A stretch of DNA of 64,000 nt from Candidatus Bathyarchaeota archaeon. GTDB taxonomy: Archaea; Thermoproteota; Bathyarchaeia; TCS64. Below the pieces are notes generated by a model. The model did not search any database. It was not told the origin of the DNA and saw only the letters and a program-made list of their open reading frames with translations. The DNA is taken from the NCBI GenBank assembly GCA_963769425.1, contig CAVYLP010000001.1, positions 192,001 to 256,000 on the forward strand. The letters run 5' to 3'. Positions within the stretch are counted from its first letter, which is position 1; every line of letters starts with the position of its first letter. The translations under genes were made by a program, and so were the position numbers. Shown here piece by piece: positions 1-64,000 of the stretch.

Positions 1-763
1 TGAGGCCTTTGTTCGCCTCCATCTCCTCAGCTATCGCGTCCGCGATCCACCCCTTGTAGAAGGCGTCCCTCCCGCCCTCGGATATCGCCTTGAGGCTCTT
101 CGCCAGGTCCTTCTGGACGAACATCTCCGGCTCGGGGATGTCGTAGCTGAATGGGATGTAGGGGAACTGGGAGTCGTGCAGGAATGTCCTCCTCCACTCG
201 GGGAGGTGCCAGAAGGTCTTCATGCGCTGGAAGATGTAACCAGCAGTCCACCAGCCGACTGGGAAACCCTCCTCGGCGACGCTTATCGCTGGTGCTAAAA
301 CTTCGGGTAGCTTCATCGTCCCGTGGCGCTCTAGCGCCTCGATGAGACCAGCCACGGTCCCCGGCGTAACGCAAGCCCTGTGGCCGAGGACGTTGGCGTC
401 GCCAACGACGCTCCTCCAACCCATCCACCCAGGCTCAGTCGCCTCGGACAGCTCGTACATGTCGGGTGTGCAGTCCTTCGAGGGCCTCCCGACGTAGTCC
501 ACTATAACGTTCTCCCCGGAGGCCATGTGGATGGCCATTACGCCCTCCCCGCCGATGCCGTTCATCGCGGGCTCGACGACGCAGTCCATGAAGGCCGCCG
601 CCACCGCCGCGTCAACTGCGTTCCCCCCGCGCCGAATCATCTTGCACCCCGCCTCCCCGATGAAGGTGTGCTTCGAGGCCACAACCCCGTTCGAGGCGAC
701 GCCGTCGTGCCTACCGGGACCACCCCAACGCCTAAGCTGATAGACGAGCCCAGAATCAGACAT
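1..763 (-). CDS. ggt: Gamma-glutamyltransferase family protein (N-terminal part; runs off window; frameshift near 200)
   Basis: Manual translation from ATG 763: MSDSGLVYQ...GVVASKH...GGNAVDAAVAAAF...EPAMNGIGGEG...VTPGTVAG...LAPAISVAEEGFPV. After a frame change at a C-run near 200 it continues QKDLAKSLKAISEGGRDAFYKGWIADAI. These are typical GGT motifs. Confidence 0.9.
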   Translation of the reverse strand, partial: MSDSGLVYQLRRWGGPGRHDGVASNGVVASKHTFIGEAGCKMIRRGGNAVDAAVAAAFMDCVVEPAMNGIGGEGVMAIHMASGENVIVDYVGRPSKDCTPDMYELSEATEPGWMGWRSVVGDANVLGHRACVTPGTVAGLIEALERHGTMKLPEVLAPAISVAEEGFPVGWWTAGYIFQRMKTFWHLPEWRRTFLHDSQFPYIPFSYDIPEPEMFVQKDLAKSLKAISEGGRDAFYKGWIADAIAEEMEANKGL

Positions 764-846
764 GATCAGTGATCGTCGGGATGGTTTAAACCCCTTCCCG
801 TGCCCCGGGGTTAAGCTTGAATATCCGAGGGGCGCATCCCATACCC

Positions 847-1173
847 ATGTCCGAGAAACTTCAGGAGTTCCTAGCGACAGGTAAGGACTGGGCGAAGGTG
901 AAGACCACCGTCCCCGGCGTCTTCATACAGAAGCTACCATCCTACCACGGCCAGCCCGCACGCCTCGCTATAGAGGTAAACCCAGTCGACGCCTCCGGCG
1001 CCCCCACGAAGAGGAAGGGCCTCCTAATCCGGGATGTCTCCGAGTATGAGGAGTTCAAAGAGATACTCAGCAACGAGAAGATGGAAACCGTCTTCGATAT
1101 GCTCGACAAAGTAAACCCCCCGACTCAGAAAAAGCAGAGGGGCGGCCTAGAGGACGACGTAATCGACATCTAG
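847..1173 (+). CDS. Conserved hypothetical protein
   Basis: ORF with host-like codon usage; likely ATG at 847 (MSEKLQEFL); no family recognised. Confidence 0.7.
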   Translation: MSEKLQEFLATGKDWAKVKTTVPGVFIQKLPSYHGQPARLAIEVNPVDASGAPTKRKGLLIRDVSEYEEFKEILSNEKMETVFDMLDKVNPPTQKKQRGGLEDDVIDI

Positions 1174-1214
1174 CCACCCAAAACCTCTTCCCGCTATTTG
1201 TCAATCCTAGATTA

Positions 1215-2300
1215 ATGAGCAAGAAAGACTCGATTCTCGACCTTTTCTACAGGCTCGCTGAGGTCCAAGCCCCCTCCGGCTTCGAGGAGCCGATGATGAA
1301 GGCATTCATCGACGAGATCAAACCATACGTCGACGAAGTCCACGAGACCCCCCGCGGCAACGTTATAGCAACGCAGAGGGGCACCGACCCAAAGGCTCCA
1401 AAGGTAGCCCTAGTTGCCCACCTCGACCAGATCGGATTCATAGTCTTCAACGTAGATCCCACTGGCTTCGTGAGGTTCAGAAAGATAGGCGGAAGCGTCA
1501 CCCGCGCAATACAAGGGCAGCATCTTCAGATACTCACCGAGAAAGGCCCCGTCCTTGGCGTCGTTGGGATGAAACCCGGCCACATAACCACCCCCGCCGA
1601 GGCAAACACGATTCCCCAAATAGAGGACATGTACATCGATATCGGCGCCGCCAGCAGAGACGAAGCTGAGGCGATGGGTGTGAGGAACGGCACACCGATA
1701 ACCTACTCCACAACACCCGTCAAGCTCGCCAACGACTTAGTCGCGGCTCCCAGCATCGACGACCGCGCCGGATGCACTGCGGTGATTCTCGTTGCTAAGT
1801 CCTTCGCTAAAAAGCGCCCCAAAGCAACAATCTACTATATCGGCTCCGTTGAGGAAGAGATAGGACTCAGGGGGGCAGAAACGTGCCTACACGACCTTGA
1901 TGTCGATATGGCTGTCGCTGTCGACACCTTCCCCGCAGGCTACCAACCCGACGTCAATATGCGCGACATCTACTATGAGGTCGGGAAGGGGCCGGGCCTC
2001 CATGTGGGGGAGATCGGCGAAAGGGTCCGTATTCAGAGCCAGCAGGTTCATAGATGGCTCCGCAAGACTGCTGAGGCTCACGACATCCCACATCAGGTCG
2101 GTATAATGAGCGGGGGCACAGATGCTATGTCAATGATGCAGACCCGCGGAGGCATCCCATCAGCAACAATAGGCATACCTCGCCGCTACAGTCACAGCCC
2201 CGTGGAGGTCTTTTCCCCTAACGACCTTGAAAACCTCATCAAGATAATCACCACAGCAATACAAGAGCTTGGTCCAAGCTTTACAACTGCCAGAATTTAG
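1215..2300 (+). CDS. M42 family aminopeptidase (TET/FrvX-like)
   Basis: APSGFE, AHLDQIG, DDRAG, EEIGLRGA, GGTDA, RYSHSP motifs. Confidence 0.93.
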   Translation: MSKKDSILDLFYRLAEVQAPSGFEEPMMKAFIDEIKPYVDEVHETPRGNVIATQRGTDPKAPKVALVAHLDQIGFIVFNVDPTGFVRFRKIGGSVTRAIQGQHLQILTEKGPVLGVVGMKPGHITTPAEANTIPQIEDMYIDIGAASRDEAEAMGVRNGTPITYSTTPVKLANDLVAAPSIDDRAGCTAVILVAKSFAKKRPKATIYYIGSVEEEIGLRGAETCLHDLDVDMAVAVDTFPAGYQPDVNMRDIYYEVGKGPGLHVGEIGERVRIQSQQVHRWLRKTAEAHDIPHQVGIMSGGTDAMSMMQTRGGIPSATIGIPRRYSHSPVEVFSPNDLENLIKIITTAIQELGPSFTTARI

Positions 2301-2409
2301 GCAGTGAAACATTTACACCACGAATATTAGCTATAATTAACTAATATAATAGTAAATAATATTATAACTCCATCACCATTTAAAAAAGGCTAAAATAACT
2401 ACATAAGGC

Positions 2410-2766
2410 ATGGGCAAAGGCTCAATTCTATTAGTCGACGACGACACGATGAGCAGCCAAATATTGAGCTTCATTCTCACGGATGAGGGCTATGATGTCG
2501 ATCTTGCTGAGACAGGGGAATTGGGCGTCGAAAAGGTATCTATGAAGAAGTTTGACCTAGTGCTCTTGGACTTTCTTCTACCAGATATGAAAGGACATGA
2601 CGCATCAGTAATAATGAAGAAAGTTTCACCAGATACTAAAATAGTGCTGCTAACGGGGTATTCTAAGAGTGGTGATGAGACAAACGAAAAAGACTATGCG
2701 CGGGTTCTCCTGAAACCAATTCACCCTGAATTAATTCTCAAAACGATAGCAGAGGTCCTCGGCTAG
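2410..2766 (+). CDS. Single-domain response regulator receiver (CheY-like)
   Basis: ILLVDDD, DLVLLD (phospho-Asp), LPDMKG, LLTG, LLKP; lower GC than neighbours. Confidence 0.9.
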   Translation: MGKGSILLVDDDTMSSQILSFILTDEGYDVDLAETGELGVEKVSMKKFDLVLLDFLLPDMKGHDASVIMKKVSPDTKIVLLTGYSKSGDETNEKDYARVLLKPIHPELILKTIAEVLG

Positions 2767-2878
2767 ATAACTACTAAAGTGAAAATTAGAAGCATATTAT
2801 AAATCACATATTATGAAATATTAACAATATTGCAAGGTATTTCTACTTCCACTCTCACCAATATCATTGGTGGGTTAG

Positions 2879-3631
2879 TTGGTTGACGTCCGCTTGCTCA
2901 AGATGACCGGTTACCTCCTAAAGGAGAATTACTTCGATAAGGCGATCCTGCCGCTGGGGTCAACGGAATATCACGGTGACCATTTACCCTTTGGTACGGA
3001 TACACTTGTCGCTGAGAGCTTAGCCGAAGCTGTAGCCCAGCGGGTGAACGGGATGTTGTGCCTCCCCGCCCTCCCCTTCGGCATGAGTCGCCACTACTCC
3101 AGCTTCCCCCTCTCCATCACTCTTTCTACGGAGACCCAGATACATGTGATCAAGGAGATTTTGGACTCCCTGAACCAGCAGGGGCTACGAAGGCTCCTCA
3201 TCATCAATGGGCATGACGGAAATCTCCCAGGGATCGAGGCTGCGACGAGAGAGTACCGCGTCGAACACCCCGAAATGAAGATAGCCGTTCTCGACGCCTG
3301 GTGGATATCAGCTGTTGAGCTTCTACCTAAGGGGACCTTCGAGGCTTGGGGGGGCCTCGGCCACGCGGGGGAGGCCGAGACATCAATAATGTTGAAAGTG
3401 GCGCCAGAGCTCGTGAATCTAAGCAGGGCAAAGGGACATGTTCCCATTCTCCCCGAACACGTTCAGGTCAAGTGGCTTTTCAAGGAGATCACCCCCTTCG
3501 GCGTCACCGGCGACCCGACGAAGGCAACGTCTGAGAAGGGCATACTAATGTGGAACGCCCTTGTAGATCACCTAGTCTCCTTCGTCGAGGACATGGACCG
3601 CGACGGCTGGGAAGTCGACAAACAGCAGTAG
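2879..3631 (+). CDS. Creatininase family amidohydrolase
   Basis: PLGSTEYHGDHLPFGTD, INGHDGN, GHAGEAETS, GVTGDP motifs. Confidence 0.92.
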   Translation: MVDVRLLKMTGYLLKENYFDKAILPLGSTEYHGDHLPFGTDTLVAESLAEAVAQRVNGMLCLPALPFGMSRHYSSFPLSITLSTETQIHVIKEILDSLNQQGLRRLLIINGHDGNLPGIEAATREYRVEHPEMKIAVLDAWWISAVELLPKGTFEAWGGLGHAGEAETSIMLKVAPELVNLSRAKGHVPILPEHVQVKWLFKEITPFGVTGDPTKATSEKGILMWNALVDHLVSFVEDMDRDGWEVDKQQ

Positions 3632-3681
3632 CATCGTATGTGTTTTATCCCCAACCCCGGGCATTCATACCGGGATTAGTC

Positions 3682-4863
3682 ATGAAAGTACTTGTGCTCG
3701 GTACCGGGAAGATGGGTTATGGCTTAATGAAGGACCTTGTGGCCCAGAAAGAAGTTGAGGAGATAGTCGCGGCCGACGCGAACATCGACGCCGCGAAGAA
3801 TGTCGCCGCACGGATCGGCAACGACAAGGTGAAGGGCACCCAGAAGCTCGACGTCACCGACAAGAAGGCGACGGTGAAGCTCATCAAGGGCTTCGATGTA
3901 GTCATTGCCGCCATCCCGAGGACGTTCTGCGACCAGGCAATATCTGCCACAATCGAGGCTGGCGTAAGCTGGGCAGACATCGCGGCCGACTTCAACACGG
4001 TCTTCAGCATGGATGCGGCGGCGAAGAAGGCGGGCGTCACCGTTATCCCCCACTGCGGTCTAGACGTCGGCACCGACAGGATACTCCTCGGTGTCGGCTC
4101 GAGGAAGCTCGACAAGGTGGATAAGCTCTATGTAGCCTGCGGTGGCTTCCCACAGAAGGGGACACCCGGCTACTACAATCCGCTCAATTATAAGATCAGC
4201 TGGAGTTGGCCATTCGCCATACAGGGCAGCATTGGCACATGTAAGATCCTCAAAAATGGCAAGACCATCGAGATCAAGGTCCTCAGCGACCCAGGACCCA
4301 TAGAGTTCCCGGAGCCCCTCGGAATGCTCGAGGCATACACCAACAGCGGCCTCATGGACACGGTGGAGCACCTCGATCTCAAGGGGGTCAAGGATGCATA
4401 TGGTCAGACCATCAGGTGGCCAGGCCACTGCGCCATGTGGACGAAGCTCAAGGACCTACACCTTATGGACAAGGAGCCCTTGAAGGTGAAGGGCGTGGAC
4501 GTGAGCCCGCTCGAGTTCTGGGAGGTGTGGGGCAACAAGTACCTCCAGTACGAGCCCGACGAGGGGGACGCCATCTGCCAGCGCGTCATCGTCAGCGGGA
4601 AGAAGGACGGGGCATCCGCCTCCTACACCTACGAGTTCATGGAGTTCCAGGACTTCAAGAACGGCCTCTCCGCCATGGCGAAGACGACGGCCTTCCCCTG
4701 CAGTATAGTCGGCCAGATGATAGCGAAGGGGCAGATGAAGGTACCCGGCGTCATCCACCCGGCGAGGATCGGCTACGATGAGAAGCTCTCCGACATCTTC
4801 TTCAAGGAGATGGCGCGCCGCGACATCAAGATAACGGAGAGCTTCAAGAGCCCCCTCAACTGA
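3682..4863 (+). CDS. Saccharopine dehydrogenase / lysine 6-dehydrogenase family protein
   Basis: Rossmann VLGTGKMG from ATG 3682; CGG.PQ, NPLNYKISWS, TIRWPGH, SAMAKTTAFP. Confidence 0.88.
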   Translation: MKVLVLGTGKMGYGLMKDLVAQKEVEEIVAADANIDAAKNVAARIGNDKVKGTQKLDVTDKKATVKLIKGFDVVIAAIPRTFCDQAISATIEAGVSWADIAADFNTVFSMDAAAKKAGVTVIPHCGLDVGTDRILLGVGSRKLDKVDKLYVACGGFPQKGTPGYYNPLNYKISWSWPFAIQGSIGTCKILKNGKTIEIKVLSDPGPIEFPEPLGMLEAYTNSGLMDTVEHLDLKGVKDAYGQTIRWPGHCAMWTKLKDLHLMDKEPLKVKGVDVSPLEFWEVWGNKYLQYEPDEGDAICQRVIVSGKKDGASASYTYEFMEFQDFKNGLSAMAKTTAFPCSIVGQMIAKGQMKVPGVIHPARIGYDEKLSDIFFKEMARRDIKITESFKSPLN

Positions 4864-4957
4864 TCCCTTTTAGACAATCGTCGAATAGATCATCTACCAG
4901 CATCGCCTAGCTTTTATCACTGATCGGGAAAGCTATCTGCAAGAAGAGGCTATACGC

Positions 4958-6229
4958 ATGGTATCGAGCAGAATCTCAGGCTTCTATAAGATGCCCGTCG
5001 ATGAGCGGCTCAAGATCGTCGCCGAGCAGGTCGGACTCACCCCCGAAGAGGTAAAGCTACTCAAGGCGGGCGGCGGACTCGGCATCGACCAGGCAGACCA
5101 CATGACCGAGAACGTGATCAGCACCATCAACTACCCGTTCAGCGTCGCGGTCAACTTCATGCTAAACGGCAGGGACCTCCTCATACCCATGGCGGGGGAA
5201 GAGCCCAGCGTCGTCGCTGCCGCGAGCAACATGGCGCGCATAATGAGGAACGGCTTCGGCATCAAGGTCACGAGCAGCCCACCCATCATGATCGGACAGA
5301 TACAACTCACTGACATTCCCGACATGAAGAAGGCCATCAACACCCTCCGCGAGAGGAAGCAGAAGATCCTCGACATGGCGAACGAGGTCGACCCCGTCCT
5401 AGTCAAGTTCGGGGGAGGCGCTAAAGATCTGGAGTTGCGCCCTCTAGAGACCCCGGCGGGACCGATGCTCATCTGCCACCTATTAGTCGACTGCCGCGAC
5501 GCCATGGGCGCCAACGCCGTCAACACGATGGCTGAAACCCTCGCACCCATGCTGGCCGAGCTCACCGGAGGCAAGTCCCTCCTACGCATCATCAGCAACC
5601 TCGCCGACAGGCGCACCTGCAAGGCCGAGGCCGTGGTGAAGAAGGAGGACATCGGCGGAGAGGACAAGGTCGACAGGATTGTCAAGGCGTGGGCATTCGC
5701 TGACGCGGACCCCTACAGGGCATCCACCCACAACAAGGGCATCATGAACGGCACCATCGCCGTCGCTCTCGCCTTCGCACAGGACCACCGCGCCCTTGAG
5801 GCTGGCGCACACGCCTACGCGGCGAAGACCGGTAGATACCGCAGCCTCAGCAAATGGAGCAAGAACAGCGACGGCGACCTCGTCGGGGAGCTTGAGATAC
5901 CGATGGCGGTCGGCCTCGTCGGAGGCGCGACAAGAAGCCACCCCATGGCCCAGATCGCCGTGAAGATCCTCGGGTGCACGAAGGCCCAGGAGCTTGGTGA
6001 GGCAATGACTGCGGTCGGCCTCGCGCAGAACCTCGGCGCCCTACGCGCACTCACACAGGAGGGCATACAGCAGGGCCACATGAGGCTCCATGCGAGGAAC
6101 CTCATTGTGATGGCCGGCGCCACTCCCGAGATGATGGACGAGGCGGTGAAGCAGCTCATCGAATCCGGCCAGATCCGCTTCCCGAAGGCCCAGGAGATAG
6201 TCGCCAAGCTCAAGGGTATGAAAGCTTGA
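4958..6229 (+). CDS. mvaA: Hydroxymethylglutaryl-CoA reductase, class II
   Basis: SRISGFYK, ENVIS, EEPSVVAAAS, DAMGAN, THNKGIMNG, GLAQNLGALRAL, GHMRLH. Confidence 0.95.
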   Translation: MVSSRISGFYKMPVDERLKIVAEQVGLTPEEVKLLKAGGGLGIDQADHMTENVISTINYPFSVAVNFMLNGRDLLIPMAGEEPSVVAAASNMARIMRNGFGIKVTSSPPIMIGQIQLTDIPDMKKAINTLRERKQKILDMANEVDPVLVKFGGGAKDLELRPLETPAGPMLICHLLVDCRDAMGANAVNTMAETLAPMLAELTGGKSLLRIISNLADRRTCKAEAVVKKEDIGGEDKVDRIVKAWAFADADPYRASTHNKGIMNGTIAVALAFAQDHRALEAGAHAYAAKTGRYRSLSKWSKNSDGDLVGELEIPMAVGLVGGATRSHPMAQIAVKILGCTKAQELGEAMTAVGLAQNLGALRALTQEGIQQGHMRLHARNLIVMAGATPEMMDEAVKQLIESGQIRFPKAQEIVAKLKGMKA

Positions 6230-6738
6230 CGATCCTCATAGATGACGCCGGTACCGGCGACCTCCTTTGGGGTGTCGTCATCGGCGCATACCAACCCGAG
6301 ACGGACACCTTCCTCTACGACATCATAGACGTCTCGTTCTTCAAGGAGGGGACATTCCAGGAGAAGAAGCACTTCGAGGAGGCGGCGAGGATATCTCTGA
6401 ACCTCGTCGAACGCCTAAACCCGAAGACCTATGAGAAGATCAAGGTCTGCCAAGGTGATATACTCAACATCGCCGCGGAGAGGCTCAAGGAGCGGTACGG
6501 CGAGGACACCGTCGAGCGTGTCCACGTGGAGGGGCGCGCCCAGGAGCTAATCGAGGGCGCCTACACTGACGAGCTTCGGAACCTCGGCTACGAGCCGATG
6601 CCCGACCGCACCGAGAGGTGGGGGAAGAGCTTCTGGCACATGTACGACTGGGTGAAGAGGGACCCCGAGGAGAGGGTCAAGTGGGCGAAGACTGGGTTCC
6701 CCAACCTGAGGAAGTTCAAGATATTCCAGAGCCGCTGA
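6226..6738 (+). CDS. Uncharacterised protein with RNase H-like N-terminal motif (paralogue of 31311-31832)
   Basis: TTG start overlaps the HMGR stop; IDDAGTGDL resembles RNase HII (I/V)DEAGRG; aligns by eye with the 31311-31832 product. Confidence 0.75.
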   Translation: MTILIDDAGTGDLLWGVVIGAYQPETDTFLYDIIDVSFFKEGTFQEKKHFEEAARISLNLVERLNPKTYEKIKVCQGDILNIAAERLKERYGEDTVERVHVEGRAQELIEGAYTDELRNLGYEPMPDRTERWGKSFWHMYDWVKRDPEERVKWAKTGFPNLRKFKIFQSR

Positions 6739-6779
6739 TAATCTTATAACCGGTGGTGCCACCAGATTCAGCGATAAGG

Positions 6780-7307
6780 ATGAAGCCCTGGCTCCTCAAC
6801 ATACTCGCCTGCCCCATCGACAAGCACCACCCCCTCGAAGCCTACTTCTTCAGCTGGGAGACCCCCGAGAAGGATGTAAAGAACATCATAGCCGACGCGG
6901 GGAAGCCCAAGAAGGAGCTGGAGGAGAAGTACAGGATTCTCAGGAAGCAGTTGAGTGATGGTACGATCAGCCCCCTCTCAGTCGCTGCTATAAAGGACCT
7001 CACGGGATCGAAGGTTACAATATCCCTCCAGGTGAAGGCGACGAAACTGCTGCAGAGCAAACCCGAGTCGAAGGAAGACCTAGACACTCTGTACAGTTAC
7101 CTTAACACCCTCGATGTTAGGGAGGGCCTCCTAGTCTGCCCGGAGTGCGGGCGATGGTACCCCATCGGCCGATCCGTCGAGACCATACCGGAGCTAATGC
7201 CGGATGAGTTGAGGGAAGCGGAGAAGGAGTTAGAGTGGCTCGGTAAGTGGAAGGGTGTCGTACCCAAGAAGGTTCTAGACGAGGGTAAGCCCTTCAAACC
7301 GGAGTAG
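6780..7307 (+). CDS. trm112: Trm112 family methyltransferase activator, long form
   Basis: MKPWLLNILACPIDK...EGLLVCPECGRWYPI...IPELMPDELR. Confidence 0.85.
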   Translation: MKPWLLNILACPIDKHHPLEAYFFSWETPEKDVKNIIADAGKPKKELEEKYRILRKQLSDGTISPLSVAAIKDLTGSKVTISLQVKATKLLQSKPESKEDLDTLYSYLNTLDVREGLLVCPECGRWYPIGRSVETIPELMPDELREAEKELEWLGKWKGVVPKKVLDEGKPFKPE

Positions 7308-8079
7308 GCGGCGCTGGAGACTCGGGCACCTGAGGCGCCGGGGCCGCGGCCATCTCGTCCTTGTACGACTTCCACGTGACCCATACGTACCATAGGGCTA
7401 CTACACCCCAGGCGGTGGTCACGGCCTCAGAGGCGATCACCCCCCACTGCCCAGCGTAGATGGCGGTGAAGTTCAGGAAGAAGTGGGACGCAATCGCTAC
7501 GCCCACGAGGTAAGGCTGCTTCTGCCGGAAGGACTGGAGGATGAGGACGCTCATCCCGAGGTGAAAGGCTATTGCGGCAAGCCTCTCCCAGACGCCGACG
7601 AGGACGTACCACTCGGGCGTCGCCGCTATCGAGTTGAGCTGGGCGGTGGTCAAGGTCTGTGGGTAGAAGTAGACCACAACCGCTGTTGAAAGGACGGATA
7701 GACCCACAAGCAGCATGGACTCGATGCCCCCATGCCCAGCCCCGTACATAATGCCGTTCTCAAGCTTATGATCCTTTATGGCAAACCTAAAGGCCACCCA
7801 GCGCGCCCCCTCCTCGAAAATGCCAGCCGTGAGAGAGGGTATGGCGATACTCAGGTAGATGTAAGCGGCGCCGCTAAAGTTGTCGTAGATCCAGACCGCC
7901 GCATAGTTGTTTATCGGCAGCCTGACGACGAAGGCCGTTACCCACATCGCAGCGCCGATGAAGAAGATGGTCCACTTGGCCCCCAGCTTTGAGCCAACCC
8001 AGAAGCCGAGGATCAGAGGGATGAATATCTCTAGGAGCCCCGAGGCGAAAAGTGTGAGGAATAGCGTGAAACTGACCAT
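7294..8079 (-). CDS. YhfC family glutamic-type intramembrane protease
   Basis: Multi-TM; AGIFEEGARW, YGAGHGGIES, ERLAAIAFHLGMS, AIASH. Confidence 0.88.
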   Translation of the reverse strand: MVSFTLFLTLFASGLLEIFIPLILGFWVGSKLGAKWTIFFIGAAMWVTAFVVRLPINNYAAVWIYDNFSGAAYIYLSIAIPSLTAGIFEEGARWVAFRFAIKDHKLENGIMYGAGHGGIESMLLVGLSVLSTAVVVYFYPQTLTTAQLNSIAATPEWYVLVGVWERLAAIAFHLGMSVLILQSFRQKQPYLVGVAIASHFFLNFTAIYAGQWGVIASEAVTTAWGVVALWYVWVTWKSYKDEMAAAPAPQVPESPAPPTPV

Positions 8080-8201
8080 AACTAGGTAGTCGGGGCGAGG
8101 CGTTATTACACTTTACCCCAACGTAGTGAATTAGGTAAAATCGAGAACGAATATGAAATCGAATCTGAGAAGCAACTAGTGTGGAGCGAGTCTATACCTG
8201 T

Positions 8202-8366
8202 TTAGCGGCCTCTGCTCTTCGTCCTCTTAGGGCGAATGTTCTTACTGTGGCACTTGCGACACTTTGTTGCGTTCTTGGGGTTGGTGGCGCCGCACTGCCT
8301 ACAGACGGTCTTCTCTAGGTTCGCTTCGCGGCTGAGTTCTGTCTTGAATGGGTCACGTAGAGCCAT
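8202..8366 (-). CDS. rpl40e: 50S ribosomal protein L40e
   Basis: Not in ORF track. Manual translation: [54 protein letters not shown] (54 aa, CxxC..N....CRKC..RPK). Confidence 0.95.
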
Positions 8367-8604
8367 GTCGATCCACCTTTCAAACGGGCTCTGAAGCTAT
8401 ACGGTCCGGGGTATATTATCTTTTCTCAGATGGAAAGGGGTTATTTGAGGCTCGACGATAAAGTGATAGTGATATAGTCTGCGATGCGGTTGAATATGTA
8501 TATCAGCACCGAATTGAAACAAATGGAGCCTTAACAGGCGCTTTGTGCACTTGGGAAAGGAAAATAAGGGAAAGGCTGACGCCTATACCAGAAGCGACCC
8601 GACT

Positions 8605-9945
8605 ATGATCGAGTGGTTGATCACCGCCTACTTCGCCAGCTTTATGGTCGTCTCAGTGTACACGGTGGCGCTGCTCTTTGTCATAGTCAGGTACAGGCGC
8701 TACAGGGCGCCGGCCTCCGTCGACATCTCCAAGGATACTCCCAACGTCACGGTCCAGCTGCCTGTCTACAATCCCGAAAGGGGGGCCTTCATCCGGTGCC
8801 TCGACACAGTCGTGAAGATGAGCTACCCCCCGGAAAATCTACAGATACAAGTGCTCGACGACAGCACCAAACCGGATGTGGCGGGGTTCGTCCATGACGC
8901 CTGCGCGTCTAGGGGTGTCGAGTTCCTCCACAGGGAGACTAGGGAGGGCTATAGGGCGGGGGCCTTCGCCAGCTCGATGCCCAGTGTGCGCGGGGAGTAT
9001 ATAGCCATCGTAAACGTCGACTGCATACCCCCCGCAGACTTCCTAGAGAGAATGGTGGGCGCGATACATGCCGACCCCAAGATCGGCTACGTGATGTCCA
9101 ACCACGTCTATCACAATAGGTCGTTTAGCGGCCAGACCCAGGTCACCTCCATAATACTGGACATGGGTATAATGAATCTGAACGGGCTCCCCATGCTCAC
9201 GGGATTTGGGGTCGTAATCAGGAAGCAGGCGCTCCTTGACGCCGGTGGTTGGCAGGGGGACACGATCTGCGACGACTACGACACCGGCGCGAGGATACTG
9301 TCGAGTGGCTACGGCTCACTCTTCTTGAGGGACGTCGAGTTCCCGTGCGAGGCCCCCGACACGCTGAAGGAGTACAGGAGGACGGCGGAGAGGTGGGCAC
9401 GGGCCTCAGGCCAGTACATGCGCAAGGACGTTGGCACGATCATAAAGGGTAAGATGGATAGGGTTGACAAGTTTCTCCTCCTAACCCTCTCGACAGGGTT
9501 CGTCCAGATGCTCGCCAGTGTCGTCAACCTGATCGCTGTCTTCGCCTTAATAATGCTAAACGCCATACCTGGGCCCCAATACGCCGCCCTATGGAGTATA
9601 GTTTCCGTCACAGGCTTCTCACTATACGTCTACTACTACCACGTCACGAAGTTTAGGGGGCTACCGATGAGGAAACATTTCCGCGACCTAGTCCTCGCTG
9701 TCGTCGTCGGCTACGGCTCCATCTTCTTCCTCACCTACAACCTCCTTAGGGGGATGCTGGAGACTGGGGCGAGCAGGGCGAGGATGAAGGTGAACTCACT
9801 TTTGGAGTGGACGGTGGTCGACGGTCTCTTCGTCGCGGTGACGGGCTCCACGCTCCTCTTCGCGCTATTTTACCGCAACGCCATCTTGGCGGCCTATATG
9901 CTGCTAAACTTGGTGGGAATCACCCTGATCAGGAAGAAGGCTTAG
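8605..9945 (+). CDS. GT2 cellulose synthase-like glycosyltransferase with degenerate motifs
   Basis: VTVQLPVYN, IQVLDDST, GYRAGA, GGWQGDTICDD, C-terminal TMs; DxD appears as NVD and QxxRW as AERW. Confidence 0.88.
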   Translation: MIEWLITAYFASFMVVSVYTVALLFVIVRYRRYRAPASVDISKDTPNVTVQLPVYNPERGAFIRCLDTVVKMSYPPENLQIQVLDDSTKPDVAGFVHDACASRGVEFLHRETREGYRAGAFASSMPSVRGEYIAIVNVDCIPPADFLERMVGAIHADPKIGYVMSNHVYHNRSFSGQTQVTSIILDMGIMNLNGLPMLTGFGVVIRKQALLDAGGWQGDTICDDYDTGARILSSGYGSLFLRDVEFPCEAPDTLKEYRRTAERWARASGQYMRKDVGTIIKGKMDRVDKFLLLTLSTGFVQMLASVVNLIAVFALIMLNAIPGPQYAALWSIVSVTGFSLYVYYYHVTKFRGLPMRKHFRDLVLAVVVGYGSIFFLTYNLLRGMLETGASRARMKVNSLLEWTVVDGLFVAVTGSTLLFALFYRNAILAAYMLLNLVGITLIRKKA

Positions 9946-11366
9946 TTCCCCAGTGGCGCGATGCTGAAGGCCACCGCGAAGTAGCCCATCCAGTAGACGA
10001 GGAGGTAAGCCATTATGCCCCAAGACGCGTTGACGAAGGCGAACATTATCCCGAGCGAGGTGTAGACGAGCATGAACATCTCGAGCCACGGCAGCTCCTT
10101 CAGCGTGGCGTAGCTGGACTCTATTTTATCGCTCTTCTTCACGACGTTGTACTTAGGGACGCGCTCGTATTGGCCCCCGTTCTTCATGAGCCCTTTAAAC
10201 ATTTCAACGGAGACCTTTGCGGAGATACCGTAGCCGACGAGGGCAAGGAGCCCGATGTAGGGGAGTTTCTTGAAGAGGCTCTGGTTCTGCCACCTCAGGG
10301 TGGCGTAGTAGAGTGTGAAGCTGCTGAGGGTGCATACCCCAAAGAGGCCGACGTACCATGGTGTGGTTACGTACGGGAACTTGTTCATGGCGAGGAGGGG
10401 GACCGTGACGAGTAGCCCAATGAACATCCAGAGTATGACCATGTAGTAGGTGAGGTGGATGCTCGCCTCGACCTTCTGGAGGAGGGTGCGTGGGCTCTTC
10501 CACACTGCGCCGAGGAACTTCTTGGCGCACTGGACGCTTCCCCTCGCCCACCGACCCTGCTGGGTCCTGAAGGCAGCCATGTTTGGGGGAATCTCACCCA
10601 TGACAGTGAGGTCCCGTAGGTAGAGGGTCTTCCACCCCTTGTTCTGCACCCTATAGCTGATGTCTATGTCCTCACTGAGTATGTCCCAACTCCACCCGCC
10701 GACATCCCTAATCGCCTCGGTCCTGAGGAGACCCGCGGAGCCATTGAAGTTGACTATACCTATGGCGCTTCGGGCGGACTGCTCCACGATGTGATACGCA
10801 TCTATGCCGAGGGAGAACGCCTCCGTGAACTTGCTGTAGTCCCTGTTAAGGTGGTCCCACCGAGCCTGGACTATGCCTATCTTGGGGTCAGTCTCTATTG
10901 CTGCAACGGTACGTTCGAGGAAATCCCTCGGGGGGACAAAGTCGGCGTCGATGACGGCGAGGTACTTGCCGTGGGTGAACTCGAGGGCGTTCTTGAGGGC
11001 CCCCGCGCGGTAGCCGATGCGCTCGGGGCGGCGGATTACGCTAATGTTGATCCCCTGTGCGCTCCTTACGGCAACCTCCTTATCCACGATCTCCTTCGTC
11101 TCGTCGGTACTGTCGTCGAGTATTAGAACCTCAAGCTTGTCACGTGGCCAGTCGAGGTTACATATAGCGTCAATCAGCCTCCCGACGACGTGCTTCTCGT
11201 TGTAGACGGGAAGCTGGATGGTGACCATGTTGTGGTTCCTGACGATGTTCGGGCTGGGTCCCTTGTACCTCCGAGAGTAGAGGACCATGACGAAGCAGTT
11301 GTACCCGTATGGTAGCATCAGGAAGGTGAAGAGGAAGTAGAGGGCTACCAGGACTGTTTCTATCAA
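9942..11366 (-). CDS. GT2 cellulose synthase-like (CslA-like) glycosyltransferase
   Basis: VTIQLPVYNE, LDDSTD, IDADF, VQARWDHLN, FNGSAG, LSEDID, QQGRWARG, C-terminal TMs. Confidence 0.93.
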   Translation of the reverse strand: MIETVLVALYFLFTFLMLPYGYNCFVMVLYSRRYKGPSPNIVRNHNMVTIQLPVYNEKHVVGRLIDAICNLDWPRDKLEVLILDDSTDETKEIVDKEVAVRSAQGINISVIRRPERIGYRAGALKNALEFTHGKYLAVIDADFVPPRDFLERTVAAIETDPKIGIVQARWDHLNRDYSKFTEAFSLGIDAYHIVEQSARSAIGIVNFNGSAGLLRTEAIRDVGGWSWDILSEDIDISYRVQNKGWKTLYLRDLTVMGEIPPNMAAFRTQQGRWARGSVQCAKKFLGAVWKSPRTLLQKVEASIHLTYYMVILWMFIGLLVTVPLLAMNKFPYVTTPWYVGLFGVCTLSSFTLYYATLRWQNQSLFKKLPYIGLLALVGYGISAKVSVEMFKGLMKNGGQYERVPKYNVVKKSDKIESSYATLKELPWLEMFMLVYTSLGIMFAFVNASWGIMAYLLVYWMGYFAVAFSIAPLGN

Positions 11367-11450
11367 GCTTGTGCCTCGTCATTTCATCGTTTGCTTGTGG
11401 GGGCGGTTAGCACTCAAGCCCCACGCGGAGAAAAGGGTTGTGGGTAGTGA

Positions 11451-12206
11451 CTAGAATAGTACGCTCATGCAGGTGAGGGCGCCATCGCACTTCTGTATCT
11501 CAGAGACATTGAGGACGACGACGTCGAAGCCCGCCTCCTCCACCATCTTGTGGGCCTCCGGATAGCCCTCCGCCATGAGGACGGTATCACCGACTGCGAG
11601 GGTGTCCGCAGCGTACTCGTTGTCGCTGGGCGGGATGATGATCTGGAACCCCTCGAGGGCGGGGTGGGTCGCGTACCGCTCAGTGGCGATCATTATGTCC
11701 CTCCCGAGGTAGGTCACGTAGCTCTTCAGGTGCATGATGGATGGGTCGAAGACGGTGGCGACTGGCACCTCGAGCCACTCCTGCATCTGAGCGATGCCCT
11801 CGGGGTTCGTCCGCTGGCTTATCCCGCTGATGAGCTTGTCGTCGAGGTGGACGACGTCTCCCCCCTCGACGGTGGCGGGGCTGGTCGCCCTTTTCACCTT
11901 GAGGTACTGCTTGAGGACCGCCTCAACGCCTGTTTCCTCACCACGGCGGCTCGTCTTCGCCATCCTGCAGATGAGGGCCTTACCACCGTGAACGACGACA
12001 TTATCCTCGACGAAGACGGAGTCGGGGCGCTCGTCGTCCCGTGGGACGTGTATGATCTCAAGCCCGATCTCCTTCAGCGCCGAGCAGTAAGCTGCGTGCT
12101 GCTCCCTCGCCAGATTTAAGTCGAGGGTCGAGTGGAGGGGGTGCGTCGACAGGCAGCTCTTGTACCTGTTGCCTATGTCGCGGACGAGTGCTCTCTTAGG
12201 CTCCAT
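11451..12206 (-). CDS. Dimethylarginine dimethylaminohydrolase (amidinotransferase family)
   Basis: PDSVFVED, SRRGE, EGGDV, RTN.EG, HLKS, DGALTCMS; likely ATG 12206. Confidence 0.9.
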   Translation of the reverse strand: MEPKRALVRDIGNRYKSCLSTHPLHSTLDLNLAREQHAAYCSALKEIGLEIIHVPRDDERPDSVFVEDNVVVHGGKALICRMAKTSRRGEETGVEAVLKQYLKVKRATSPATVEGGDVVHLDDKLISGISQRTNPEGIAQMQEWLEVPVATVFDPSIMHLKSYVTYLGRDIMIATERYATHPALEGFQIIIPPSDNEYAADTLAVGDTVLMAEGYPEAHKMVEEAGFDVVVLNVSEIQKCDGALTCMSVLF

Positions 12207-12304
12207 AGAAGACACTGTTTGGGTTGATCGGTGGATTGCCCTTAAAACCGTTGAGCTCGCCAAACCTTAAACCGTTGTCCACCTCCACATAGCTGTGAAG
12301 AAGT

Positions 12305-13402
12305 ATGCCAGTTGACATGTACAAGGTCCTGAAGGAGCTCATGAGCGCCCCAGCCGTGACGGGGTTCGAAGAGCCGAGAAGGAAGAAGGTAATCGAGCAG
12401 TACTCGAAGTACTGCGATACGGTCTCCGTTGACGTTATCGGGAACGTCGTGGGGACTATCGGCTCCGGGGAGAGGGCGGTGATGCTCGCAGGACACTACG
12501 ACCAGATCGGGTTCCTCGTGAAGCACGTGGACGAGAAGGGGTATGTCAGCTTCGACCAGGTCGGCGGCTGGGACCCACGCGTCGCCTATGGGACGAGGGT
12601 GAAGATATGGGTCGGCGACGGAGTGGAAGACTTCGTCGTCGGCACTATCGGGACGAAGGCGGCACACCTCACGGACGCCGCCGAGAGGGAGAAGGCCATC
12701 CCGCTCAAGGACATGAGGATAGACTTAGGTGCATCGTCTGCGGAGGAAGCTGAGAAGATGGGGGTCAGGATCGGCTGCCCGTGCACACCGATCGCAGAGG
12801 TGGAGTACCTCGGAAAGGAGGGATCAGACATGGTCATCGGCCCAGCCTTCGACGACGTCTGCGCAGTTGCTGCTTTCATAGAGGCCCTCGACATCCTCAC
12901 TAAGGACCCGCCGAAGAAGGTTAAGGTCTACGCAGTCGCTACGACTCAGGAGGAGATAGGTCTCAGGGGGGCGCAGGTCAGCGCCTACAACATCCAGCCC
13001 TGGGCCGCAATCGCGGCGGATGTGACGCATGCTGTTGCGCCGGGGGTAGATGCTAACAGGGTCGGGGACGTCCAGATCGGTAAGGGCCCCGTCGTGGGTA
13101 TAGGCGCCAACTTCACCCGCGCTCTCTGGGAGATGATGGAGAAGGAGGCGAAGAGGGGAAAGATACCCGTGCAGAGGCAGGGCGTCCCATCCGCAAGCGG
13201 GACCGACGCCTGGGCCATACAGGTCACACGTGGCGGTACCATCACCGGCCTAATAAGTCTCCCCAACCGCTACATGCACAGTCCCAACGAGGTCGTCAGC
13301 CTCAGCGACCTTACAAACGCCGGGAAGCTCATAGCTGCCACTGTAAAGGCCCTCGACAAGAGTAGCCTCCAGCACAACGTCGAGGTCTACAGGAAGAAGT
13401 AG
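12305..13402 (+). CDS. M42 family aminopeptidase
   Basis: GHYDQIG, GGWDPR, FDD, QEEIGLRGA, DVTHA, SGTDA, RYMHSP. Confidence 0.93.
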   Translation: MPVDMYKVLKELMSAPAVTGFEEPRRKKVIEQYSKYCDTVSVDVIGNVVGTIGSGERAVMLAGHYDQIGFLVKHVDEKGYVSFDQVGGWDPRVAYGTRVKIWVGDGVEDFVVGTIGTKAAHLTDAAEREKAIPLKDMRIDLGASSAEEAEKMGVRIGCPCTPIAEVEYLGKEGSDMVIGPAFDDVCAVAAFIEALDILTKDPPKKVKVYAVATTQEEIGLRGAQVSAYNIQPWAAIAADVTHAVAPGVDANRVGDVQIGKGPVVGIGANFTRALWEMMEKEAKRGKIPVQRQGVPSASGTDAWAIQVTRGGTITGLISLPNRYMHSPNEVVSLSDLTNAGKLIAATVKALDKSSLQHNVEVYRKK

Positions 13403-13430
13403 TCGATAAAATTTTTCAACGGACTCCCCA

Positions 13431-13901
13431 ATGGTTCATTGGGGAAGCTTCCTGAAGACATCACAGATCATCGGGGTTGTTCTCATCATCCTTGAGGTTG
13501 CGGGGGTGGGGTTGTTCCTGCTTAGCGGGCAGACCATATTCTCGCTGATAGGTACGGTCACGCCAAAGGGAGGCGCACCAAACGTCTCAGTCGATGAGCA
13601 TACCCAGGTTGTAACTATAACGTTCACCTTCACACCCCACAACACGGGCTATCTAGCCGCCCGCTTGAACCTCGGCTTCGGCCTCACGCTCACGGATGGC
13701 TCCTTCACCGTTAGAAACACCACTTCGATCTACCTCACACCGGGGGCGCAGCAAAACGTTGACCTATCCATCAAGGTGCCGGTTAGCAAGTTGCAGGAAT
13801 ACGCCGATGCGAAGGGGACCCTAGACATCTACACGAGTATAATCACTCTGAACGATCTTGTCAGGATCGACTACAACTCGAAGGCGGAGGGAGGCGGCTG
13901 A
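13431..13901 (+). CDS. Membrane-anchored hypothetical protein
   Basis: N-terminal TM followed by a beta-rich soluble domain. Confidence 0.7.
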   Translation: MVHWGSFLKTSQIIGVVLIILEVAGVGLFLLSGQTIFSLIGTVTPKGGAPNVSVDEHTQVVTITFTFTPHNTGYLAARLNLGFGLTLTDGSFTVRNTTSIYLTPGAQQNVDLSIKVPVSKLQEYADAKGTLDIYTSIITLNDLVRIDYNSKAEGGG

Positions 13902-13902
13902 C

Positions 13903-14403
13903 ATGGTGCTGAGGTGGGGCGAGGTAGCCAGTGCGCTGCTCACGTTCCTCATCCTAGTCGTGCTACCCCTGGCGGCCATCCGGCTCATCCCCCTGCAGAC
14001 ACTCGACCAGCTAGCGGCGACGGGGCTCGACGTACAGAGCCTCGCCACTCAGACGGCGCTGCTCGGCCTCGTGGTATCCGCCATCTCCCTTGCCAAGGCA
14101 ATCACCGCTAGCACTTCCATAGCCTACCTGATTCTCGACGTATCCTCGAATCTCGTATCACTCGCTTTCGCCCTCCTCATAGTAGGTGTCGGAAACATCG
14201 GGAGTCTTGGCTACAGTAGCTTCAAACTCACGCAGGGAAAAGTCACAACAGAGATACTCCTAGATCTCAGGGTATTCATCTGGCTGACTATAGGGGTGGT
14301 GGCCCTCAACGTGTTACAGGCTCTGGTGAAGTTCCGCGATGCAAGTGCAGAGGAGGAAAAGAAACGCCGTGAAGCGGACCTAAAATTCCCTAATATAGTT
14401 TGA
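13903..14403 (+). CDS. Hypothetical membrane protein (~4 TM)
   Basis: GGAGG SD before ATG 13903; hydrophobic segments; directly follows 13431-13901. Confidence 0.7.
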   Translation: MVLRWGEVASALLTFLILVVLPLAAIRLIPLQTLDQLAATGLDVQSLATQTALLGLVVSAISLAKAITASTSIAYLILDVSSNLVSLAFALLIVGVGNIGSLGYSSFKLTQGKVTTEILLDLRVFIWLTIGVVALNVLQALVKFRDASAEEEKKRREADLKFPNIV

Positions 14404-14442
14404 ACTAACGTTTTATTCAGGCGCGGTTGTTAGTGGGTTAAA

Positions 14443-15459
14443 TTGATTCGCGTTGCGATCAGCGGAATCCCACGTGGCCACCAGTCACCACGCCTAGACG
14501 GGAACTGGCTCACGGAGAAGCAGCGCCAGAGAATTCTCTCAGTCTCGTCGAAGATTGAGCTACGGGAGCTTCCCGAGCAGGTCGTCCACGATATGGAGTG
14601 GGTCGAGGGAGTGGAGGTTGCCCTCGTTGAGGGTGGTAACTACACGCACTACACTGGTGAGCTTGACAGGGCGGACTACGAAAAGTTCTTCACGCCCAGC
14701 CTCCGCTGGGTTCAGCTCTGCAGCACGGGCTTCAGCGACAATATAACCACAGAGATAATCGACGGAAGGGTCACCCTCACTAACAGTCCCGGGATACACA
14801 CTATCCCGATAGCGGAGAGCGTCATGGCTGCGGTGCTTGAGCACGCGAAGCGCTTCAGGCAAAGGAGGGTTGATCAAAGAGATCGTAGGTGGAGGCAGCT
14901 CATGTGCGAGGACCTTGAGGGGCAGACGATCCTTCTCATCGGCCTCGGCAACCTGGGTAAGCGTGTTGCAAACCTTTCAAAGGCGTTCGACATGCGGGTC
15001 ATCGGTACAAAGAAGACAATCGAACCGGTGCCCAACGTCGACGAGGTCTTCCCACCATCGAAGCTAGTAGATCACATCCCCGAGGCGGACTATGTGGTGG
15101 AGCTCGCCCCTCTGACCACAGAGACGGAGGGACTCATCGGCGAAGCCGCCTTCAGTGTGATGAAAAGGAGCTGTTACTTCATCAACGTAGGCCGAGGCAG
15201 GGTTGCCGACGAGGAGGCGATGACGAGAGCATTAAAGGAGCACCGAATCGCGGGGGCATACCTAGATTGCTTCGGCGTCGAGCCCCTGCCAGCGGATAGC
15301 CCACTCTGGGGGTTGGACAACGTCTTTCTGGTGCCGCATGACAGCCACTCGAGCCCGAAGATCGGGGAGAGGCTCGTCACCCAATTTTGTGAGAATCTCA
15401 GTAGGTATGTCGCCGGGGAGCCTCTGCTAAACGTCTGCGATCCCCGCCGCGGCTATTAG
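14443..15459 (+). CDS. D-2-hydroxyacid dehydrogenase family protein
   Basis: IGLGNLG, INVGRG, LDCFGVEPLP, PH motif, CDPRRGY terminus. Confidence 0.92.
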   Translation: MIRVAISGIPRGHQSPRLDGNWLTEKQRQRILSVSSKIELRELPEQVVHDMEWVEGVEVALVEGGNYTHYTGELDRADYEKFFTPSLRWVQLCSTGFSDNITTEIIDGRVTLTNSPGIHTIPIAESVMAAVLEHAKRFRQRRVDQRDRRWRQLMCEDLEGQTILLIGLGNLGKRVANLSKAFDMRVIGTKKTIEPVPNVDEVFPPSKLVDHIPEADYVVELAPLTTETEGLIGEAAFSVMKRSCYFINVGRGRVADEEAMTRALKEHRIAGAYLDCFGVEPLPADSPLWGLDNVFLVPHDSHSSPKIGERLVTQFCENLSRYVAGEPLLNVCDPRRGY

Positions 15460-15491
15460 AGTTAAATCCCGTCCGCGCCACTTCTCCCCCG

Positions 15492-16340
15492 ATGTCTCTT
15501 CTCTTTAGGAAGCTCGGCGCGAGGCTAGGGGAGGCCTCGGAGCGCTACGAAGGCGTAATGGGGGTCGCGGTCAAGGACCTCACCAACAGCGATTTTTTCG
15601 CGGTCAACGGCGACGAGGTCTTCCCCGTAGCGAGCACCATCAAGGTACCGATACTGATCGAGTTCTACAGACGAGTAGAAGCGAAGACCCTAGACCCTAT
15701 GTCACCTGTGACGTACGTCGAGGCGCACAAGACGGGCGGGAGCGGGGTCATCAAGACACTGACCCCTGGGACAGTGACGATGACCATCATCGACTACGCC
15801 ACGCTGATGATCAACGTGAGCGACAACTCTACCACCAACTACTTCATCGACCTACTCGGGATGGACCAGATCAACGCGCTCATCTCCACGCTCGGCCTCA
15901 GGGAGACGCGCCTCGCACGGAAGATGATGGACCTCGAGGCGTTCAAGGCAGGGAAGGACAGTTTCACTACGCCCAGAGAGCTCATCGCAATATTCGAGGA
16001 ACTCCACAAGCCCAGCATCCTGAGCCCTTTCGTCTGCGAGGAGACACTGAAGATGCTTGGGAAGCCGAAGGAGGGAATGGTTCAGGGAGTCATCAGGAAT
16101 GCAGTCCCTGACTCGGTCGAGGTTGCAGATAAGTCGGGGTGGGTCGGTGGGGCGACACTCGACGCAGGCATAGTCAAGCAGCAGAGGCATCCATACGTGG
16201 TAGCGCTCCTAGCCAAGCATATCCCTGCCTCCGATCTCCACATGGTTAACGCCCTCAACGCTCTCACTGAGGCTGCGAGGCTCATCCAAGCCTACTTCGA
16301 GGAGGTCTCCGCCTCCACCCCACATGGGCGGAAGCTCTAG
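15492..16340 (+). CDS. Class A beta-lactamase-like serine hydrolase
   Basis: FPVASTIK (SxxK), SDN, KSG motifs. Confidence 0.88.
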   Translation: MSLLFRKLGARLGEASERYEGVMGVAVKDLTNSDFFAVNGDEVFPVASTIKVPILIEFYRRVEAKTLDPMSPVTYVEAHKTGGSGVIKTLTPGTVTMTIIDYATLMINVSDNSTTNYFIDLLGMDQINALISTLGLRETRLARKMMDLEAFKAGKDSFTTPRELIAIFEELHKPSILSPFVCEETLKMLGKPKEGMVQGVIRNAVPDSVEVADKSGWVGGATLDAGIVKQQRHPYVVALLAKHIPASDLHMVNALNALTEAARLIQAYFEEVSASTPHGRKL

Positions 16341-16388
16341 CGGGGCAGTGTTTAAGACCGAGAACAGTCGCCATGTTTTGAAGAATCA

Positions 16389-17339
16389 ATGCCCACCGCA
16401 AGCATAACCCACGGCGACGACCTCGACGGCCTCACCTGTGGGGCGATACTAATCCACCTCTTCGACGCGGTGGTGACCCCGGCGAACTATGACGACCTCG
16501 AGGAGGCCCTCGCCGGCGTGGGAAAGGACGTGGATAAGCTTTTCATAACGGACCTGAACCTCAGAGAGGCGCTCATCCCCTACATAGAGACGATTACCAC
16601 ACACGCCTCAGTCACTATAATCGACCACCACCCCATGGAGGCCAGCCTAGCCAAGCGCCTACGCGACCTAGGAGTCGAGATAGTCCACGACACAAAGGAC
16701 TGCGCTGCAGCACTCGTTTACGACCACTTCAAAAACAAGCTGGAGATCGACGCAGCGCGCCTAGCCGCCTACGCCGCCGTCTCCGACATGTTCGAGGACG
16801 GACCCGTTGCCTCGCGCCTAATGGACGGCATGGACAGGAAGTTTGTGCACCACGAGGCGTTGATGCTCAGTGCAGCGCTGGGGAGCAACCAGTCCACTTC
16901 CTTCAAGGTGAGACTCCTCCGGGAGCTTAGCAATTATGCCTACCCCCATAGGATCAGGGGTGTAGTTAAGGCATCGGTCGACCAACTCGAAAAGATCGTG
17001 AGGATCAAGGAGACGATCAAGGGTAGGGTGCGGGTCATCGGTCGCCTCGCCGTCATGGAGTGCGGCGACGACTCCTCCACCGGAGAGGTCGCCAACATAA
17101 TCATGGACACAATGCTCGTCCCCGTGGGCATGTGCTGGAAGGACCAGGGGGAGATGGTGAACATAAGTCTCCGCGGCGAGAGGAGGCTACCCGAGCACCT
17201 CGGAGACCTCGTCTCAAGTCTCTCGGCCAAGTATGGTGGCTTCGGCGGGGGCCACGCCCGCGCGAGCGGCGCGAAGGTGCCGAAGGAGAAGCTCAACGCA
17301 TTCATCGAGGAAATCGCGAAGGCCCTCAATGGACATTAA
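16389..17339 (+). CDS. DHH family phosphoesterase with DHHA1 domain
   Basis: THGDDLDG, ITDL, IDHH, ISLRG, GGGHARASG. Confidence 0.9.
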   Translation: MPTASITHGDDLDGLTCGAILIHLFDAVVTPANYDDLEEALAGVGKDVDKLFITDLNLREALIPYIETITTHASVTIIDHHPMEASLAKRLRDLGVEIVHDTKDCAAALVYDHFKNKLEIDAARLAAYAAVSDMFEDGPVASRLMDGMDRKFVHHEALMLSAALGSNQSTSFKVRLLRELSNYAYPHRIRGVVKASVDQLEKIVRIKETIKGRVRVIGRLAVMECGDDSSTGEVANIIMDTMLVPVGMCWKDQGEMVNISLRGERRLPEHLGDLVSSLSAKYGGFGGGHARASGAKVPKEKLNAFIEEIAKALNGH

Positions 17340-17772
17340 GCCTCTGCCTCCACCTCGCCCTCTTCTTGGCGTCCCTTATCCGCTCGTCGAGGGGCCTCAT
17401 GCGGGTGGGATTGAAGGGCATCCACTCATCCCTCTCCGCGTCGGGTCCTATCAACTCCGTGCTTCTGCAGATTGTGAGGCGAAGGTTCTCGATGCCGTTT
17501 GTAGGGATGTCTGTCTGTAGGACCTTCATGGCTCGGGCGAGGCGAATCATCGCTGAAAGCTTGAATGGGTCGTCGAGCCCGAACTCGTCGGCTCGCCTGT
17601 ACGTGACCTCCCTCTCCTGCCCCGTGTCGGAGTAGACGACAACGTCCACGTTCTCGTCCCTCGCCTGCACAGGGTAGAAGAAACGGCGGAAGACCCTTAC
17701 CCGGGTCCGCCTCCCCTCAAAGACGACGACAAGCCCCGGCTCGGCGGAGGACACGGTATACTCGTCGCCCAC
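17326..17772 (-). CDS. Hypothetical protein
   Basis: 148-aa ORF, TATA-like TTTTCAA just upstream; no family recognised. Confidence 0.6.
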   Translation of the reverse strand: MGDEYTVSSAEPGLVVVFEGRRTRVRVFRRFFYPVQARDENVDVVVYSDTGQEREVTYRRADEFGLDDPFKLSAMIRLARAMKVLQTDIPTNGIENLRLTICRSTELIGPDAERDEWMPFNPTRMRPLDERIRDAKKRARWRQRLNVH

Positions 17773-17839
17773 GCGTTGAAAAGACCACGGGTGGCGGTCA
17801 ACCGTTTATACCCCCGACGGGCATCTCTGATCGATAATC

Positions 17840-18600
17840 ATGAAGCTCGCAGAGGTCTCCTGGGTCGAGGCGCAAGCGATCCTGAAGAAGGTCGACACCG
17901 TCATCCTGCCCGTGGGGAGCACGGAGCAGCACGGGCCGCATTGCCCTCTAGGTACGGACCACATGACGGCGGACGCCGTGGCAAACATGGTCGGGGACAG
18001 GGTCAAGCTCCCGGTTCTCCCCGTAGTCCCAGTCGGTGTCAGCAGCCACCACAGGCAGTTCCCCGGCACACTCTGGGCGCCACCATCGGTCTTCCGGGAG
18101 TACGTCAAAGCCATAATACTCAGCGCCTCAAGCCACGGCCCACGAAGTTCATAATAATCAACGGCCACGGCGGCAATACTGCTAGCCTCAAGGAGGTCGC
18201 TGAAGACCTACGAAGCGACGAGGACATATTCGTCGCCATTGCTACCGCATACCCGACTAAATTGGACGGCCACGCCGGAGAAGATGAGACGAGCATCATG
18301 CTCTACCTACGCCCCGAGCTGGTGAAGATGGAGAAGGCCGTCGACACTAAGCAGAACGAGGCCTTGGCCGGCATCAGGATGAAGACACAGAAGGTAGGCC
18401 CCGCCGACTTCGGCTTCGACACGATTGACCTAAGCCCCACTGGGGTATTCGGCGCGGCGGGAAAGACGATCGAGGCGACGAAGGCGACCGCCGCACACGG
18501 CGAGGAGATCGTAAAGACCCACGTCGATGAACTATGCGCCTTCGCGGAGGAATTGAAGAAGGCGAAGCTTGAGGAACTACTCCCAAAGCCACACAAGTAA
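17840..18600 (+). CDS. Creatininase family protein (frameshift near 18140)
   Basis: LPVGSTEQHGPHCPLGTD in one frame; INGHGGN, GHAGEDETS, TGVFG in another; adding one C to GGCCCACG restores the frame. Confidence 0.88.
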
Positions 18601-18621
18601 GCGGAAACCGAGTAGATTCGG

Positions 18622-18978
18622 CTACTTCTTCGGGATTTTACCACGCATAAAGAGGGCGACGACCCCAAGAACAACCATCGGCAACCCGAACATCGGGTTG
18701 ACGAGTGTCAGGAAGAGCCCGGGGAGGATCAGCAGAACCCCGGATAGGAGGGCGAAGAGCCTGCTTGGGCGGAAAGCCGCGGCGACAGCGAGCAAGCCCC
18801 CGAGTATAGCCGGTACCATCACGTAGGTGACGAGTTGGAAGAGCAGGGCGTCCTCTCCGCCGGTTCCGTTGAAGCCTCTTATCCCAGCCGTCCCGACGAG
18901 GATAATGCCGATTAGTAGCGTAATTATCCCAATGACCAGAAACACGATCTTCTGTGAACTCGACAAATTAGACCACAA
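18622..18978 (-). CDS. Hypothetical membrane protein
   Basis: About four hydrophobic segments. Confidence 0.65.
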   Translation of the reverse strand: MWSNLSSSQKIVFLVIGIITLLIGIILVGTAGIRGFNGTGGEDALLFQLVTYVMVPAILGGLLAVAAAFRPSRLFALLSGVLLILPGLFLTLVNPMFGLPMVVLGVVALFMRGKIPKK

Positions 18979-19021
18979 AAAGGCGGTGATATGTAGTATA
19001 AATAGGTATTGAAAGGAAGTA

Positions 19022-20023
19022 TTAGAGTAGGAATCCGCCCTTGAGGGGGTCGTCGGGGTCGATGACCACCTGCGTGAACGCGGTGATGTAGGCGGAGGCG
19101 AGGACGTCGGGGACTATCGCCTTGTATTTCCCCACCTTGACCTCCTTCGCGATCCTGCCAGTCATCACGGTGCTGATGGTGGACTCGAACTTGACCTCCT
19201 GCCCGGGCTTCAGCTCGCCCTTGCCGTAGAGGGCAGCCATCCTCGCGTTCGTGCATGTGCCCGCGGGGCTCCTGCACGTCTGCTTGGGGCCGAAGACGTT
19301 CCAGTGCCTGCTCGTGTACTCCTTCTTGCTCGGCTTCGTGTAGAAGGTGACGAGGTCGAGGATATTCAGTTCGGGGTACACAGGGTGGTCTACTTTGATG
19401 CTGTCGGCTATGAAGTTTCTTATCTTCCACCCGAGGGGTATCCACTCGCCCTTGTTCTCGAGGGTGGGTTTTAGGCCGATGCTGTCCGCGTTGATGAAGG
19501 CATACCAGAGCCCGCCGTAGGCGATGTCCGCTTCGACTTCGCCCACCTTGGGGACGTCGAACTTCATCGTCTTCCAGTAGAAGCTGGGGACGCCCTGCAT
19601 GGCGATGCTCTTGGCGACGCCGTCCTTGACCTCGACCTTCGTCTTGACTAGGCCGCTGACGGTGTCGAATGTGATCTCCGTGTACGGCTCCTTGACGTCG
19701 ACCATGCCCGTGTTGACAAGTGCGGCGCTACAACTGTACGTGGAGTCGCCGCAGGCGCTGAAGTATCCGTCGGTCCAGAGGTAGATGACTCCGACATCTG
19801 CCTCGGGGACGGTGGACTCGGTCAGGACGCTGCCGAGCATGCCGTCGAAGCCTCTCGGCTCCTTCATCAGGGTGCCGAGGAGACTGTGGTAGTGATCCTG
19901 AAAATACTTCTGCTTCTCCGCCATCGTCTTACCGCGTAGCTTCGGCAGCCCACCGACGACGATCCTCGTGGACTCGCCGCTGCAGTGGGTGTCGATGCAC
20001 GAGAGGTACCTGCTGAACTTCAA
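19022..20023 (-). CDS. Proline racemase family protein, non-canonical catalytic motifs
   Basis: IDTHCSGESTR, EPRG, ACGD, DIAYGG, RSPAGTCT.ARMA, DPDDPLKGGF. Confidence 0.9.
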   Translation of the reverse strand: MKFSRYLSCIDTHCSGESTRIVVGGLPKLRGKTMAEKQKYFQDHYHSLLGTLMKEPRGFDGMLGSVLTESTVPEADVGVIYLWTDGYFSACGDSTYSCSAALVNTGMVDVKEPYTEITFDTVSGLVKTKVEVKDGVAKSIAMQGVPSFYWKTMKFDVPKVGEVEADIAYGGLWYAFINADSIGLKPTLENKGEWIPLGWKIRNFIADSIKVDHPVYPELNILDLVTFYTKPSKKEYTSRHWNVFGPKQTCRSPAGTCTNARMAALYGKGELKPGQEVKFESTISTVMTGRIAKEVKVGKYKAIVPDVLASAYITAFTQVVIDPDDPLKGGFLL

Positions 20024-20061
20024 ACCGGTTACACCGAGTAGAGGTTAGGCTCGACGCGGAT

Positions 20062-20544
20062 TTAACCTGTTACGTCGAAGCTCATCTCTAGGAGCTGCTT
20101 ATTGGCGCGGTAACGCCACTTCTCGATCTTGATCCCGCCGACCTCCCCCGTCTTAGCGCAGTGTTGCTTCCCGCAGGTGTTGACGTTCCAGTTGGGTAGG
20201 TGGAAGACCTTGACGACCTTCAGTTCAGCTGGGAGGGGAAAGAGGTCGTATACGTCGTCACCCCAGCGAGCCTCGGCGTCGCCGCGGGTCATCTCGTGGA
20301 CCTCTGTAGGGACGTCCTCCCCGATCTTCTGGTTCGCTGCCTCCTCTATCCTCTGCATCTCCTCGTCGGTGGGCTTCCTGTCGAACTGGACGGTTAGTCC
20401 TCCGTGTGTTCCTTGGCTGTAGGCGCTGGTGGACCACTTGGCGCCCCTGCCTAGGACGTGTACCACCGCCCCCTTCAGTATGTGGATGGCGGTGTGGCTC
20501 CTGACATCATCAGACGCGACCATTTCCAGAACCCATTCAGCCAC
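20062..20544 (-). CDS. AlaX-type alanyl-tRNA trans-editing protein (small)
   Basis: HTAIH and CGKQH Zn motifs, IEEAAN, TGEVG.IKI. Confidence 0.88.
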   Translation of the reverse strand: MAEWVLEMVASDDVRSHTAIHILKGAVVHVLGRGAKWSTSAYSQGTHGGLTVQFDRKPTDEEMQRIEEAANQKIGEDVPTEVHEMTRGDAEARWGDDVYDLFPLPAELKVVKVFHLPNWNVNTCGKQHCAKTGEVGGIKIEKWRYRANKQLLEMSFDVTG

Positions 20545-20632
20545 TCGGAATATAAAATTGGGGGGCAGACGACCCTGACTAGGTAGAGGTCAACTATATA
20601 TTTGGGTGTCAGTTCCTCTACAGGGATAAAAG

Positions 20633-21289
20633 ATGACCGAGACCAAGCAGTACACAGGGCGGCTCGCCCCGGTCAAGAAGTGGCTCGACGGAGTCACCGA
20701 GAAGCACCTAATTAGGGGCGCGGGCATCGTCCTGCTGACGGGTCTGTTGGCTGGTGCCACGGCTTACACAAATGCCTCGAAGATTCAGATCCCCGTCACG
20801 GGAACCGCGGGCGTCGCAGGCATGGTCCAGTCCATAGCCGCAATCGCGGCGGTCATAGTGACCCTACTCGGGTGGGTCATTTCCTCGGTCATCTACCACG
20901 TGGGCGCAAGTGTTCTCGGGGGGAAGGGGAGCCTCAACAGGATGTTCGCCCTCGCGGGGTACGCCTCGATCCCCGCCCTCGCCCAGCAGCTGCTCCGATT
21001 CGTCAACTACGCCATCCTCAACCAGACCGCAATCACGTCAACAGGTGGCATCTTAGGGACGATCCTCAACTACTTCAACTTCTTCTCGATTATCGGGTTG
21101 ATACTCGTAGGCATCGCGGTGATGGTCAACTACGGGCTTTCTGGAAGGAAGGCCGCCTTGGTCGCCCTACTGCCAACGATCATCAGCATCGCCCTCGCCC
21201 TGCTCGCCCGACAGTTATTCGGCGGGTTAACAGCCGCCTCAGCGAATCAGGGCAGCGGCCTCTTCGCCGGTATGAGGCGACTTGGGTAA
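20633..21289 (+). CDS. YIP1 family membrane protein
   Basis: ~5 TM, H..A..LGGKG, GYASIP pattern. Confidence 0.75.
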   Translation: MTETKQYTGRLAPVKKWLDGVTEKHLIRGAGIVLLTGLLAGATAYTNASKIQIPVTGTAGVAGMVQSIAAIAAVIVTLLGWVISSVIYHVGASVLGGKGSLNRMFALAGYASIPALAQQLLRFVNYAILNQTAITSTGGILGTILNYFNFFSIIGLILVGIAVMVNYGLSGRKAALVALLPTIISIALALLARQLFGGLTAASANQGSGLFAGMRRLG

Positions 21290-21370
21290 GCGGGTTTCAA
21301 ACGCATCACGACGAACGACATCTATCTGGACGATACCCATAGTTCAGTGATAGGAAAATTTTCCATTAAA

Positions 21371-21525
21371 ATGGAGGTGCCCAAGTGTTCTCACCTAGGG
21401 GACGAAGGATTCCCAGGAGCCTAAGCCCCCGGGGCCTTACGCAGCCCGTCCCTCTTGGTTCGGCGTCTCGGGGGGGTCTTGAACGCTGCTCCGACCCTTG
21501 AGGCGCTCCCACCTGGGCAATCCAT
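21371..21525 (-). ncRNA. Candidate structured non-coding RNA (~150 nt), family not recognised
   Basis: GC-rich island between AT-rich flanks. Terminal helix UGCCCAGGUG/CACUUGGGCA; inner helices CGCCU/AGGUG, GGGUC/GACCC, GGGACGGG/UUCGUCCC, CCCGGGGGC-UUAG-GCUCCUGGG. G-U pairs favour the minus strand. TTTAAC box upstream, T-run downstream. Confidence 0.6.
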
Positions 21526-21738
21526 ACATTAACCTCAGCGGTTAAACAATCTGCGTTGCATCGTGCATACAACTACGGGAGATTATACCGGAGATCAACC
21601 CCAATTATTGTCTCCTACGACTAAACAATGTCCCATAATATTGACGCGTCGATTAATTGTTGGCGAAGAGCAAACAACAAGTACGAATACATTCCGCTCT
21701 TAACAGTTTTAATGCTGATTAACCTCAGTGGATGGAGG

Positions 21739-22242
21739 TCACGGGGGCGTCCATGAGATGTACCTCGACGTGGTGTACCTCTGCTTCTGAGACACCCCGA
21801 AGCCGCTCCTGATGATCTCCGGGAGCACCTGGTTCGCGAACTTCTCCGTCGGCTGGCCCGGAACTATGCCCTCGCAGTCGGAGTCGAGGTAGATATAGTA
21901 GATCTTGTCCCCGAGCCTGTAGGCGCTGTTGTCGCCGCGGGGGTAGACTGGTTTGTGCTGTATGCGAAAAGGGAAGAGGCGGCAGGCGGTGGGCTTCATG
22001 CCCTGTATAGTGCATATCCACCTGTCCATGAGTGGGCGCTGGAGAACGCAGCGGCGATCGGGGCCGTTCCGGAGGTAGACCTTGCCCGTGCCGTACTCGA
22101 AGACGCCCTGTCCGCAGGCGCTCCCGACCTTCACGAACTCGTCCATGCGTAGGGGGACCCTGTAGCCGACGCAGCAGTTACCACATGCCCTGCACTGCCA
22201 GTTGGCGACCTCACGCCAAGGTATGAGAGTCTTGTCCCCCAT
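21739..22242 (-). CDS. YkgJ family cysteine-cluster protein
   Basis: CRACGNCC, C..., CTIQGMKPTACRLFPF, C.GI. Confidence 0.88.
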   Translation of the reverse strand: MGDKTLIPWREVANWQCRACGNCCVGYRVPLRMDEFVKVGSACGQGVFEYGTGKVYLRNGPDRRCVLQRPLMDRWICTIQGMKPTACRLFPFRIQHKPVYPRGDNSAYRLGDKIYYIYLDSDCEGIVPGQPTEKFANQVLPEIIRSGFGVSQKQRYTTSRYISWTPP

Positions 22243-22397
22243 GTCGGTCTCTAGCCCCTGTATGCTTGAAACCTAAATACTTTGCCGAGACTTACCCCGC
22301 ACGTTAGCGACAAAATCGGTGCTTAGAAGACAGGATCGGGCCATGGAAAATTTTTACATTGTCTGGATCAAATTGGCTCCATGCAGCACTCCCTCAG

Positions 22398-22690
22398 GGT
22401 AGATTAAGGTTCATCGACTTCACACGCGGCGTGATCATGGCGTTGATGGCGTGGGACCACATCGCGGGGTTCTGATACTCACAGCACTATGGGAGTGAGG
22501 GCCTCGGGGGGCTCTTCCCCTACCTGAACGGCGACCTCCTCCCCTTCATAGCTCGTTTCATCACCCTCTACGCCCCCACCTTCTTCTTCCTCTCCGGGAC
22601 CTCCATAGCCATTTCCACGGCCCGGAAGCTGCAGAAAGGTGTGAGCCAGAGGGAGATATCGCTCCACCTCATTAAGCGGGCGGCACGCGC
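22398..22690 (+). pseudogene. Truncated DUF1624 / heparan-alpha-glucosaminide N-acetyltransferase-like membrane protein relic
   Basis: Manual translation GRLRFIDFTRGVIMALMAWDHIAGF*YSQ...ARFITLYAPTFFFLSGTS...SLHLIKR; internal TGA at ~22473, then similarity is lost. Confidence 0.7.
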
Positions 22691-22923
22691 ATCCGACACG
22701 AGGCACAGAGGAAACAACTAGTAACAATGGCTCGAAGCCTCCGAACCAAATAAATAACACTCGCTCACCGAACCAGGGCCGATGCTCTAAAGATAAATAC
22801 GATTTTAAGAAAGCTACTTAGGAAACTCTCAACAACAAGGCTTCCTAAAAATCCCGTTGCATTCTCCTCCACACATTCAGCTATATATAGCGAAGTCGTC
22901 GGGGACGCGTCGCCGGAACCATC

Positions 22924-22978
22924 TGAAACGCGTCGAAAACCGTTGAATATCGATTGAAAACCGTTGCATTCCGTGTGC
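22924..22978. repeat. Degenerate 10-11 bp tandem array (TGAAAACCGT-like)
   Basis: Units tgaaacgcgt, cgaaaaccgt, tgaatatcgat, tgaaaaccgt, tgcattccgtg; GAAAACCGTTG recurs at 22935 and 22956. Confidence 0.55.
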
Positions 22979-23361
22979 CTTCAACATCCATTGAAGGGCG
23001 TGGATCGCGGTTCATTGAACGATGTGAATAGAGGCGGGGTGGGTGGACGCCATTCAATCGAAGGCGTAACCCAGTTTGGATGTGTTCATTCATCGGTGTG
23101 AAGGGTGTCCCGTGGAAACACCTTATTAGTGGTTACCACTTACAGGGAAACATTGCAAGTCGGGTTGACGAGAGGTAAACTCGGGGAAGGCATTCAGTGA
23201 ATCCTCTGAGCCGGTGTTGGGGGTTATGACGATTTAAAACCGGTATTAATCAATAAAGTGACAATGCAGCGCGCTATAATCCGGGCAGGCTGTTGACTGA
23301 GTTCATTCTACCTGCTGTGAAATGAGAGATCCCATTTTCAAAAAAGGATGCTCTAGTACGT

Positions 23362-23529
23362 CTAGTCCTCGCCACGCTTGTGCTTCTTCTCTGCCTCCTC
23401 AAAGTCGTAGAGGTAGGGGTAGATGTCGTTGTGCTGCTTGATGAGTTTGAGTGTGAACCCCGCGAAGACGACTATCATGGCGATGGCCGCCACGTAGATT
23501 ATGATGGTATATACGAGGACTGTGTCCAC
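23362..23529 (-). CDS. Small single-pass membrane protein (55 aa)
   Basis: Not in ORF track. GGTGG SD then GTG: MDTVLVYTIIIYVAAIAMIVVFAGFTLKLIKQHNDIYPYLYDFEEAEKKHKRGED. Confidence 0.75.
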   Translation of the reverse strand: MDTVLVYTIIIYVAAIAMIVVFAGFTLKLIKQHNDIYPYLYDFEEAEKKHKRGED

Positions 23530-23561
23530 TTAATCCACCATCAAGGGCTGTGCGGAGCGAT

Positions 23562-24062
23562 CTATTGAAGCTTCCCCTTGCCCGCGAGGGATAGGGACAT
23601 GACCCAAGCGTCCTCCCCATCGAGGTAGTAGCCATAGTTCCGCTTCGTCTTCGCGAAGCCCAACCCCTCATAGAGCTTGACGGCGGGCTCGTTCCCGACG
23701 CGCACCTCTAGGTAGCACTCCGTCGCTTCGTAGGTCACCGGGCCCCTCTTCATCGCCTCGAGCATTAGCGCCTTCGCCATGCCTCTGCGCCTGTAGGACT
23801 CCCTGACGGCTATGGAGACCACGTGGAGCAGCCGCGCCGGGCTGAGGTTGCGAAGCTTGCTAAAGCCGCGCTCTACCCGGCACATAATGTACCCCTGTAT
23901 CTCACCGTCCGCCTCGGCTACTACGAACGTCTCCGGGAACCTGCTGAACAGCTCCCTGTAGAAGCTGCTGCTGTAGTTCTCGGGGAGGCACTCGAAGTTT
24001 ATGGCCATGACCCTGTTCAGGTCCTCACCCTTGAATGTTCTTAGTGTGAAGCCTTGGCTCAT
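23562..24062 (-). CDS. rimI: Protein N-acetyltransferase (RimI/Ard1 family)
   Basis: LPENY, GYIMCRVE.G, HVVSIAV..YRRRG, YLEVRVGN, YYLDGEDA. Confidence 0.92.
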   Translation of the reverse strand: MSQGFTLRTFKGEDLNRVMAINFECLPENYSSSFYRELFSRFPETFVVAEADGEIQGYIMCRVERGFSKLRNLSPARLLHVVSIAVRESYRRRGMAKALMLEAMKRGPVTYEATECYLEVRVGNEPAVKLYEGLGFAKTKRNYGYYLDGEDAWVMSLSLAGKGKLQ

Positions 24063-24160
24063 CCCCGATTCTCCTTTCAATCAGAGAAACGCGGATTTAA
24101 ACACGTCGGATGCCTCTGCAAGGCTTTTTACCGTTTCGGACGGAGGGAGAATCGAGAGGC

Positions 24161-25276
24161 TTGTCGGGGGACTATCTGGTAAGCGCCGAGATAGACGGCT
24201 TAGTTGAGTCCTTCTTCGTTGTCGAGGAGAGATTCAAGGACAGGGAGACCCCAAACTACATAGTCTCCCAGAAGATACCGGGCGACAAGCAACGCGTTCT
24301 GAAGAACTCCTTCAGGAACTTGGCGGATAGGCTGAGGTCAATGGGGTACCTCGCTGAGTTCAGGTGGATAGTCGGCAAGTACTACGTAACCATCACGCCG
24401 AGGCCAACGGAGGCGAAGAGGAATAGCAAGAGGAACCGCCTGCTCTTCGCGGTGACTGTGGGAACGGTCTTCCTCGATGGCTACCTGAGGAGCGGTAACC
24501 CGGTGCTAACACAAGTTTTAATGGCTGGGACGCCAGTGTTTGTCAACGCCCTCATATTCACACTCGGTATAATCGCTGTCTTCGGCATCCACGAGCTGGG
24601 CCATAAGCTCGTATCGGAAAGGAGAGGGGTACGCGCCTCGTGGCCGTTCTTCATCCCGGCTCCCCCGGGACTCGGGGGGACGTTCGGAGCAGTGATAAGC
24701 CAGGATGAGCCACCCACGAACCGGGACGACCTATTCGACCTCGGACTCTCGGGGCCCTTCTTCGGCTTCGTTGCGTCGATCATAATAGGGATTGTCGGGA
24801 TCTGGCTCTCCTACACGGTGCCCCTCAGCCAGGTCTCGAACTGGGCCGTCGCCTACCCCGAGATCAGGTTCCAGCAGATACCCATGCCCATCGCCATGCA
24901 GATGATTTCAGACTGGATAAGACCCGCCGCGAAGGATACAGTGCTCGTCCTCCACCCCCTTGCCTTCGCGTCGTGGGTCGGGTTCCTCGTGACCTTCGTC
25001 AACCTAATCCCCAGCTGGCAGCTCGACGGGGGACACGTCATCAGGTCCCTGTTCGGGAGGGAGACGCATAAGATCATCTCTATCGCGGGGGTCTTCCTCC
25101 TGATGATCTCGGGTTACGTAATCATGGCGGTGATAATCGCATTCTTCCTGATGAGGGAGGGGACGGAGTCGATGGCGCCCCTCGACGATGTCTCGCCGAC
25201 TAGCCTAACCCGTAAGATCGGCTTAATCGGCTACGCCATTCTCATGGGGCTGTCGCTCATCGTTCTGCTCCAGTAA
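24161..25276 (+). CDS. Site-2 protease (M50 family)
   Basis: HELGH, PFFIP, GTFGAVI, NLIPSWQLDGGH; start uncertain (24110 or TTG 24161). Confidence 0.92.
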   Translation: MSGDYLVSAEIDGLVESFFVVEERFKDRETPNYIVSQKIPGDKQRVLKNSFRNLADRLRSMGYLAEFRWIVGKYYVTITPRPTEAKRNSKRNRLLFAVTVGTVFLDGYLRSGNPVLTQVLMAGTPVFVNALIFTLGIIAVFGIHELGHKLVSERRGVRASWPFFIPAPPGLGGTFGAVISQDEPPTNRDDLFDLGLSGPFFGFVASIIIGIVGIWLSYTVPLSQVSNWAVAYPEIRFQQIPMPIAMQMISDWIRPAAKDTVLVLHPLAFASWVGFLVTFVNLIPSWQLDGGHVIRSLFGRETHKIISIAGVFLLMISGYVIMAVIIAFFLMREGTESMAPLDDVSPTSLTRKIGLIGYAILMGLSLIVLLQ

Positions 25277-25288
25277 TACTCAAGAATT

Positions 25289-26551
25289 CTACTGTGGACT
25301 GGGCGTCACCGCGGGTGTCCCGACTGGCACGGTTGAACACCCGTAGGGAATGACGAGTGTCCGGCGCCCCCTCCTCCCATCACTGGCCTTCATGTAGGCG
25401 TCGTTAGCTGTCCTCGCGACTGTTACACCTAGGGGCTCGACCATGTACTTCGGCAGGCTGGAGACGAGGAATACCTGGCTCTTGAATGTCGCCGCCTTGA
25501 GCACCTGGAGCGCCTCGGCGCCGAGGGCGTATCGCCTCTCCAACTCGGATTGCTGATCGACTTGGGCGAGGGTGCTAAATGTCTCAGCACCCAGTCCCTC
25601 GGGGCACTCGGCGAGGAGTACGATGGCTCCGCCCTTTTTAACGAGCCGCGTCGTTGACTGGAGGGCCCAGGCCGCCGAGTAAAGGTTGTAGTCGTGCTTG
25701 GCGCCCCCCGCGCTCACGATGACTATGTCCGCCCCCGCCTCGGCATTGATCTGGTAGCTGGCGCCGAGTGTGTAGATGGCCTGTCCCCATGTCTCCTCTA
25801 TGGCGCCCGCGAAGGCGGATAGGAGCTTCCCGCGGGGGTTCGTCACTAGTTGGATGGCGAGATCACACCCGGCCAGCCGCGCCGCCTCGAGGGCATCCTC
25901 CTTCACTTGGTTGAGCTCGACGATCCCAGGTCTCACATCTCCCCTGAGAACGAGTTTCTGGTGGGTCTCAGCTGTCTCGGGTGAGGCGAGGCCGGGCATA
26001 ATCGCGGTGTGGGCCCCGGTGAATCCCGTGTAGCCATCCGCTTCCACCTCCCCGACTGCCATCTTCACCTTCGCATCAACGTACGCCTTGTTCATCGAGA
26101 GGGGCGTCTTCTGCTTTGTCTCACCCAGTTTGGCGAGTGTGGTGGTATTCCTCGTGTGCTCTACGAGGTTCACCCCTTTGAGGTCATCGGATGACTTCAA
26201 AGCCTTTAAAAGCTCCTTGCCACTCCGCTCACGGACACCGTTGGCGACTATGACGGTGATCTTGTCCCTAGGGACAATGAGGTTGACGAGTTGTGTGACG
26301 ATAGGGGCGAGGGCGGCCACCGCGTTGGCGGGCATCGTCGTCCCCTCGACTGCGATGGACACCGTGCAGTCTGGTCCCACAAGTTCCTCCAGCCTCTTCG
26401 AGCCACGCGGTTCGGCGAGAGCCCTGTTGACAATCTCCCTAGCGTTGAGTTGGGGCTCCTGCCTCACAGGCTCGGCTATGCTGAGGAGGTCTCTCATGTC
26501 GACGGTTACGTAGACTTCGGTGTTCCCGTAGGGTAGCCAGCATTCCACCAA
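25289..26551 (-). CDS. Lactate racemase (LarA) domain protein, degenerate active site
   Basis: WLPYG start, AL..P.G, T...TP...N, MPGLAS, DIVIVSAGG, LLAECPEGLG, VIPYG. Confidence 0.85.
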   Translation of the reverse strand: MVECWLPYGNTEVYVTVDMRDLLSIAEPVRQEPQLNAREIVNRALAEPRGSKRLEELVGPDCTVSIAVEGTTMPANAVAALAPIVTQLVNLIVPRDKITVIVANGVRERSGKELLKALKSSDDLKGVNLVEHTRNTTTLAKLGETKQKTPLSMNKAYVDAKVKMAVGEVEADGYTGFTGAHTAIMPGLASPETAETHQKLVLRGDVRPGIVELNQVKEDALEAARLAGCDLAIQLVTNPRGKLLSAFAGAIEETWGQAIYTLGASYQINAEAGADIVIVSAGGAKHDYNLYSAAWALQSTTRLVKKGGAIVLLAECPEGLGAETFSTLAQVDQQSELERRYALGAEALQVLKAATFKSQVFLVSSLPKYMVEPLGVTVARTANDAYMKASDGRRGRRTLVIPYGCSTVPVGTPAVTPSPQ

Positions 26552-26713
26552 GTGAGTTCAGAAAGGTATACTATCCTAGAGTTTCTTATTATTATGGGCT
26601 AAAAAGCAGCTCCGGTTTGACTCATGTAATTCCAATTTTCGAGAGTTAATAATCCTATTCGATCCCGAAAACGGTTTATTCCACCCCGCCCCAGCGGGTA
26701 CCGGTGCTATGTT

Positions 26714-27286
26714 TTGCCATCTGAAAAGAGGATAACCTACTATGATAAGCTGGGAGAGGAGAACACGCTGCCCACCTTTGAAGCAGCGAAGAGGAGGGCG
26801 GATGAGTTAGGCATCAAGGATATACTCGTAGCCTCGACCCGTGGCAGCGTCGGGCTCCGCGCAGCGGAGTTCTTCAAGGGGTACAACCTAGTCGTCGTCG
26901 CACATAGCCAGGGCTTCAAGGAGATGGGACGCAACGAGATGTCAGACGACGTCCAAGATAAGATCAGGGGAGCAGGTGGAAGGGTACTCGTGACGGGCCA
27001 CGCCTTCGCGGGTGTGAGCCGCGCCATTAACAGGAAGTTTAACACCATTGGCCCAGCGGAGCTAGCAGCAAGCGTCCTCCGCCTATTCGGACAGGGAATG
27101 AAGGTCTGCGTCGAGATCACTTTCATGGCTGCAGACTCGGGTATGATTCCGATGACGGGGGACGTCGTGGCCATCGCTGGCTCAGGGAAGGGCGCGGACA
27201 CTTCCGTCGTAATAAAACCCGCATACCTCAACGACATGTTCGACCTTTACGTGAAGGAGATCATAGCAAAGCCCAACACCCGCTGA
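26714..27286 (+). CDS. Pyruvate kinase alpha/beta (C-terminal)-like conserved protein
   Basis: GEENT, VASTRG, LRLFGQGMKVCVEI..MAADSG, GADT, EIIAKP. Confidence 0.85.
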   Translation: MPSEKRITYYDKLGEENTLPTFEAAKRRADELGIKDILVASTRGSVGLRAAEFFKGYNLVVVAHSQGFKEMGRNEMSDDVQDKIRGAGGRVLVTGHAFAGVSRAINRKFNTIGPAELAASVLRLFGQGMKVCVEITFMAADSGMIPMTGDVVAIAGSGKGADTSVVIKPAYLNDMFDLYVKEIIAKPNTR

Positions 27287-27332
27287 GCACGCGGGGAATC
27301 AATTTTTTATCTCGTGTCCAGCATGAGAAACC

Positions 27333-27803
27333 ATGGCGAACCTAGTCGAGCAACTCAAGGAACAGAAGAAGATGGAGCTAAGCCACGTCAAGGAGTTAAA
27401 ACCTAGCGTGGCGAAGGCTCAGAACAAACTCGTCGCCGCACTTCTGGAGAGTATAGTACTGGACAGCCAAAAACACGCGGCCATATGCCAGGCCCTCGTC
27501 GATGTTAGGGCAGGCGAGATGCCCGCCTCCACGGATTTAGACAAAGGCGCAGTACCCGATCTCCAACAGGAAATAAAGCAGCTCATCAGAGTCGAGGCGG
27601 ACATGCTGACGCGTGTCGGGGTAATGGCCCGCGAGGCGAAGGATAGGAGGGTGAAGGTGATGATTCAATACATCCTTGAGGACGAAAAGAGACACCACTC
27701 CACTCTTCAGGCTCTCTCCAACATGATGGATCGGGGTAACGTAACTTTAGAGGATTACTTGGAGCTGTTCCAGAAGTATATGGTTGTCCCTAGTAGAGGA
27801 TAG
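27333..27803 (+). CDS. Ferritin-like domain protein
   Basis: Helical; DSQKH and DEKRHH (ExxH-like) motifs. Confidence 0.78.
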   Translation: MANLVEQLKEQKKMELSHVKELKPSVAKAQNKLVAALLESIVLDSQKHAAICQALVDVRAGEMPASTDLDKGAVPDLQQEIKQLIRVEADMLTRVGVMAREAKDRRVKVMIQYILEDEKRHHSTLQALSNMMDRGNVTLEDYLELFQKYMVVPSRG

Positions 27804-27804
27804 C

Positions 27805-28353
27805 TTAGGCGAAGACCGCGAACTTCTCCTTCTTCGCTTTGCAGACTGGGCACTGGTCAGGGATCTCCCCCTCGGTGGTCCAGCCGCAGACCTCGCAGAC
27901 ACCTATCTGTTTGAGATCGGCGTCCCTGTTCTGGTCTGCCGCCTCCTTGGCTTTCGCGTATAGGCCTGCGTGGGTCTTCTCGGCTTCCCATGCATAGCGA
28001 AACGTGATCTCGGCGCCATACTCCTTCTGGTCCTTCGCCACTGCCATGTAGGAGGGGTACATCTCGTTAACCTCGTGGGTCTCCCCGTCTATGCCGTGCT
28101 GGAGGTCCTCGGCGGTTGACCTGCTCCCGAAGAGGGCGCCGCCGAAGGTGTTCTGGGGCCCCTTAGTCATTATGTTTCGGTAGTGGTTGCCCGCGTGTAT
28201 TCTCTCTGCATGGGAGACGGCTGTGAAGAGGCGGCTTATGTTTGGAAAACCGGACTCTGCGGCCCTCTTCGCGAAGATGAGGTACCTCATGTGTGCCTGG
28301 CTCTCCCCGCTGAAGGCGCTGATCAGGTTCAGCTCGGTCATAGTTCTAACCAT
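27805..28353 (-). CDS. rbr: Rubrerythrin
   Basis: AFSGESQAHMRY, AERIHA, GETHE..MYP, AEKTHA, C-terminal CEVCG...CPVC. Confidence 0.93.
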   Translation of the reverse strand: MVRTMTELNLISAFSGESQAHMRYLIFAKRAAESGFPNISRLFTAVSHAERIHAGNHYRNIMTKGPQNTFGGALFGSRSTAEDLQHGIDGETHEVNEMYPSYMAVAKDQKEYGAEITFRYAWEAEKTHAGLYAKAKEAADQNRDADLKQIGVCEVCGWTTEGEIPDQCPVCKAKKEKFAVFA

Positions 28354-28565
28354 TTTTATCACTATGGGGATCATTGGGACGGCGGTTTTTATCGGTTGCT
28401 AGAAGGCGGGGTGGGGAGGGCATACCATACTCGTCTCAACGTTTATGGTCGGCGTACACGTCGACAAGACGTCCCCCCGCCCCGATTCTCCCCGAGGAAC
28501 CCCGATGTATAAACCTGACCAAGAGTCAGCCTCCCCCTTTTATCTTCTCGACCCATTTGCTAGGC

Positions 28566-29450
28566 GTGGAGCCAATCGCCGTCGTCGGCCACATCGCTAT
28601 AGACCGGATCATCAACCGCGGCGGTGAGCGGCGGCAGCTCGGCGGGCCACCCACATACATCTCATTGATAACCAACCTGCTCGGCGTCCCACTTGTCACT
28701 GCGACGAAGGTGGGCGGGGACTTTCCTGACGAGTATGTCTCGGAGCTGGAGGCGAGGGGTCTGGACATCCGCGGCTCCGTTGTGCCCTCTGCGGAGACGA
28801 CGCGCTTCGTCCTAGACTACACTGGCACGGAGAGGGGCCTCGGCTATGAGAGCCTTTGCGACCCAATTGAGCCTCGGGACGTCGAGAGGCTGCCCGACGC
28901 TGCTATCCTTGCTCCCATAGTCGGGGAGATATCAGTGGAGACGCTCCGAGTCATAAAGTCGAGGAACATCGCCCTCGACCCGCAGGGATTCGTGAGGAGG
29001 CTTGAGCCAGGAGGCTCGATAAGTCTCCAACCATGGTGCGACGTTGAGCTTCTTAGCCGCCTATCCGTCTTCAAGGCATCGGAGCGGGAACTGCGCCTAG
29101 TCGCGGGAGAAGGGGGTTGGGTTGGCTTGGAGAAGCTGGTTAGGCTCGGGGTGAAGGTCGCGATTGAGACGCGTGGCGGGGAGGGCGCCCAAATTAGGTA
29201 CGCTAGTGGGAGGATGATCGTGCCCGCATATGCAGGGGAGACGGTGGACACCACTGGTGCGGGGGATGCCTTCATAGCTGGCTTCTTCTCCGCCTACGCC
29301 TTCGGGGAGAGCGTCGAGTGCAGCGCCGCTCTGGGCTCCGCGGCAGCGTCCGCGGTCGTTGAAACAGTCGGGCCCAGAATAAAGATCGGGAGAGCAGAAC
29401 TATTCGAGAGGGCGGAGAAGGTGCTCGACGGGATCAGGCTTCTAGCCTAG
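28566..29450 (+). CDS. PfkB family carbohydrate kinase
   Basis: GHIAID, GGP, VGGDF, DPQG, DTTGAGDAF. Confidence 0.9.
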   Translation: MEPIAVVGHIAIDRIINRGGERRQLGGPPTYISLITNLLGVPLVTATKVGGDFPDEYVSELEARGLDIRGSVVPSAETTRFVLDYTGTERGLGYESLCDPIEPRDVERLPDAAILAPIVGEISVETLRVIKSRNIALDPQGFVRRLEPGGSISLQPWCDVELLSRLSVFKASERELRLVAGEGGWVGLEKLVRLGVKVAIETRGGEGAQIRYASGRMIVPAYAGETVDTTGAGDAFIAGFFSAYAFGESVECSAALGSAAASAVVETVGPRIKIGRAELFERAEKVLDGIRLLA

Positions 29451-29945
29451 CATCCTCTTCGAGACGAAGTAGACGCTGAGGGCGGCCACTAGACCGACTC
29501 CCCACATTGCGTAGTACCCCAAGTCGGCGTAGGGGTTGTAACTTCGGTCGGCGTTTTCAACCGTGGACGCGGCATCGGACTTTGTCCCCGCCGCCTGTGA
29601 GGCAGTTGCCGCGGCATCAGCAGCGATAGTAGTTCCAGTCGCAGCTATGCTAGCAGTCAATGCCGCTGTACTCGTCGACGGAACTTCGAACCCCGAGGAG
29701 TTGTTCGGTGTAGTTATTACAAATGCTGCTGAGGAGTTTGAAAACCCTCTGCCCGTGACTACTGTGTCTCCCGCCGTGGAGGTCTTGTTCAGCGTGGACT
29801 CAGGTGCTGCCCCCGAGTGCAGGGTGGGCGTCTGAACCACCGCTGGCGCCGCGAAGTTGGAGAGCTGCCCTGGCAGCAGCCCGACCAGCATCACCCCGAC
29901 GACAACCGCTAATACCGCGTATATACCCGTCCTCATCGCTGTCAA
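29442..29945 (-). CDS. Membrane protein with Ser/Thr/Ala-rich loop between two TMs
   Basis: N- and C-terminal hydrophobic helices; low-complexity middle with N-x-S/T sequons. Confidence 0.7.
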   Translation of the reverse strand: MTAMRTGIYAVLAVVVGVMLVGLLPGQLSNFAAPAVVQTPTLHSGAAPESTLNKTSTAGDTVVTGRGFSNSSAAFVITTPNNSSGFEVPSTSTAALTASIAATGTTIAADAAATASQAAGTKSDAASTVENADRSYNPYADLGYYAMWGVGLVAALSVYFVSKRMLG

Positions 29946-30014
29946 TCTATACCCATCCCGCCGACTCTCTTAATGCTAGGCTTCCGAACACCCGTTCTAC
30001 TGTTAGAACAGCGA

Positions 30015-30449
30015 TCAGCTCGGCTTCTCCCTCCAGATCTTGACCGTCTCGTACCAGAATACGGCGGCTGGGACGAGACCCATGACGAGTGTGGTGATGT
30101 ACTCCCGGGTGGGGATGAAGGGGAAGGTGGCGAGGAAGGTCACGAGCATGGACGTGACGAGTACGGCGTAGAAGAGGAACCTGGGGAGCATCACGCCCCC
30201 GACGCTGACGAAGCTGCGGAGGACGCCGACCTTGACCTCCTTGATGAGATGGTAGTCCCCGTAGGCGTTCTCAACAAGGCCGAGGTCCTGAAGCTTCTGC
30301 AGGTGGTAGGCGGCGACGCTGGGGCTGCTGAAGCCCAAGGCTCGCTGGACCTCGCGGACGCCCACCGTCTCCTGCCCACCCTTTAGGATGTGCATATAGA
30401 CGAGGAGCGTCTTCCCCTTCAGCTCCGACTCTATGTTGGCGTCGTCCAA
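30015..30449 (-). CDS. Winged-HTH protein with two C-terminal TMs
   Basis: VGVREVQRALGFSSPSVAAYHLQKL..LGLV, then PRFLFYA and hydrophobic helices. Confidence 0.82.
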   Translation of the reverse strand: MDDANIESELKGKTLLVYMHILKGGQETVGVREVQRALGFSSPSVAAYHLQKLQDLGLVENAYGDYHLIKEVKVGVLRSFVSVGGVMLPRFLFYAVLVTSMLVTFLATFPFIPTREYITTLVMGLVPAAVFWYETVKIWREKPS

Positions 30450-30493
30450 TCGGCTTCACCTTTAAGAAAAATGTGAGACATTTAACATTGGCG

Positions 30494-31345
30494 CTATGGG
30501 AGGAGATTAAGGATGGCGAGGGTTGCGTGGACGGCTTCCTCTGTGCGGACCGTCTCCGTCCCCTGCTCCGGGATCAAGTTGAGGTTGAACTGGAAGCAAT
30601 CCGGGACTTCCCTGTTCTCGTGCTTCAGTATCTCCTGTAGCCCAGCGCGGGGGCTGCCGAATGCGACGAGGATATTGCGGGCCTCCATGAGCCTTGTCTT
30701 CAGTCGCTCTTCCTCAGATGCTATGGGCGCGCCCGTCCTGCTCGTTGCTATGGTGAGGTCGTAGTAGCCGCTGGAGGCCAGCTCGCCGAGCGGCTTCCTC
30801 GACGCCTGTATCTCGTAGCCCCAGTAGTGTGGGATGTCGATCCTCCTCGCCATCTCGCAGCGAGGCTCTGTGCCTATCTCAACGATCTTTACTGTGACCC
30901 TACTACCGCGGGAGGGGGACTTGCCCACGAAGCGTATCGACTTATCGACTCCTATGTCGACGACGTTTACGCCCTGCTGATCGAGAAGGACACCTTCGCG
31001 GAAATCGCCAACGCGCAGGTTCGCGGCATGGGCCTCTAGTTGATGGTGGGGGGTGCGTAGTGGCTGGAGTGTGCCCGCGTACTGTAGCTCGGGGCGGATC
31101 TTGTAGAGATACTTGCGCAGGTACTGAGGCGTCTCGACGTAGCCGAGGATGAGCTTGATAAGTGCCGACTCGTCGGGTTGGTCGGGGTAGATGACTATCT
31201 CCTCGGCCCTGAAAATGGCGGCGCTCCGCGCGACGCGGCCTATGACCTCGGTTTTGTCCCTGAGGTTCACGTACTCAGCAACCAGGGACGCGGGGACTGC
31301 AATCGAAAGCCTACTCCTTCGCCTGCTCGGGGTCAAAATCTTCAC
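30494..31345 (-). CDS. SPOUT family RNA methyltransferase (DUF171/MTH1-like)
   Basis: SIAVPAS, ARSAAIFR, TPQYLRK, PLRTPHH, YWGY, FGSP, QGTETVRTEEA. Confidence 0.9.
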   Translation of the reverse strand: MKILTPSRRRSRLSIAVPASLVAEYVNLRDKTEVIGRVARSAAIFRAEEIVIYPDQPDESALIKLILGYVETPQYLRKYLYKIRPELQYAGTLQPLRTPHHQLEAHAANLRVGDFREGVLLDQQGVNVVDIGVDKSIRFVGKSPSRGSRVTVKIVEIGTEPRCEMARRIDIPHYWGYEIQASRKPLGELASSGYYDLTIATSRTGAPIASEEERLKTRLMEARNILVAFGSPRAGLQEILKHENREVPDCFQFNLNLIPEQGTETVRTEEAVHATLAILNLLP

Positions 31346-31832
31346 CTGCTTTTAACCTAGGCCAAGCCTTCCAGCCCGTCTTTACGAGGCGCTCCCGCTT
31401 ATCAACGTCTCGGAGCACCCACGCGAGGAAGCTGTCGAAGCCGCGTAGCTTCCTAGCCTGGTCGGGGGTGCCTACACCGAGGCGACTCAGGTGCTTGGCG
31501 TACTCCTCCTCCGCGAACTCCTGAGTGATGCCTGTTATCTTGCTTGGGACGACCTTGTAGCCCTCGTTGGCGAGGGCCTTCCTGACTTCGGAGAGTATGT
31601 AACCAGTGCAGACGTGGACGGGCTCATCCTTAGTGATGCCGAGGGCTTCTGCCCCCTCCCTCACGATTCGGAGGACATGGTGGAGGTAAGCCTTCGTCTT
31701 GAAGGCTGATCCCTGGAACGTCTCGACAGGCACCTCGCCGACGTACCTCTCGTTTGTTCCGACTCGCCGCATCACTATTACAGCTCCCCCAACTAGGTCG
31801 CCCCAGCCTGAGTCATCCACCTCGACTACCAT
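31311..31832 (-). CDS. Uncharacterised RNase H-like protein (paralogue of 6226-6738)
   Basis: VDDSGWGDL, VCTGYIL, QE..E, WVLRD..R..KTG; overlaps the start of the SPOUT ORF. Confidence 0.78.
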   Translation of the reverse strand: MVVEVDDSGWGDLVGGAVIVMRRVGTNERYVGEVPVETFQGSAFKTKAYLHHVLRIVREGAEALGITKDEPVHVCTGYILSEVRKALANEGYKVVPSKITGITQEFAEEEYAKHLSRLGVGTPDQARKLRGFDSFLAWVLRDVDKRERLVKTGWKAWPRLKAGEDFDPEQAKE

Positions 31833-31870
31833 GTGATCGGAAAATTATCGGCGCGGCTGTTTAAAAGGGG

Positions 31871-32917
31871 CTAGCCCCGCTTAAGTCGGTCGATTGATTC
31901 AACAGTGCTTGGGTCCTTGCCGTAGAGTACACCGAGGTAGGCGCTCACATAGTCGCCCACGTAAAGCAAACTAAGCATCCGGGCTAAGTGGCCCTCTCCA
32001 TTGGCCTGGACCTCTAAAACCTTCCCAAAGTTGGGCTTGATGATGTCGATGAATCGACGTGTCTTAGCGGTCACTCGTTCGCCCTCGGCGGGGTCTAGGA
32101 GGAAGACAGCGCACAAAGTCTTAAGCAGTTCCTTATCGGCCTCCCCTGCAACGATTGCGTTGTGGAACGCCTCCGGGATGAAGCTCGACCCAGCGGGCGT
32201 CTTCCCGTTCTCATTGAGTTGTGTGTTCCACCGGTAGGCTACCGCTTCGTGGATTCGGCTCCCGTAGACGAGCGGAACGTAACCGCGTAGTTCCGTGGCA
32301 AGCTTCTTGGCGGGGTTCGACCACTGGGGCGTCTCGGGGCGCATCTCCTCGCGCATCGCATTCAACACGTCGATTGCCTCCCTAACCTCCCACCACGAGT
32401 CCTGTGCTATCCCCGCCTTCTTCGCTGCTACGACAAGCGAGAGAAACTGGTGGGCGATGGCAGCACGTGGCTGGAACCCTGCAGGGAGTTTGAAGGTCGT
32501 GATGCGGGCTGCCTTAGCCCTCTTCCCAAGCTCGCCCCCGGAGGTGAAGGCAACAATCTTCGCTCCCTTAACCCTCCCCTCCTCGAAGGCGCTCAACGTC
32601 TCCTCAGTCCCCCCCGAGTAACTGACTACGAAGAGGAGCGTGTCCCTCCCTACAAAGCCGGGGAGTGAGTAGTCGCGCGAGACTACGATTGGGACCTTTG
32701 ATGTCTGTTGCAGCCAATCCCTGAGTAGGAGGCCTCCGACTGCGGAGCCCCCCATACCCGCGACTACAAGATTCCTGAACCGACGAACCCTAAGGTTCAC
32801 CTTCTCCGCGACTTCTATGGCGTCCACCGCGCTCTCAGGGAGGGCGGTAATAACGTCAAGCATCCCACGCGGGTCAACGCGTCCGATGTGGTTCAGGTCG
32901 TCTAGAGGAGCATCCAT
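31871..32917 (-). CDS. Bifunctional phosphoglucose/phosphomannose isomerase
   Basis: GMGGSAVGG, SYSGGTEET, TSGG, QPRAA, QLNENGK, PEAFHN; own TATA GTTTAAAC at 32942-32949 ahead of ATG 32917. Confidence 0.92.
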   Translation of the reverse strand: MDAPLDDLNHIGRVDPRGMLDVITALPESAVDAIEVAEKVNLRVRRFRNLVVAGMGGSAVGGLLLRDWLQQTSKVPIVVSRDYSLPGFVGRDTLLFVVSYSGGTEETLSAFEEGRVKGAKIVAFTSGGELGKRAKAARITTFKLPAGFQPRAAIAHQFLSLVVAAKKAGIAQDSWWEVREAIDVLNAMREEMRPETPQWSNPAKKLATELRGYVPLVYGSRIHEAVAYRWNTQLNENGKTPAGSSFIPEAFHNAIVAGEADKELLKTLCAVFLLDPAEGERVTAKTRRFIDIIKPNFGKVLEVQANGEGHLARMLSLLYVGDYVSAYLGVLYGKDPSTVESIDRLKRG

Positions 32918-32958
32918 GGGGGATGAGTTGGCGAAATCAGTGTTTAAACTTGGCTGGG

Positions 32959-34165
32959 CTACCCGCACACTCTGCTGGGCCACCGCGGCGTAGACCTCGA
33001 TGGTCTTGAGGTAATCCTCGACCTTGACGTGGTCCATCTCGGTGTGGGCAAACCTCTCCTCACCGGGGCCGAAGCCTATCACGGGGATCCCGAGCCAGCT
33101 GTAGAATCGTCCATCGGTCGCGAATGTCCACGTCTTCCTTTTCGGATCCTTCCTAAGGGTATCCTTGATGACGGCCTCCGCCTCCCCCACGACCGTGTAT
33201 GTCTCGGGGTCAGTGTAGAAGCCGGTGAAGCTCCTCTGCCCGTTTATTATCGGTGAGGGAAGGACACTTGCCTTGAACTCTGGGTCCCTCTCGGACTGAT
33301 CCTTGATCATAGCTTGGAGGTCGTGATAGAGCTGCTCGGCTGGGTAGTTGGGGGTGTTGCGGCAGTCGACGTAGAATCGGCACTCCTCGGGGACGACGTT
33401 GAAAGCGCCGGGCTTGACTTCGATCATCGTCATAGCTAGGCTCGTCTTTCCGTAGAGGGGGTCGGTTGGGAGCCTCGGGATCAGTTCGTTCCTGATCCTG
33501 GTCATCAGGTCGGTTGCCTTGTAGAGGGCGTTTATCCCCCTCTCGGGGGCGCTCGCGTGGCAGCTCCTCCCCCTGACTACTACACTCATCTTCATTGAGC
33601 CCCTGTGGCCGAGTGCTAGGTCCATGTTTGTCGCCTCCCCGATGAGGACGACGTCGGCGAGGAATTGGTTCTCATCTATCGTAGATATGGTGCCGGCTCC
33701 GCCGACCTCCTCCTGCGTCACTGCGGCGACCTTGTAGTCACCCTTGAGCTTGACCCCCGCGTCCCTGAAGTAAGCGCCAGCCATCACCATCGCGGCGACC
33801 CCCGCCTTCATGTCGCAGGCAGCCCGCCCGTAGACGACCTCCCCCGCCGTCCCAAAGGATGCGCCGTCCATAAGCTTCGCCGAGTAGGGATCTACCATGT
33901 CCCCGACAGGCACGTGGTCTATGTGCCCATTCATCAGGAGGCTGCGCCCACCGCCAGAGCCCCTCAGCACACCCATGGCGTCGCCGAGGGTGTCAACCTT
34001 CGCGGTGTCGAAACCCGCGACACGCATCGCCTCCGCCACCCTCTCCCCGCACGCCTTCTCATACCCACTCAGACTTGGTACTCTGATGAACTCCTGTAGG
34101 AGCTGAATCGCTTCGTTCCTATGATCCTTGACCCAATCACCTATCGAACCAGCCAAACTGGTCAC
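32959..34165 (-). CDS. M20 family metallohydrolase (ArgE/DapE/YgeY-like); reads through in frame into PGI/PMI in this sequence
   Basis: PSLSGYE, NGHIDHV, GRAACDMK, QEEVGG, IGEAT, HAS.P, FATDG, GPG...AH. Confidence 0.88.
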
Positions 34166-34236
34166 TTGGGAGGAAAAACAACTGGCACGGTTAAAAGAGG
34201 TTCGTCAACAAGCGTTAAACAAGGAATAAGCGATTT

Positions 34237-36267
34237 TTAAACGAGACCGCTGAATATGGTCTCAGCCATCTGCCTGATGATGCTCAGGTACTTTACAGCG
34301 TCCGGTTTCGCTCTGCCCAACTTCACCGGTTTGACCCTGCGGAACTGATTCGAGTTCCCCGCATCCACGTAGAGGTAATCGACGAGGTCTCCCGACCCGA
34401 CCCTCAAGTGGTTCATGTTGAGTGCGTTCGCCGCCGTCACGTGGCCGCCGTGGGAGATGTATTCGCCGATATCCCTGCTGAGCACCTTCGATATCTTAAG
34501 CTCCTCGGCGGGCACATCCCCTCTCTCGATCCGCCTGCACGCGTCGTCCACAACCCGCTGCGCACTCTCCCTGCCGACAGTAAGCATCTCCTCGCGTGAG
34601 CCACATCCCATCAATGCCTCCATCATCTTCCTCTGGATGTGCGAAACGAATGGCGGCGTGTCGTGCCTCCTAAGCTCCACGCCGCGGCACTCTATCTCAC
34701 CCGCCGTGGTTACGCCGTAGTATCGGTTCACCGCACCGACCCTGGCACCAGACTTCTGGGGTAGCAGCGCCAGATACCTGAACACGTGCTCCACCGCCAT
34801 GGGGAGCCCCGTCATCTGCGCGATCCCCGCCGCCAGCGCCTCGTAATCCTCCCCCGTCGCGCCCGGGCGGGTGAGAAAGAGGCTGTCAGAGTTGCCGTAA
34901 AGAGTTCTGAACCCGTGTTCGTTCGCAAACGTCATGGCCACCGTCAAGGCCGAGCGCGCCTGCCGATTGATCTCCATGAAGGTGTCCATGCTTCCGAAGC
35001 GGTTCGCGAAGCATCCGCTGTAGCCGTATATGACGACGAGGTTCTCCTTCAGTGCCGTCTGCCGCTCCTCGCACCACAGCCACTCCTCCGAGCCCTTCAC
35101 CAGCTCGCGGCGCCTGTGCTTGAAGTATAGGCGGCGGGTCAGGGCGTCACGGGTGAAGCCCGATATGAAGCCCTCCTCGTCTCCGACGTCGCCGGTGGTC
35201 TCGTAGCTCACGTTGCGCCGGACGATGATGTTGGGAAACATGCTCTCGAAGTCGAGCAGCGCAACGTTCTCGTGCAGCCCCACCGTCGGCGCGAGTATGA
35301 GCCCACCCTTGTCCTGCTCCAGCAGCTTCCCCAGACTCATCACCGGCTGATAGTCTGCCGCGCGTGGCACGAGTATGCCGTGCCTCCGCGCCTCGTAGCA
35401 CTGCCTCGAGTCGATGCACTTACCCGCGGCCCAGTCCGCGCAGAGCCTGAGCGGGACCTTTGTGAACATCGACCGCTCCACCAGCCCGGCGAAGCCGAGA
35501 CGATCCCACGCGCGGGGTTCGACGTGCATCCTCCCGCCGAATAGCTCGACCTCGGAGCCCGCGAGCCGCCCGAAGCGCCTTCCCCCATAGACACGTCCGA
35601 GGTGGATGACCAATCGGAGCGACGCCACGCTTGCACGTATAATGTCGGGGTCCTCGTCGGCGAAGTAGTCAAGGAAGTCGCGGAAGACGCTCTCCGCATC
35701 GCCGTCGAAGGTGTATGCCGGCTTCATAAGCCGGTCGAGGACAACGATAGAGCCGCGGCCCCCCGATGCATCAGCCTCGAAGCTCAACACGTGTAACGGC
35801 GGTGGCTCGGCGTCCAAGCCCAGATCGGCGGCGTGGATCGATCTTATCACGTCCTCGCAGTCGGACTCGACGGCTATGGCTTCGAACGGCGTCAGCCCCC
35901 TCTCGCTGAGATACCTTAACTCGTGGCCTACATCGACATCGTAGACCCGTGCCACGAGTGGGAGACGCTCCACCAACCGTGAGACCTCGTGAAAAGCGTC
36001 GACGCCTCGCGCTCTGATCCTCAGCACAGTCGACTCCGCATCCCGTCGTATGGTAGAGACCCGCTTAACGACTGCAACGTCTCGGATGCCTGGATGCTCC
36101 TCCACCGCCGCCTTCAGGTCCTCGACGGCGACGCCTCTCGGCTCGGCGTAGAAGTCCGGGTGATAGGGGTCTAGGAGCTTCACCCTCCCCAGCTCCGGGT
36201 CCCTGACCCAGAGCACGGCCCGCCCCTCCTCAAACCCGACGTCCAGCAGCCAGCCGTCAACCAGCAT
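34237..36267 (-). CDS. Family B DNA polymerase, PolB2-type with altered motifs
   Basis: DFESMFPNII, RQTALK..LVVIYGY, YGNSDS (canonical YGDTDS), NRYYG, RGVELRRHDTP; no clear intact exonuclease motifs. Confidence 0.9.
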   Translation of the reverse strand: MLVDGWLLDVGFEEGRAVLWVRDPELGRVKLLDPYHPDFYAEPRGVAVEDLKAAVEEHPGIRDVAVVKRVSTIRRDAESTVLRIRARGVDAFHEVSRLVERLPLVARVYDVDVGHELRYLSERGLTPFEAIAVESDCEDVIRSIHAADLGLDAEPPPLHVLSFEADASGGRGSIVVLDRLMKPAYTFDGDAESVFRDFLDYFADEDPDIIRASVASLRLVIHLGRVYGGRRFGRLAGSEVELFGGRMHVEPRAWDRLGFAGLVERSMFTKVPLRLCADWAAGKCIDSRQCYEARRHGILVPRAADYQPVMSLGKLLEQDKGGLILAPTVGLHENVALLDFESMFPNIIVRRNVSYETTGDVGDEEGFISGFTRDALTRRLYFKHRRRELVKGSEEWLWCEERQTALKENLVVIYGYSGCFANRFGSMDTFMEINRQARSALTVAMTFANEHGFRTLYGNSDSLFLTRPGATGEDYEALAAGIAQMTGLPMAVEHVFRYLALLPQKSGARVGAVNRYYGVTTAGEIECRGVELRRHDTPPFVSHIQRKMMEALMGCGSREEMLTVGRESAQRVVDDACRRIERGDVPAEELKISKVLSRDIGEYISHGGHVTAANALNMNHLRVGSGDLVDYLYVDAGNSNQFRRVKPVKLGRAKPDAVKYLSIIRQMAETIFSGLV

Positions 36268-37279
36268 CCTTCCGGCCCCCCCTGCGTTTCAGTTCTTCTA
36301 TCTCCCGCCGGTTGTCGACTATGGCGGTGAGCAGCAGGAGGTCGAGACCGGAAACCATGTCGCTGTTGATCATCGCGCCCTGCTCGTCCGCCCACACCGG
36401 CCACAGCGCATCGAACGCCTCCCTCCTCCCCCCGTCCTTCAGCGTGGCCCTGTACTTCTCCCTGAGTTTGACCATCTGCTCCTGCAGCAATGTCCTCATC
36501 GAATCGCTAGTTATCCTTCCCAATCCTCTGTAGCCTCCCAACTCCACTCTCCTCCCGACCCGCGCCCTGTCGAAGTGCTTCACGAGATAGGCAGATGCAC
36601 CGCTGGGGCTCGCGCGCAGGTAAACGATCACGTTGGCCAGGTGTGTCAGGTAGCCGCTGGCCTCGGGCTCCGGCACGGGGGCGTCGCGGCCGCTGTCCCT
36701 GCACGACGCGATTATAGGTATATCCCGTTCGAGGCCGAGCCTCTTCAGCCGCGACGCCATGCCCCCGAGGTCCCCGCGATGGACACCCTGCACGAGGGGC
36801 GTCCCCGTAAACATCTTCGCTATCTGTTGCACCGTTATCGCGGAGACGCCACCTATGCGGCCCACGAGCTCCTCCGTCAGCTCCGCTGCCCGCACCTGAT
36901 GGCGCTCGGAGAAGGAGCCGATTACATGTATCCTGTTCAGGGCGCCGTTCACGCTCTGTCCCTCGGCGTCGAGGAGGTCTAGCAGCAACGTGGTGTCCAA
37001 AAGCGTGCGGGATCTGCGGTAGTTACCGCATACTAGGTGGACCGCTTTGCCATTGTCCCTGACGGCGTTGACAATTACGTGATGGAGGACCGCGTCGGCT
37101 AGGCGGCTTTTCTCAGTGCTGTAGAAGAGGTACATGAGGCCCGGCTCGAATCCGCCGGTCAGCTCGTCCAACGCCCCTATGTTTGACGCTAGAAGTTGCT
37201 TCTCCTCTCTCTGTTTTAGGAGCGAGGAGGCTGATAAGAAGGTGCCAGCTGTGGGCCTGACTTGCGCCTGAGAATCCAT
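36257..37279 (-). CDS. Inactivated RadA/RecA-like protein in frame with a small PolB2-associated helical domain
   Basis: LDELTGGFEPG without a Walker A GKT; GYLTHLANV, LVKH; tail GRIT...YRATLKD...REAFDALW...LLLTAIVDNRREIEEL; overlaps the polB start; TATA at ~37310 supports ATG 37279. Confidence 0.78.
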   Translation of the reverse strand: MDSQAQVRPTAGTFLSASSLLKQREEKQLLASNIGALDELTGGFEPGLMYLFYSTEKSRLADAVLHHVIVNAVRDNGKAVHLVCGNYRRSRTLLDTTLLLDLLDAEGQSVNGALNRIHVIGSFSERHQVRAAELTEELVGRIGGVSAITVQQIAKMFTGTPLVQGVHRGDLGGMASRLKRLGLERDIPIIASCRDSGRDAPVPEPEASGYLTHLANVIVYLRASPSGASAYLVKHFDRARVGRRVELGGYRGLGRITSDSMRTLLQEQMVKLREKYRATLKDGGRREAFDALWPVWADEQGAMINSDMVSGLDLLLLTAIVDNRREIEELKRRGGRKDAG

Positions 37280-37390
37280 GCAGCACTGGCACACGGATTT
37301 CCAGCCCATTTAAACGAGGCGCATGGTGGGTGAGGGGGGATGACTGAATGTCTTTGAAGCGTCGCGGCGGTTAAATCGACTTGACTGGTT

Positions 37391-37594
37391 CTACTTGTTG
37401 AGGTAGGCGGGGTCTTCCTCGACGGTTACGGCGTCCGTTGGGCAGGGCGCGACGCAGCTCATGCAGCAGACGCAGTCCTTCATGTGCGTCACCTCGACCC
37501 TGTCCCCGGTGTCCTCGTAGACCCCCCAGGGGCAGATGCTCACGCAGGTTTTACAGTAGGCGCACTTATCGTAGTCGATTGTGACCTTATGCAA
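37391..37594 (-). CDS. 2x[4Fe-4S] ferredoxin
   Basis: CAYCKTCVSICP and CVCCMSCVAPCP; likely TTG start at 37594. Confidence 0.92.
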   Translation of the reverse strand: MHKVTIDYDKCAYCKTCVSICPWGVYEDTGDRVEVTHMKDCVCCMSCVAPCPTDAVTVEEDPAYLNK

Positions 37595-37929
37595 CTTGCT
37601 CGCCTCTCCTCGGAGAGGAGACACTGAGATATAAATCTCCACCGGGCGGGCACGTGTTCTTTGGGTTTTGATCGTAGCCCAGAGAGACCAACTAGTCCCA
37701 TCCCCTGAAGAAGCACTTTAAAGAGCCCAATATTTATGGAAAGATGGATGTGTCCGTCGCCAGCATCCGCTGTAAAATGCCCAGAAAAAAACCTCAAACT
37801 ACGAAACCGGCTAAAATAATTAAAAATGCTGCGGCGGCGAAAGCACTCCCTCGCCCTACCCACGCACGCTCCGAGTAAGCGGTTAAATCCCCGAACCACC
37901 AACACAGACACCAACACGGAGGCAAACCA

Positions 37930-39309
37930 ATGAACAGAGCCCACCCGTACCTACCAAACAGCGTACCAGAGATCAAGGAAAAGATGCTCGAAGAGATAGG
38001 CGTCGACACCATCGACGATCTATACGTCAACATCCCCGAGAAGCTCCGCTTCAAGGGCGAGCTACAGGTCCCTGGCCCCTATACGGAGCAGGAGGTCAAG
38101 AAACTCGTCTCCGACACACTGGAGAGGAACACCCCCCTTAAGTGCGCGCCCTTTCTGGGCGGGGGAGTCTGGCCCCACTACGTCCCGAGCGTTGTGGACG
38201 AGGTCGTTCACCGCGCCGAGTTCCTAACTAGCTATACCCCTTACCAACCCGAGATAAGCCAGGGCATGCTACAGAGCATATTCGAGTACCAGAGCCTAAT
38301 TTGCGAACTCGTCGACATGGCCGTCGCCAACGCCAGCATGTACGACTGGAGCAGCGCCCTCGGGGAGGCCGCTCTCCTCTCCAGCAGGCTCAACCACAAG
38401 GAGACGGTCCTCGTCCCCAGCTTCATCAGCCCTGCCCGCCTCGCCGTCCTCAAGACCTACACCGGACCAGCCGGAATGCACATTGAGAAGGTCAACCACG
38501 ACACAGAAACAGGCATGATGGACCTCGAGGACCTTAAGGCGAAGGTCGATGACAAGACCGCGGCCGTCTACGTCGAGACACCCAGCTACCTCGGTTTCGC
38601 CGAGGAGAACGTTCAAGCCATCGGCGAGATAGCACATGAAAAGAAGGCAATCTACATCACGGGAGTCGACCCGATCAGCCTCGGCCTCCTCAGCACACCG
38701 GGCAGCTACGGGGCAGACGTCGTCGTCGGGGAGGGTCAGCCACTCGGCAACCACATGAGCTACGGTGGACCTCTCCTCGGCATCTTTGCATGCAACCACG
38801 ACAACGCCATAATCCGCCAGATGCCAGGCCGCATCATCGGAGTAACTGAGGCGATCGCCGACAAGCGTCGCGCCTTCGTCATGACCCTCCAGACCCGCGA
38901 GCAGCACATCCGCCGCGAGAAGGCGACCAGCAACATCTGCAGCAACGAGGCGCTCTGCAGCGTCGCGAGCGCCACCTACCTCAGCCTACTCGGCCCCAAT
39001 GGCCTAAAGGACCTCGCTGAGACCTGCACAAGCAGGGCGCACTACGCCATCCGCAGAATAAACGACCTCGAAGGTGTCAAGACACCTGTCTTCAGTTCCT
39101 ACCACTTCAAGGAGTTCACGGTCAAGTACGAGAAGAAGAAGGCGGCTGACGTCAACAAGGTACTTCTCAACCACGGTTACCAGGGTGGTAAGCCCCTCAA
39201 AGGGGAGTTCCCGGAGCTGGGGGAGTCAGCTCTCTTCTGCGTCACCGAGATGCATACTAAGAAGGACATAGATGGCCTCGTGGTCGCGCTCAAGGAGGCG
39301 AACCAGTGA
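37930..39309 (+). CDS. gcvPA: Glycine dehydrogenase subunit 1
   Basis: EFLTSYTPYQPEISQG, NASMYD, GEGQPLG, TREQHIRREKATSNICSN. Confidence 0.97.
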   Translation: MNRAHPYLPNSVPEIKEKMLEEIGVDTIDDLYVNIPEKLRFKGELQVPGPYTEQEVKKLVSDTLERNTPLKCAPFLGGGVWPHYVPSVVDEVVHRAEFLTSYTPYQPEISQGMLQSIFEYQSLICELVDMAVANASMYDWSSALGEAALLSSRLNHKETVLVPSFISPARLAVLKTYTGPAGMHIEKVNHDTETGMMDLEDLKAKVDDKTAAVYVETPSYLGFAEENVQAIGEIAHEKKAIYITGVDPISLGLLSTPGSYGADVVVGEGQPLGNHMSYGGPLLGIFACNHDNAIIRQMPGRIIGVTEAIADKRRAFVMTLQTREQHIRREKATSNICSNEALCSVASATYLSLLGPNGLKDLAETCTSRAHYAIRRINDLEGVKTPVFSSYHFKEFTVKYEKKKAADVNKVLLNHGYQGGKPLKGEFPELGESALFCVTEMHTKKDIDGLVVALKEANQ

Positions 39310-40844
39310 TGACCGTGCGCAAATTCAGGCAGGCTGACTGGGATGAGCCCCTCGTATTCGAGCTCAGCCACGAAGGCAGGTACGGCTTCCACCCGCCGGA
39401 GGCGGAGGAGGAGATAAAGGATGAGGTGAATGTGGAGTGGCTCGTACCCCAGGGTATCATGAGGGAGAAACCTCCAGGACTACCCGAGATAAGCGAGATG
39501 GAGGTACTCCGCCACTACATACACCTCAGCCAGATGAACTACGGCGTCAACAGCGGCCTCATCTACCCCCTCGGCAGCTGCACCATGAAGTACAACCCGA
39601 TAATCAACGAGGTACTCGCGGGGCATCCGAGTCTAACCGAGGCACACCCAGACCAAGACCCATCAACCGTCCAGGGAGTCCTCGAGTTCCTCTACAAGCT
39701 GAAGCAGGGCTACCTCTCAGTCACAGGGATGGATGACGCGACCCTGCAGCCGGCTGCCGGCGCCCACGGTGAGTGGACGGGCATCATGCTCATCCGTGCC
39801 TACCATCAGGACCGCGGGGAGCTGGCTCAGCGTACCGAGATCATTGTCCCGGACAGCGCCCATGGAACGAATCCCGCAAGCGCTGCGATGGGCGGCTTCA
39901 AGATAGTCGAGGTGCCATCAACCCCGGAGGGTATAGTCAACCTCGAAGCACTCAGGACTGCGGTCGGCCCGCAGACCGCTGGGCTGATGCTCACGAACCC
40001 TAACACCTTGGGCATCTTCGACCACCAGATCGCGGAGATCGCCGAGATCGTGCACAAGGCGGGTGGCCTCATGTACTACGACGGTGCGAACCTAAACGCA
40101 ATCATGGGCAAGTGCCGCCCAGGCGACATGGGATTCGATGTCGTCCACGTCAACCTACACAAGACCTTCAGCACCCCCCACGGGGGAGGCGGCCCAGGCA
40201 GCGGCCCGGTCGGCTGCAAGGCGATCCTCGCCAAGTACCTCCCCGTCCCCGACATCGTCTACAAGGACGGCAAGTACGCCCTCAGCTACGACAAGCCGAA
40301 GAGCATCGGAAAGGTCCACGGCTACTACGGCAACGTCAACGTCATACTCAAGGCGTATGCCTACATGATCACGATGGGCCCAGATGGGCTACGTGAGGCC
40401 TCGGAGCTCAGCGTCCTGAACGCCAACTATATCGCCCGGAAACTCATGAACACTAAAGGTCTAAGTCTACCATTTGCACCCGAGAAGCCCCGCATGCACG
40501 AGGCGGTGCTGAGTGCCGAGAAGCTAAGTATCGACACTGGTGTGCGCGCCCTGAATGTGGCGAAGAATCTCCTCGACAGCGGTCAGCACGCCTCCACTAT
40601 CTACTTCCCATTGATCGTCCACGAGGCCCTCATGGTGGAGCCGACCGAGACGGAGCCAGTTGAGGCGCTCGATGACTTCATCGAGGTGGTGAAGAGTACG
40701 TGCGAGTTGGCCTATACGAACCCGGCTGAGGCCCTGAAGGCACCCGTGAACACGGTCGTGGGCAAGTTAGATGAGGCGAAGGCGGCGCACCCGAAGACGA
40801 TCTGCCTCAGCTGGCGGAAGCTCTGTCAACTAGTCGCTGAATGA
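39309..40844 (+). CDS. gcvPB: Glycine dehydrogenase subunit 2
   Basis: YPLGSCTMKYNP, QPAAGAHGE, SAHGTNPASA, NLHKTFSTPHGGGGPG. Confidence 0.97.
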   Translation: MTVRKFRQADWDEPLVFELSHEGRYGFHPPEAEEEIKDEVNVEWLVPQGIMREKPPGLPEISEMEVLRHYIHLSQMNYGVNSGLIYPLGSCTMKYNPIINEVLAGHPSLTEAHPDQDPSTVQGVLEFLYKLKQGYLSVTGMDDATLQPAAGAHGEWTGIMLIRAYHQDRGELAQRTEIIVPDSAHGTNPASAAMGGFKIVEVPSTPEGIVNLEALRTAVGPQTAGLMLTNPNTLGIFDHQIAEIAEIVHKAGGLMYYDGANLNAIMGKCRPGDMGFDVVHVNLHKTFSTPHGGGGPGSGPVGCKAILAKYLPVPDIVYKDGKYALSYDKPKSIGKVHGYYGNVNVILKAYAYMITMGPDGLREASELSVLNANYIARKLMNTKGLSLPFAPEKPRMHEAVLSAEKLSIDTGVRALNVAKNLLDSGQHASTIYFPLIVHEALMVEPTETEPVEALDDFIEVVKSTCELAYTNPAEALKAPVNTVVGKLDEAKAAHPKTICLSWRKLCQLVAE

Positions 40845-40891
40845 GAACAGTTTTTATCCCTAGGGCGCGGATAGGCGGGTAAGGATCGAAG

Positions 40892-41410
40892 ATGCTGCCT
40901 GCCTTGGTCTCTCAGGGACTTGATTTCCTAAAGACACCGCCGTTCGCCACATACGCTATCCTGGGCATAGCAGTCGCCCTCGGCCTGCTGACCAGCTTCG
41001 TCAACGCGAGGATGACGGACCTCAAGGCCTATAGGAGGATGATGCTTGACAGCGCCAAGGCTCAGCACCAGATGATGGAGGCGGCGAAGAGCGGAAACCA
41101 GAGGGCAATCGACAAGGCGCAGAAGAAGCAGCAGGAGGTCATGGGGCAGCAGAGCAAGATGAGCATGGACCGGCTCAAGATCAGCCTATTCTTCATGATA
41201 CCCTTCCTGCTAATCTGGCAGCTCCTCGGCAGCTTCTTCGGGAACATAATCATCGCCTACTTCCCCTTCCAGTTCCCATTCATCCCCACGGAACTCAGCG
41301 TAGCCAACTGGTACCTCCTCTGCAGCTTCTCGTCAAGTGTCATAATCAGCCGCCTCCTCGGCCTCACGTTCGAGATCGACCCCGAGGAGCGGAACGTAAA
41401 AGATGAGTAA
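40892..41410 (+). CDS. EMC3/TMCO1 (DUF106) membrane insertase family protein
   Basis: TM-coiled coil-TM-TM, WYLLCS motif; conserved position upstream of cmk and rpl14e. Confidence 0.88.
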   Translation: MLPALVSQGLDFLKTPPFATYAILGIAVALGLLTSFVNARMTDLKAYRRMMLDSAKAQHQMMEAAKSGNQRAIDKAQKKQQEVMGQQSKMSMDRLKISLFFMIPFLLIWQLLGSFFGNIIIAYFPFQFPFIPTELSVANWYLLCSFSSSVIISRLLGLTFEIDPEERNVKDE

Positions 41411-41948
41411 GCGAAAACTTGTTATAACTGTCGCGGGGCCCCACGGCTCCGGCAGGAGCACACAAGCGAGGAAGCTGGCTGAAATCTTCAACCTTAGATA
41501 CATCTCGACCGGAACCCTCTTCAGGGAAAAGGCGCAGCAGATGGGGGTCTCCCTCAGCGAGATGTCGAAGATTGCCGCTTCTGACGGCTCCTTCGACAGG
41601 CTCCTCGACAACCAGGCTAGGGATGAAACTAGGAAGGGCGGAGTCATTCTTGACGCTACATTGTCTGGTTGGGTCGCCGAGGACCCAGACATCCGTATCT
41701 ACCTGACGGCCCCACTTGATGTCCGCGTGAGGCGTATCGCCGAGAGGGAGAAGCGGAGCGCATTCGAGGTAGAGGAGGAGACGAGGCACCGGGAGGAGGT
41801 GGAGGTGGAGAGGTTCCGCCGCTACTACGGCTACGACATTACTGATCTTACTATATATGATGTCGTCCTTAACACGGCCATCGCGGGCGAGGAGGGTATC
41901 GCGAATATCCTTAAGAACGTGGTCGAAGCATACATGGGCGAAAGGTGA
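41403..41948 (+). CDS. cmk: Cytidylate kinase (archaeal)
   Basis: ITVAGPHGSGRST (P-loop with K to R), LTAPLDVRVRRIAERE, RFRRYYG.D...YD. Confidence 0.9.
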   Translation: MSKRKLVITVAGPHGSGRSTQARKLAEIFNLRYISTGTLFREKAQQMGVSLSEMSKIAASDGSFDRLLDNQARDETRKGGVILDATLSGWVAEDPDIRIYLTAPLDVRVRRIAEREKRSAFEVEEETRHREEVEVERFRRYYGYDITDLTIYDVVLNTAIAGEEGIANILKNVVEAYMGER

Positions 41949-42187
41949 GCATTGTGCCAGCATTCGAAGTCGGTAGAGTCTGCGTCAAGACCGCGGGTAG
42001 GGACTCGGGTAGACGCTGCGTTATAATCGACCTGATGGATAAGAACTTCGCCCTCGTGACGGGGCCGAAGAGTATCTCGGGTGTCCGGCGCCGTAGGGTT
42101 AACGTCAACCACCTCAAGCCCCTCGAGGAGAAGATCCAGATCGAGAAGGGCGCTACGGACGAGCAGATTGCTGCACTCCTCAAGTAA
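41945..42187 (+). CDS. rpl14e: 50S ribosomal protein L14e
   Basis: EVGRVCVKTAGRDSG, VTGPK..SGVRRRRVN..HL.P. Confidence 0.96.
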   Translation: MSIVPAFEVGRVCVKTAGRDSGRRCVIIDLMDKNFALVTGPKSISGVRRRRVNVNHLKPLEEKIQIEKGATDEQIAALLK

Positions 42188-42282
42188 ATATTGCTAAATT
42201 CGAGCTGTATAAATAGTGATTATTATCTCATGTGCAGTCAACACTATTTAAATAAAAAGTAGTAAACGATGATCAGGAATGC

Positions 42283-42534
42283 CTACATCTTTTCGAGGTA
42301 GGCAACGTTGTTGACGACTGAAACCTCAATCTTGGCGTTCAGGTCTCGGGCGTCGATTCTCTTCTTTAGCTGAGTCCTCAGGTAGTTTGCATCCTTACCT
42401 GATACCTCAACCTTCACTAGGCTGGACTTTCCACCGACGAACTTGTCGATGATGGGGTCATATTTGCTGCCCTTTCTGTACTTTCTAGAGGGCTTCTTCT
42501 CGACGTCTACCAATTTGAATGGTACATCGCTCAT
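42283..42534 (-). CDS. Small basic hypothetical protein (83 aa)
   Basis: GGTGG SD then ATG 42534; Lys/Arg-rich (KKPSRKYRKGSKYDPIID); AT-rich promoter region. Confidence 0.8.
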   Translation of the reverse strand: MSDVPFKLVDVEKKPSRKYRKGSKYDPIIDKFVGGKSSLVKVEVSGKDANYLRTQLKKRIDARDLNAKIEVSVVNNVAYLEKM

Positions 42535-42727
42535 TTTTTCCACCTGTACCAGAAGTGTTTAAATGAGTTATTAAATTTATTGCACATATTGGATCTTCTA
42601 AATTATCAACAAGATTTGTGACATTTTAGGAATGTAAGTTGAGGTAACTTAATGGAATTCAGGTTAATGCTTATATTAGGCACACCTGACGGGTTATCTC
42701 TTTGAAGGTTTTTACTCCGAGTTGAAG

Positions 42728-42820
42728 TTATTTCAGAGTTATGTATTCGTCAGGTGTTTGAGCTTGATCGATGTTGTCGGGTCCGCAGATCACTGGGGGT
42801 ATCCCCGCCGTGAGGTGCGC
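42728..42820 (-). pseudogene. Short relic of an M20 (ArgE-like) C-terminus
   Basis: Manual translation AGIPPVICGPDNIDQAQTPDEYITLK* resembles the M20 GIP...GPG..QAH..DEY motif; no upstream domain. Confidence 0.5.
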
Positions 42821-42910
42821 CCTGAGGGCTGCTTGTGGAGTATCTTGGCTAGGAGGTGGACAACCTCGCTCGAATGGAATGTAAAAATGATCCGATTCGG
42901 TAGAGGTTTT

Positions 42911-42989
42911 TGGTGCTCCCGCCGGGATTTGAACCCGGGATCCCTGACTCGAAAGGCCAGTATGCTTGTCCGGTCTACACCACGGGAGC
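42911..42989 (-). tRNA. tRNA-Glu (TTC), CCA encoded
   Basis: GCTCCCG...CTGGC-CTTTCGA-GTCAG...GGTTCAAATCC...CGGGAGCACCA cloverleaf. Confidence 0.96.
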
Positions 42990-43084
42990 GTGCTGAGATG
43001 TTAGGCTTCGACCCGTTTATAATCGTTGCTCAGACTCTGGTCGGTAGTGTTTTTATATTCTTCGTGGGGGTTTACCTGATGCGT

Positions 43085-43162
43085 GGGCCCGTAGCTCAGT
43101 TTGGCTAGAGCACCCGGCTCATAACCGGGTGGTCATGGGTTCAAGTCCCTTCGGGCCCACCA
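43085..43162 (+). tRNA. tRNA with CAT anticodon, most likely tRNA-Ile2, CCA encoded
   Basis: GGGCCCG acceptor stem typical of archaeal Ile tRNAs; CCCGG-CTCATAA-CCGGG arm; GGTTCAAGTCC; TATA at ~43051. Confidence 0.92.
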
Positions 43163-43534
43163 TGTTATTTTGGTGGAAAGCGTTGTATAGATTTTAACGA
43201 AAAATTGAAGTTTTTTATGAGAAAAACCTGTCACTCTGAACGTCACTCGTTCTGCGACAAACAGGTGATACTTGGGCAGTTAAGACCAAGAACGTTCTAC
43301 GAGTTCATCCAGGTTAATATATCTTCATCCCAACAAATATAAATATATTTTGTTTTGATATATCGAATTTATTAATTTATATAAGTTAATAAAAAGTTGG
43401 AAAAGTATCTTCGCCTCACCTCACGAACAGTTTTAGTGCATCCATGTCCGCTTCCTCCCCTTAGCCAATCTTCGAGCCTCCTCTGCTCAATCGCCGTGAA
43501 TATGCGTGTTTTCACATGGATGCCCCCCAAACAC

Positions 43535-43563
43535 CCGGGTAAAAACCGGGTAAAAACAGGGTA
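43535..43563. repeat. 11-bp tandem repeat CCGGGTAAAAA (~2.6 copies)
   Basis: ccgggtaaaaa ccgggtaaaaa cagggta. Confidence 0.75.
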
Positions 43564-43576
43564 TCATGGACTCCTT

Positions 43577-43752
43577 TGTTCCCAGTAACATGGTACATGT
43601 TCCTAGTAGCGTGGAACAGATCGTTCCTAGTAGGGTGGAACATGCGGGTCCTTGATTCACGCGTGGTGTTCCGGGTAAGGTGGTACGTGTTCCTGGTAGC
43701 AGGGTACAATTGTTCCTAGCTACATGGAACATGTTCCTTGTAGGACGGTATA
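43577..43752. repeat. Array of seven degenerate 21-bp palindromic repeats TGTTCC-N9-GG(A/T)ACA
   Basis: Units start at 43577, 43598, 43622, 43667, 43688, 43711, 43732. Confidence 0.88.
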
Positions 43753-43986
43753 TTGGTTTATCCACGTTTTTCATCATTTTACCTTACCCCTTCCAGTCGC
43801 TGCACCAGTAGAGGTAGGCCTTGCTCTGCCCGAGGACTGCGAGGTTCTGAAGGCATTCGATGGACCACATGGCTGATTTTTTTTTACTTATACCTTGCTA
43901 CAGGTACAAGGGAGACTTGGAAACAGTTCCCCTTCTGCACACACTCAAAACTTACATAAAAAATTATTAGCATAATAATCGTAGAT

Positions 43987-44460
43987 TTATAAACCCTGAA
44001 TATAAGCCTGTGCACAGTGGACACAGCAAAATACCTGTTCCTTACCCTCGACCATTTCCTTATGCCCACCTTTGTATACAACACACCCACAGTGGGGACA
44101 GATATCGAGGCTCGGCTCGATAGCGGCAGAGACTATACCATAGAAGCGTTTGAACATGGCGCGAGCATAGATTCGCCCCTCATCGGTAAGGGAGTAGAGT
44201 TTTTTCTCTTTGTTTCCAATCATGTAGCTTTCGACCGATATCAGCCCTTTTCCATTTAACTGTTGGAGGAAAGGGTAAACGGTTCCAGGGCTGATCTTTT
44301 TCCCAACGCGTTCCTTATACTTTCTGAGTATCCCGTAACCGTGCTCGGGGCCCTCGTAGAGGATTGTAAGCATGTAGAATCGGGAGAAGTCCGATACTAT
44401 ACTATAGTCTTCGGCTAACAAGAGCCATTCGACCAAGAAATCTATCGACAGCTGATACAT
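43987..44460 (-). CDS. PadR family regulator with C-terminal Cys-rich (TRASH-like) domain
   Basis: HGY.I, SPGTVYPFL..L...GLI, Y.LT.EG; CPHCGC...FCCVHCA. Confidence 0.9.
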   Translation of the reverse strand: MYQLSIDFLVEWLLLAEDYSIVSDFSRFYMLTILYEGPEHGYGILRKYKERVGKKISPGTVYPFLQQLNGKGLISVESYMIGNKEKKLYSLTDEGRIYARAMFKRFYGIVSAAIEPSLDICPHCGCVVYKGGHKEMVEGKEQVFCCVHCAQAYIQGL

Positions 44461-44575
44461 TTAACATTATCTAATCACCATCAGAAAAAATAGAAAGTAA
44501 ATATAGTAATTACTGGAAAAGAATCTTTTCGGTTCTAAAAAAGTTAAGAAAAAAAGGTCGAATAGGTTAGTGAGT

Positions 44576-45908
44576 TTATGGCCCGATGGGCGTGAATCCG
44601 AGGACGGCTGGGAAGAAGACTGTTCCTTCTCCTTCCTTGATCTCCTCGGCGTCAGGGTTGTACTGCGCCATGATTATACTCACCGAGGCCTTCGTGGCAC
44701 TCGGGTAGAAGCCCCATACATCGTATGATGGACCGATCCTGTCGCCGGTCGCGTCGAGGCGGCAGGAACCTGCTGCACCGAACGTCTGGTCTGCAGTGGG
44801 CTTCTGTAGCGGGACTAGTACAGCACCTGAAGTGCTCTGAGTCTGGTACATCGAGTTCATGAGTACCAGGGCGATGTCGTAGGAGTAAGCCTGATAGGCA
44901 TTGAACTGCTGCTTTGTCGCTGCTGTGTACCTTGTATCTAGGCTGTTGTAGAGGGGGGTAAGCGTCTGCTGAGATAGTAGGCTGTAGAAGCCGATGTGGT
45001 TAGCCTCATCGGGAGCATCATCCATAGCCCTCTGGCTAACTGCCGTGCCATCGCTGCCCCACCAGTGGACGTTGTAGATGTTCGGGTAGCTGCTCACCTG
45101 CTTGAGGATGACGGAGATCTCGCTGAAGGAGAGCATCACTACGCCGACCCTCTGAGTCTCGCCGCCATTAGCTGCAACCGCAGTCTGCTACCTGCTGGTC
45201 AGCGACCGTCAAGTAGTTCGAGAACTCCGTCGCCTCAGCCGCGTACCTGATCTTGTCACCGACGATGTTTCCGCCCTTCGCCGTCCAGGCGGGGACCAGG
45301 AGGTTGATGATGCCGTCACCCCAAGAGTCGCCGCGCTGGAAGAGGACGAGGCTCTTCACGCCGGCCGCCCACATGATGTTCACCATCGCGGGTGCGAGGT
45401 GGCTGTCGGCGGTGCACATGCGGAAGAGGTTGTCGTTAGCGATCGCGAGCGTCGGGGAGGTGGAGGACGAGCTCCACATGAGCATGCCGTTTGAGTTGCA
45501 GTAGCTGAGGGCCGATTCGGCCTCGGCCGACCAGCCTCCACCCTCGAAGACGGTGACTCCTGCTGACTTGAAGCCCTGAACCTTCTCGAGGTGGGTGTTT
45601 GCCTGACCCTGGGCGTCGTCGACAAGGTACGTGAACGTTGTTCCGTAGCCAAGTATCTGGCTATACGCGTTCATGTCGGTGGCGATTATCTGCTCGTGGT
45701 ATGGTTTACCGACCTCTAGGGCCGTAGTGTCTGCGGCTATGTAGCCGATCTTGACCGCTGCATTCTTCAGGGGAATCTCGGGAACAACGGTGGGAACAAC
45801 GGTAGTTAATACCGTTGTGCTGCCATTGCCACCCTGTGGTGCGGCGAAGTATCCGATGCCTCCGCCTACGATCAAGCCAGCGACTAGAAGAACTATTGCT
45901 AGTGTCAT
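44576..45908 (-). CDS. ABC substrate-binding protein, branched-chain amino acid (type 1 PBP) family (frameshift near 45185)
   Basis: N-terminal anchor, SSSSTSPTLAIANDNLFR, RGDSWGDG; second frame continues WWGSDG, YSYD, GAAG.CRLDATGDR. Confidence 0.85.
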
Positions 45909-46187
45909 TCCTTTATCTGCCAAGTTTTACACCTTTTTGAATTTTGGTGATGATTCACCGAAAATACATCGGCTCACGATATATTTATCTTTTGACCTAC
46001 TACTCGTTTTAATGATATTAAAGTAATTTTTAACTAAATAAAGAACCTATTAAAAACTTGAGTAAATCATCCACCCTTATGGATGAATTAAAATGGGGTC
46101 CAGGACACCAAAACTTGATGCCGCGTTGTATGTTCACTCGATCAATAGACTTATTCACTATAGTTAAATTGGCTGTCCACCGAAAGA

Positions 46188-46424
46188 TTAAGGGAATTGA
46201 TTCGCTTCGGATGGCGGAACTGAGCCTTTGAGGAGAGTGAATTTGATGGCGCCCCAGAGGACCTCCACGGCCTTTTGACTGTCGACGAGCCACATTTCAC
46301 TTGGTTTCTTGGTGTAGAGGGGAGAGAATATGCGATCCATCGCCTCCTTGGGGATGCCCATACCCGTGTCCTGACTCAGTGTCACTCCGCCCGCCTCCTC
46401 TCCACTGCGCGTATAAAGTTTCAA
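46188..46424 (-). pseudogene. Histidine kinase ATPase-domain remnant
   Basis: QDTGMGIPKEAMDRIFSPLYTKK (G1/F boxes) but no G2 box, H-box or N-box; low-GC surroundings. Confidence 0.7.
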
Positions 46425-46489
46425 AGCGTAGGAGCGATTCTATTAAAACTTACAAAAAATCCGGCATTTACTAACATCAACGGCCTGAT

Positions 46490-49138
46490 CTAGAGCGGCG
46501 TCAAAATCTCAAGCAAGTCGCTCTTCGACCAGAACTTCTCCCCCTCAAGCCCTGCGTCGATGACGCCGTCGATGATCCGCCTCTTCCTCTTGATGAGGGC
46601 GTCGATCTTCTCCTCCAGCGTGTTCTCGACGAGTATCTTGTGGATGTAGACTGTACGCGTCTGACCTATGCGGTGGACCCTGTCTGTGGCCTGGTCCTCG
46701 ATGGCGGGGCTGAACCAGTTGTCGACGTGTATGACGTGGTTGGCGGCTGTGAGGTTGATGCCGTGGCCCGAGGCGAGGACGCTGCAGAGCGCCACCGCGT
46801 AGCCGCCGCAGTTGAAGGCGTCGATGAGTCCCTGCCTGTCGCGGGTCTGCCCATCTATCCGGATGTACCTAATTCCAGCGCCCTTGAGGTGCTCCTCCAG
46901 CAGGTTGAGGGTACCAATAAAGTTGGTGAAGACGACACAGCTCTCCCCACCCTCCCATATTTCGCCTATCTTCTCGCAGACTAGATCAAACTTCTCTGAG
47001 CGGCCTAGGATGGGCTCCCAGACACCGTCGATCATGGCTGGATGGTCGCAGAGCTGGCGGAGCTTCATTATGACGGGGAGGACGCTGTCAATGTAACCGA
47101 CGCGCTGCCCGGATCGGATGCGCCCCTCCATCGGGGCCACCTCGGAGTCCTGTATGCGCTGGTAGAGCAGCTTCTGCTCACCCGTGAGGCTGACCCAGTA
47201 CCCCATCTGTATCTTCTCGGGCAGGTCCTTCGCGACCTGCTCCTTCTTCCGACGGAGGATGAACGGGCGTACACGCCTCTTCAACTCCTCGACCTGCGTC
47301 GAGTCCCCTTCGACTATTGGTTTCTCGTACCGCCAAAGGAACTCATGGTACGTACCGAGGTGGTCGCGCATGAGGAAGTCGAAGAGGCTCCAGAGCTCAG
47401 CGGGCCGGTTCTCAATTGGGGTGCCGCTGAGCGCGAGCTTGTGCGCCGCGTTCAGGGTCTTCACCGCTCCCGCCCTCTGTGTGCCTGGGTTCTTTATGCG
47501 GGTCCCCTCGTCGAGGACGACGAAGAACCAGGCGATACACCTGAACTCCTCAATGTCGGCGACGACTGTGTCATAGCTGGAGACGTAGATAACCCGTTTA
47601 CCGTCCGGGGGCTCTAGCCTCCGCCCCTGCCCGTGGTAGACTCTGACGACGGTTGTGCAGGGAAAGACGGCGGCTATCTCCTTCTCCCAGTGGCGCATGA
47701 CGGCGACAGGGCAGATGATGAGGGATGGCTCCGAGGCACCCGCTTCCTCGTATATGTATCTCATTGAGACTAGACTCTGGAGGGTCTTCCCGAGCCCCAT
47801 ATCATCGGCGAGGAGTCCGTGGAGGTTGTGCTCGAATAGCCAGTTGAGCCACTGGATTCCCGAGCGCTGGTAGGGGAAGAGGCCCCGCCCGTGGGACTCC
47901 AGGTGCTCCTCGATCTTCGTGGGAAGATGATACGTGTCATCACCGCGGAAGTCGGTTATCTTGTCGAGGAAATTGTGGTAGTCCTCGGACGCCTTCTTGA
48001 GGCCACCTATCTCCTCTATAAACTCTTCAAGCGACTTGTAGGCGTGTAGGCCGAGGCGGTAGCCCTTCGGCGTCTTCTTGGCGCCGAGTTTCTTGAGACT
48101 TTCTTCGTCACCGCGCCTCTGGACCTCGACCCGCTTGGCCCAGGTATAATCGTCGGTCTTCACGTACTGCCCATCGCCGCTGACGGATAGTCCCGGGGCG
48201 TCTGTGAGGGGGTCGTAGATGACGTTGAAGTCTAGCCACCCCGGCTCCGTGTAGTCGATGACTACTGTGGGGGGGAGGTAGTCCTCGGTTATGTTGATCT
48301 TGCTGGCTCTATCAGTGAGGACAGCGGAGAACTCACTCCTCAGAAGCACGAGGTCCCTGAGGAAGAACTCGGGGATGTCGCGTAGGTCGATTGGCTTCTC
48401 GGCGAGGCTCATCGCCTTCTCTGCGGCCTCGTTGAGGAGGTAGAAGGTGTCGTCGACCTTGAGGTAGCCGTCGAGGTGCTCGACGGCGGAGCTCTCGATC
48501 TTATGCCCGTCGGCATCCGCGAACTGGGGGGCGACCGTGACGCCCAAATCCGGCTTGTAGTCGACCGTGATGCCCATTATCGGGCTACCCGTCCTTACCC
48601 TAATCCCCCTCGACTTCTCTGTCTCGCGGACGCGGAGGAGCCTCCTGAGGGTGAGGAGGATATTGGGGCTAAAGGAGAAAACGAGGTGCCCCCCTTGCAC
48701 ATCCGGCCTGAGGGAGCGGATGCTCGCGAGCACGCTGAGGCTCTCAGGGTTGAGGGTTTTCTTCAGCCCGTTGATTGTGATCGTTCCCCCTGTGGTGTCG
48801 ATCTGGGATACGTCGACGTGCTCCGAAACTCCTGACGCATTGACCTCGATGACGTGGCGGTCCTCATCATCTACGTCCAAGGTGAAGGAGAGGTCAATCC
48901 CTCGGGGTGGAGCAGGCCTCGGGGCAGTAAGCTCAGCCATGAGGCCCCTGATGCTTTGCGACTGCCTCCTTGGCTCCTCGACCACGCCCGCGTTGTCGCA
49001 GGGGGAGAAGCACCTTATCACAGACTCCGATCCTCGTACCCAGTAGAGGTATCTCTTCCTGCATCTTAGGCACCGCTCCGGGTTCCGAGGCACTATGATC
49101 TTGGGGGTTAGCGGCAATCCGCCACTAGACGAGTACAC
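46490..49138 (-). CDS. SNF2 family helicase-like ATPase
   Basis: LFPYQ..G, LADDMGLGKT, LDEG, LSGTPIEN, LRQLCDHP, GINLTAA, QATDRVHRIGQ; start uncertain. Confidence 0.93.
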   Translation of the reverse strand: MYSSSGGLPLTPKIIVPRNPERCLRCRKRYLYWVRGSESVIRCFSPCDNAGVVEEPRRQSQSIRGLMAELTAPRPAPPRGIDLSFTLDVDDEDRHVIEVNASGVSEHVDVSQIDTTGGTITINGLKKTLNPESLSVLASIRSLRPDVQGGHLVFSFSPNILLTLRRLLRVRETEKSRGIRVRTGSPIMGITVDYKPDLGVTVAPQFADADGHKIESSAVEHLDGYLKVDDTFYLLNEAAEKAMSLAEKPIDLRDIPEFFLRDLVLLRSEFSAVLTDRASKINITEDYLPPTVVIDYTEPGWLDFNVIYDPLTDAPGLSVSGDGQYVKTDDYTWAKRVEVQRRGDEESLKKLGAKKTPKGYRLGLHAYKSLEEFIEEIGGLKKASEDYHNFLDKITDFRGDDTYHLPTKIEEHLESHGRGLFPYQRSGIQWLNWLFEHNLHGLLADDMGLGKTLQSLVSMRYIYEEAGASEPSLIICPVAVMRHWEKEIAAVFPCTTVVRVYHGQGRRLEPPDGKRVIYVSSYDTVVADIEEFRCIAWFFVVLDEGTRIKNPGTQRAGAVKTLNAAHKLALSGTPIENRPAELWSLFDFLMRDHLGTYHEFLWRYEKPIVEGDSTQVEELKRRVRPFILRRKKEQVAKDLPEKIQMGYWVSLTGEQKLLYQRIQDSEVAPMEGRIRSGQRVGYIDSVLPVIMKLRQLCDHPAMIDGVWEPILGRSEKFDLVCEKIGEIWEGGESCVVFTNFIGTLNLLEEHLKGAGIRYIRIDGQTRDRQGLIDAFNCGGYAVALCSVLASGHGINLTAANHVIHVDNWFSPAIEDQATDRVHRIGQTRTVYIHKILVENTLEEKIDALIKRKRRIIDGVIDAGLEGEKFWSKSDLLEILTPL

Positions 49139-49271
49139 CCGGCTAAAAACCGTGCGGAGCCCCCTGAGGGAGAGCCGTCAACTTTTACAGAAAGGCTTTA
49201 AACCGGGCTCCGCATCTCCATGCGTGAATCCCCCGGTTACACGGGGGGCAATGACTCTCAGAGTGTTCAAT

Positions 49272-50120
49272 ATGAGCGAAGAGAAGAAGCCCATCGAGGA
49301 GAAGACGGAAGAGAAGCCAGTCGAGGAGCCGAAGATAGAGGCGCCCGCAGCCGAGGTTAAGACAGAGGAGGCGCCGGCTGAGGCACCCGTCGAGGCTAAG
49401 GAAGAGAAACCCGCTGAGGAGCCCCGCATCGAGGGCGCCGTCAATAAGGGCGACTTCATCCTCATGGAGATGACGGGCAAGGCAGAGGAGACCGGCGAGG
49501 TCTTCGACACCACAAACGAGGAGACAGCCAAGGAGAAGGGCATCCACCGCGAGGGCAACGTCTACGGCCCACGCCTCGTCGTTGTCGGCGAGGGCTGGGT
49601 GCTACGCGGACTCGACGCCCGCTTGCGCGGCACGAAGCCGAACGAGCAGACGGCAATCGAGATTCCGCCAGCCGAGGCATTCGGCGAGCGCGACCCCGCA
49701 CAGGTCCAGCTCATCCCCTTCCGCATACTACGCAGCAAAGGCGTCAACCCGGTACCCGGGGCTGAGCTTGAGATCGATGGCCGACAGGCGGTCATCCGCA
49801 GCGTCGGCGCCGGCCGCGTACAAGTCGACTACAACCACGCGCTCGCGGGGAGGAAGATCATCTACGACGTCAAGGTCACAGAGATCATAACGGAGGAGAA
49901 GGCGAAGGTCAAAGCCCTCATCGGCCGCCGCTTCGTCGGCGTCGACGCCGAGAAGTTCGGCCAGAAGATGGGCAAGAAGAAGATGACCCTCACGGTCCCC
50001 GACGAGATCTTCTTCGGCGAGAACATACAGATCGCCAAGAGGGGCCTCGCCATGGATGTCCTAAAGTTCTTCCCCGAGCTCGAAGACGTCGAGTTCTTGG
50101 AAATCGTTAAGCGCAGCTAA
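49272..50120 (+). CDS. Long-type FKBP peptidyl-prolyl isomerase
   Basis: VFDTT, GEGWVLRGLD, PPAEAFGER, GRVQVDYNH.LAG; Glu/Lys/Pro-rich N-tail; ATG 49272. Confidence 0.92.
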   Translation: MSEEKKPIEEKTEEKPVEEPKIEAPAAEVKTEEAPAEAPVEAKEEKPAEEPRIEGAVNKGDFILMEMTGKAEETGEVFDTTNEETAKEKGIHREGNVYGPRLVVVGEGWVLRGLDARLRGTKPNEQTAIEIPPAEAFGERDPAQVQLIPFRILRSKGVNPVPGAELEIDGRQAVIRSVGAGRVQVDYNHALAGRKIIYDVKVTEIITEEKAKVKALIGRRFVGVDAEKFGQKMGKKKMTLTVPDEIFFGENIQIAKRGLAMDVLKFFPELEDVEFLEIVKRS

Positions 50121-50144
50121 ACTCTCTTTTTCATCGGTGACCTC

Positions 50145-51338
50145 ATGGGCTCCGACTCACTAGTCGTGGGCGCGGGGCCTGCGGGTCTTCTAGCAGCCAA
50201 GCAAATCGCATCAAGTGGCTACTCAGTAAAGATTCTGGAGGAACACAGCCAGGTTGGGATCCCAAGCCATTGCGCGGGCCTAATTAGCATCGAGGGGCTC
50301 AAGCGTATCGGTGTCGTACCGTCGTTTAGCTTCATCCAGAATTCGGTCTACGGGAGCCGAATCTACTCCCCCGACGGTCAGTGCATCGAGATCCGGGACA
50401 AGCGCTCACGCGCACATGTCGTGGACAGGGCTGCCCTCGACCAGCACCTGGCGGAAATGGCCCTCGACGCCGGGGTGGAGCTAGTACTCGGAAAGAGAGT
50501 GGATAGGCTCACACTCACCAATGGTGCTGTAACAGGTGCTTCAGGTGCGGGCTGGGCCGAGGAGGCACGCATCGTCATCGACGCTGAGGGCCCCTCTCGG
50601 CGACTCGCCAAAGCAGCGGGTCTAGCCACTAACAGGCGAGCACCACTCCTCGGTGTGAACACCGAGGTTGAGTGCGAGATCGACCCAGAAATGGTTGAGG
50701 TCTGGTTCAGCGAGGAGACAGCTCCCGGCTTCTTCGCGTGGGTTATACCCACCTCCGACAGACAGGCGAGGGTGGGACTCGCTGCCAGGAACGGCGATCC
50801 AACAAGGCACCTCACTAACTTCATCAAGAAGCGCTTCAACTCAGCCTCCATCCAACCTCCGAGGGTAGGGCAAGTGCTCGTCGACGGTCCCCTAGACAGG
50901 ACATCGTTCCCTGGCATTCTGCTCGTCGGTGACGCAGCTGGGCACGTCAAACCGACGACCGGGGGCGGCGTGGTCCTAGGGGGACTCTGCGCCATCGAAG
51001 CGGGGAAAGCCTCCGCACTAGCCCTCGAATCCGGTACCCTCGACGCCACCTCGTACGACGAGGCGTGGAGGGGGCTCTATGGCTCCGAGTTCAAGAGTAT
51101 GCAAATGATGCGTTCCCTCGCAGACAGGATCTCAGATGAGAGGATGAACAGGTTCTTCGCCGCCTTCAATAAAGCGAAGTTGGGAGAGAGGCTCAACGAC
51201 CTCGTCTCAGAGGGGGACATGGACCTGCAGGATGGGGTGATCAGACGCGCCCTTTCGGAGCCCCGACTTATGCGTGCGGCCATTGGCGGCCTCGGAAGGC
51301 TCGTACTCGCCGAGCTGCGCGAGCTAGTCAACATTTAA
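50145..51338 (+). CDS. Geranylgeranyl reductase family flavoprotein
   Basis: VGAGPAG, P.HCAG, APGFFAWVIP, VGDAAG.VKPTTGGG. Confidence 0.9.
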   Translation: MGSDSLVVGAGPAGLLAAKQIASSGYSVKILEEHSQVGIPSHCAGLISIEGLKRIGVVPSFSFIQNSVYGSRIYSPDGQCIEIRDKRSRAHVVDRAALDQHLAEMALDAGVELVLGKRVDRLTLTNGAVTGASGAGWAEEARIVIDAEGPSRRLAKAAGLATNRRAPLLGVNTEVECEIDPEMVEVWFSEETAPGFFAWVIPTSDRQARVGLAARNGDPTRHLTNFIKKRFNSASIQPPRVGQVLVDGPLDRTSFPGILLVGDAAGHVKPTTGGGVVLGGLCAIEAGKASALALESGTLDATSYDEAWRGLYGSEFKSMQMMRSLADRISDERMNRFFAAFNKAKLGERLNDLVSEGDMDLQDGVIRRALSEPRLMRAAIGGLGRLVLAELRELVNI

Positions 51339-51372
51339 ATATCGAGCCAAGCTTGTATCTGGGCTGATCAGT

Positions 51373-51534
51373 ATGTCCATATGCATCTCTTGTGGCAGGA
51401 AGGTCGCCCCCGGGGAGAAGGCGGTCAAGATGAGCTGCCCCAACTGTGGCGCCGTAACGATCTGGCGCTGCGAGAAGTGCCGCCTCTTCGGCCGCGCATA
51501 CAGGTGCCCCGCCTGTGGATTCCAGGGCCCATAA
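51373..51534 (+). CDS. Zn-ribbon small protein (HVO_2753/DUF1610 family)
   Basis: Not in ORF track. MSICISCGRKVAPGEKAVKMSCPNCGAVTIWRCEKCRLFGRAYRCPACGFQGP. Confidence 0.92.
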   Translation: MSICISCGRKVAPGEKAVKMSCPNCGAVTIWRCEKCRLFGRAYRCPACGFQGP

Positions 51535-51602
51535 ATAGACTAATTTAATTGTAAATACTCCCTCCGGAGGGATGATTTTACCAGAAATCGAATAGCCATT
51601 TC

Positions 51603-51977
51603 TCACTTCATCAGCGGGAGGTTACCTGTTATCTTGTCCAGCTTGTCATTCCGCTCTGGACCCAATCCCAATGCGGTGATGCTGCCCGGTGGCACCTCAG
51701 TGAGCCCCCTGTCCTGTATAACCGAGTAGACGACGTCCAACTTATCCGCCTTCTCCGCGAGCTCCTTGAGCTCCTCCTGGGAGTCGACCTGTAGGGCGAC
51801 CTTCTTGGCGCCCTCGTCGTGCCACTTCCGCCACCCCGCGTGGTTCTGCTGCTTCGCCTTCTCCGAGCAATCGACCGCCGCGTGGCACGCCTGCGCGATC
51901 ATCTTCCCAGTGCTCATCTTGAGGTCGGTGCGGATGACTATGCACATCTTGTACTCGAACTGGCTCTGCCTGCTCAT
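51603..51977 (-). CDS. pth2: Peptidyl-tRNA hydrolase Pth2
   Basis: RTDLKMSTGK.IAQACHA, KKVAL, IQDRGLTEVPPG, DKITG.L.L; ATG overlaps the aspS stop. Confidence 0.95.
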   Translation of the reverse strand: MSRQSQFEYKMCIVIRTDLKMSTGKMIAQACHAAVDCSEKAKQQNHAGWRKWHDEGAKKVALQVDSQEELKELAEKADKLDVVYSVIQDRGLTEVPPGSITALGLGPERNDKLDKITGNLPLMK

Positions 51978-53254
51978 GGTTGGAGCCTCTCCCTGTCCCT
52001 CGGGAACATGCAGCACTCCCTGATGTTATCCTTACCCGTCACTATCATCGTGAGGCGCTCAAGACCGATGCTCCAACCCGCGTGTGGGGGTGCTCCGTAG
52101 GCGAATGCCTCGATGTAGCTCTCGAAGTTCTCCGGGTGCAGTCCCTTCTTACTGATTCTCTCGCGGAGCAGCTCGGGGAGGTGTATGCGCTGCGTCCCAC
52201 TGCTGATCTCGATGCCACCGTAGATGCAGTCGAAGGCGTGCACTACCTCGGGGTTATCCGTGTAGGGCATGGAGTAGAAGGCCTTCTGCGTCGCGGGCCA
52301 GTCCTTGAGGAAGAAGGCTTGCTCCCCGACAAGCTCCATCATTTTCCTTTCCTGGGGCTTCGTGAAGTCGTCCCCCCAGACGATCTGCTCACCCGTCTTC
52401 TGGAGCATCTCGATCGCCTCGGAGTAAGTGACGCGTTTGAAGGGCAGTTTGGGGACCACAAGGTCACGCCCCAACGTTTTCAACTCCTCGGGGCAGTGCT
52501 CCTTCACATCCTCTAGCATGTGGACGAGCACCCTCTCCAGTACCTTCATCACAATCTCGTCGTCGGCAAAGGCCTGCTCGATGTCCATCTGGCGCACCTC
52601 ATTGAGGTGGGTGGGAGTGTTGAACTTCTCCGCCCTCCAGATGGGTGTCACAGTGAAGACCTTCTCGAAACTGATGGCGCACATCTGCTTGTAGAGCTGG
52701 GGGCTCTGGGCGAGGAACGCCTTCTTCTCGAAGTAGGGTAGGCTGAAGAGGTCAGCGCCGCCCTCGGACGCTGACGCGATTATGCACGGTGGCTGAATCT
52801 CGACGTATCCGTTCTCTGTGAGCCAGCCTCTGAAGGTTGAGAGAATCCGGTTCTGTATCGTGAATATGGCACGGGTCTGCGGCGCCCTGAAGTCGAGGAA
52901 GCGCCAGTTGAGCCGAGTCTCCAGTTCGCTCTGGCTAGTCTCCGCTATGTCGACGGGGAGGGGCTGCCTGGACTTGTTGACGACCTCGATTACATCTGGG
53001 AAGAACTCGACGCCCGCGTTGGCGATCTTGCTCTGCTGCGCCATACCTGTGACGGCGATAACGTCCTCCCTGCCGAGGCCCTCCTTCGGGTAGAGGTCGA
53101 GGTTCTTCACCGTGACCTGAATCTCCCCCGTCCTGTCGCGCATCACGATGAACTTGATCTTCGCAAGGTCGCGGGTGCGGACCACCCAGCCAGCTATTGT
53201 GACCTGCTCGCCGACCCTCCGCTTGGCTTCAATGATGTAGACCCTCTCAAACAT
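51974..53254 (-). CDS. aspS: Aspartate--tRNA ligase (archaeal type)
   Basis: OB-fold RDRTG.IQ, SEGGADLF, LAQSPQLYKQM, WRAE, EISSG.QRIH, PPHAG.SIGLER, FPRD. Confidence 0.93.
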   Translation of the reverse strand: MFERVYIIEAKRRVGEQVTIAGWVVRTRDLAKIKFIVMRDRTGEIQVTVKNLDLYPKEGLGREDVIAVTGMAQQSKIANAGVEFFPDVIEVVNKSRQPLPVDIAETSQSELETRLNWRFLDFRAPQTRAIFTIQNRILSTFRGWLTENGYVEIQPPCIIASASEGGADLFSLPYFEKKAFLAQSPQLYKQMCAISFEKVFTVTPIWRAEKFNTPTHLNEVRQMDIEQAFADDEIVMKVLERVLVHMLEDVKEHCPEELKTLGRDLVVPKLPFKRVTYSEAIEMLQKTGEQIVWGDDFTKPQERKMMELVGEQAFFLKDWPATQKAFYSMPYTDNPEVVHAFDCIYGGIEISSGTQRIHLPELLRERISKKGLHPENFESYIEAFAYGAPPHAGWSIGLERLTMIVTGKDNIRECCMFPRDRERLQP

Positions 53255-53315
53255 GAAGGAAACCCCTAAACTACCCTGCTAGGTGAGGGGTGGGTATAAA
53301 AATACTTTCGAGTGG

Positions 53316-53825
53316 CTAGTAGGCGTACTCTACACGCAGGTCCATCTTGCGGACCTTCTTCGCTATCTCTGTTAGGGCCTGTATACGCTTTTTGCTCAGC
53401 CGCTTCGCGCCCCGTGCACCTAGGACGACGCGTGTCTCGGTGCTCCCGTCGGGGAGCCAGATGATGTTGATCGTCACGATCTGCTGTCCCGAGAAGAGGT
53501 CCTCAAGGAACTTTCGGTCGTTCATCCCCGCCTCGATGACGACTACCTTCTTGTTGAGGGCGTCGCCGAGATCGCGTATGGGTTTGGGGTTGGCGTTGAA
53601 CTTCGCTGAGTCGCCCTTGCCGACGACGAGGACTAAAAAGCCCCCAGCGTCGACGACGTTGTCGAGGGTGACGGATTGTAGGAACGGGTTCTGGCCCTCG
53701 TAGCTGATGAGCTTCTTGGCTACTTCCATGTACTCGCTAGATACTGCGCCCGTCTTGATCTTGGTCTGGCACTTCGAGCATAGCATGCCGCTCTTGAGAC
53801 AGAACTCACATAGTTGCGTTTGCAC
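53316..53825 (-). CDS. NusA-like KH-domain protein with N-terminal Zn finger
   Basis: CEFCLKSGMLCSKC, IN.IWLPDGS; located next to alba. Confidence 0.82.
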   Translation of the reverse strand: MQTQLCEFCLKSGMLCSKCQTKIKTGAVSSEYMEVAKKLISYEGQNPFLQSVTLDNVVDAGGFLVLVVGKGDSAKFNANPKPIRDLGDALNKKVVVIEAGMNDRKFLEDLFSGQQIVTINIIWLPDGSTETRVVLGARGAKRLSKKRIQALTEIAKKVRKMDLRVEYAY

Positions 53826-53883
53826 TCAGTGGTCCTCCGGTCATCCGGGGGAGCCGCCGCGAGAGCCTAATCTATACGCGTCT

Positions 53884-54159
53884 TCACGGCTTGAGCACTA
53901 TCTCGATTGTGCTCACGTTTGAAGGCGTTGTGCGCTCCTCGGACTGGACCTGCTCGGTGCCTATCTTGATCTCCTGAACTGTGACACTGGGCATGAACCT
54001 GTTCCTGAGTACCTCCACGACGTCGACAGCCCTGCTGATGGACTGTCCGCGCGCCTTAACTAGTACAATCTCCTGACCGCTCTTGAAGAGTGTCATACAG
54101 GCGAGGACATAGTTGAGGACAGGCTTGCGTCCGATGAATACGGTGTTAGATCTCTCCAC
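53884..54159 (-). CDS. albA: DNA/RNA-binding protein Alba
   Basis: [32 protein letters not shown]. Confidence 0.96.
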
Positions 54160-54316
54160 TTTGGACTCCTCCAGACATTCGTTTTCTGTAGGTGTGCTAA
54201 CCTAGTTGTTGTTGGGTTAAAAAGTTATCGGGTTTTAGTGAAAATTGGGCTATTGTGGGGGTAAACTGCTCAATTCGTCTCATTGGGTTTTTTTATGAGC
54301 AGGTCGAGCGCGGCAC

Positions 54317-55013
54317 CTAAGCGTCCTTCCTGTACCTGTCATTCGTCCAGACGTCCGCGGTGTTGCTGTAGTAGCCGCGCTCCCAGAACCCCGGCTTGTC
54401 CCGGGTGGCGAAGGTGATCCTCGTGAGCCACATGGGTGACTTGTAGGCGTACTTCTGGGGGACGACGAGCCTCATCGGCCCCCCCAGCGGCTGGCTGAGG
54501 TCGCCACCGTTCAGCTTGTGGGCGAGAACGATGTCGCTGCCTTGTAGATCCGAGAGAGGGAGACTTGTCGTGTACCCGTCGGCGCACTCGAACAGTGCAT
54601 ACTTCACCCCCGCTCTTCCCTCCTGTAGATCCGACAGGGGGAGGCTTGTTGTGTACCCGTCGGCGCACTCGAACAGCACGTACTCCACTCCCTCCCTCGG
54701 CTTCACCCTTTCTTGTAGGGCGCTGAATAGCACACCGCCCCACCTCTGGGAGAGGACGCTCCAACCCTCCACGCAGTGGAAGTTGCTCACGACCTCGACC
54801 TGCGGGAGGGCCATGAAGTCGTCCCAGTTGAGCTTGAGCGGTGCCTCCACCTCACCGTCGACGACGAGGCTCCACTCCTTCTTGTCGATGATGGGGAGGA
54901 CGGGGGTGATGCCTGGGTGGTCGATGCCCCACCTCAGTATCTCCCTTACTGGGTGCCTGGTCCGGTGGGAGCTCGCCGCGGGGCCCCTCGGGTTTCTTCT
55001 TCCTCCAGAACAA
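54317..55013 (-). CDS. Molybdopterin-dependent oxidoreductase (sulfite oxidase-like); frameshift near 54955 and internal 81-nt duplication
   Basis: LPPDQ, FHCVEGWS, YTTSLPL (twice), GGPMRLVVP..YAYKS..W, GFWE.GY. Confidence 0.85.
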
Positions 55014-55099
55014 CGTCGAGTAATCCCGTTACAATCGGGGGAATTAAACCTGCCCCGGGCCCAGAATGGGTTAAACGCGTGGACCACCAAGGTACCATC

Positions 55100-55754
55100 A
55101 TGGATGAACGGGAGAGAGCTGAGAAGGTCGTAGCCCTGCTGGAGACCGCGCACCCCCTCGAGAAGGGCACGATGCTCCACTGGGAGACGCCCCTACGAGC
55201 TCCTCGTGGCCACGATACTATCAGCCCAGAGCACCGACGAACAGATCAACAAGCTCACCCCCGCCCTCTTCAAGAGGTACAGGACCGCCGCGGACTACGC
55301 CAACGCGGACAGGGTCGAGCTGGAGACCTACGTCAAGTCCTCGGGCTTCTTCCACAGGAAGGCGGAGCTGATACAGGCAGCCACTCGCCAAATAGTCGAT
55401 GACTTCGGCGGGGAGGTCCCCAAGACGATGGATGAGCTCCTCACCCTCAAGGGTGTGGCGAGGAAGACGGCGAACCTCGTTCTGGGGAACGCGTACGGCA
55501 TCGTCGAGGGGATCGCCGTCGACACACACGTGATGCGCCTGAGCCAGCGCCTCGGCTGGTCCAAGGAGAAGGACAGGGACAAGATAGAGAGGGACCTCCT
55601 GGCGCTCATCCCCCGCGATAAGTGGTTCGAGGTAAACTACCTTCTCATAACCCACGGGAGAAAGATCTGCGAGGCACAGAGACCCGACTGCGCCAACTGC
55701 GTCGTAAATAGGCTCTGCCCCTCCGCGTTCACCTTCCCCCACAACCGCAGATGA
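55100..55754 (+). CDS. nth: Endonuclease III (frameshift near 55190)
   Basis: ELLVATILSAQSTD, L.GVARKTAN, VDTHV, HGRKIC....P.C..C.....CP; extra C in GCCCCTAC. Confidence 0.92.
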
Positions 55755-55872
55755 GCCAGTTTCACCCATCAGAGGCCCCCAACTTTCTGCTTTCAGTTTA
55801 TATTAAGGGATTCCGAGATTTTCCACGCCGACGACTACACCCATACTCCCGTAGCCGACGACACCAGCATCA

Positions 55873-55888
55873 GGGGGCGCGAGCCCCC
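55873..55888. terminator. GC hairpin between convergent genes
   Basis: GGGGGC-GCGA-GCCCCC, GNRA loop on the + strand; function unverified. Confidence 0.3.
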
Positions 55889-55901
55889 ACATCCTCAAAA
55901 A

Positions 55902-56423
55902 TTACTTCTTCGCATAGATCTGCTTGTATACCTTGGCCTTGCTCAGGGTCCTCTCACGCTCCTTCGCCATGTACTGGACCGTGACCTCCGTGACCTCGCT
56001 CTTCGGCTCGGCGGGCATGCCGAGGGCGACCATCCTCGGGGGAATGACCTTCCGGGGGCTCACGAGGGCGCCGGAGCCGACCATCGCCCCCTCGCCGATC
56101 TCCGCCCTGTCGAGCACGACGGCCTGAATGCCGATGATTGCGTTGTCCCCGATCTTAGCGCCGTGAACCGTGGCGCCGTGACTCACGATGACGTCCTTCC
56201 CGATGCTGACGGGGTTACCCGTCGGCGCCTCGATGAGGCACCCCTCAAGCACCGTTGTGCGTGCACCTATCACGACCTTGTCGTCGTCCCCCCGTATCAC
56301 AGCGTTCGTCCAGACGTTCACGTCCTCGTCCAAAGTCACATCGCCTATGACCCAGCTCCCAGGGGCCAGGAAGACACTCGGGTGAATCTTCGGCTTCTTG
56401 CCCTCGAACTCGATTACAGACAT
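55902..56423 (-). CDS. Gamma-carbonic anhydrase family (hexapeptide repeat) protein
   Basis: VIGDV, NAVIRGD, SHGATVHGA, G.PA, C-terminal helix. Confidence 0.9.
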   Translation of the reverse strand: MSVIEFEGKKPKIHPSVFLAPGSWVIGDVTLDEDVNVWTNAVIRGDDDKVVIGARTTVLEGCLIEAPTGNPVSIGKDVIVSHGATVHGAKIGDNAIIGIQAVVLDRAEIGEGAMVGSGALVSPRKVIPPRMVALGMPAEPKSEVTEVTVQYMAKERERTLSKAKVYKQIYAKK

Positions 56424-56524
56424 GCTGAGAAAAATGGGGGCAGCCAGTGAAAAAACTACCTACAAATTATGGATGCGCTTGTTGTTCCTAAGGCTTTTAT
56501 CTCGTCCTTCCACCGTATCCCGCG

Positions 56525-56923
56525 GTGAAGGGGATGGACTACAGGAGATACCTAGTCGAGGTTGGAACGGGGATCGACCTACACGGCGAGGACGCGACGA
56601 AGGCGGCCCAGAGGGCCGTGAAGGACGCGATAAGTCACAGCAGCATGATCGGCCTCGGCCAGCTGTTCAAGATCAAGAGTTTCTCCGAGATCGAGGAGGC
56701 ACTCATGGTGGATGTCACTGTTGCGGCACCTGACCCCGAGAAGGTGGACGGCGAGGCAGTCCTCGCGACGCTCCCCGAGGGAAAGAGGCGTATAAACGTC
56801 ATCAAGGGCGGCCTAAAGTTCCCCGCCGACTCGACGAAGGAAGAGGCGAAGACTCACTCGATAGTGATGGTCAACGCCGTCATCGTCGTACTCGTCGACG
56901 TTGATAAGGTCCCGAGAAAGTAA
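56525..56923 (+). CDS. Lin0512 family protein
   Basis: E.GTG.DLHGED.TKAA.RAV.DAI, LP.G, GGL, NAV.V. Confidence 0.88.
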   Translation: MKGMDYRRYLVEVGTGIDLHGEDATKAAQRAVKDAISHSSMIGLGQLFKIKSFSEIEEALMVDVTVAAPDPEKVDGEAVLATLPEGKRRINVIKGGLKFPADSTKEEAKTHSIVMVNAVIVVLVDVDKVPRK

Positions 56924-56927
56924 GGGC

Positions 56928-57281
56928 TTAGAGGGGCTTACCGCACTTCGTGCAGAACTTCGCGTATCGGGTGTTCTCCTGGCCGCAGAACTTGCAGAAT
57001 ACGGGGGCCGACCTCTCTGCGACATTCGTCCTCGCCGTCTTAACATTCTTGTCCACCTCGTGGGCGACATCGCGGAACGTGTCCTGCACAATCTTTACGC
57101 CCTCGTCTATGGCCTTAGAGGCCTTGGTCAGCGCTACGTCCATCTCCTGCCTCCAGTGGGGGTCGGATGCCCAGGGAATAGAGACGTCCTCCTTGACACC
57201 CTTCTCGGTCCTCACGCCACACTTGGGGCAGAAGTTAGCCTCGGCGTCGATCTCCTTGCCACAGTTTGAACAGTAAGTCAA
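56928..57281 (-). CDS. Double zinc-ribbon protein
   Basis: CSNCG..FCPKCG at the N-terminus, CKFCG..FCTKCG at the C-terminus, helical linker. Confidence 0.85.
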   Translation of the reverse strand: MTYCSNCGKEIDAEANFCPKCGVRTEKGVKEDVSIPWASDPHWRQEMDVALTKASKAIDEGVKIVQDTFRDVAHEVDKNVKTARTNVAERSAPVFCKFCGQENTRYAKFCTKCGKPL

Positions 57282-57375
57282 TTTCTACACCTATTCAAGT
57301 TTTGGGAATAAGAGAACTTTAACCTTGCTGGTCGCCTCCGATGGACTTATCCGTCCGAATTTGAAGGTTGAGACA

Positions 57376-58291
57376 ATGGACGAGGTTGACATCGCTCTAA
57401 TCCTCATGCTGCTCACAAACAGCCGCACACCATACCAGGAACTGGCGAAGAGGCTTAACCTGTCCGTCAACGCCGTCCACAAGAGGGTACAGTCACTCAT
57501 CGATGAGGGCGTTATCGCCGGCTTCACAGCGCGCCCCCACCTCGTGGTCCTCGGAGCCATCGACGTCATAATCTACGGAAAATCAGACACTGCGTCCATC
57601 CGAGACACCATGAAGAGGCTCTCGGAGAACGACTCCATCTATTGGGTCGCAGCCGCGAGCGGAAACTACCTCTTCGTCGGCTGCTACTTCCAGAACTTGG
57701 GGGAGCTCGAACACATCGCCGAATACATCCGCGAGAAGGGGAAGATACCAGATCCCAAGGTCGGCATAGTAAACTTGGGGTCGGCCCATACAAGGCACCA
57801 AGGGACGCCCTCGACGAGCTGGACTGGCAGATAATCTACCAACTCAAAGATAACTCGCGGAAGCCGCTAGCGGAGATCGCTGAGGTACTTAACACGTCAG
57901 CGAAGACGGTGAGGCGCCACCTAGATCGGATGATGACAATTACTACATCGACCTCAGCATAAAGTGGTTCCCGGACAAGGGAAACGACATAATCACCATC
58001 TTCCACGTCAAGACAGCGCGACGAGGAGGATCGACCCGGTGGACGTTGCGAAGAAGATACTCACCAAACATCCTCTTCACTATGATCTTCAGCAATCTCC
58101 CCGGGGAGTACCTGCTCGTCACCTGGACGAGGAACATGAAGGAGCTCCGAGACCTAGGCAACAGAATCGAGGGGGAAGAGGGCTTTGACTCGGTGTGGCC
58201 GAACATCCTCTACACCGGGGAGATATACCCGACGTGGCGCGAGAAGATGATAGATGAACTCGGAAGTGTGAGTTCCCTAAAGGTTTCATAA
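57376..58291 (+). CDS. Tandem Lrp/AsnC family regulator (multiple frameshifts)
   Basis: Two HTH modules (NSRTPYQELAK..VHKRV; DNSRKPLAEIAE..VRRHL) spread over several reading frames. Confidence 0.8.
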
Positions 58292-58431
58292 AAGCTCATT
58301 GAGATTTTCTAAGAAAATTTCGATCAATTGGCTTGCTAGAACGTTAAAAATACCCAAAACCCAAATGATTTGGAAAATCAGCATCCTTAACACCGGAGGC
58401 TTACTGAGTACTCAATCTGAAGCGTGAGAAT

Positions 58432-59331
58432 ATGACTGAGTACAGGTACCCCAAGATCCCGGTGATAATCCCGGTCGCGATAGTGATTTTAGTCGTGGTG
58501 GGCGTCTTCGCCCTCCTCTCCGGGGCCAGCGTCGGAGTGGCGACGTCGCCTAGTTGTGGACCCCCTCGGCGGGACGGTGAGCAACCCCGTCGTCGGCCCC
58601 CGCTGGTTCCTGAAGCTCCCATACCAGAGCGTCGTCAAGGTGCCATACTCGACGCAGTACCTCATTCTCAGCGACAGCGATCCTAACGCCGACTTCGCCA
58701 GCCTCATGTGCTTCAGCAGCGAGGGCATCGAGGTGACGACGGACGTCGTAGTCCGCTTCGGAATAGACGTGAATAAGGCCGCCGCCCTCTACCAGAGCTA
58801 CCCCGCGATGAACTGGGAGCTGACGACCATCAACAGCATAACCAGCGAGACGACGAAGGGCATAACGAAGAACTACACGTGGATCGAGATCAAGGACAAG
58901 CGTGTCGAGCTCGCCAACCAGATACAGGGCGCCATAGTGGAGGCGCTCAGCGACGAGCCGAGCCTCAAAGGCGCGATAATCAACATCGAGGTCGACCTGA
59001 AGAACGTCGCCTTCCCGGAGAGGCTCGTCAACGAGCTTCAGGCGACCGTCGCTGCGCAGCAGGCGGTCGTGACGGCGGAGAACCAGAGGAAGAGCGCTAT
59101 CATCCTAGCGAACGCGACGGCGCAGACCGCCCTGATACAGGCGAGGGTGAGGCGAGGGCCCAGATCGCACGCGCGAAGGGCGAGGCCGACGCCATACAGC
59201 AGATAATCGCCGTCGTCGGCCAGGACGGCTGGCAGACCTACTACAACATGCAGAAGCTGAAGGAGATCAGCCCCAACATCGACACTCTGATAGTCGGGAC
59301 GGACGGCAACTTCCTCATCCCGCTAAAGTAA
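58432..59331 (+). CDS. SPFH/prohibitin family membrane protein (frameshifts near 58545 and 59147)
   Basis: N-terminal TM, VDPLGG, S.EG.EV.TDV.VRF, AAQQ..AE..AKGEADA coiled coil. Confidence 0.82.
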
Positions 59332-59386
59332 AAAAATAACGGTTATCTACAGCCACGGAAGTTGGGGAAGCAAACCTCCACCCGCT

Positions 59387-60814
59387 TTACCAGTCGCTCT
59401 TGCTCTCCAGCCACACCTTCGTCTCGGGGTGGATCTCAGGCCACGTCCTCACGTAAGCCTTCGCCTTGTCGGCGAGCTGGACCGTCTGGTCGTACCCCTG
59501 CTTCTTTATGAAGTCCTGTATCTCCTTCTGAGTCTTCCTCTTCGCCATCCACTTGTCCGCGTTGGCGACCCTGAGGAGGAAGCGCGTGTAGTTGGAGGCG
59601 GCGAGGCGGAGGTACTCTAGGTCGACCTTGTCGACGGTGTCGTACTTGCTGTGGCCGAAGCCCCGCCTGTGCTGGTGCGGATGGTCTCGGGGTCTCCACC
59701 GCTCCCGCAGGGGACGCTGCGAAGGAAAAAGGGCCAGTGGTCGCTGTAGGGGCTGACGCGCTCGAAGTAGGGAGCTCAGACTTCATCTCGGCTGGCGCAC
59801 TGGTCCATGAATGGTTCCAGCTCGGGAAAATCGTGGAGGATGACGCCCTTCCTCCCCTTGCTGCCCCCAGCGTCGAGGTTGAGCATGAATCGGATGTCGT
59901 CCATCTCGTCGGGTGCATAGCGGTGTAGTTGTAGCTGCCGTAGAGACCGATCTCCTCGGCGCCGAAGCAGATGCAGCGGACGCGTCTCTTGAGTTTCTGT
60001 TTTACCATCTGGAGGTTGCGGGCGATCTCCATCACGGTTACGGTGCCCGAGGCGGGATCCTCTGCGCCCTGACTGATGTCGTGCCCGTCGTAGTGGCTCC
60101 CGACGACGACGTATTCCTTGCTCCGGGATGTCCCGGGGACGTCTGCGATGACGTTGTAGGTGGTGACCTCCATGTTCTTGTCCGAGGTCTTTATGCTGAG
60201 CTTCACCTCTCCCTCGCGCTCAAGGGTGCGGACGAGGTACATCCCGTCCTCGTAGCTGACGCTTATTGATGGGATGATGGGGCTGATGCCTCCCGTCTGG
60301 GGCCCGTAGGCGGGGTACTGGTTCATGAATATCCAGCCCTTTGCCCCGGCGAGGACGCTCCTCATGAACTTCTCCGACCTGTGGAGCGCTGCGCGTCATC
60401 CCCAGCGGGTTCGCGCTGCTAACCATGACGATGTTGCCGTCGATCTCCGCCCTTCCTCTTCTCGTAGACGTCGACGGCGCCGTCGCCGAGCCAGACGAGC
60501 TTCGCCTCTACCTCGCCGCCGATGCTGTGGGGGAGGCTTATGCAGTCGATCTCCTTCTTGAAGGGGCTCACCATCGTGAGTTTCGCGGGGCCACGCCTCC
60601 AGCCGGGTATCTTGTAGCTCTCGTAGTGGGCGTCCTCGATACCATAGCCCTTTAGCTTCTCCACCATGTACTTGACGGAGCCGAGGTCACCCGGCGTTCC
60701 AGGGAACCTGCTCCCGTAGACATCGCAGAGCATCTTCAGGTTATCCATCGGCTCCGACGATGTGTAAATCTCCGACACTATCTTCTTGTCAACCTCAAGC
60801 AAGGGGTTGGTCAA
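59387..60814 (-). CDS. M28 family peptidase with PA domain (several frameshifts)
   Basis: GSRFPGTPG, W.RG, NVIAD.PG, GSHYDGHD..GAEDPASG, GAEEIGLYGS, SDHWPF, H..YDTVDK; ends ...WLESKSDW*. Confidence 0.85.
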
Positions 60815-60968
60815 AACTAGCACCGAAGAACTGTTCACGCGCAGACGATTTAAAACATTTTAGAGAAAGTATACTCAGGGATATGAGCCCTCTTATTCTG
60901 GTAGAGATAATCGAGGGGCTATCGAAATGTCCACGCTAATCTAGAAGAGTATCTAAAACAAACCGAGA

Positions 60969-61646
60969 TTAGATCAGCGGCGCCGTTACTGCGATGACCC
61001 TGGCCTCATCACAGCTATCCTCGCAACGATCCGTGATGTTCTCGAGAGACTCAAAGAAATCGGAGAGGAGAATTGCCTGCCCGATCTCAACGGTTTCGGT
61101 GGTGAGCCCCGAGATGGACCTACGCCCCCTTTGGTAGAGGCCGTCCATCTGCTCCTCGAGTCTCTCCACCTCGTCCGCTGCCTTTAAAGCGTCCTGGAAC
61201 TCCCGGGCTGTCAGCTTCTCGATGCAGTCGTCCAGCTTTATCACGCAACTCTTGATCACGTGCGCCATCTCGCCGGTGGTCGCCTTTACGTCGTTTGGCA
61301 TGTCCTTGAGGTTGAACTCGACGAGTATGCGCCCCGTCTCGTTTATCCAGTCGATCACATCGTCGATCTGCCTCGCGAGGCGCATCAAGTCCTCCCTCTC
61401 CGAAACGGGGAGGTCACCTTTAGCGAGCTCCCCGATGATCTTCCGTTTGAGCAAATCTGCCTCCTTCTCCTTGAGTTGGAGGACCTCGAAGCTCCGGACC
61501 AAGTCCTCCCTCTTACCTTGGAGGGAGAAGTTAATGCAGCGGTCTAGCAGCTCAGCGGCCATAACGGTCGCTTTCGAGTGTTCAAGGACCATGCTGATGG
61601 CCTGGACCTTCCTCCGTGTCTTCAGCCAACTATCGAGGGGTTTCAC
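60969..61646 (-). CDS. DUF47 (PhoU-like) phosphate transport regulator family protein
   Basis: EKEAD..K, REDL..LA..IDD, LEEQMD, LENITDRCED. Confidence 0.88.
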   Translation of the reverse strand: MKPLDSWLKTRRKVQAISMVLEHSKATVMAAELLDRCINFSLQGKREDLVRSFEVLQLKEKEADLLKRKIIGELAKGDLPVSEREDLMRLARQIDDVIDWINETGRILVEFNLKDMPNDVKATTGEMAHVIKSCVIKLDDCIEKLTAREFQDALKAADEVERLEEQMDGLYQRGRRSISGLTTETVEIGQAILLSDFFESLENITDRCEDSCDEARVIAVTAPLI

Positions 61647-61660
61647 AGTTACATTACCGC

Positions 61661-62770
61661 CTATTCAAGTGATAGAGCTTTCTCCAGCCCCTCCTCGGGG
61701 GCCCTGAAAACAAGTAGATTCTCGACGGGTAGGCTCAGGTAGGCCTCGTCCCCGATTTCTAGGCTCGGCTCCAAGCCGGTGATCGGCATTTTCACGAGTA
61801 GGGTTATCCCGTTCTCTGTCTTAACCGTGTATCTCATCGAGTCCCCGACGAAGCTCGCCACGGCTACCTCGCATCTTATCGAGTTTTCTTCTTGGGGCCT
61901 TCTGGTTATGCCGATGAACTCGGGGCGTATGGCGAGCACGCAGGCTTCGTTGGCACCAAGTGAAGGTACGAGTTCGCATCTCGCCCGAATCTCCGAATTG
62001 TTCACAGTTATAGCGAGATCGGATCCATCCGCCTTCGTCACCTCACCGCCGATGAAGTTGGCCTCACCGAGGAACTTCGCCGTGAAGAGCTCCCTCGGCT
62101 TCATGTAGAGCTGCTCGGGGGTACCGACCTCGATTATCCGCCCTGCTTTCATCACGACAATCCGGTCCGAGATGGAGAGCGCCTCCTCCTGATCGTGGGT
62201 CACGTGGATCGCAGTCAGGCCGAGGTCCTTCACGAGTCGCCTGAGCTCGTATCTGAGCACTGTTCTCACCTTGAGGTCGAGTGCCCCCAGTGGCTCGTCG
62301 AGGAGCAGGAGGGTTGAACCCGAGGTGAGCGCCCTAGATATCGCCGTCTTCTGCTTCGCCCCGCCGCTCAGCTCCTTTGGGTAGAGGGCCACGTAGTCGT
62401 CGAGGTTCATCATGTGGAGCATCTCCTCGACTGGGCCTTTGCGCTCCGGTGGTGAGCTGCCCCTGATCATGAGACCGTAGGAGACGTTGTCGTAGACGTT
62501 CATGTGTGGGAAGAGGGCGATCTCCTGGAAGACGTAGCCTATCCCCCTGTCCTCGATGGGTAGGAGGGTCACGTTCTTCTCGTCGATGAATACGTCCCCC
62601 GCGTCCGGATGAACAACGCCGGCGATGGACTTGATTAGACTTGTCTTCCCGCAGCCGCTCGGGCCAACTATTGACAGGTACTCGCCATCGTGGATGGTGA
62701 GGTCGACGTCGTTTAGCGCCACGACGTCACCGTACTGCTTTCTGAGACCCGAAGCCCTTATCTCCGGCAT
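61661..62770 (-). CDS. ABC transporter ATP-binding protein (PotA/FbpC-like)
   Basis: GPSGCGKT, LSGG, LLLDEP, VTHDQEEA, TOBE-like tail. Confidence 0.94.
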   Translation of the reverse strand: MPEIRASGLRKQYGDVVALNDVDLTIHDGEYLSIVGPSGCGKTSLIKSIAGVVHPDAGDVFIDEKNVTLLPIEDRGIGYVFQEIALFPHMNVYDNVSYGLMIRGSSPPERKGPVEEMLHMMNLDDYVALYPKELSGGAKQKTAISRALTSGSTLLLLDEPLGALDLKVRTVLRYELRRLVKDLGLTAIHVTHDQEEALSISDRIVVMKAGRIIEVGTPEQLYMKPRELFTAKFLGEANFIGGEVTKADGSDLAITVNNSEIRARCELVPSLGANEACVLAIRPEFIGITRRPQEENSIRCEVAVASFVGDSMRYTVKTENGITLLVKMPITGLEPSLEIGDEAYLSLPVENLLVFRAPEEGLEKALSLE

Positions 62771-63880
62771 TTAGCTCGCCTCCAGTTCGCCCTGCAGCCC
62801 AAGCATCGGGTACTCGTAGACGTGGGAATTGACCGGGTCGAAGCTGACGCTAACCCAGTCGCCATGCTTGAGCTCCGTCCTCGCTTCCTTGAGGGGGACA
62901 CGCGCGGCAATCTCGTCACCGTTGGAAAGCTTGATGACATACCGTATGTGGCTGCCGAGGAAGTGGACCTCGACCACCTCCCCTGACAACCTGTTTGGCT
63001 CCTCACCCGTTGGCTCGGGCGTGACCGAGGTCTTCTCCTCCCTGATGGCGACGATGACGGCTTCCTCTGGCTCGAAGCTTGAGTCGAGGACCCGTATCTT
63101 CAGGCCCTCCCTGAGGGTGAGGGTGCTTCCCTCCCTCGTTCTTGTATCGACTATCGCCTCGAGGAAGTTCGTGTTCCCGACGAAGTTGGCGACGAATATC
63201 TTCTCAGGGCGGTTGTAGACGTGGTAGGGGGTCCCGTACTGCTGGAGGCGCCCCCGTCGAAGGATGAGGATACGGTCGCCGATGGTCATAGCCTCCTCCT
63301 GGTCGTGGGTCACGTGGATGACGGTTAACCCCGACTCCTTAGCGAGCCTCCTGAGTTCTGTCCTGAGCTCGAGGCGTAGCCTCACATCGAGTGCGCCGAG
63401 GGGCTCATCGAGTAGTAGGAGTCGTGCCCCGGACGCGAGGCCCCTCGCTAAGGCTACACGTTGCTGCATGCCCCCGCTGAGCTCGTTCGGGTATGCGTCT
63501 GCGCGCTTATCCAGCCGGACGAGTCTGAGCACGTTCATGGCGGTCTCCTCGGCGGCTGCCTTGCTCGTGTCCTTTGCCATTGGGCCGAAGGCGACGTTGT
63601 CAAGGACGGTCATATGGGGGAATAGGGCGTACGTCTGTGGGACGTAGACGGCGTTCCTGTCCTCGGCGGCGACTCCTCCGGCGTTCACCGAGTCTATGAA
63701 AACCTCGCCCTCATCCGGCTTGATGATTCCCGCTATCGTGCGGAGAAGCGTCGTCTTCCCGCTTCCAGTAGACCCTAGGATGCAGACGTACTCCCGATCC
63801 TTAACATCGAAGGTCACATCGTCGAGAGCCTTCACGTCGCCGAAGCGCTTCGTCACGTTCAGCAGCCGGAGTGAGGGCAC
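62771..63880 (-). CDS. ABC transporter ATP-binding protein (PotA/FbpC-like)
   Basis: GSTGSGKT, LSGGMQQRVALAR, LLLDEP, VTHDQEEA. Confidence 0.94.
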   Translation of the reverse strand: MPSLRLLNVTKRFGDVKALDDVTFDVKDREYVCILGSTGSGKTTLLRTIAGIIKPDEGEVFIDSVNAGGVAAEDRNAVYVPQTYALFPHMTVLDNVAFGPMAKDTSKAAAEETAMNVLRLVRLDKRADAYPNELSGGMQQRVALARGLASGARLLLLDEPLGALDVRLRLELRTELRRLAKESGLTVIHVTHDQEEAMTIGDRILILRRGRLQQYGTPYHVYNRPEKIFVANFVGNTNFLEAIVDTRTREGSTLTLREGLKIRVLDSSFEPEEAVIVAIREEKTSVTPEPTGEEPNRLSGEVVEVHFLGSHIRYVIKLSNGDEIAARVPLKEARTELKHGDWVSVSFDPVNSHVYEYPMLGLQGELEAS

Positions 63881-63881
63881 G

Positions 63882-64000
63882 TCACTTCTTCCTCCTGTAA
63901 ACTATGAGCCTTAGAACTAGTAAGGAAGCGAAGGAGGTTAAGACGAGGAATAGGATTCCAAGCGCAATATCTGACTGGGTCGCGGGCACCTGCCCCTTGA
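63882..64000 (-). CDS. C-terminus of probable ABC permease (partial)
   Basis: ...DIALGILFLVLTSFASLLVLRLIVYRRKK*, directly upstream of two ABC ATPases. Confidence 0.65.
   Translation of the reverse strand, partial: KGQVPATQSDIALGILFLVLTSFASLLVLRLIVYRRKK

Follow-up and report, generated by a model that had tools for sequence, protein, structure and literature searches.

A strongly conserved candidate gene for a structured RNA of about 150 nt between two converging genes in Bathyarchaeia

Results

A G+C-rich segment in the gap between two protein genes

We analyzed a stretch of 64,000 nt (referred to as the window) from a genome of Candidatus Bathyarchaeota archaeon with a G+C content of 57.5%. 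Two converging protein genes in this window flank a gap of 450 nt, and the gap contains a G+C-rich segment of about 150 nt, read on the minus strand from about 21519 to 21368. The features of the locus are as follows:

20633-21289, plus strand, gene for a Yip1-domain membrane protein, on the downstream side of the RNA and in the opposite orientation
21368-21377, minus strand, single-stranded 3' tail CCUCCA followed by a T-run, the likely termination site
21368-21519, minus strand, predicted RNA of about 150 nt, with ends placed by conservation and promoter geometry
21541-21546, minus strand, TATA-like box TTTAAC, an A/T-only run whose place is fixed in 10 of 10 sequences
21739-22242, minus strand, gene for a CxxCxxCC cysteine-cluster protein, upstream of the RNA and on the same strand

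An initial annotation of this DNA had described a GC-rich island with a closing stem, a purine loop, a GGGUC/GACCC arm, a hairpin capped by UUAG, a TTTAAC box and a TTTT run, and all of these were found where it had placed them. The island itself is pronounced, with a G+C content of 0.67 at 21400-21499 compared with 0.41-0.45 at 21550-21749 and 0.44 at 21300-21399. No homologue of Ro or SRP54, and no other such partner gene, adjoins the RNA. Just past the T-run lies an A-run. Read on the plus strand it is a T-run, and the converging Yip1 transcript could stop there. Short direct repeats, ACCTCCAT and CCRCTGAGGTTAAT, are also present in the window (21739-21718 versus 21541-21528 and 21378-21371).

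The element is the best-conserved stretch of the locus

Related loci were identified via the Yip1 neighbor. We aligned 42 Yip1 homologues, which include proteins labeled Bathyarchaeota by their sources, and used the alignment to scan a genome collection. The scan yielded ten loci, nine in MAGs of Bathyarchaeota/Bathyarchaeia and one in an unrelated WOR-1 bacterium, and the choice of Bathyarchaeia in the initial annotation was thereby correct. The bacterial locus is a weak partial match to the Yip1 alignment. All comparisons of ten sequences reported here are of the window and the nine Bathyarchaeia loci, each recovered through the Yip1 gene and therefore covering that gene order only. The locus is collinear among these genomes, and most neighboring proteins are 75-98% identical, with the exception of Yip1 (52-87%). 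The ten genomes are therefore fairly close relatives, and the known spread of the element is one clade.

In all nine Bathyarchaeia loci, the gap could be aligned to the window along its full length, beginning at the upstream gene's stop codon and ending with the T-run (362-426 nt, 71-84% identical). A search with the 166-nt element resulted in one nhmmer match per locus in all nine (E 1e-30 to 6e-46), each at the identical syntenic position, and the element first proposed from the window alone is thereby present in every one of the nine related Bathyarchaeia genomes. The gene for the CxxCxxCC protein adjoins it on the same strand in all nine of these loci.

Across the ten genomes, the element is the best-conserved part of the locus. 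The core showed a mean pairwise identity of 91% (minimum 81%), and the upstream spacer a mean identity of 59%. In comparison to the window, the core is 86-99% identical and the 220 nt upstream of it 55-82%. As a yardstick, we used six neighboring genes, which are 40-80% identical to the window at third codon positions and 61-92% over the DNA of the whole gene. On this scale, the core appears to be constrained about as much as the first and second codon positions of the locus's best-conserved proteins, and the spacer seems to have drifted at about the silent rate. The edges of the conserved part are sharp, as invariance extends from the T of TGCCC (21519) to GGGCA (21378), beyond which come a semi-conserved tail and then the T-run.

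A TATA-like box and a T-run frame the conserved core

An A/T-only run of 5-8 nt precedes the core in 10 of 10 sequences, at -28/-27 to -23/-21 relative to the T of TGCCC. The letters of this box vary (TTTAA, TATAA, TATAAT, TATATT, TAAAT, TATATATT and TAAATT); in a working TATA box the letters drift and the place stays. Conservation sets in about 25 nt downstream of the box. The two tRNA genes of the window carry TTTATA and TTATAA about 30 nt ahead of their mature 5' ends, and with this similar spacing and the geometry of the A/T box, a transcription start at or next to 21519/21518 would fit.

At the other end, six variable bases lie between GGGCA and the T-run, and the tail takes the form CCTCC in five of the ten sequences, ACTCC in two, and CCTTC, CCTCA and ACTCT in one each. 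The T-run itself is found in all ten, as TTTT in nine (21371-21368 in the window) and as TTT in one related locus (L008). The archaeal stop signal is oligo-T. Both the TTTAAC box and the T-run, which had been read from the window as promoter and terminator, are thereby kept throughout the ten sequences, the box by its position. From this arrangement we infer that the RNA starts at 21519/21518 and ends within the T-run. A scan with a bacterial promoter and terminator model, which is not relevant to archaea, gave no match.

Alternatively, a longer transcript could be made, with the core as its stable 3' domain that is set free by processing. Such a transcript would be either the 3' UTR of the CxxCxxCC mRNA or a precursor, about 370 nt long, that spans the conserved spacer (21526-21738) as well. 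The conserved neighborhood agrees with this, since the upstream gene lies on the same strand and adjacent in nine of nine loci, the gap can be aligned from its stop codon to the T-run in all of them, and the spacer keeps a length of 220-223 nt and has invariant blocks inside. However, the mean identity of the spacer is not above that of silent codon positions, and it has essentially no consensus fold (-1.25 and -4.0 kcal/mol on the two strands). Further, the TATA-like box keeps its position, and conservation sets in sharply at a fitting distance from it. We therefore regard the longer transcript as improbable and treat the core as a transcription unit with its own putative promoter.

The minus strand is predicted to fold into a branched RNA

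The 166-nt element was folded on both strands. The minus strand reached -76.0 kcal/mol (z -2.87; 2 of 200 dinucleotide shuffles as good), and the plus strand -67.7 kcal/mol (z -1.34; 21 of 200 shuffles as good). Single-sequence folds of all ten homologues gave negative z values (-1.74 to -3.35). The RNAalifold consensus energy on the core was -64.1 kcal/mol for the minus strand versus -50.4 kcal/mol for the plus strand, and the height of these values mostly reflects the sequence identity of close relatives. The predicted elements of the minus-strand fold are as follows:

21510-21519, minus strand, P1 5' strand (UGCCCAGGUG), ten pairs with 21378-21387, 100% paired in the ten sequences
21378-21387, minus strand, P1 3' strand (CACUUGGGCA), partner of 21510-21519
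21509-21506 and 21391-21388, minus strand, purine loop, GGAG and AGAA
21507-21509, minus strand, junction strand GGA, preceding the P2 5' strand
21500-21506, minus strand, P2 5' strand GCGCCUC, pairs with 21463-21469
21463-21469, minus strand, P2 3' strand GAGACGC, pairs with 21500-21506
21474-21497, minus strand, P2a hairpin with a 5-bp stem, GGGUC (21497-21493)/GACCC (21478-21474), and a 14-nt loop
21479-21492, minus strand, P2a loop (GGAGCAGCGUUCAA), 14 nt
21393-21459, minus strand, P3 arm, an interrupted stem (21446-21459 with 21393-21405) that carries P3a and P3b
21434-21445, minus strand, P3a, an uncertain 3-bp side hairpin with a variable 6-nt loop
21412-21433, minus strand, P3b, a 9-bp hairpin with an invariant UUAG cap at 21421-21424

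In the RNAalifold layout, these elements follow each other as P1, GGA, P2, a small internal loop, P2a, NGA, P3 (with P3a and P3b), RAGAA and P1, around a purine-rich three-way junction with the strands GGA, NGA and RAGAA. P1 and P2a recur in all ten MFE folds and the whole branched layout in nine, the odd one out being the MFE fold of L003, which differs in P2 and P3. The suggestion that the RNA might instead form a long irregular rod and work as a switch or decoy found no support in these folds.

Eight pairs of P1 are invariant, and the other two vary as G-C/G-U or U-A/U-G. A U/C change in the 3' strand of P1 stands opposite a G, giving G-U in four and G-C in six of the ten sequences, which fits the minus strand only. 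In P2, an internal C.A found in nine sequences is replaced by U.G in L007, where both sides have changed. The P2a stem and loop are the same, base for base, in all ten sequences. The eleven pairs of P3 are 97.3% paired and include one compensatory change from C-G to U-A (L007). P3b is 97.8% paired, with two pairs that changed from C-G to U-A (L003 and L006) and two G-C/G-U switches. For P3a, most single-sequence folds prefer an alternative in which AGG/CCU extends P3b. The substitutions in L007 are compatible with P3a and incompatible with that alternative, and the P3 arm probably carries the small side hairpin, the loop of which occurs as GCGUAA, GCAAAA, GCGAGA, GUAUAA and GCAUAA.

Two helices of the initial annotation had to be given up. 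In the proposed outer extension of the closing stem, AUGGA/UCCAU, three predicted pairs are broken in two, three and two of the ten sequences, respectively, and the 5' half of this extension falls between the TATA-like box and the likely start, where the sequence is not conserved, and is probably no part of the RNA. A CGCCU/AGGUG helix is only 86% paired, with a U-A pair broken in five and a C-G pair in two of the ten sequences. CGCCU pairs better with GAGACG and was therefore placed in P2.

Over the 450 pair cells of the final structure, 96.7% are paired compared with 33-52% when the 3' partners are slid by 1-3 columns, a control that is biased toward a structure built from the same ten sequences. 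Among the 45 pairs, 31 never vary, three are compensatory (C-G to U-A; one in P3 and two in P3b) and in a further seven, G-C alternates with G-U or U-A with U-G. Of 500 shuffles, 43 had at least as many compensatory pairs as observed, 25 reached the covariation score and 71 the percentage paired. With so little variation in the RNA, covariation is weak. For the covariation check named in the initial annotation, there are thus three compensatory pairs, with 31 pairs invariant and the shuffles not clearly beaten. Support for the predicted structure comes from its energy, the strand asymmetry and the few consistent changes, and not from significant covariation.

The strand asymmetry had been noted early on as G-U pairs that favor the minus strand. 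Counted by hand from the pair table, 52 of the 450 cells are G-U or U-G and would be A-C on the plus strand, which identifies the minus strand as the sense strand, in agreement with the better folds on that strand. A 3' element of the Yip1 mRNA, which would be read from the plus strand, is unlikely, given the poorer fold of that strand and a G-U pattern that favors the minus strand. A riboswitch or another cis-acting leader was excluded, since downstream on the minus strand there is the T-run and then the Yip1 gene, which runs the opposite way.

The element has no match among catalogued RNA families

A search of the window against Rfam 15 (4227 models) at gathering thresholds returned two tRNAs only, both of them elsewhere. 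With permissive filters and E≤10, there were no matches on 21200-21750 (551 nt), and the gathering search of the nine homologous loci gave none either. The models tested include those for 5S rRNA, archaeal SRP RNA, the RNase P RNA types, C/D and H/ACA RNAs, riboswitches and ribozymes. Likewise, ARAGORN found no tRNA or tmRNA gene on 21200-21800. With neither a significant nor a marginal Rfam match, the view that the element belongs to no known class was upheld. At the level of titles and abstracts, the literature yielded no RNA family specific to Bathyarchaeia.

We also inspected the core for the hallmarks of guide RNAs. A box C/D guide RNA has a C box (RUGAUGA) near its 5' end, a D box (CUGA) near its 3' end and a kink-turn. 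By eye, both boxes are absent from the core alignment, and the C/D models of Rfam gave no matches. The 4x4 purine loop GGAG/AGAA, also judged by eye, comes without the 3-nt bulge and tandem G.A of a kink-turn. In a box H/ACA guide RNA, a hairpin with an internal pocket is directly followed by ACA. Past the P3 arm, ACA occurs only once (about 21388-21386), within the P1 pairing, and there is no Rfam match.

Orphan G+C-rich archaeal RNAs have come from composition screens before, namely the Hgc RNAs of Methanocaldococcus, which Rfam includes. The element resembles them as a G+C-rich island in an A/T-rich spacer with a putative promoter of its own, an oligo-T stop, a stable predicted fold and no known function. 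In contrast to the Hgc RNAs, it has no Rfam match, its host belongs to the Bathyarchaeia and the genome is not A/T-rich. SRP RNA, bacterial Y RNA and 6S RNA share with the element the conservation of the whole molecule, the single copy, the presumed action in trans, the closing stem and the specialized loops. There is no similarity in sequence or model to any of the three, and the likeness is one of logic only.

The nearest known shape appears to be that of 5S rRNA (RF00001), an RNA of about 120 nt with paired ends and two arms at a three-way junction. Like 5S rRNA, the element would be a small stand-alone RNA with its ends paired and two arms meeting at a three-way junction, and it is very highly conserved. 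Unlike 5S rRNA, it measures about 150 nt, its longer arm probably branches again and its junction strands are purine-rich, and the 5S model gave no match at E≤10. This resemblance in general layout would suit a very divergent member of a universal family, be it 5S rRNA, SRP RNA or RNase P RNA. However, the models of all three were among those without a match at E=10 on the 551 nt, and none exceeded its gathering threshold in the window or the nine loci. The element is also about 30 nt longer than 5S rRNA, whereas SRP RNA and RNase P RNA are twice its size. All five RNase P proteins are reported from at least one genome of Bathyarchaeota (PMC4919917), and an RNase P of the ordinary kind is therefore to be expected. 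We consider such a divergent relative very improbable. The best reading of these searches is that the element represents a new RNA family, in the sense that it would have no detectable relation to any catalogued one.

A single-copy element without coding capacity

A covariance model was built from the core alignment. It gave one sense-strand match each in the window and the nine loci (171.6-197.8 bits) and no other match better than E of about 0.05 in 210 kb. Weak covariance matches were the antisense of the same site and two more at E 1.5 and 2.4. A self-comparison of the 64-kb window revealed no second copy of the gap sequence (matches of ≤12 nt only), and no similar sequence was found in plasmid and phage collections.

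A MITE or another dispersed repeat, for which many scattered copies would have spoken, was rejected, as the element occurs once in the window, once per locus in the 210 kb and in synteny in nine of nine loci. The short direct repeats ACCTCCAT and CCRCTGAGGTTAAT were considered as a circle junction or insertion ends and are attributed to chance, as they are not kept in the nine relatives.

The longest frame over the element encodes 68 aa (21572-21366) of Arg/Pro/Gly-rich filler. This frame has no relative in a collection of 5.8 billion proteins, including ORFs miscalled over the RNA, and it is broken in two of the related loci, by an internal stop in L004 and by a frameshift and several stops in L007. 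The variable core columns are distributed over codon positions 1, 2 and 3 as 13, 14 and 10, without an excess at the third position. A small protein gene over the element was rejected on these grounds, and the absence of a credible ORF, as first described for the window, was confirmed. Two frames in the spacer, a plus-strand MSH frame (21628-21756) and a minus-strand MGH frame, were rejected as protein genes as well, because both are open for about 4-56 codons only and have stops or frame changes in several genomes.

Taken at its strongest, the case that the site is no RNA gene at all, and instead a small protein gene, a DNA-level site or a MITE-like mobile repeat, could point to the 68-aa frame being open in the window and to direct repeats that look like the joined ends of an element. 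It is opposed by the broken frames, the even codon positions, the lack of protein relatives, the single copy per locus, the lack of plasmid and phage matches and the lack of conservation of the repeats in the relatives. Moreover, the G-U strand asymmetry would be unexpected for a DNA site. We give this explanation next to no weight, and the element is very probably an expressed RNA gene.

Proposed role of the RNA

The A/T box, the T-run, the conservation and the lack of an Rfam match together support the original proposal of an independently transcribed non-coding RNA outside the known classes. Going further, we think it somewhat more probable than its opposite that the locus holds a single-copy non-coding RNA gene of about 150 nt whose product acts in trans and is likely the RNA of a protein-RNA particle.

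In this proposal, the archaeal RNA polymerase would start about 25 nt downstream of the TATA-like box (21546-21541), at or next to 21519/21518, read the minus strand and stop in the T-run at 21371-21368. The transcript would then fold into the 10-bp P1, the purine-rich three-way junction, a short P2-P2a arm with the invariant 14-nt loop, and a longer P3 arm that ends in the 9-bp hairpin with the invariant UUAG and probably bears a small side hairpin. The resulting compact and stable RNA would act in trans with its whole surface being read, and the 14-nt loop and the UUAG loop may be the recognition surfaces for a protein.

Two observations bear on this. Stems, loops and junctions are near constant compared with silent sites that are nearly randomized, which suggests a compact, trans-acting RNA, the whole surface of which is read. 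Further, 91% identity against 40-80% at silent sites makes it very likely that the RNA does something important; judged from the alignments, selection on it matches that on the best-conserved proteins encoded at the locus. Conservation over the whole surface is seen in RNAs that proteins wrap or that adopt a compact active shape, and base-pairing regulators usually conserve a short seed. The particle reading is drawn from this conservation pattern only, and we put forward a protein-bound structural RNA as the mode of action tentatively, as a possibility that falls short of even chances.

The RNA could also be a regulator that base-pairs in trans with mRNAs. Its pairing site would be either the 14-nt loop, which is invariant, or the single-stranded 3' tail, whose CCUCCA is similar to the anti-Shine-Dalgarno end of 16S rRNA, and the rest of the molecule would be a scaffold. 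A stand-alone gene with a promoter-like box and a T-run would suit a regulator, as would the accessible invariant loop and the unpaired tail beside a stable stem. The conservation, however, spans the entire molecule and not a single seed, and the tail, of which the ten sequences show five variants, is conserved least. Complements of the loop with ≤3 mismatches are no more frequent in the 64-kb window than expected (five matches, one of them its own DNA, versus 5.9 expected). We consider a regulator of this kind unlikely, and a short base-pairing seed is less likely than a structural particle RNA.

In sediments and soils, Bathyarchaeia count among the most abundant archaea, yet hardly any of them have been cultured. 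With the element, the few structured RNAs known from archaea gain a candidate new family, where new means without detectable relation to catalogued families and the known spread is ten close genomes. It also offers a concrete and readily tested target, as the strand is defined, the ends are predicted and a covariance model is ready.

More speculatively, and with less weight than we give the regulator, the element could be the core of a new housekeeping particle or a catalytic or ligand-binding RNA, essential and present class-wide or wider, with the loops as working surfaces, e.g., for docking to tRNA or the ribosome. If the housekeeping-particle reading were true, the element would represent a new class of essential structured RNA, as tightly constrained as the most conserved protein positions. 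The invariant 14-nt loop contains UUCAA, the letters of the tRNA T-loop, and the T-loops of the two tRNAs in the window have UUCAAG and UUCAAA.

A spacer of constant length upstream of the predicted RNA gene

The spacer at 21526-21738 runs from the stop codon of the CxxCxxCC cysteine-cluster gene to the predicted structured RNA gene, and matching spacers were found in all nine homologous loci from related Bathyarchaeia genomes (L001-L009). Its length is constant (220-223 nt in each of the ten sequences, including that of the window) and indels are almost absent, despite a mean identity of only 59% among the ten sequences. Several blocks are invariant. The first, ATTAAACCTGTTAAG, is found about 30 nt past the CxxCxxCC stop codon; the others are a set of three RACAAT-type words, of which one is inverted and two are direct, and a GTTG-N11-CAAC palindrome immediately upstream of the TATA-like box of the RNA gene, with partial co-variation at its inner positions. 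Neither a consensus fold on either strand nor a consistent ORF could be detected across the ten sequences. The spacer may serve as an array of operators, or it may be transcribed into a second RNA that is unstructured.

Two tRNA genes in the window served as a local yardstick for promoters:

42914-42989, minus strand, tRNA gene, TATA box TTATAA
43085-43159, plus strand, tRNA gene, TATA box TTTATA

They are divergently transcribed with 95 nt between them, and each TATA box is some 30 nt away from the mature 5' end, on its upstream side.

A small reading frame and direct repeats

The ten-genome alignment also revealed a small frame in the spacer:

21628-21756, plus strand, small frame starting MSH

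Its second codon varies among the ten genomes, exclusively between serine codons, and the A/T-rich word TTATTG precedes the ATG by about 22 nt, as would be expected for a leaderless mRNA. The stop differs by genome, giving lengths of 14-42 codons, and L007 has a conserved downstream block in another reading frame. The frame might conceivably encode a micro-peptide of about 14 amino acids.

Comparison of repeats within the window identified an additional arrangement after the CxxCxxCC stop codon:

21739-21718, minus strand, ACCTCCAT followed directly by CCACTGAGGTTAAT

These two words repeat the 3' end word of the RNA (21378-21371) and the 14-mer just before the RNA (21541-21528). An interpretation as a circle or insertion junction was rejected, since neither repeat is kept in the nine relatives.

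Variable sequence upstream of the CxxCxxCC gene

The stretch upstream of the CxxCxxCC gene (22243-23400) is variable and low-coding. About 22243-22685 is common to L002, L005, L008 and L009 only, while just the first 146 nt and the first 46 nt match in L001 and L003, respectively. The middle part (22690-23349, about 660 nt) lacks a counterpart in all nine loci, and its ORFs are all short and have no Pfam matches. About 23350-23562 is present in six of the nine (L001, L002, L003, L004, L006 and L009); L005, L007 and L008 contain nothing that matches it.

The converging Yip1-domain gene

Between the RNA and the converging Yip1-domain gene (20633-21289, plus strand) we identified a further site:

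21352-21363, just past the T-run of the RNA, palindrome GGAAAATTTTCC

The ten sequences have an A-rich run at this site. For transcription of Yip1, which converges on the RNA, this run would amount to a T-run, and the site may therefore be a two-way stop. The Yip1-domain protein shows 52-87% protein identity across the nine genomes, and the genes flanking it on both sides show 84-98% in the same genomes. Judged by these identities, the Yip1 gene is evolving much faster than its neighbors.
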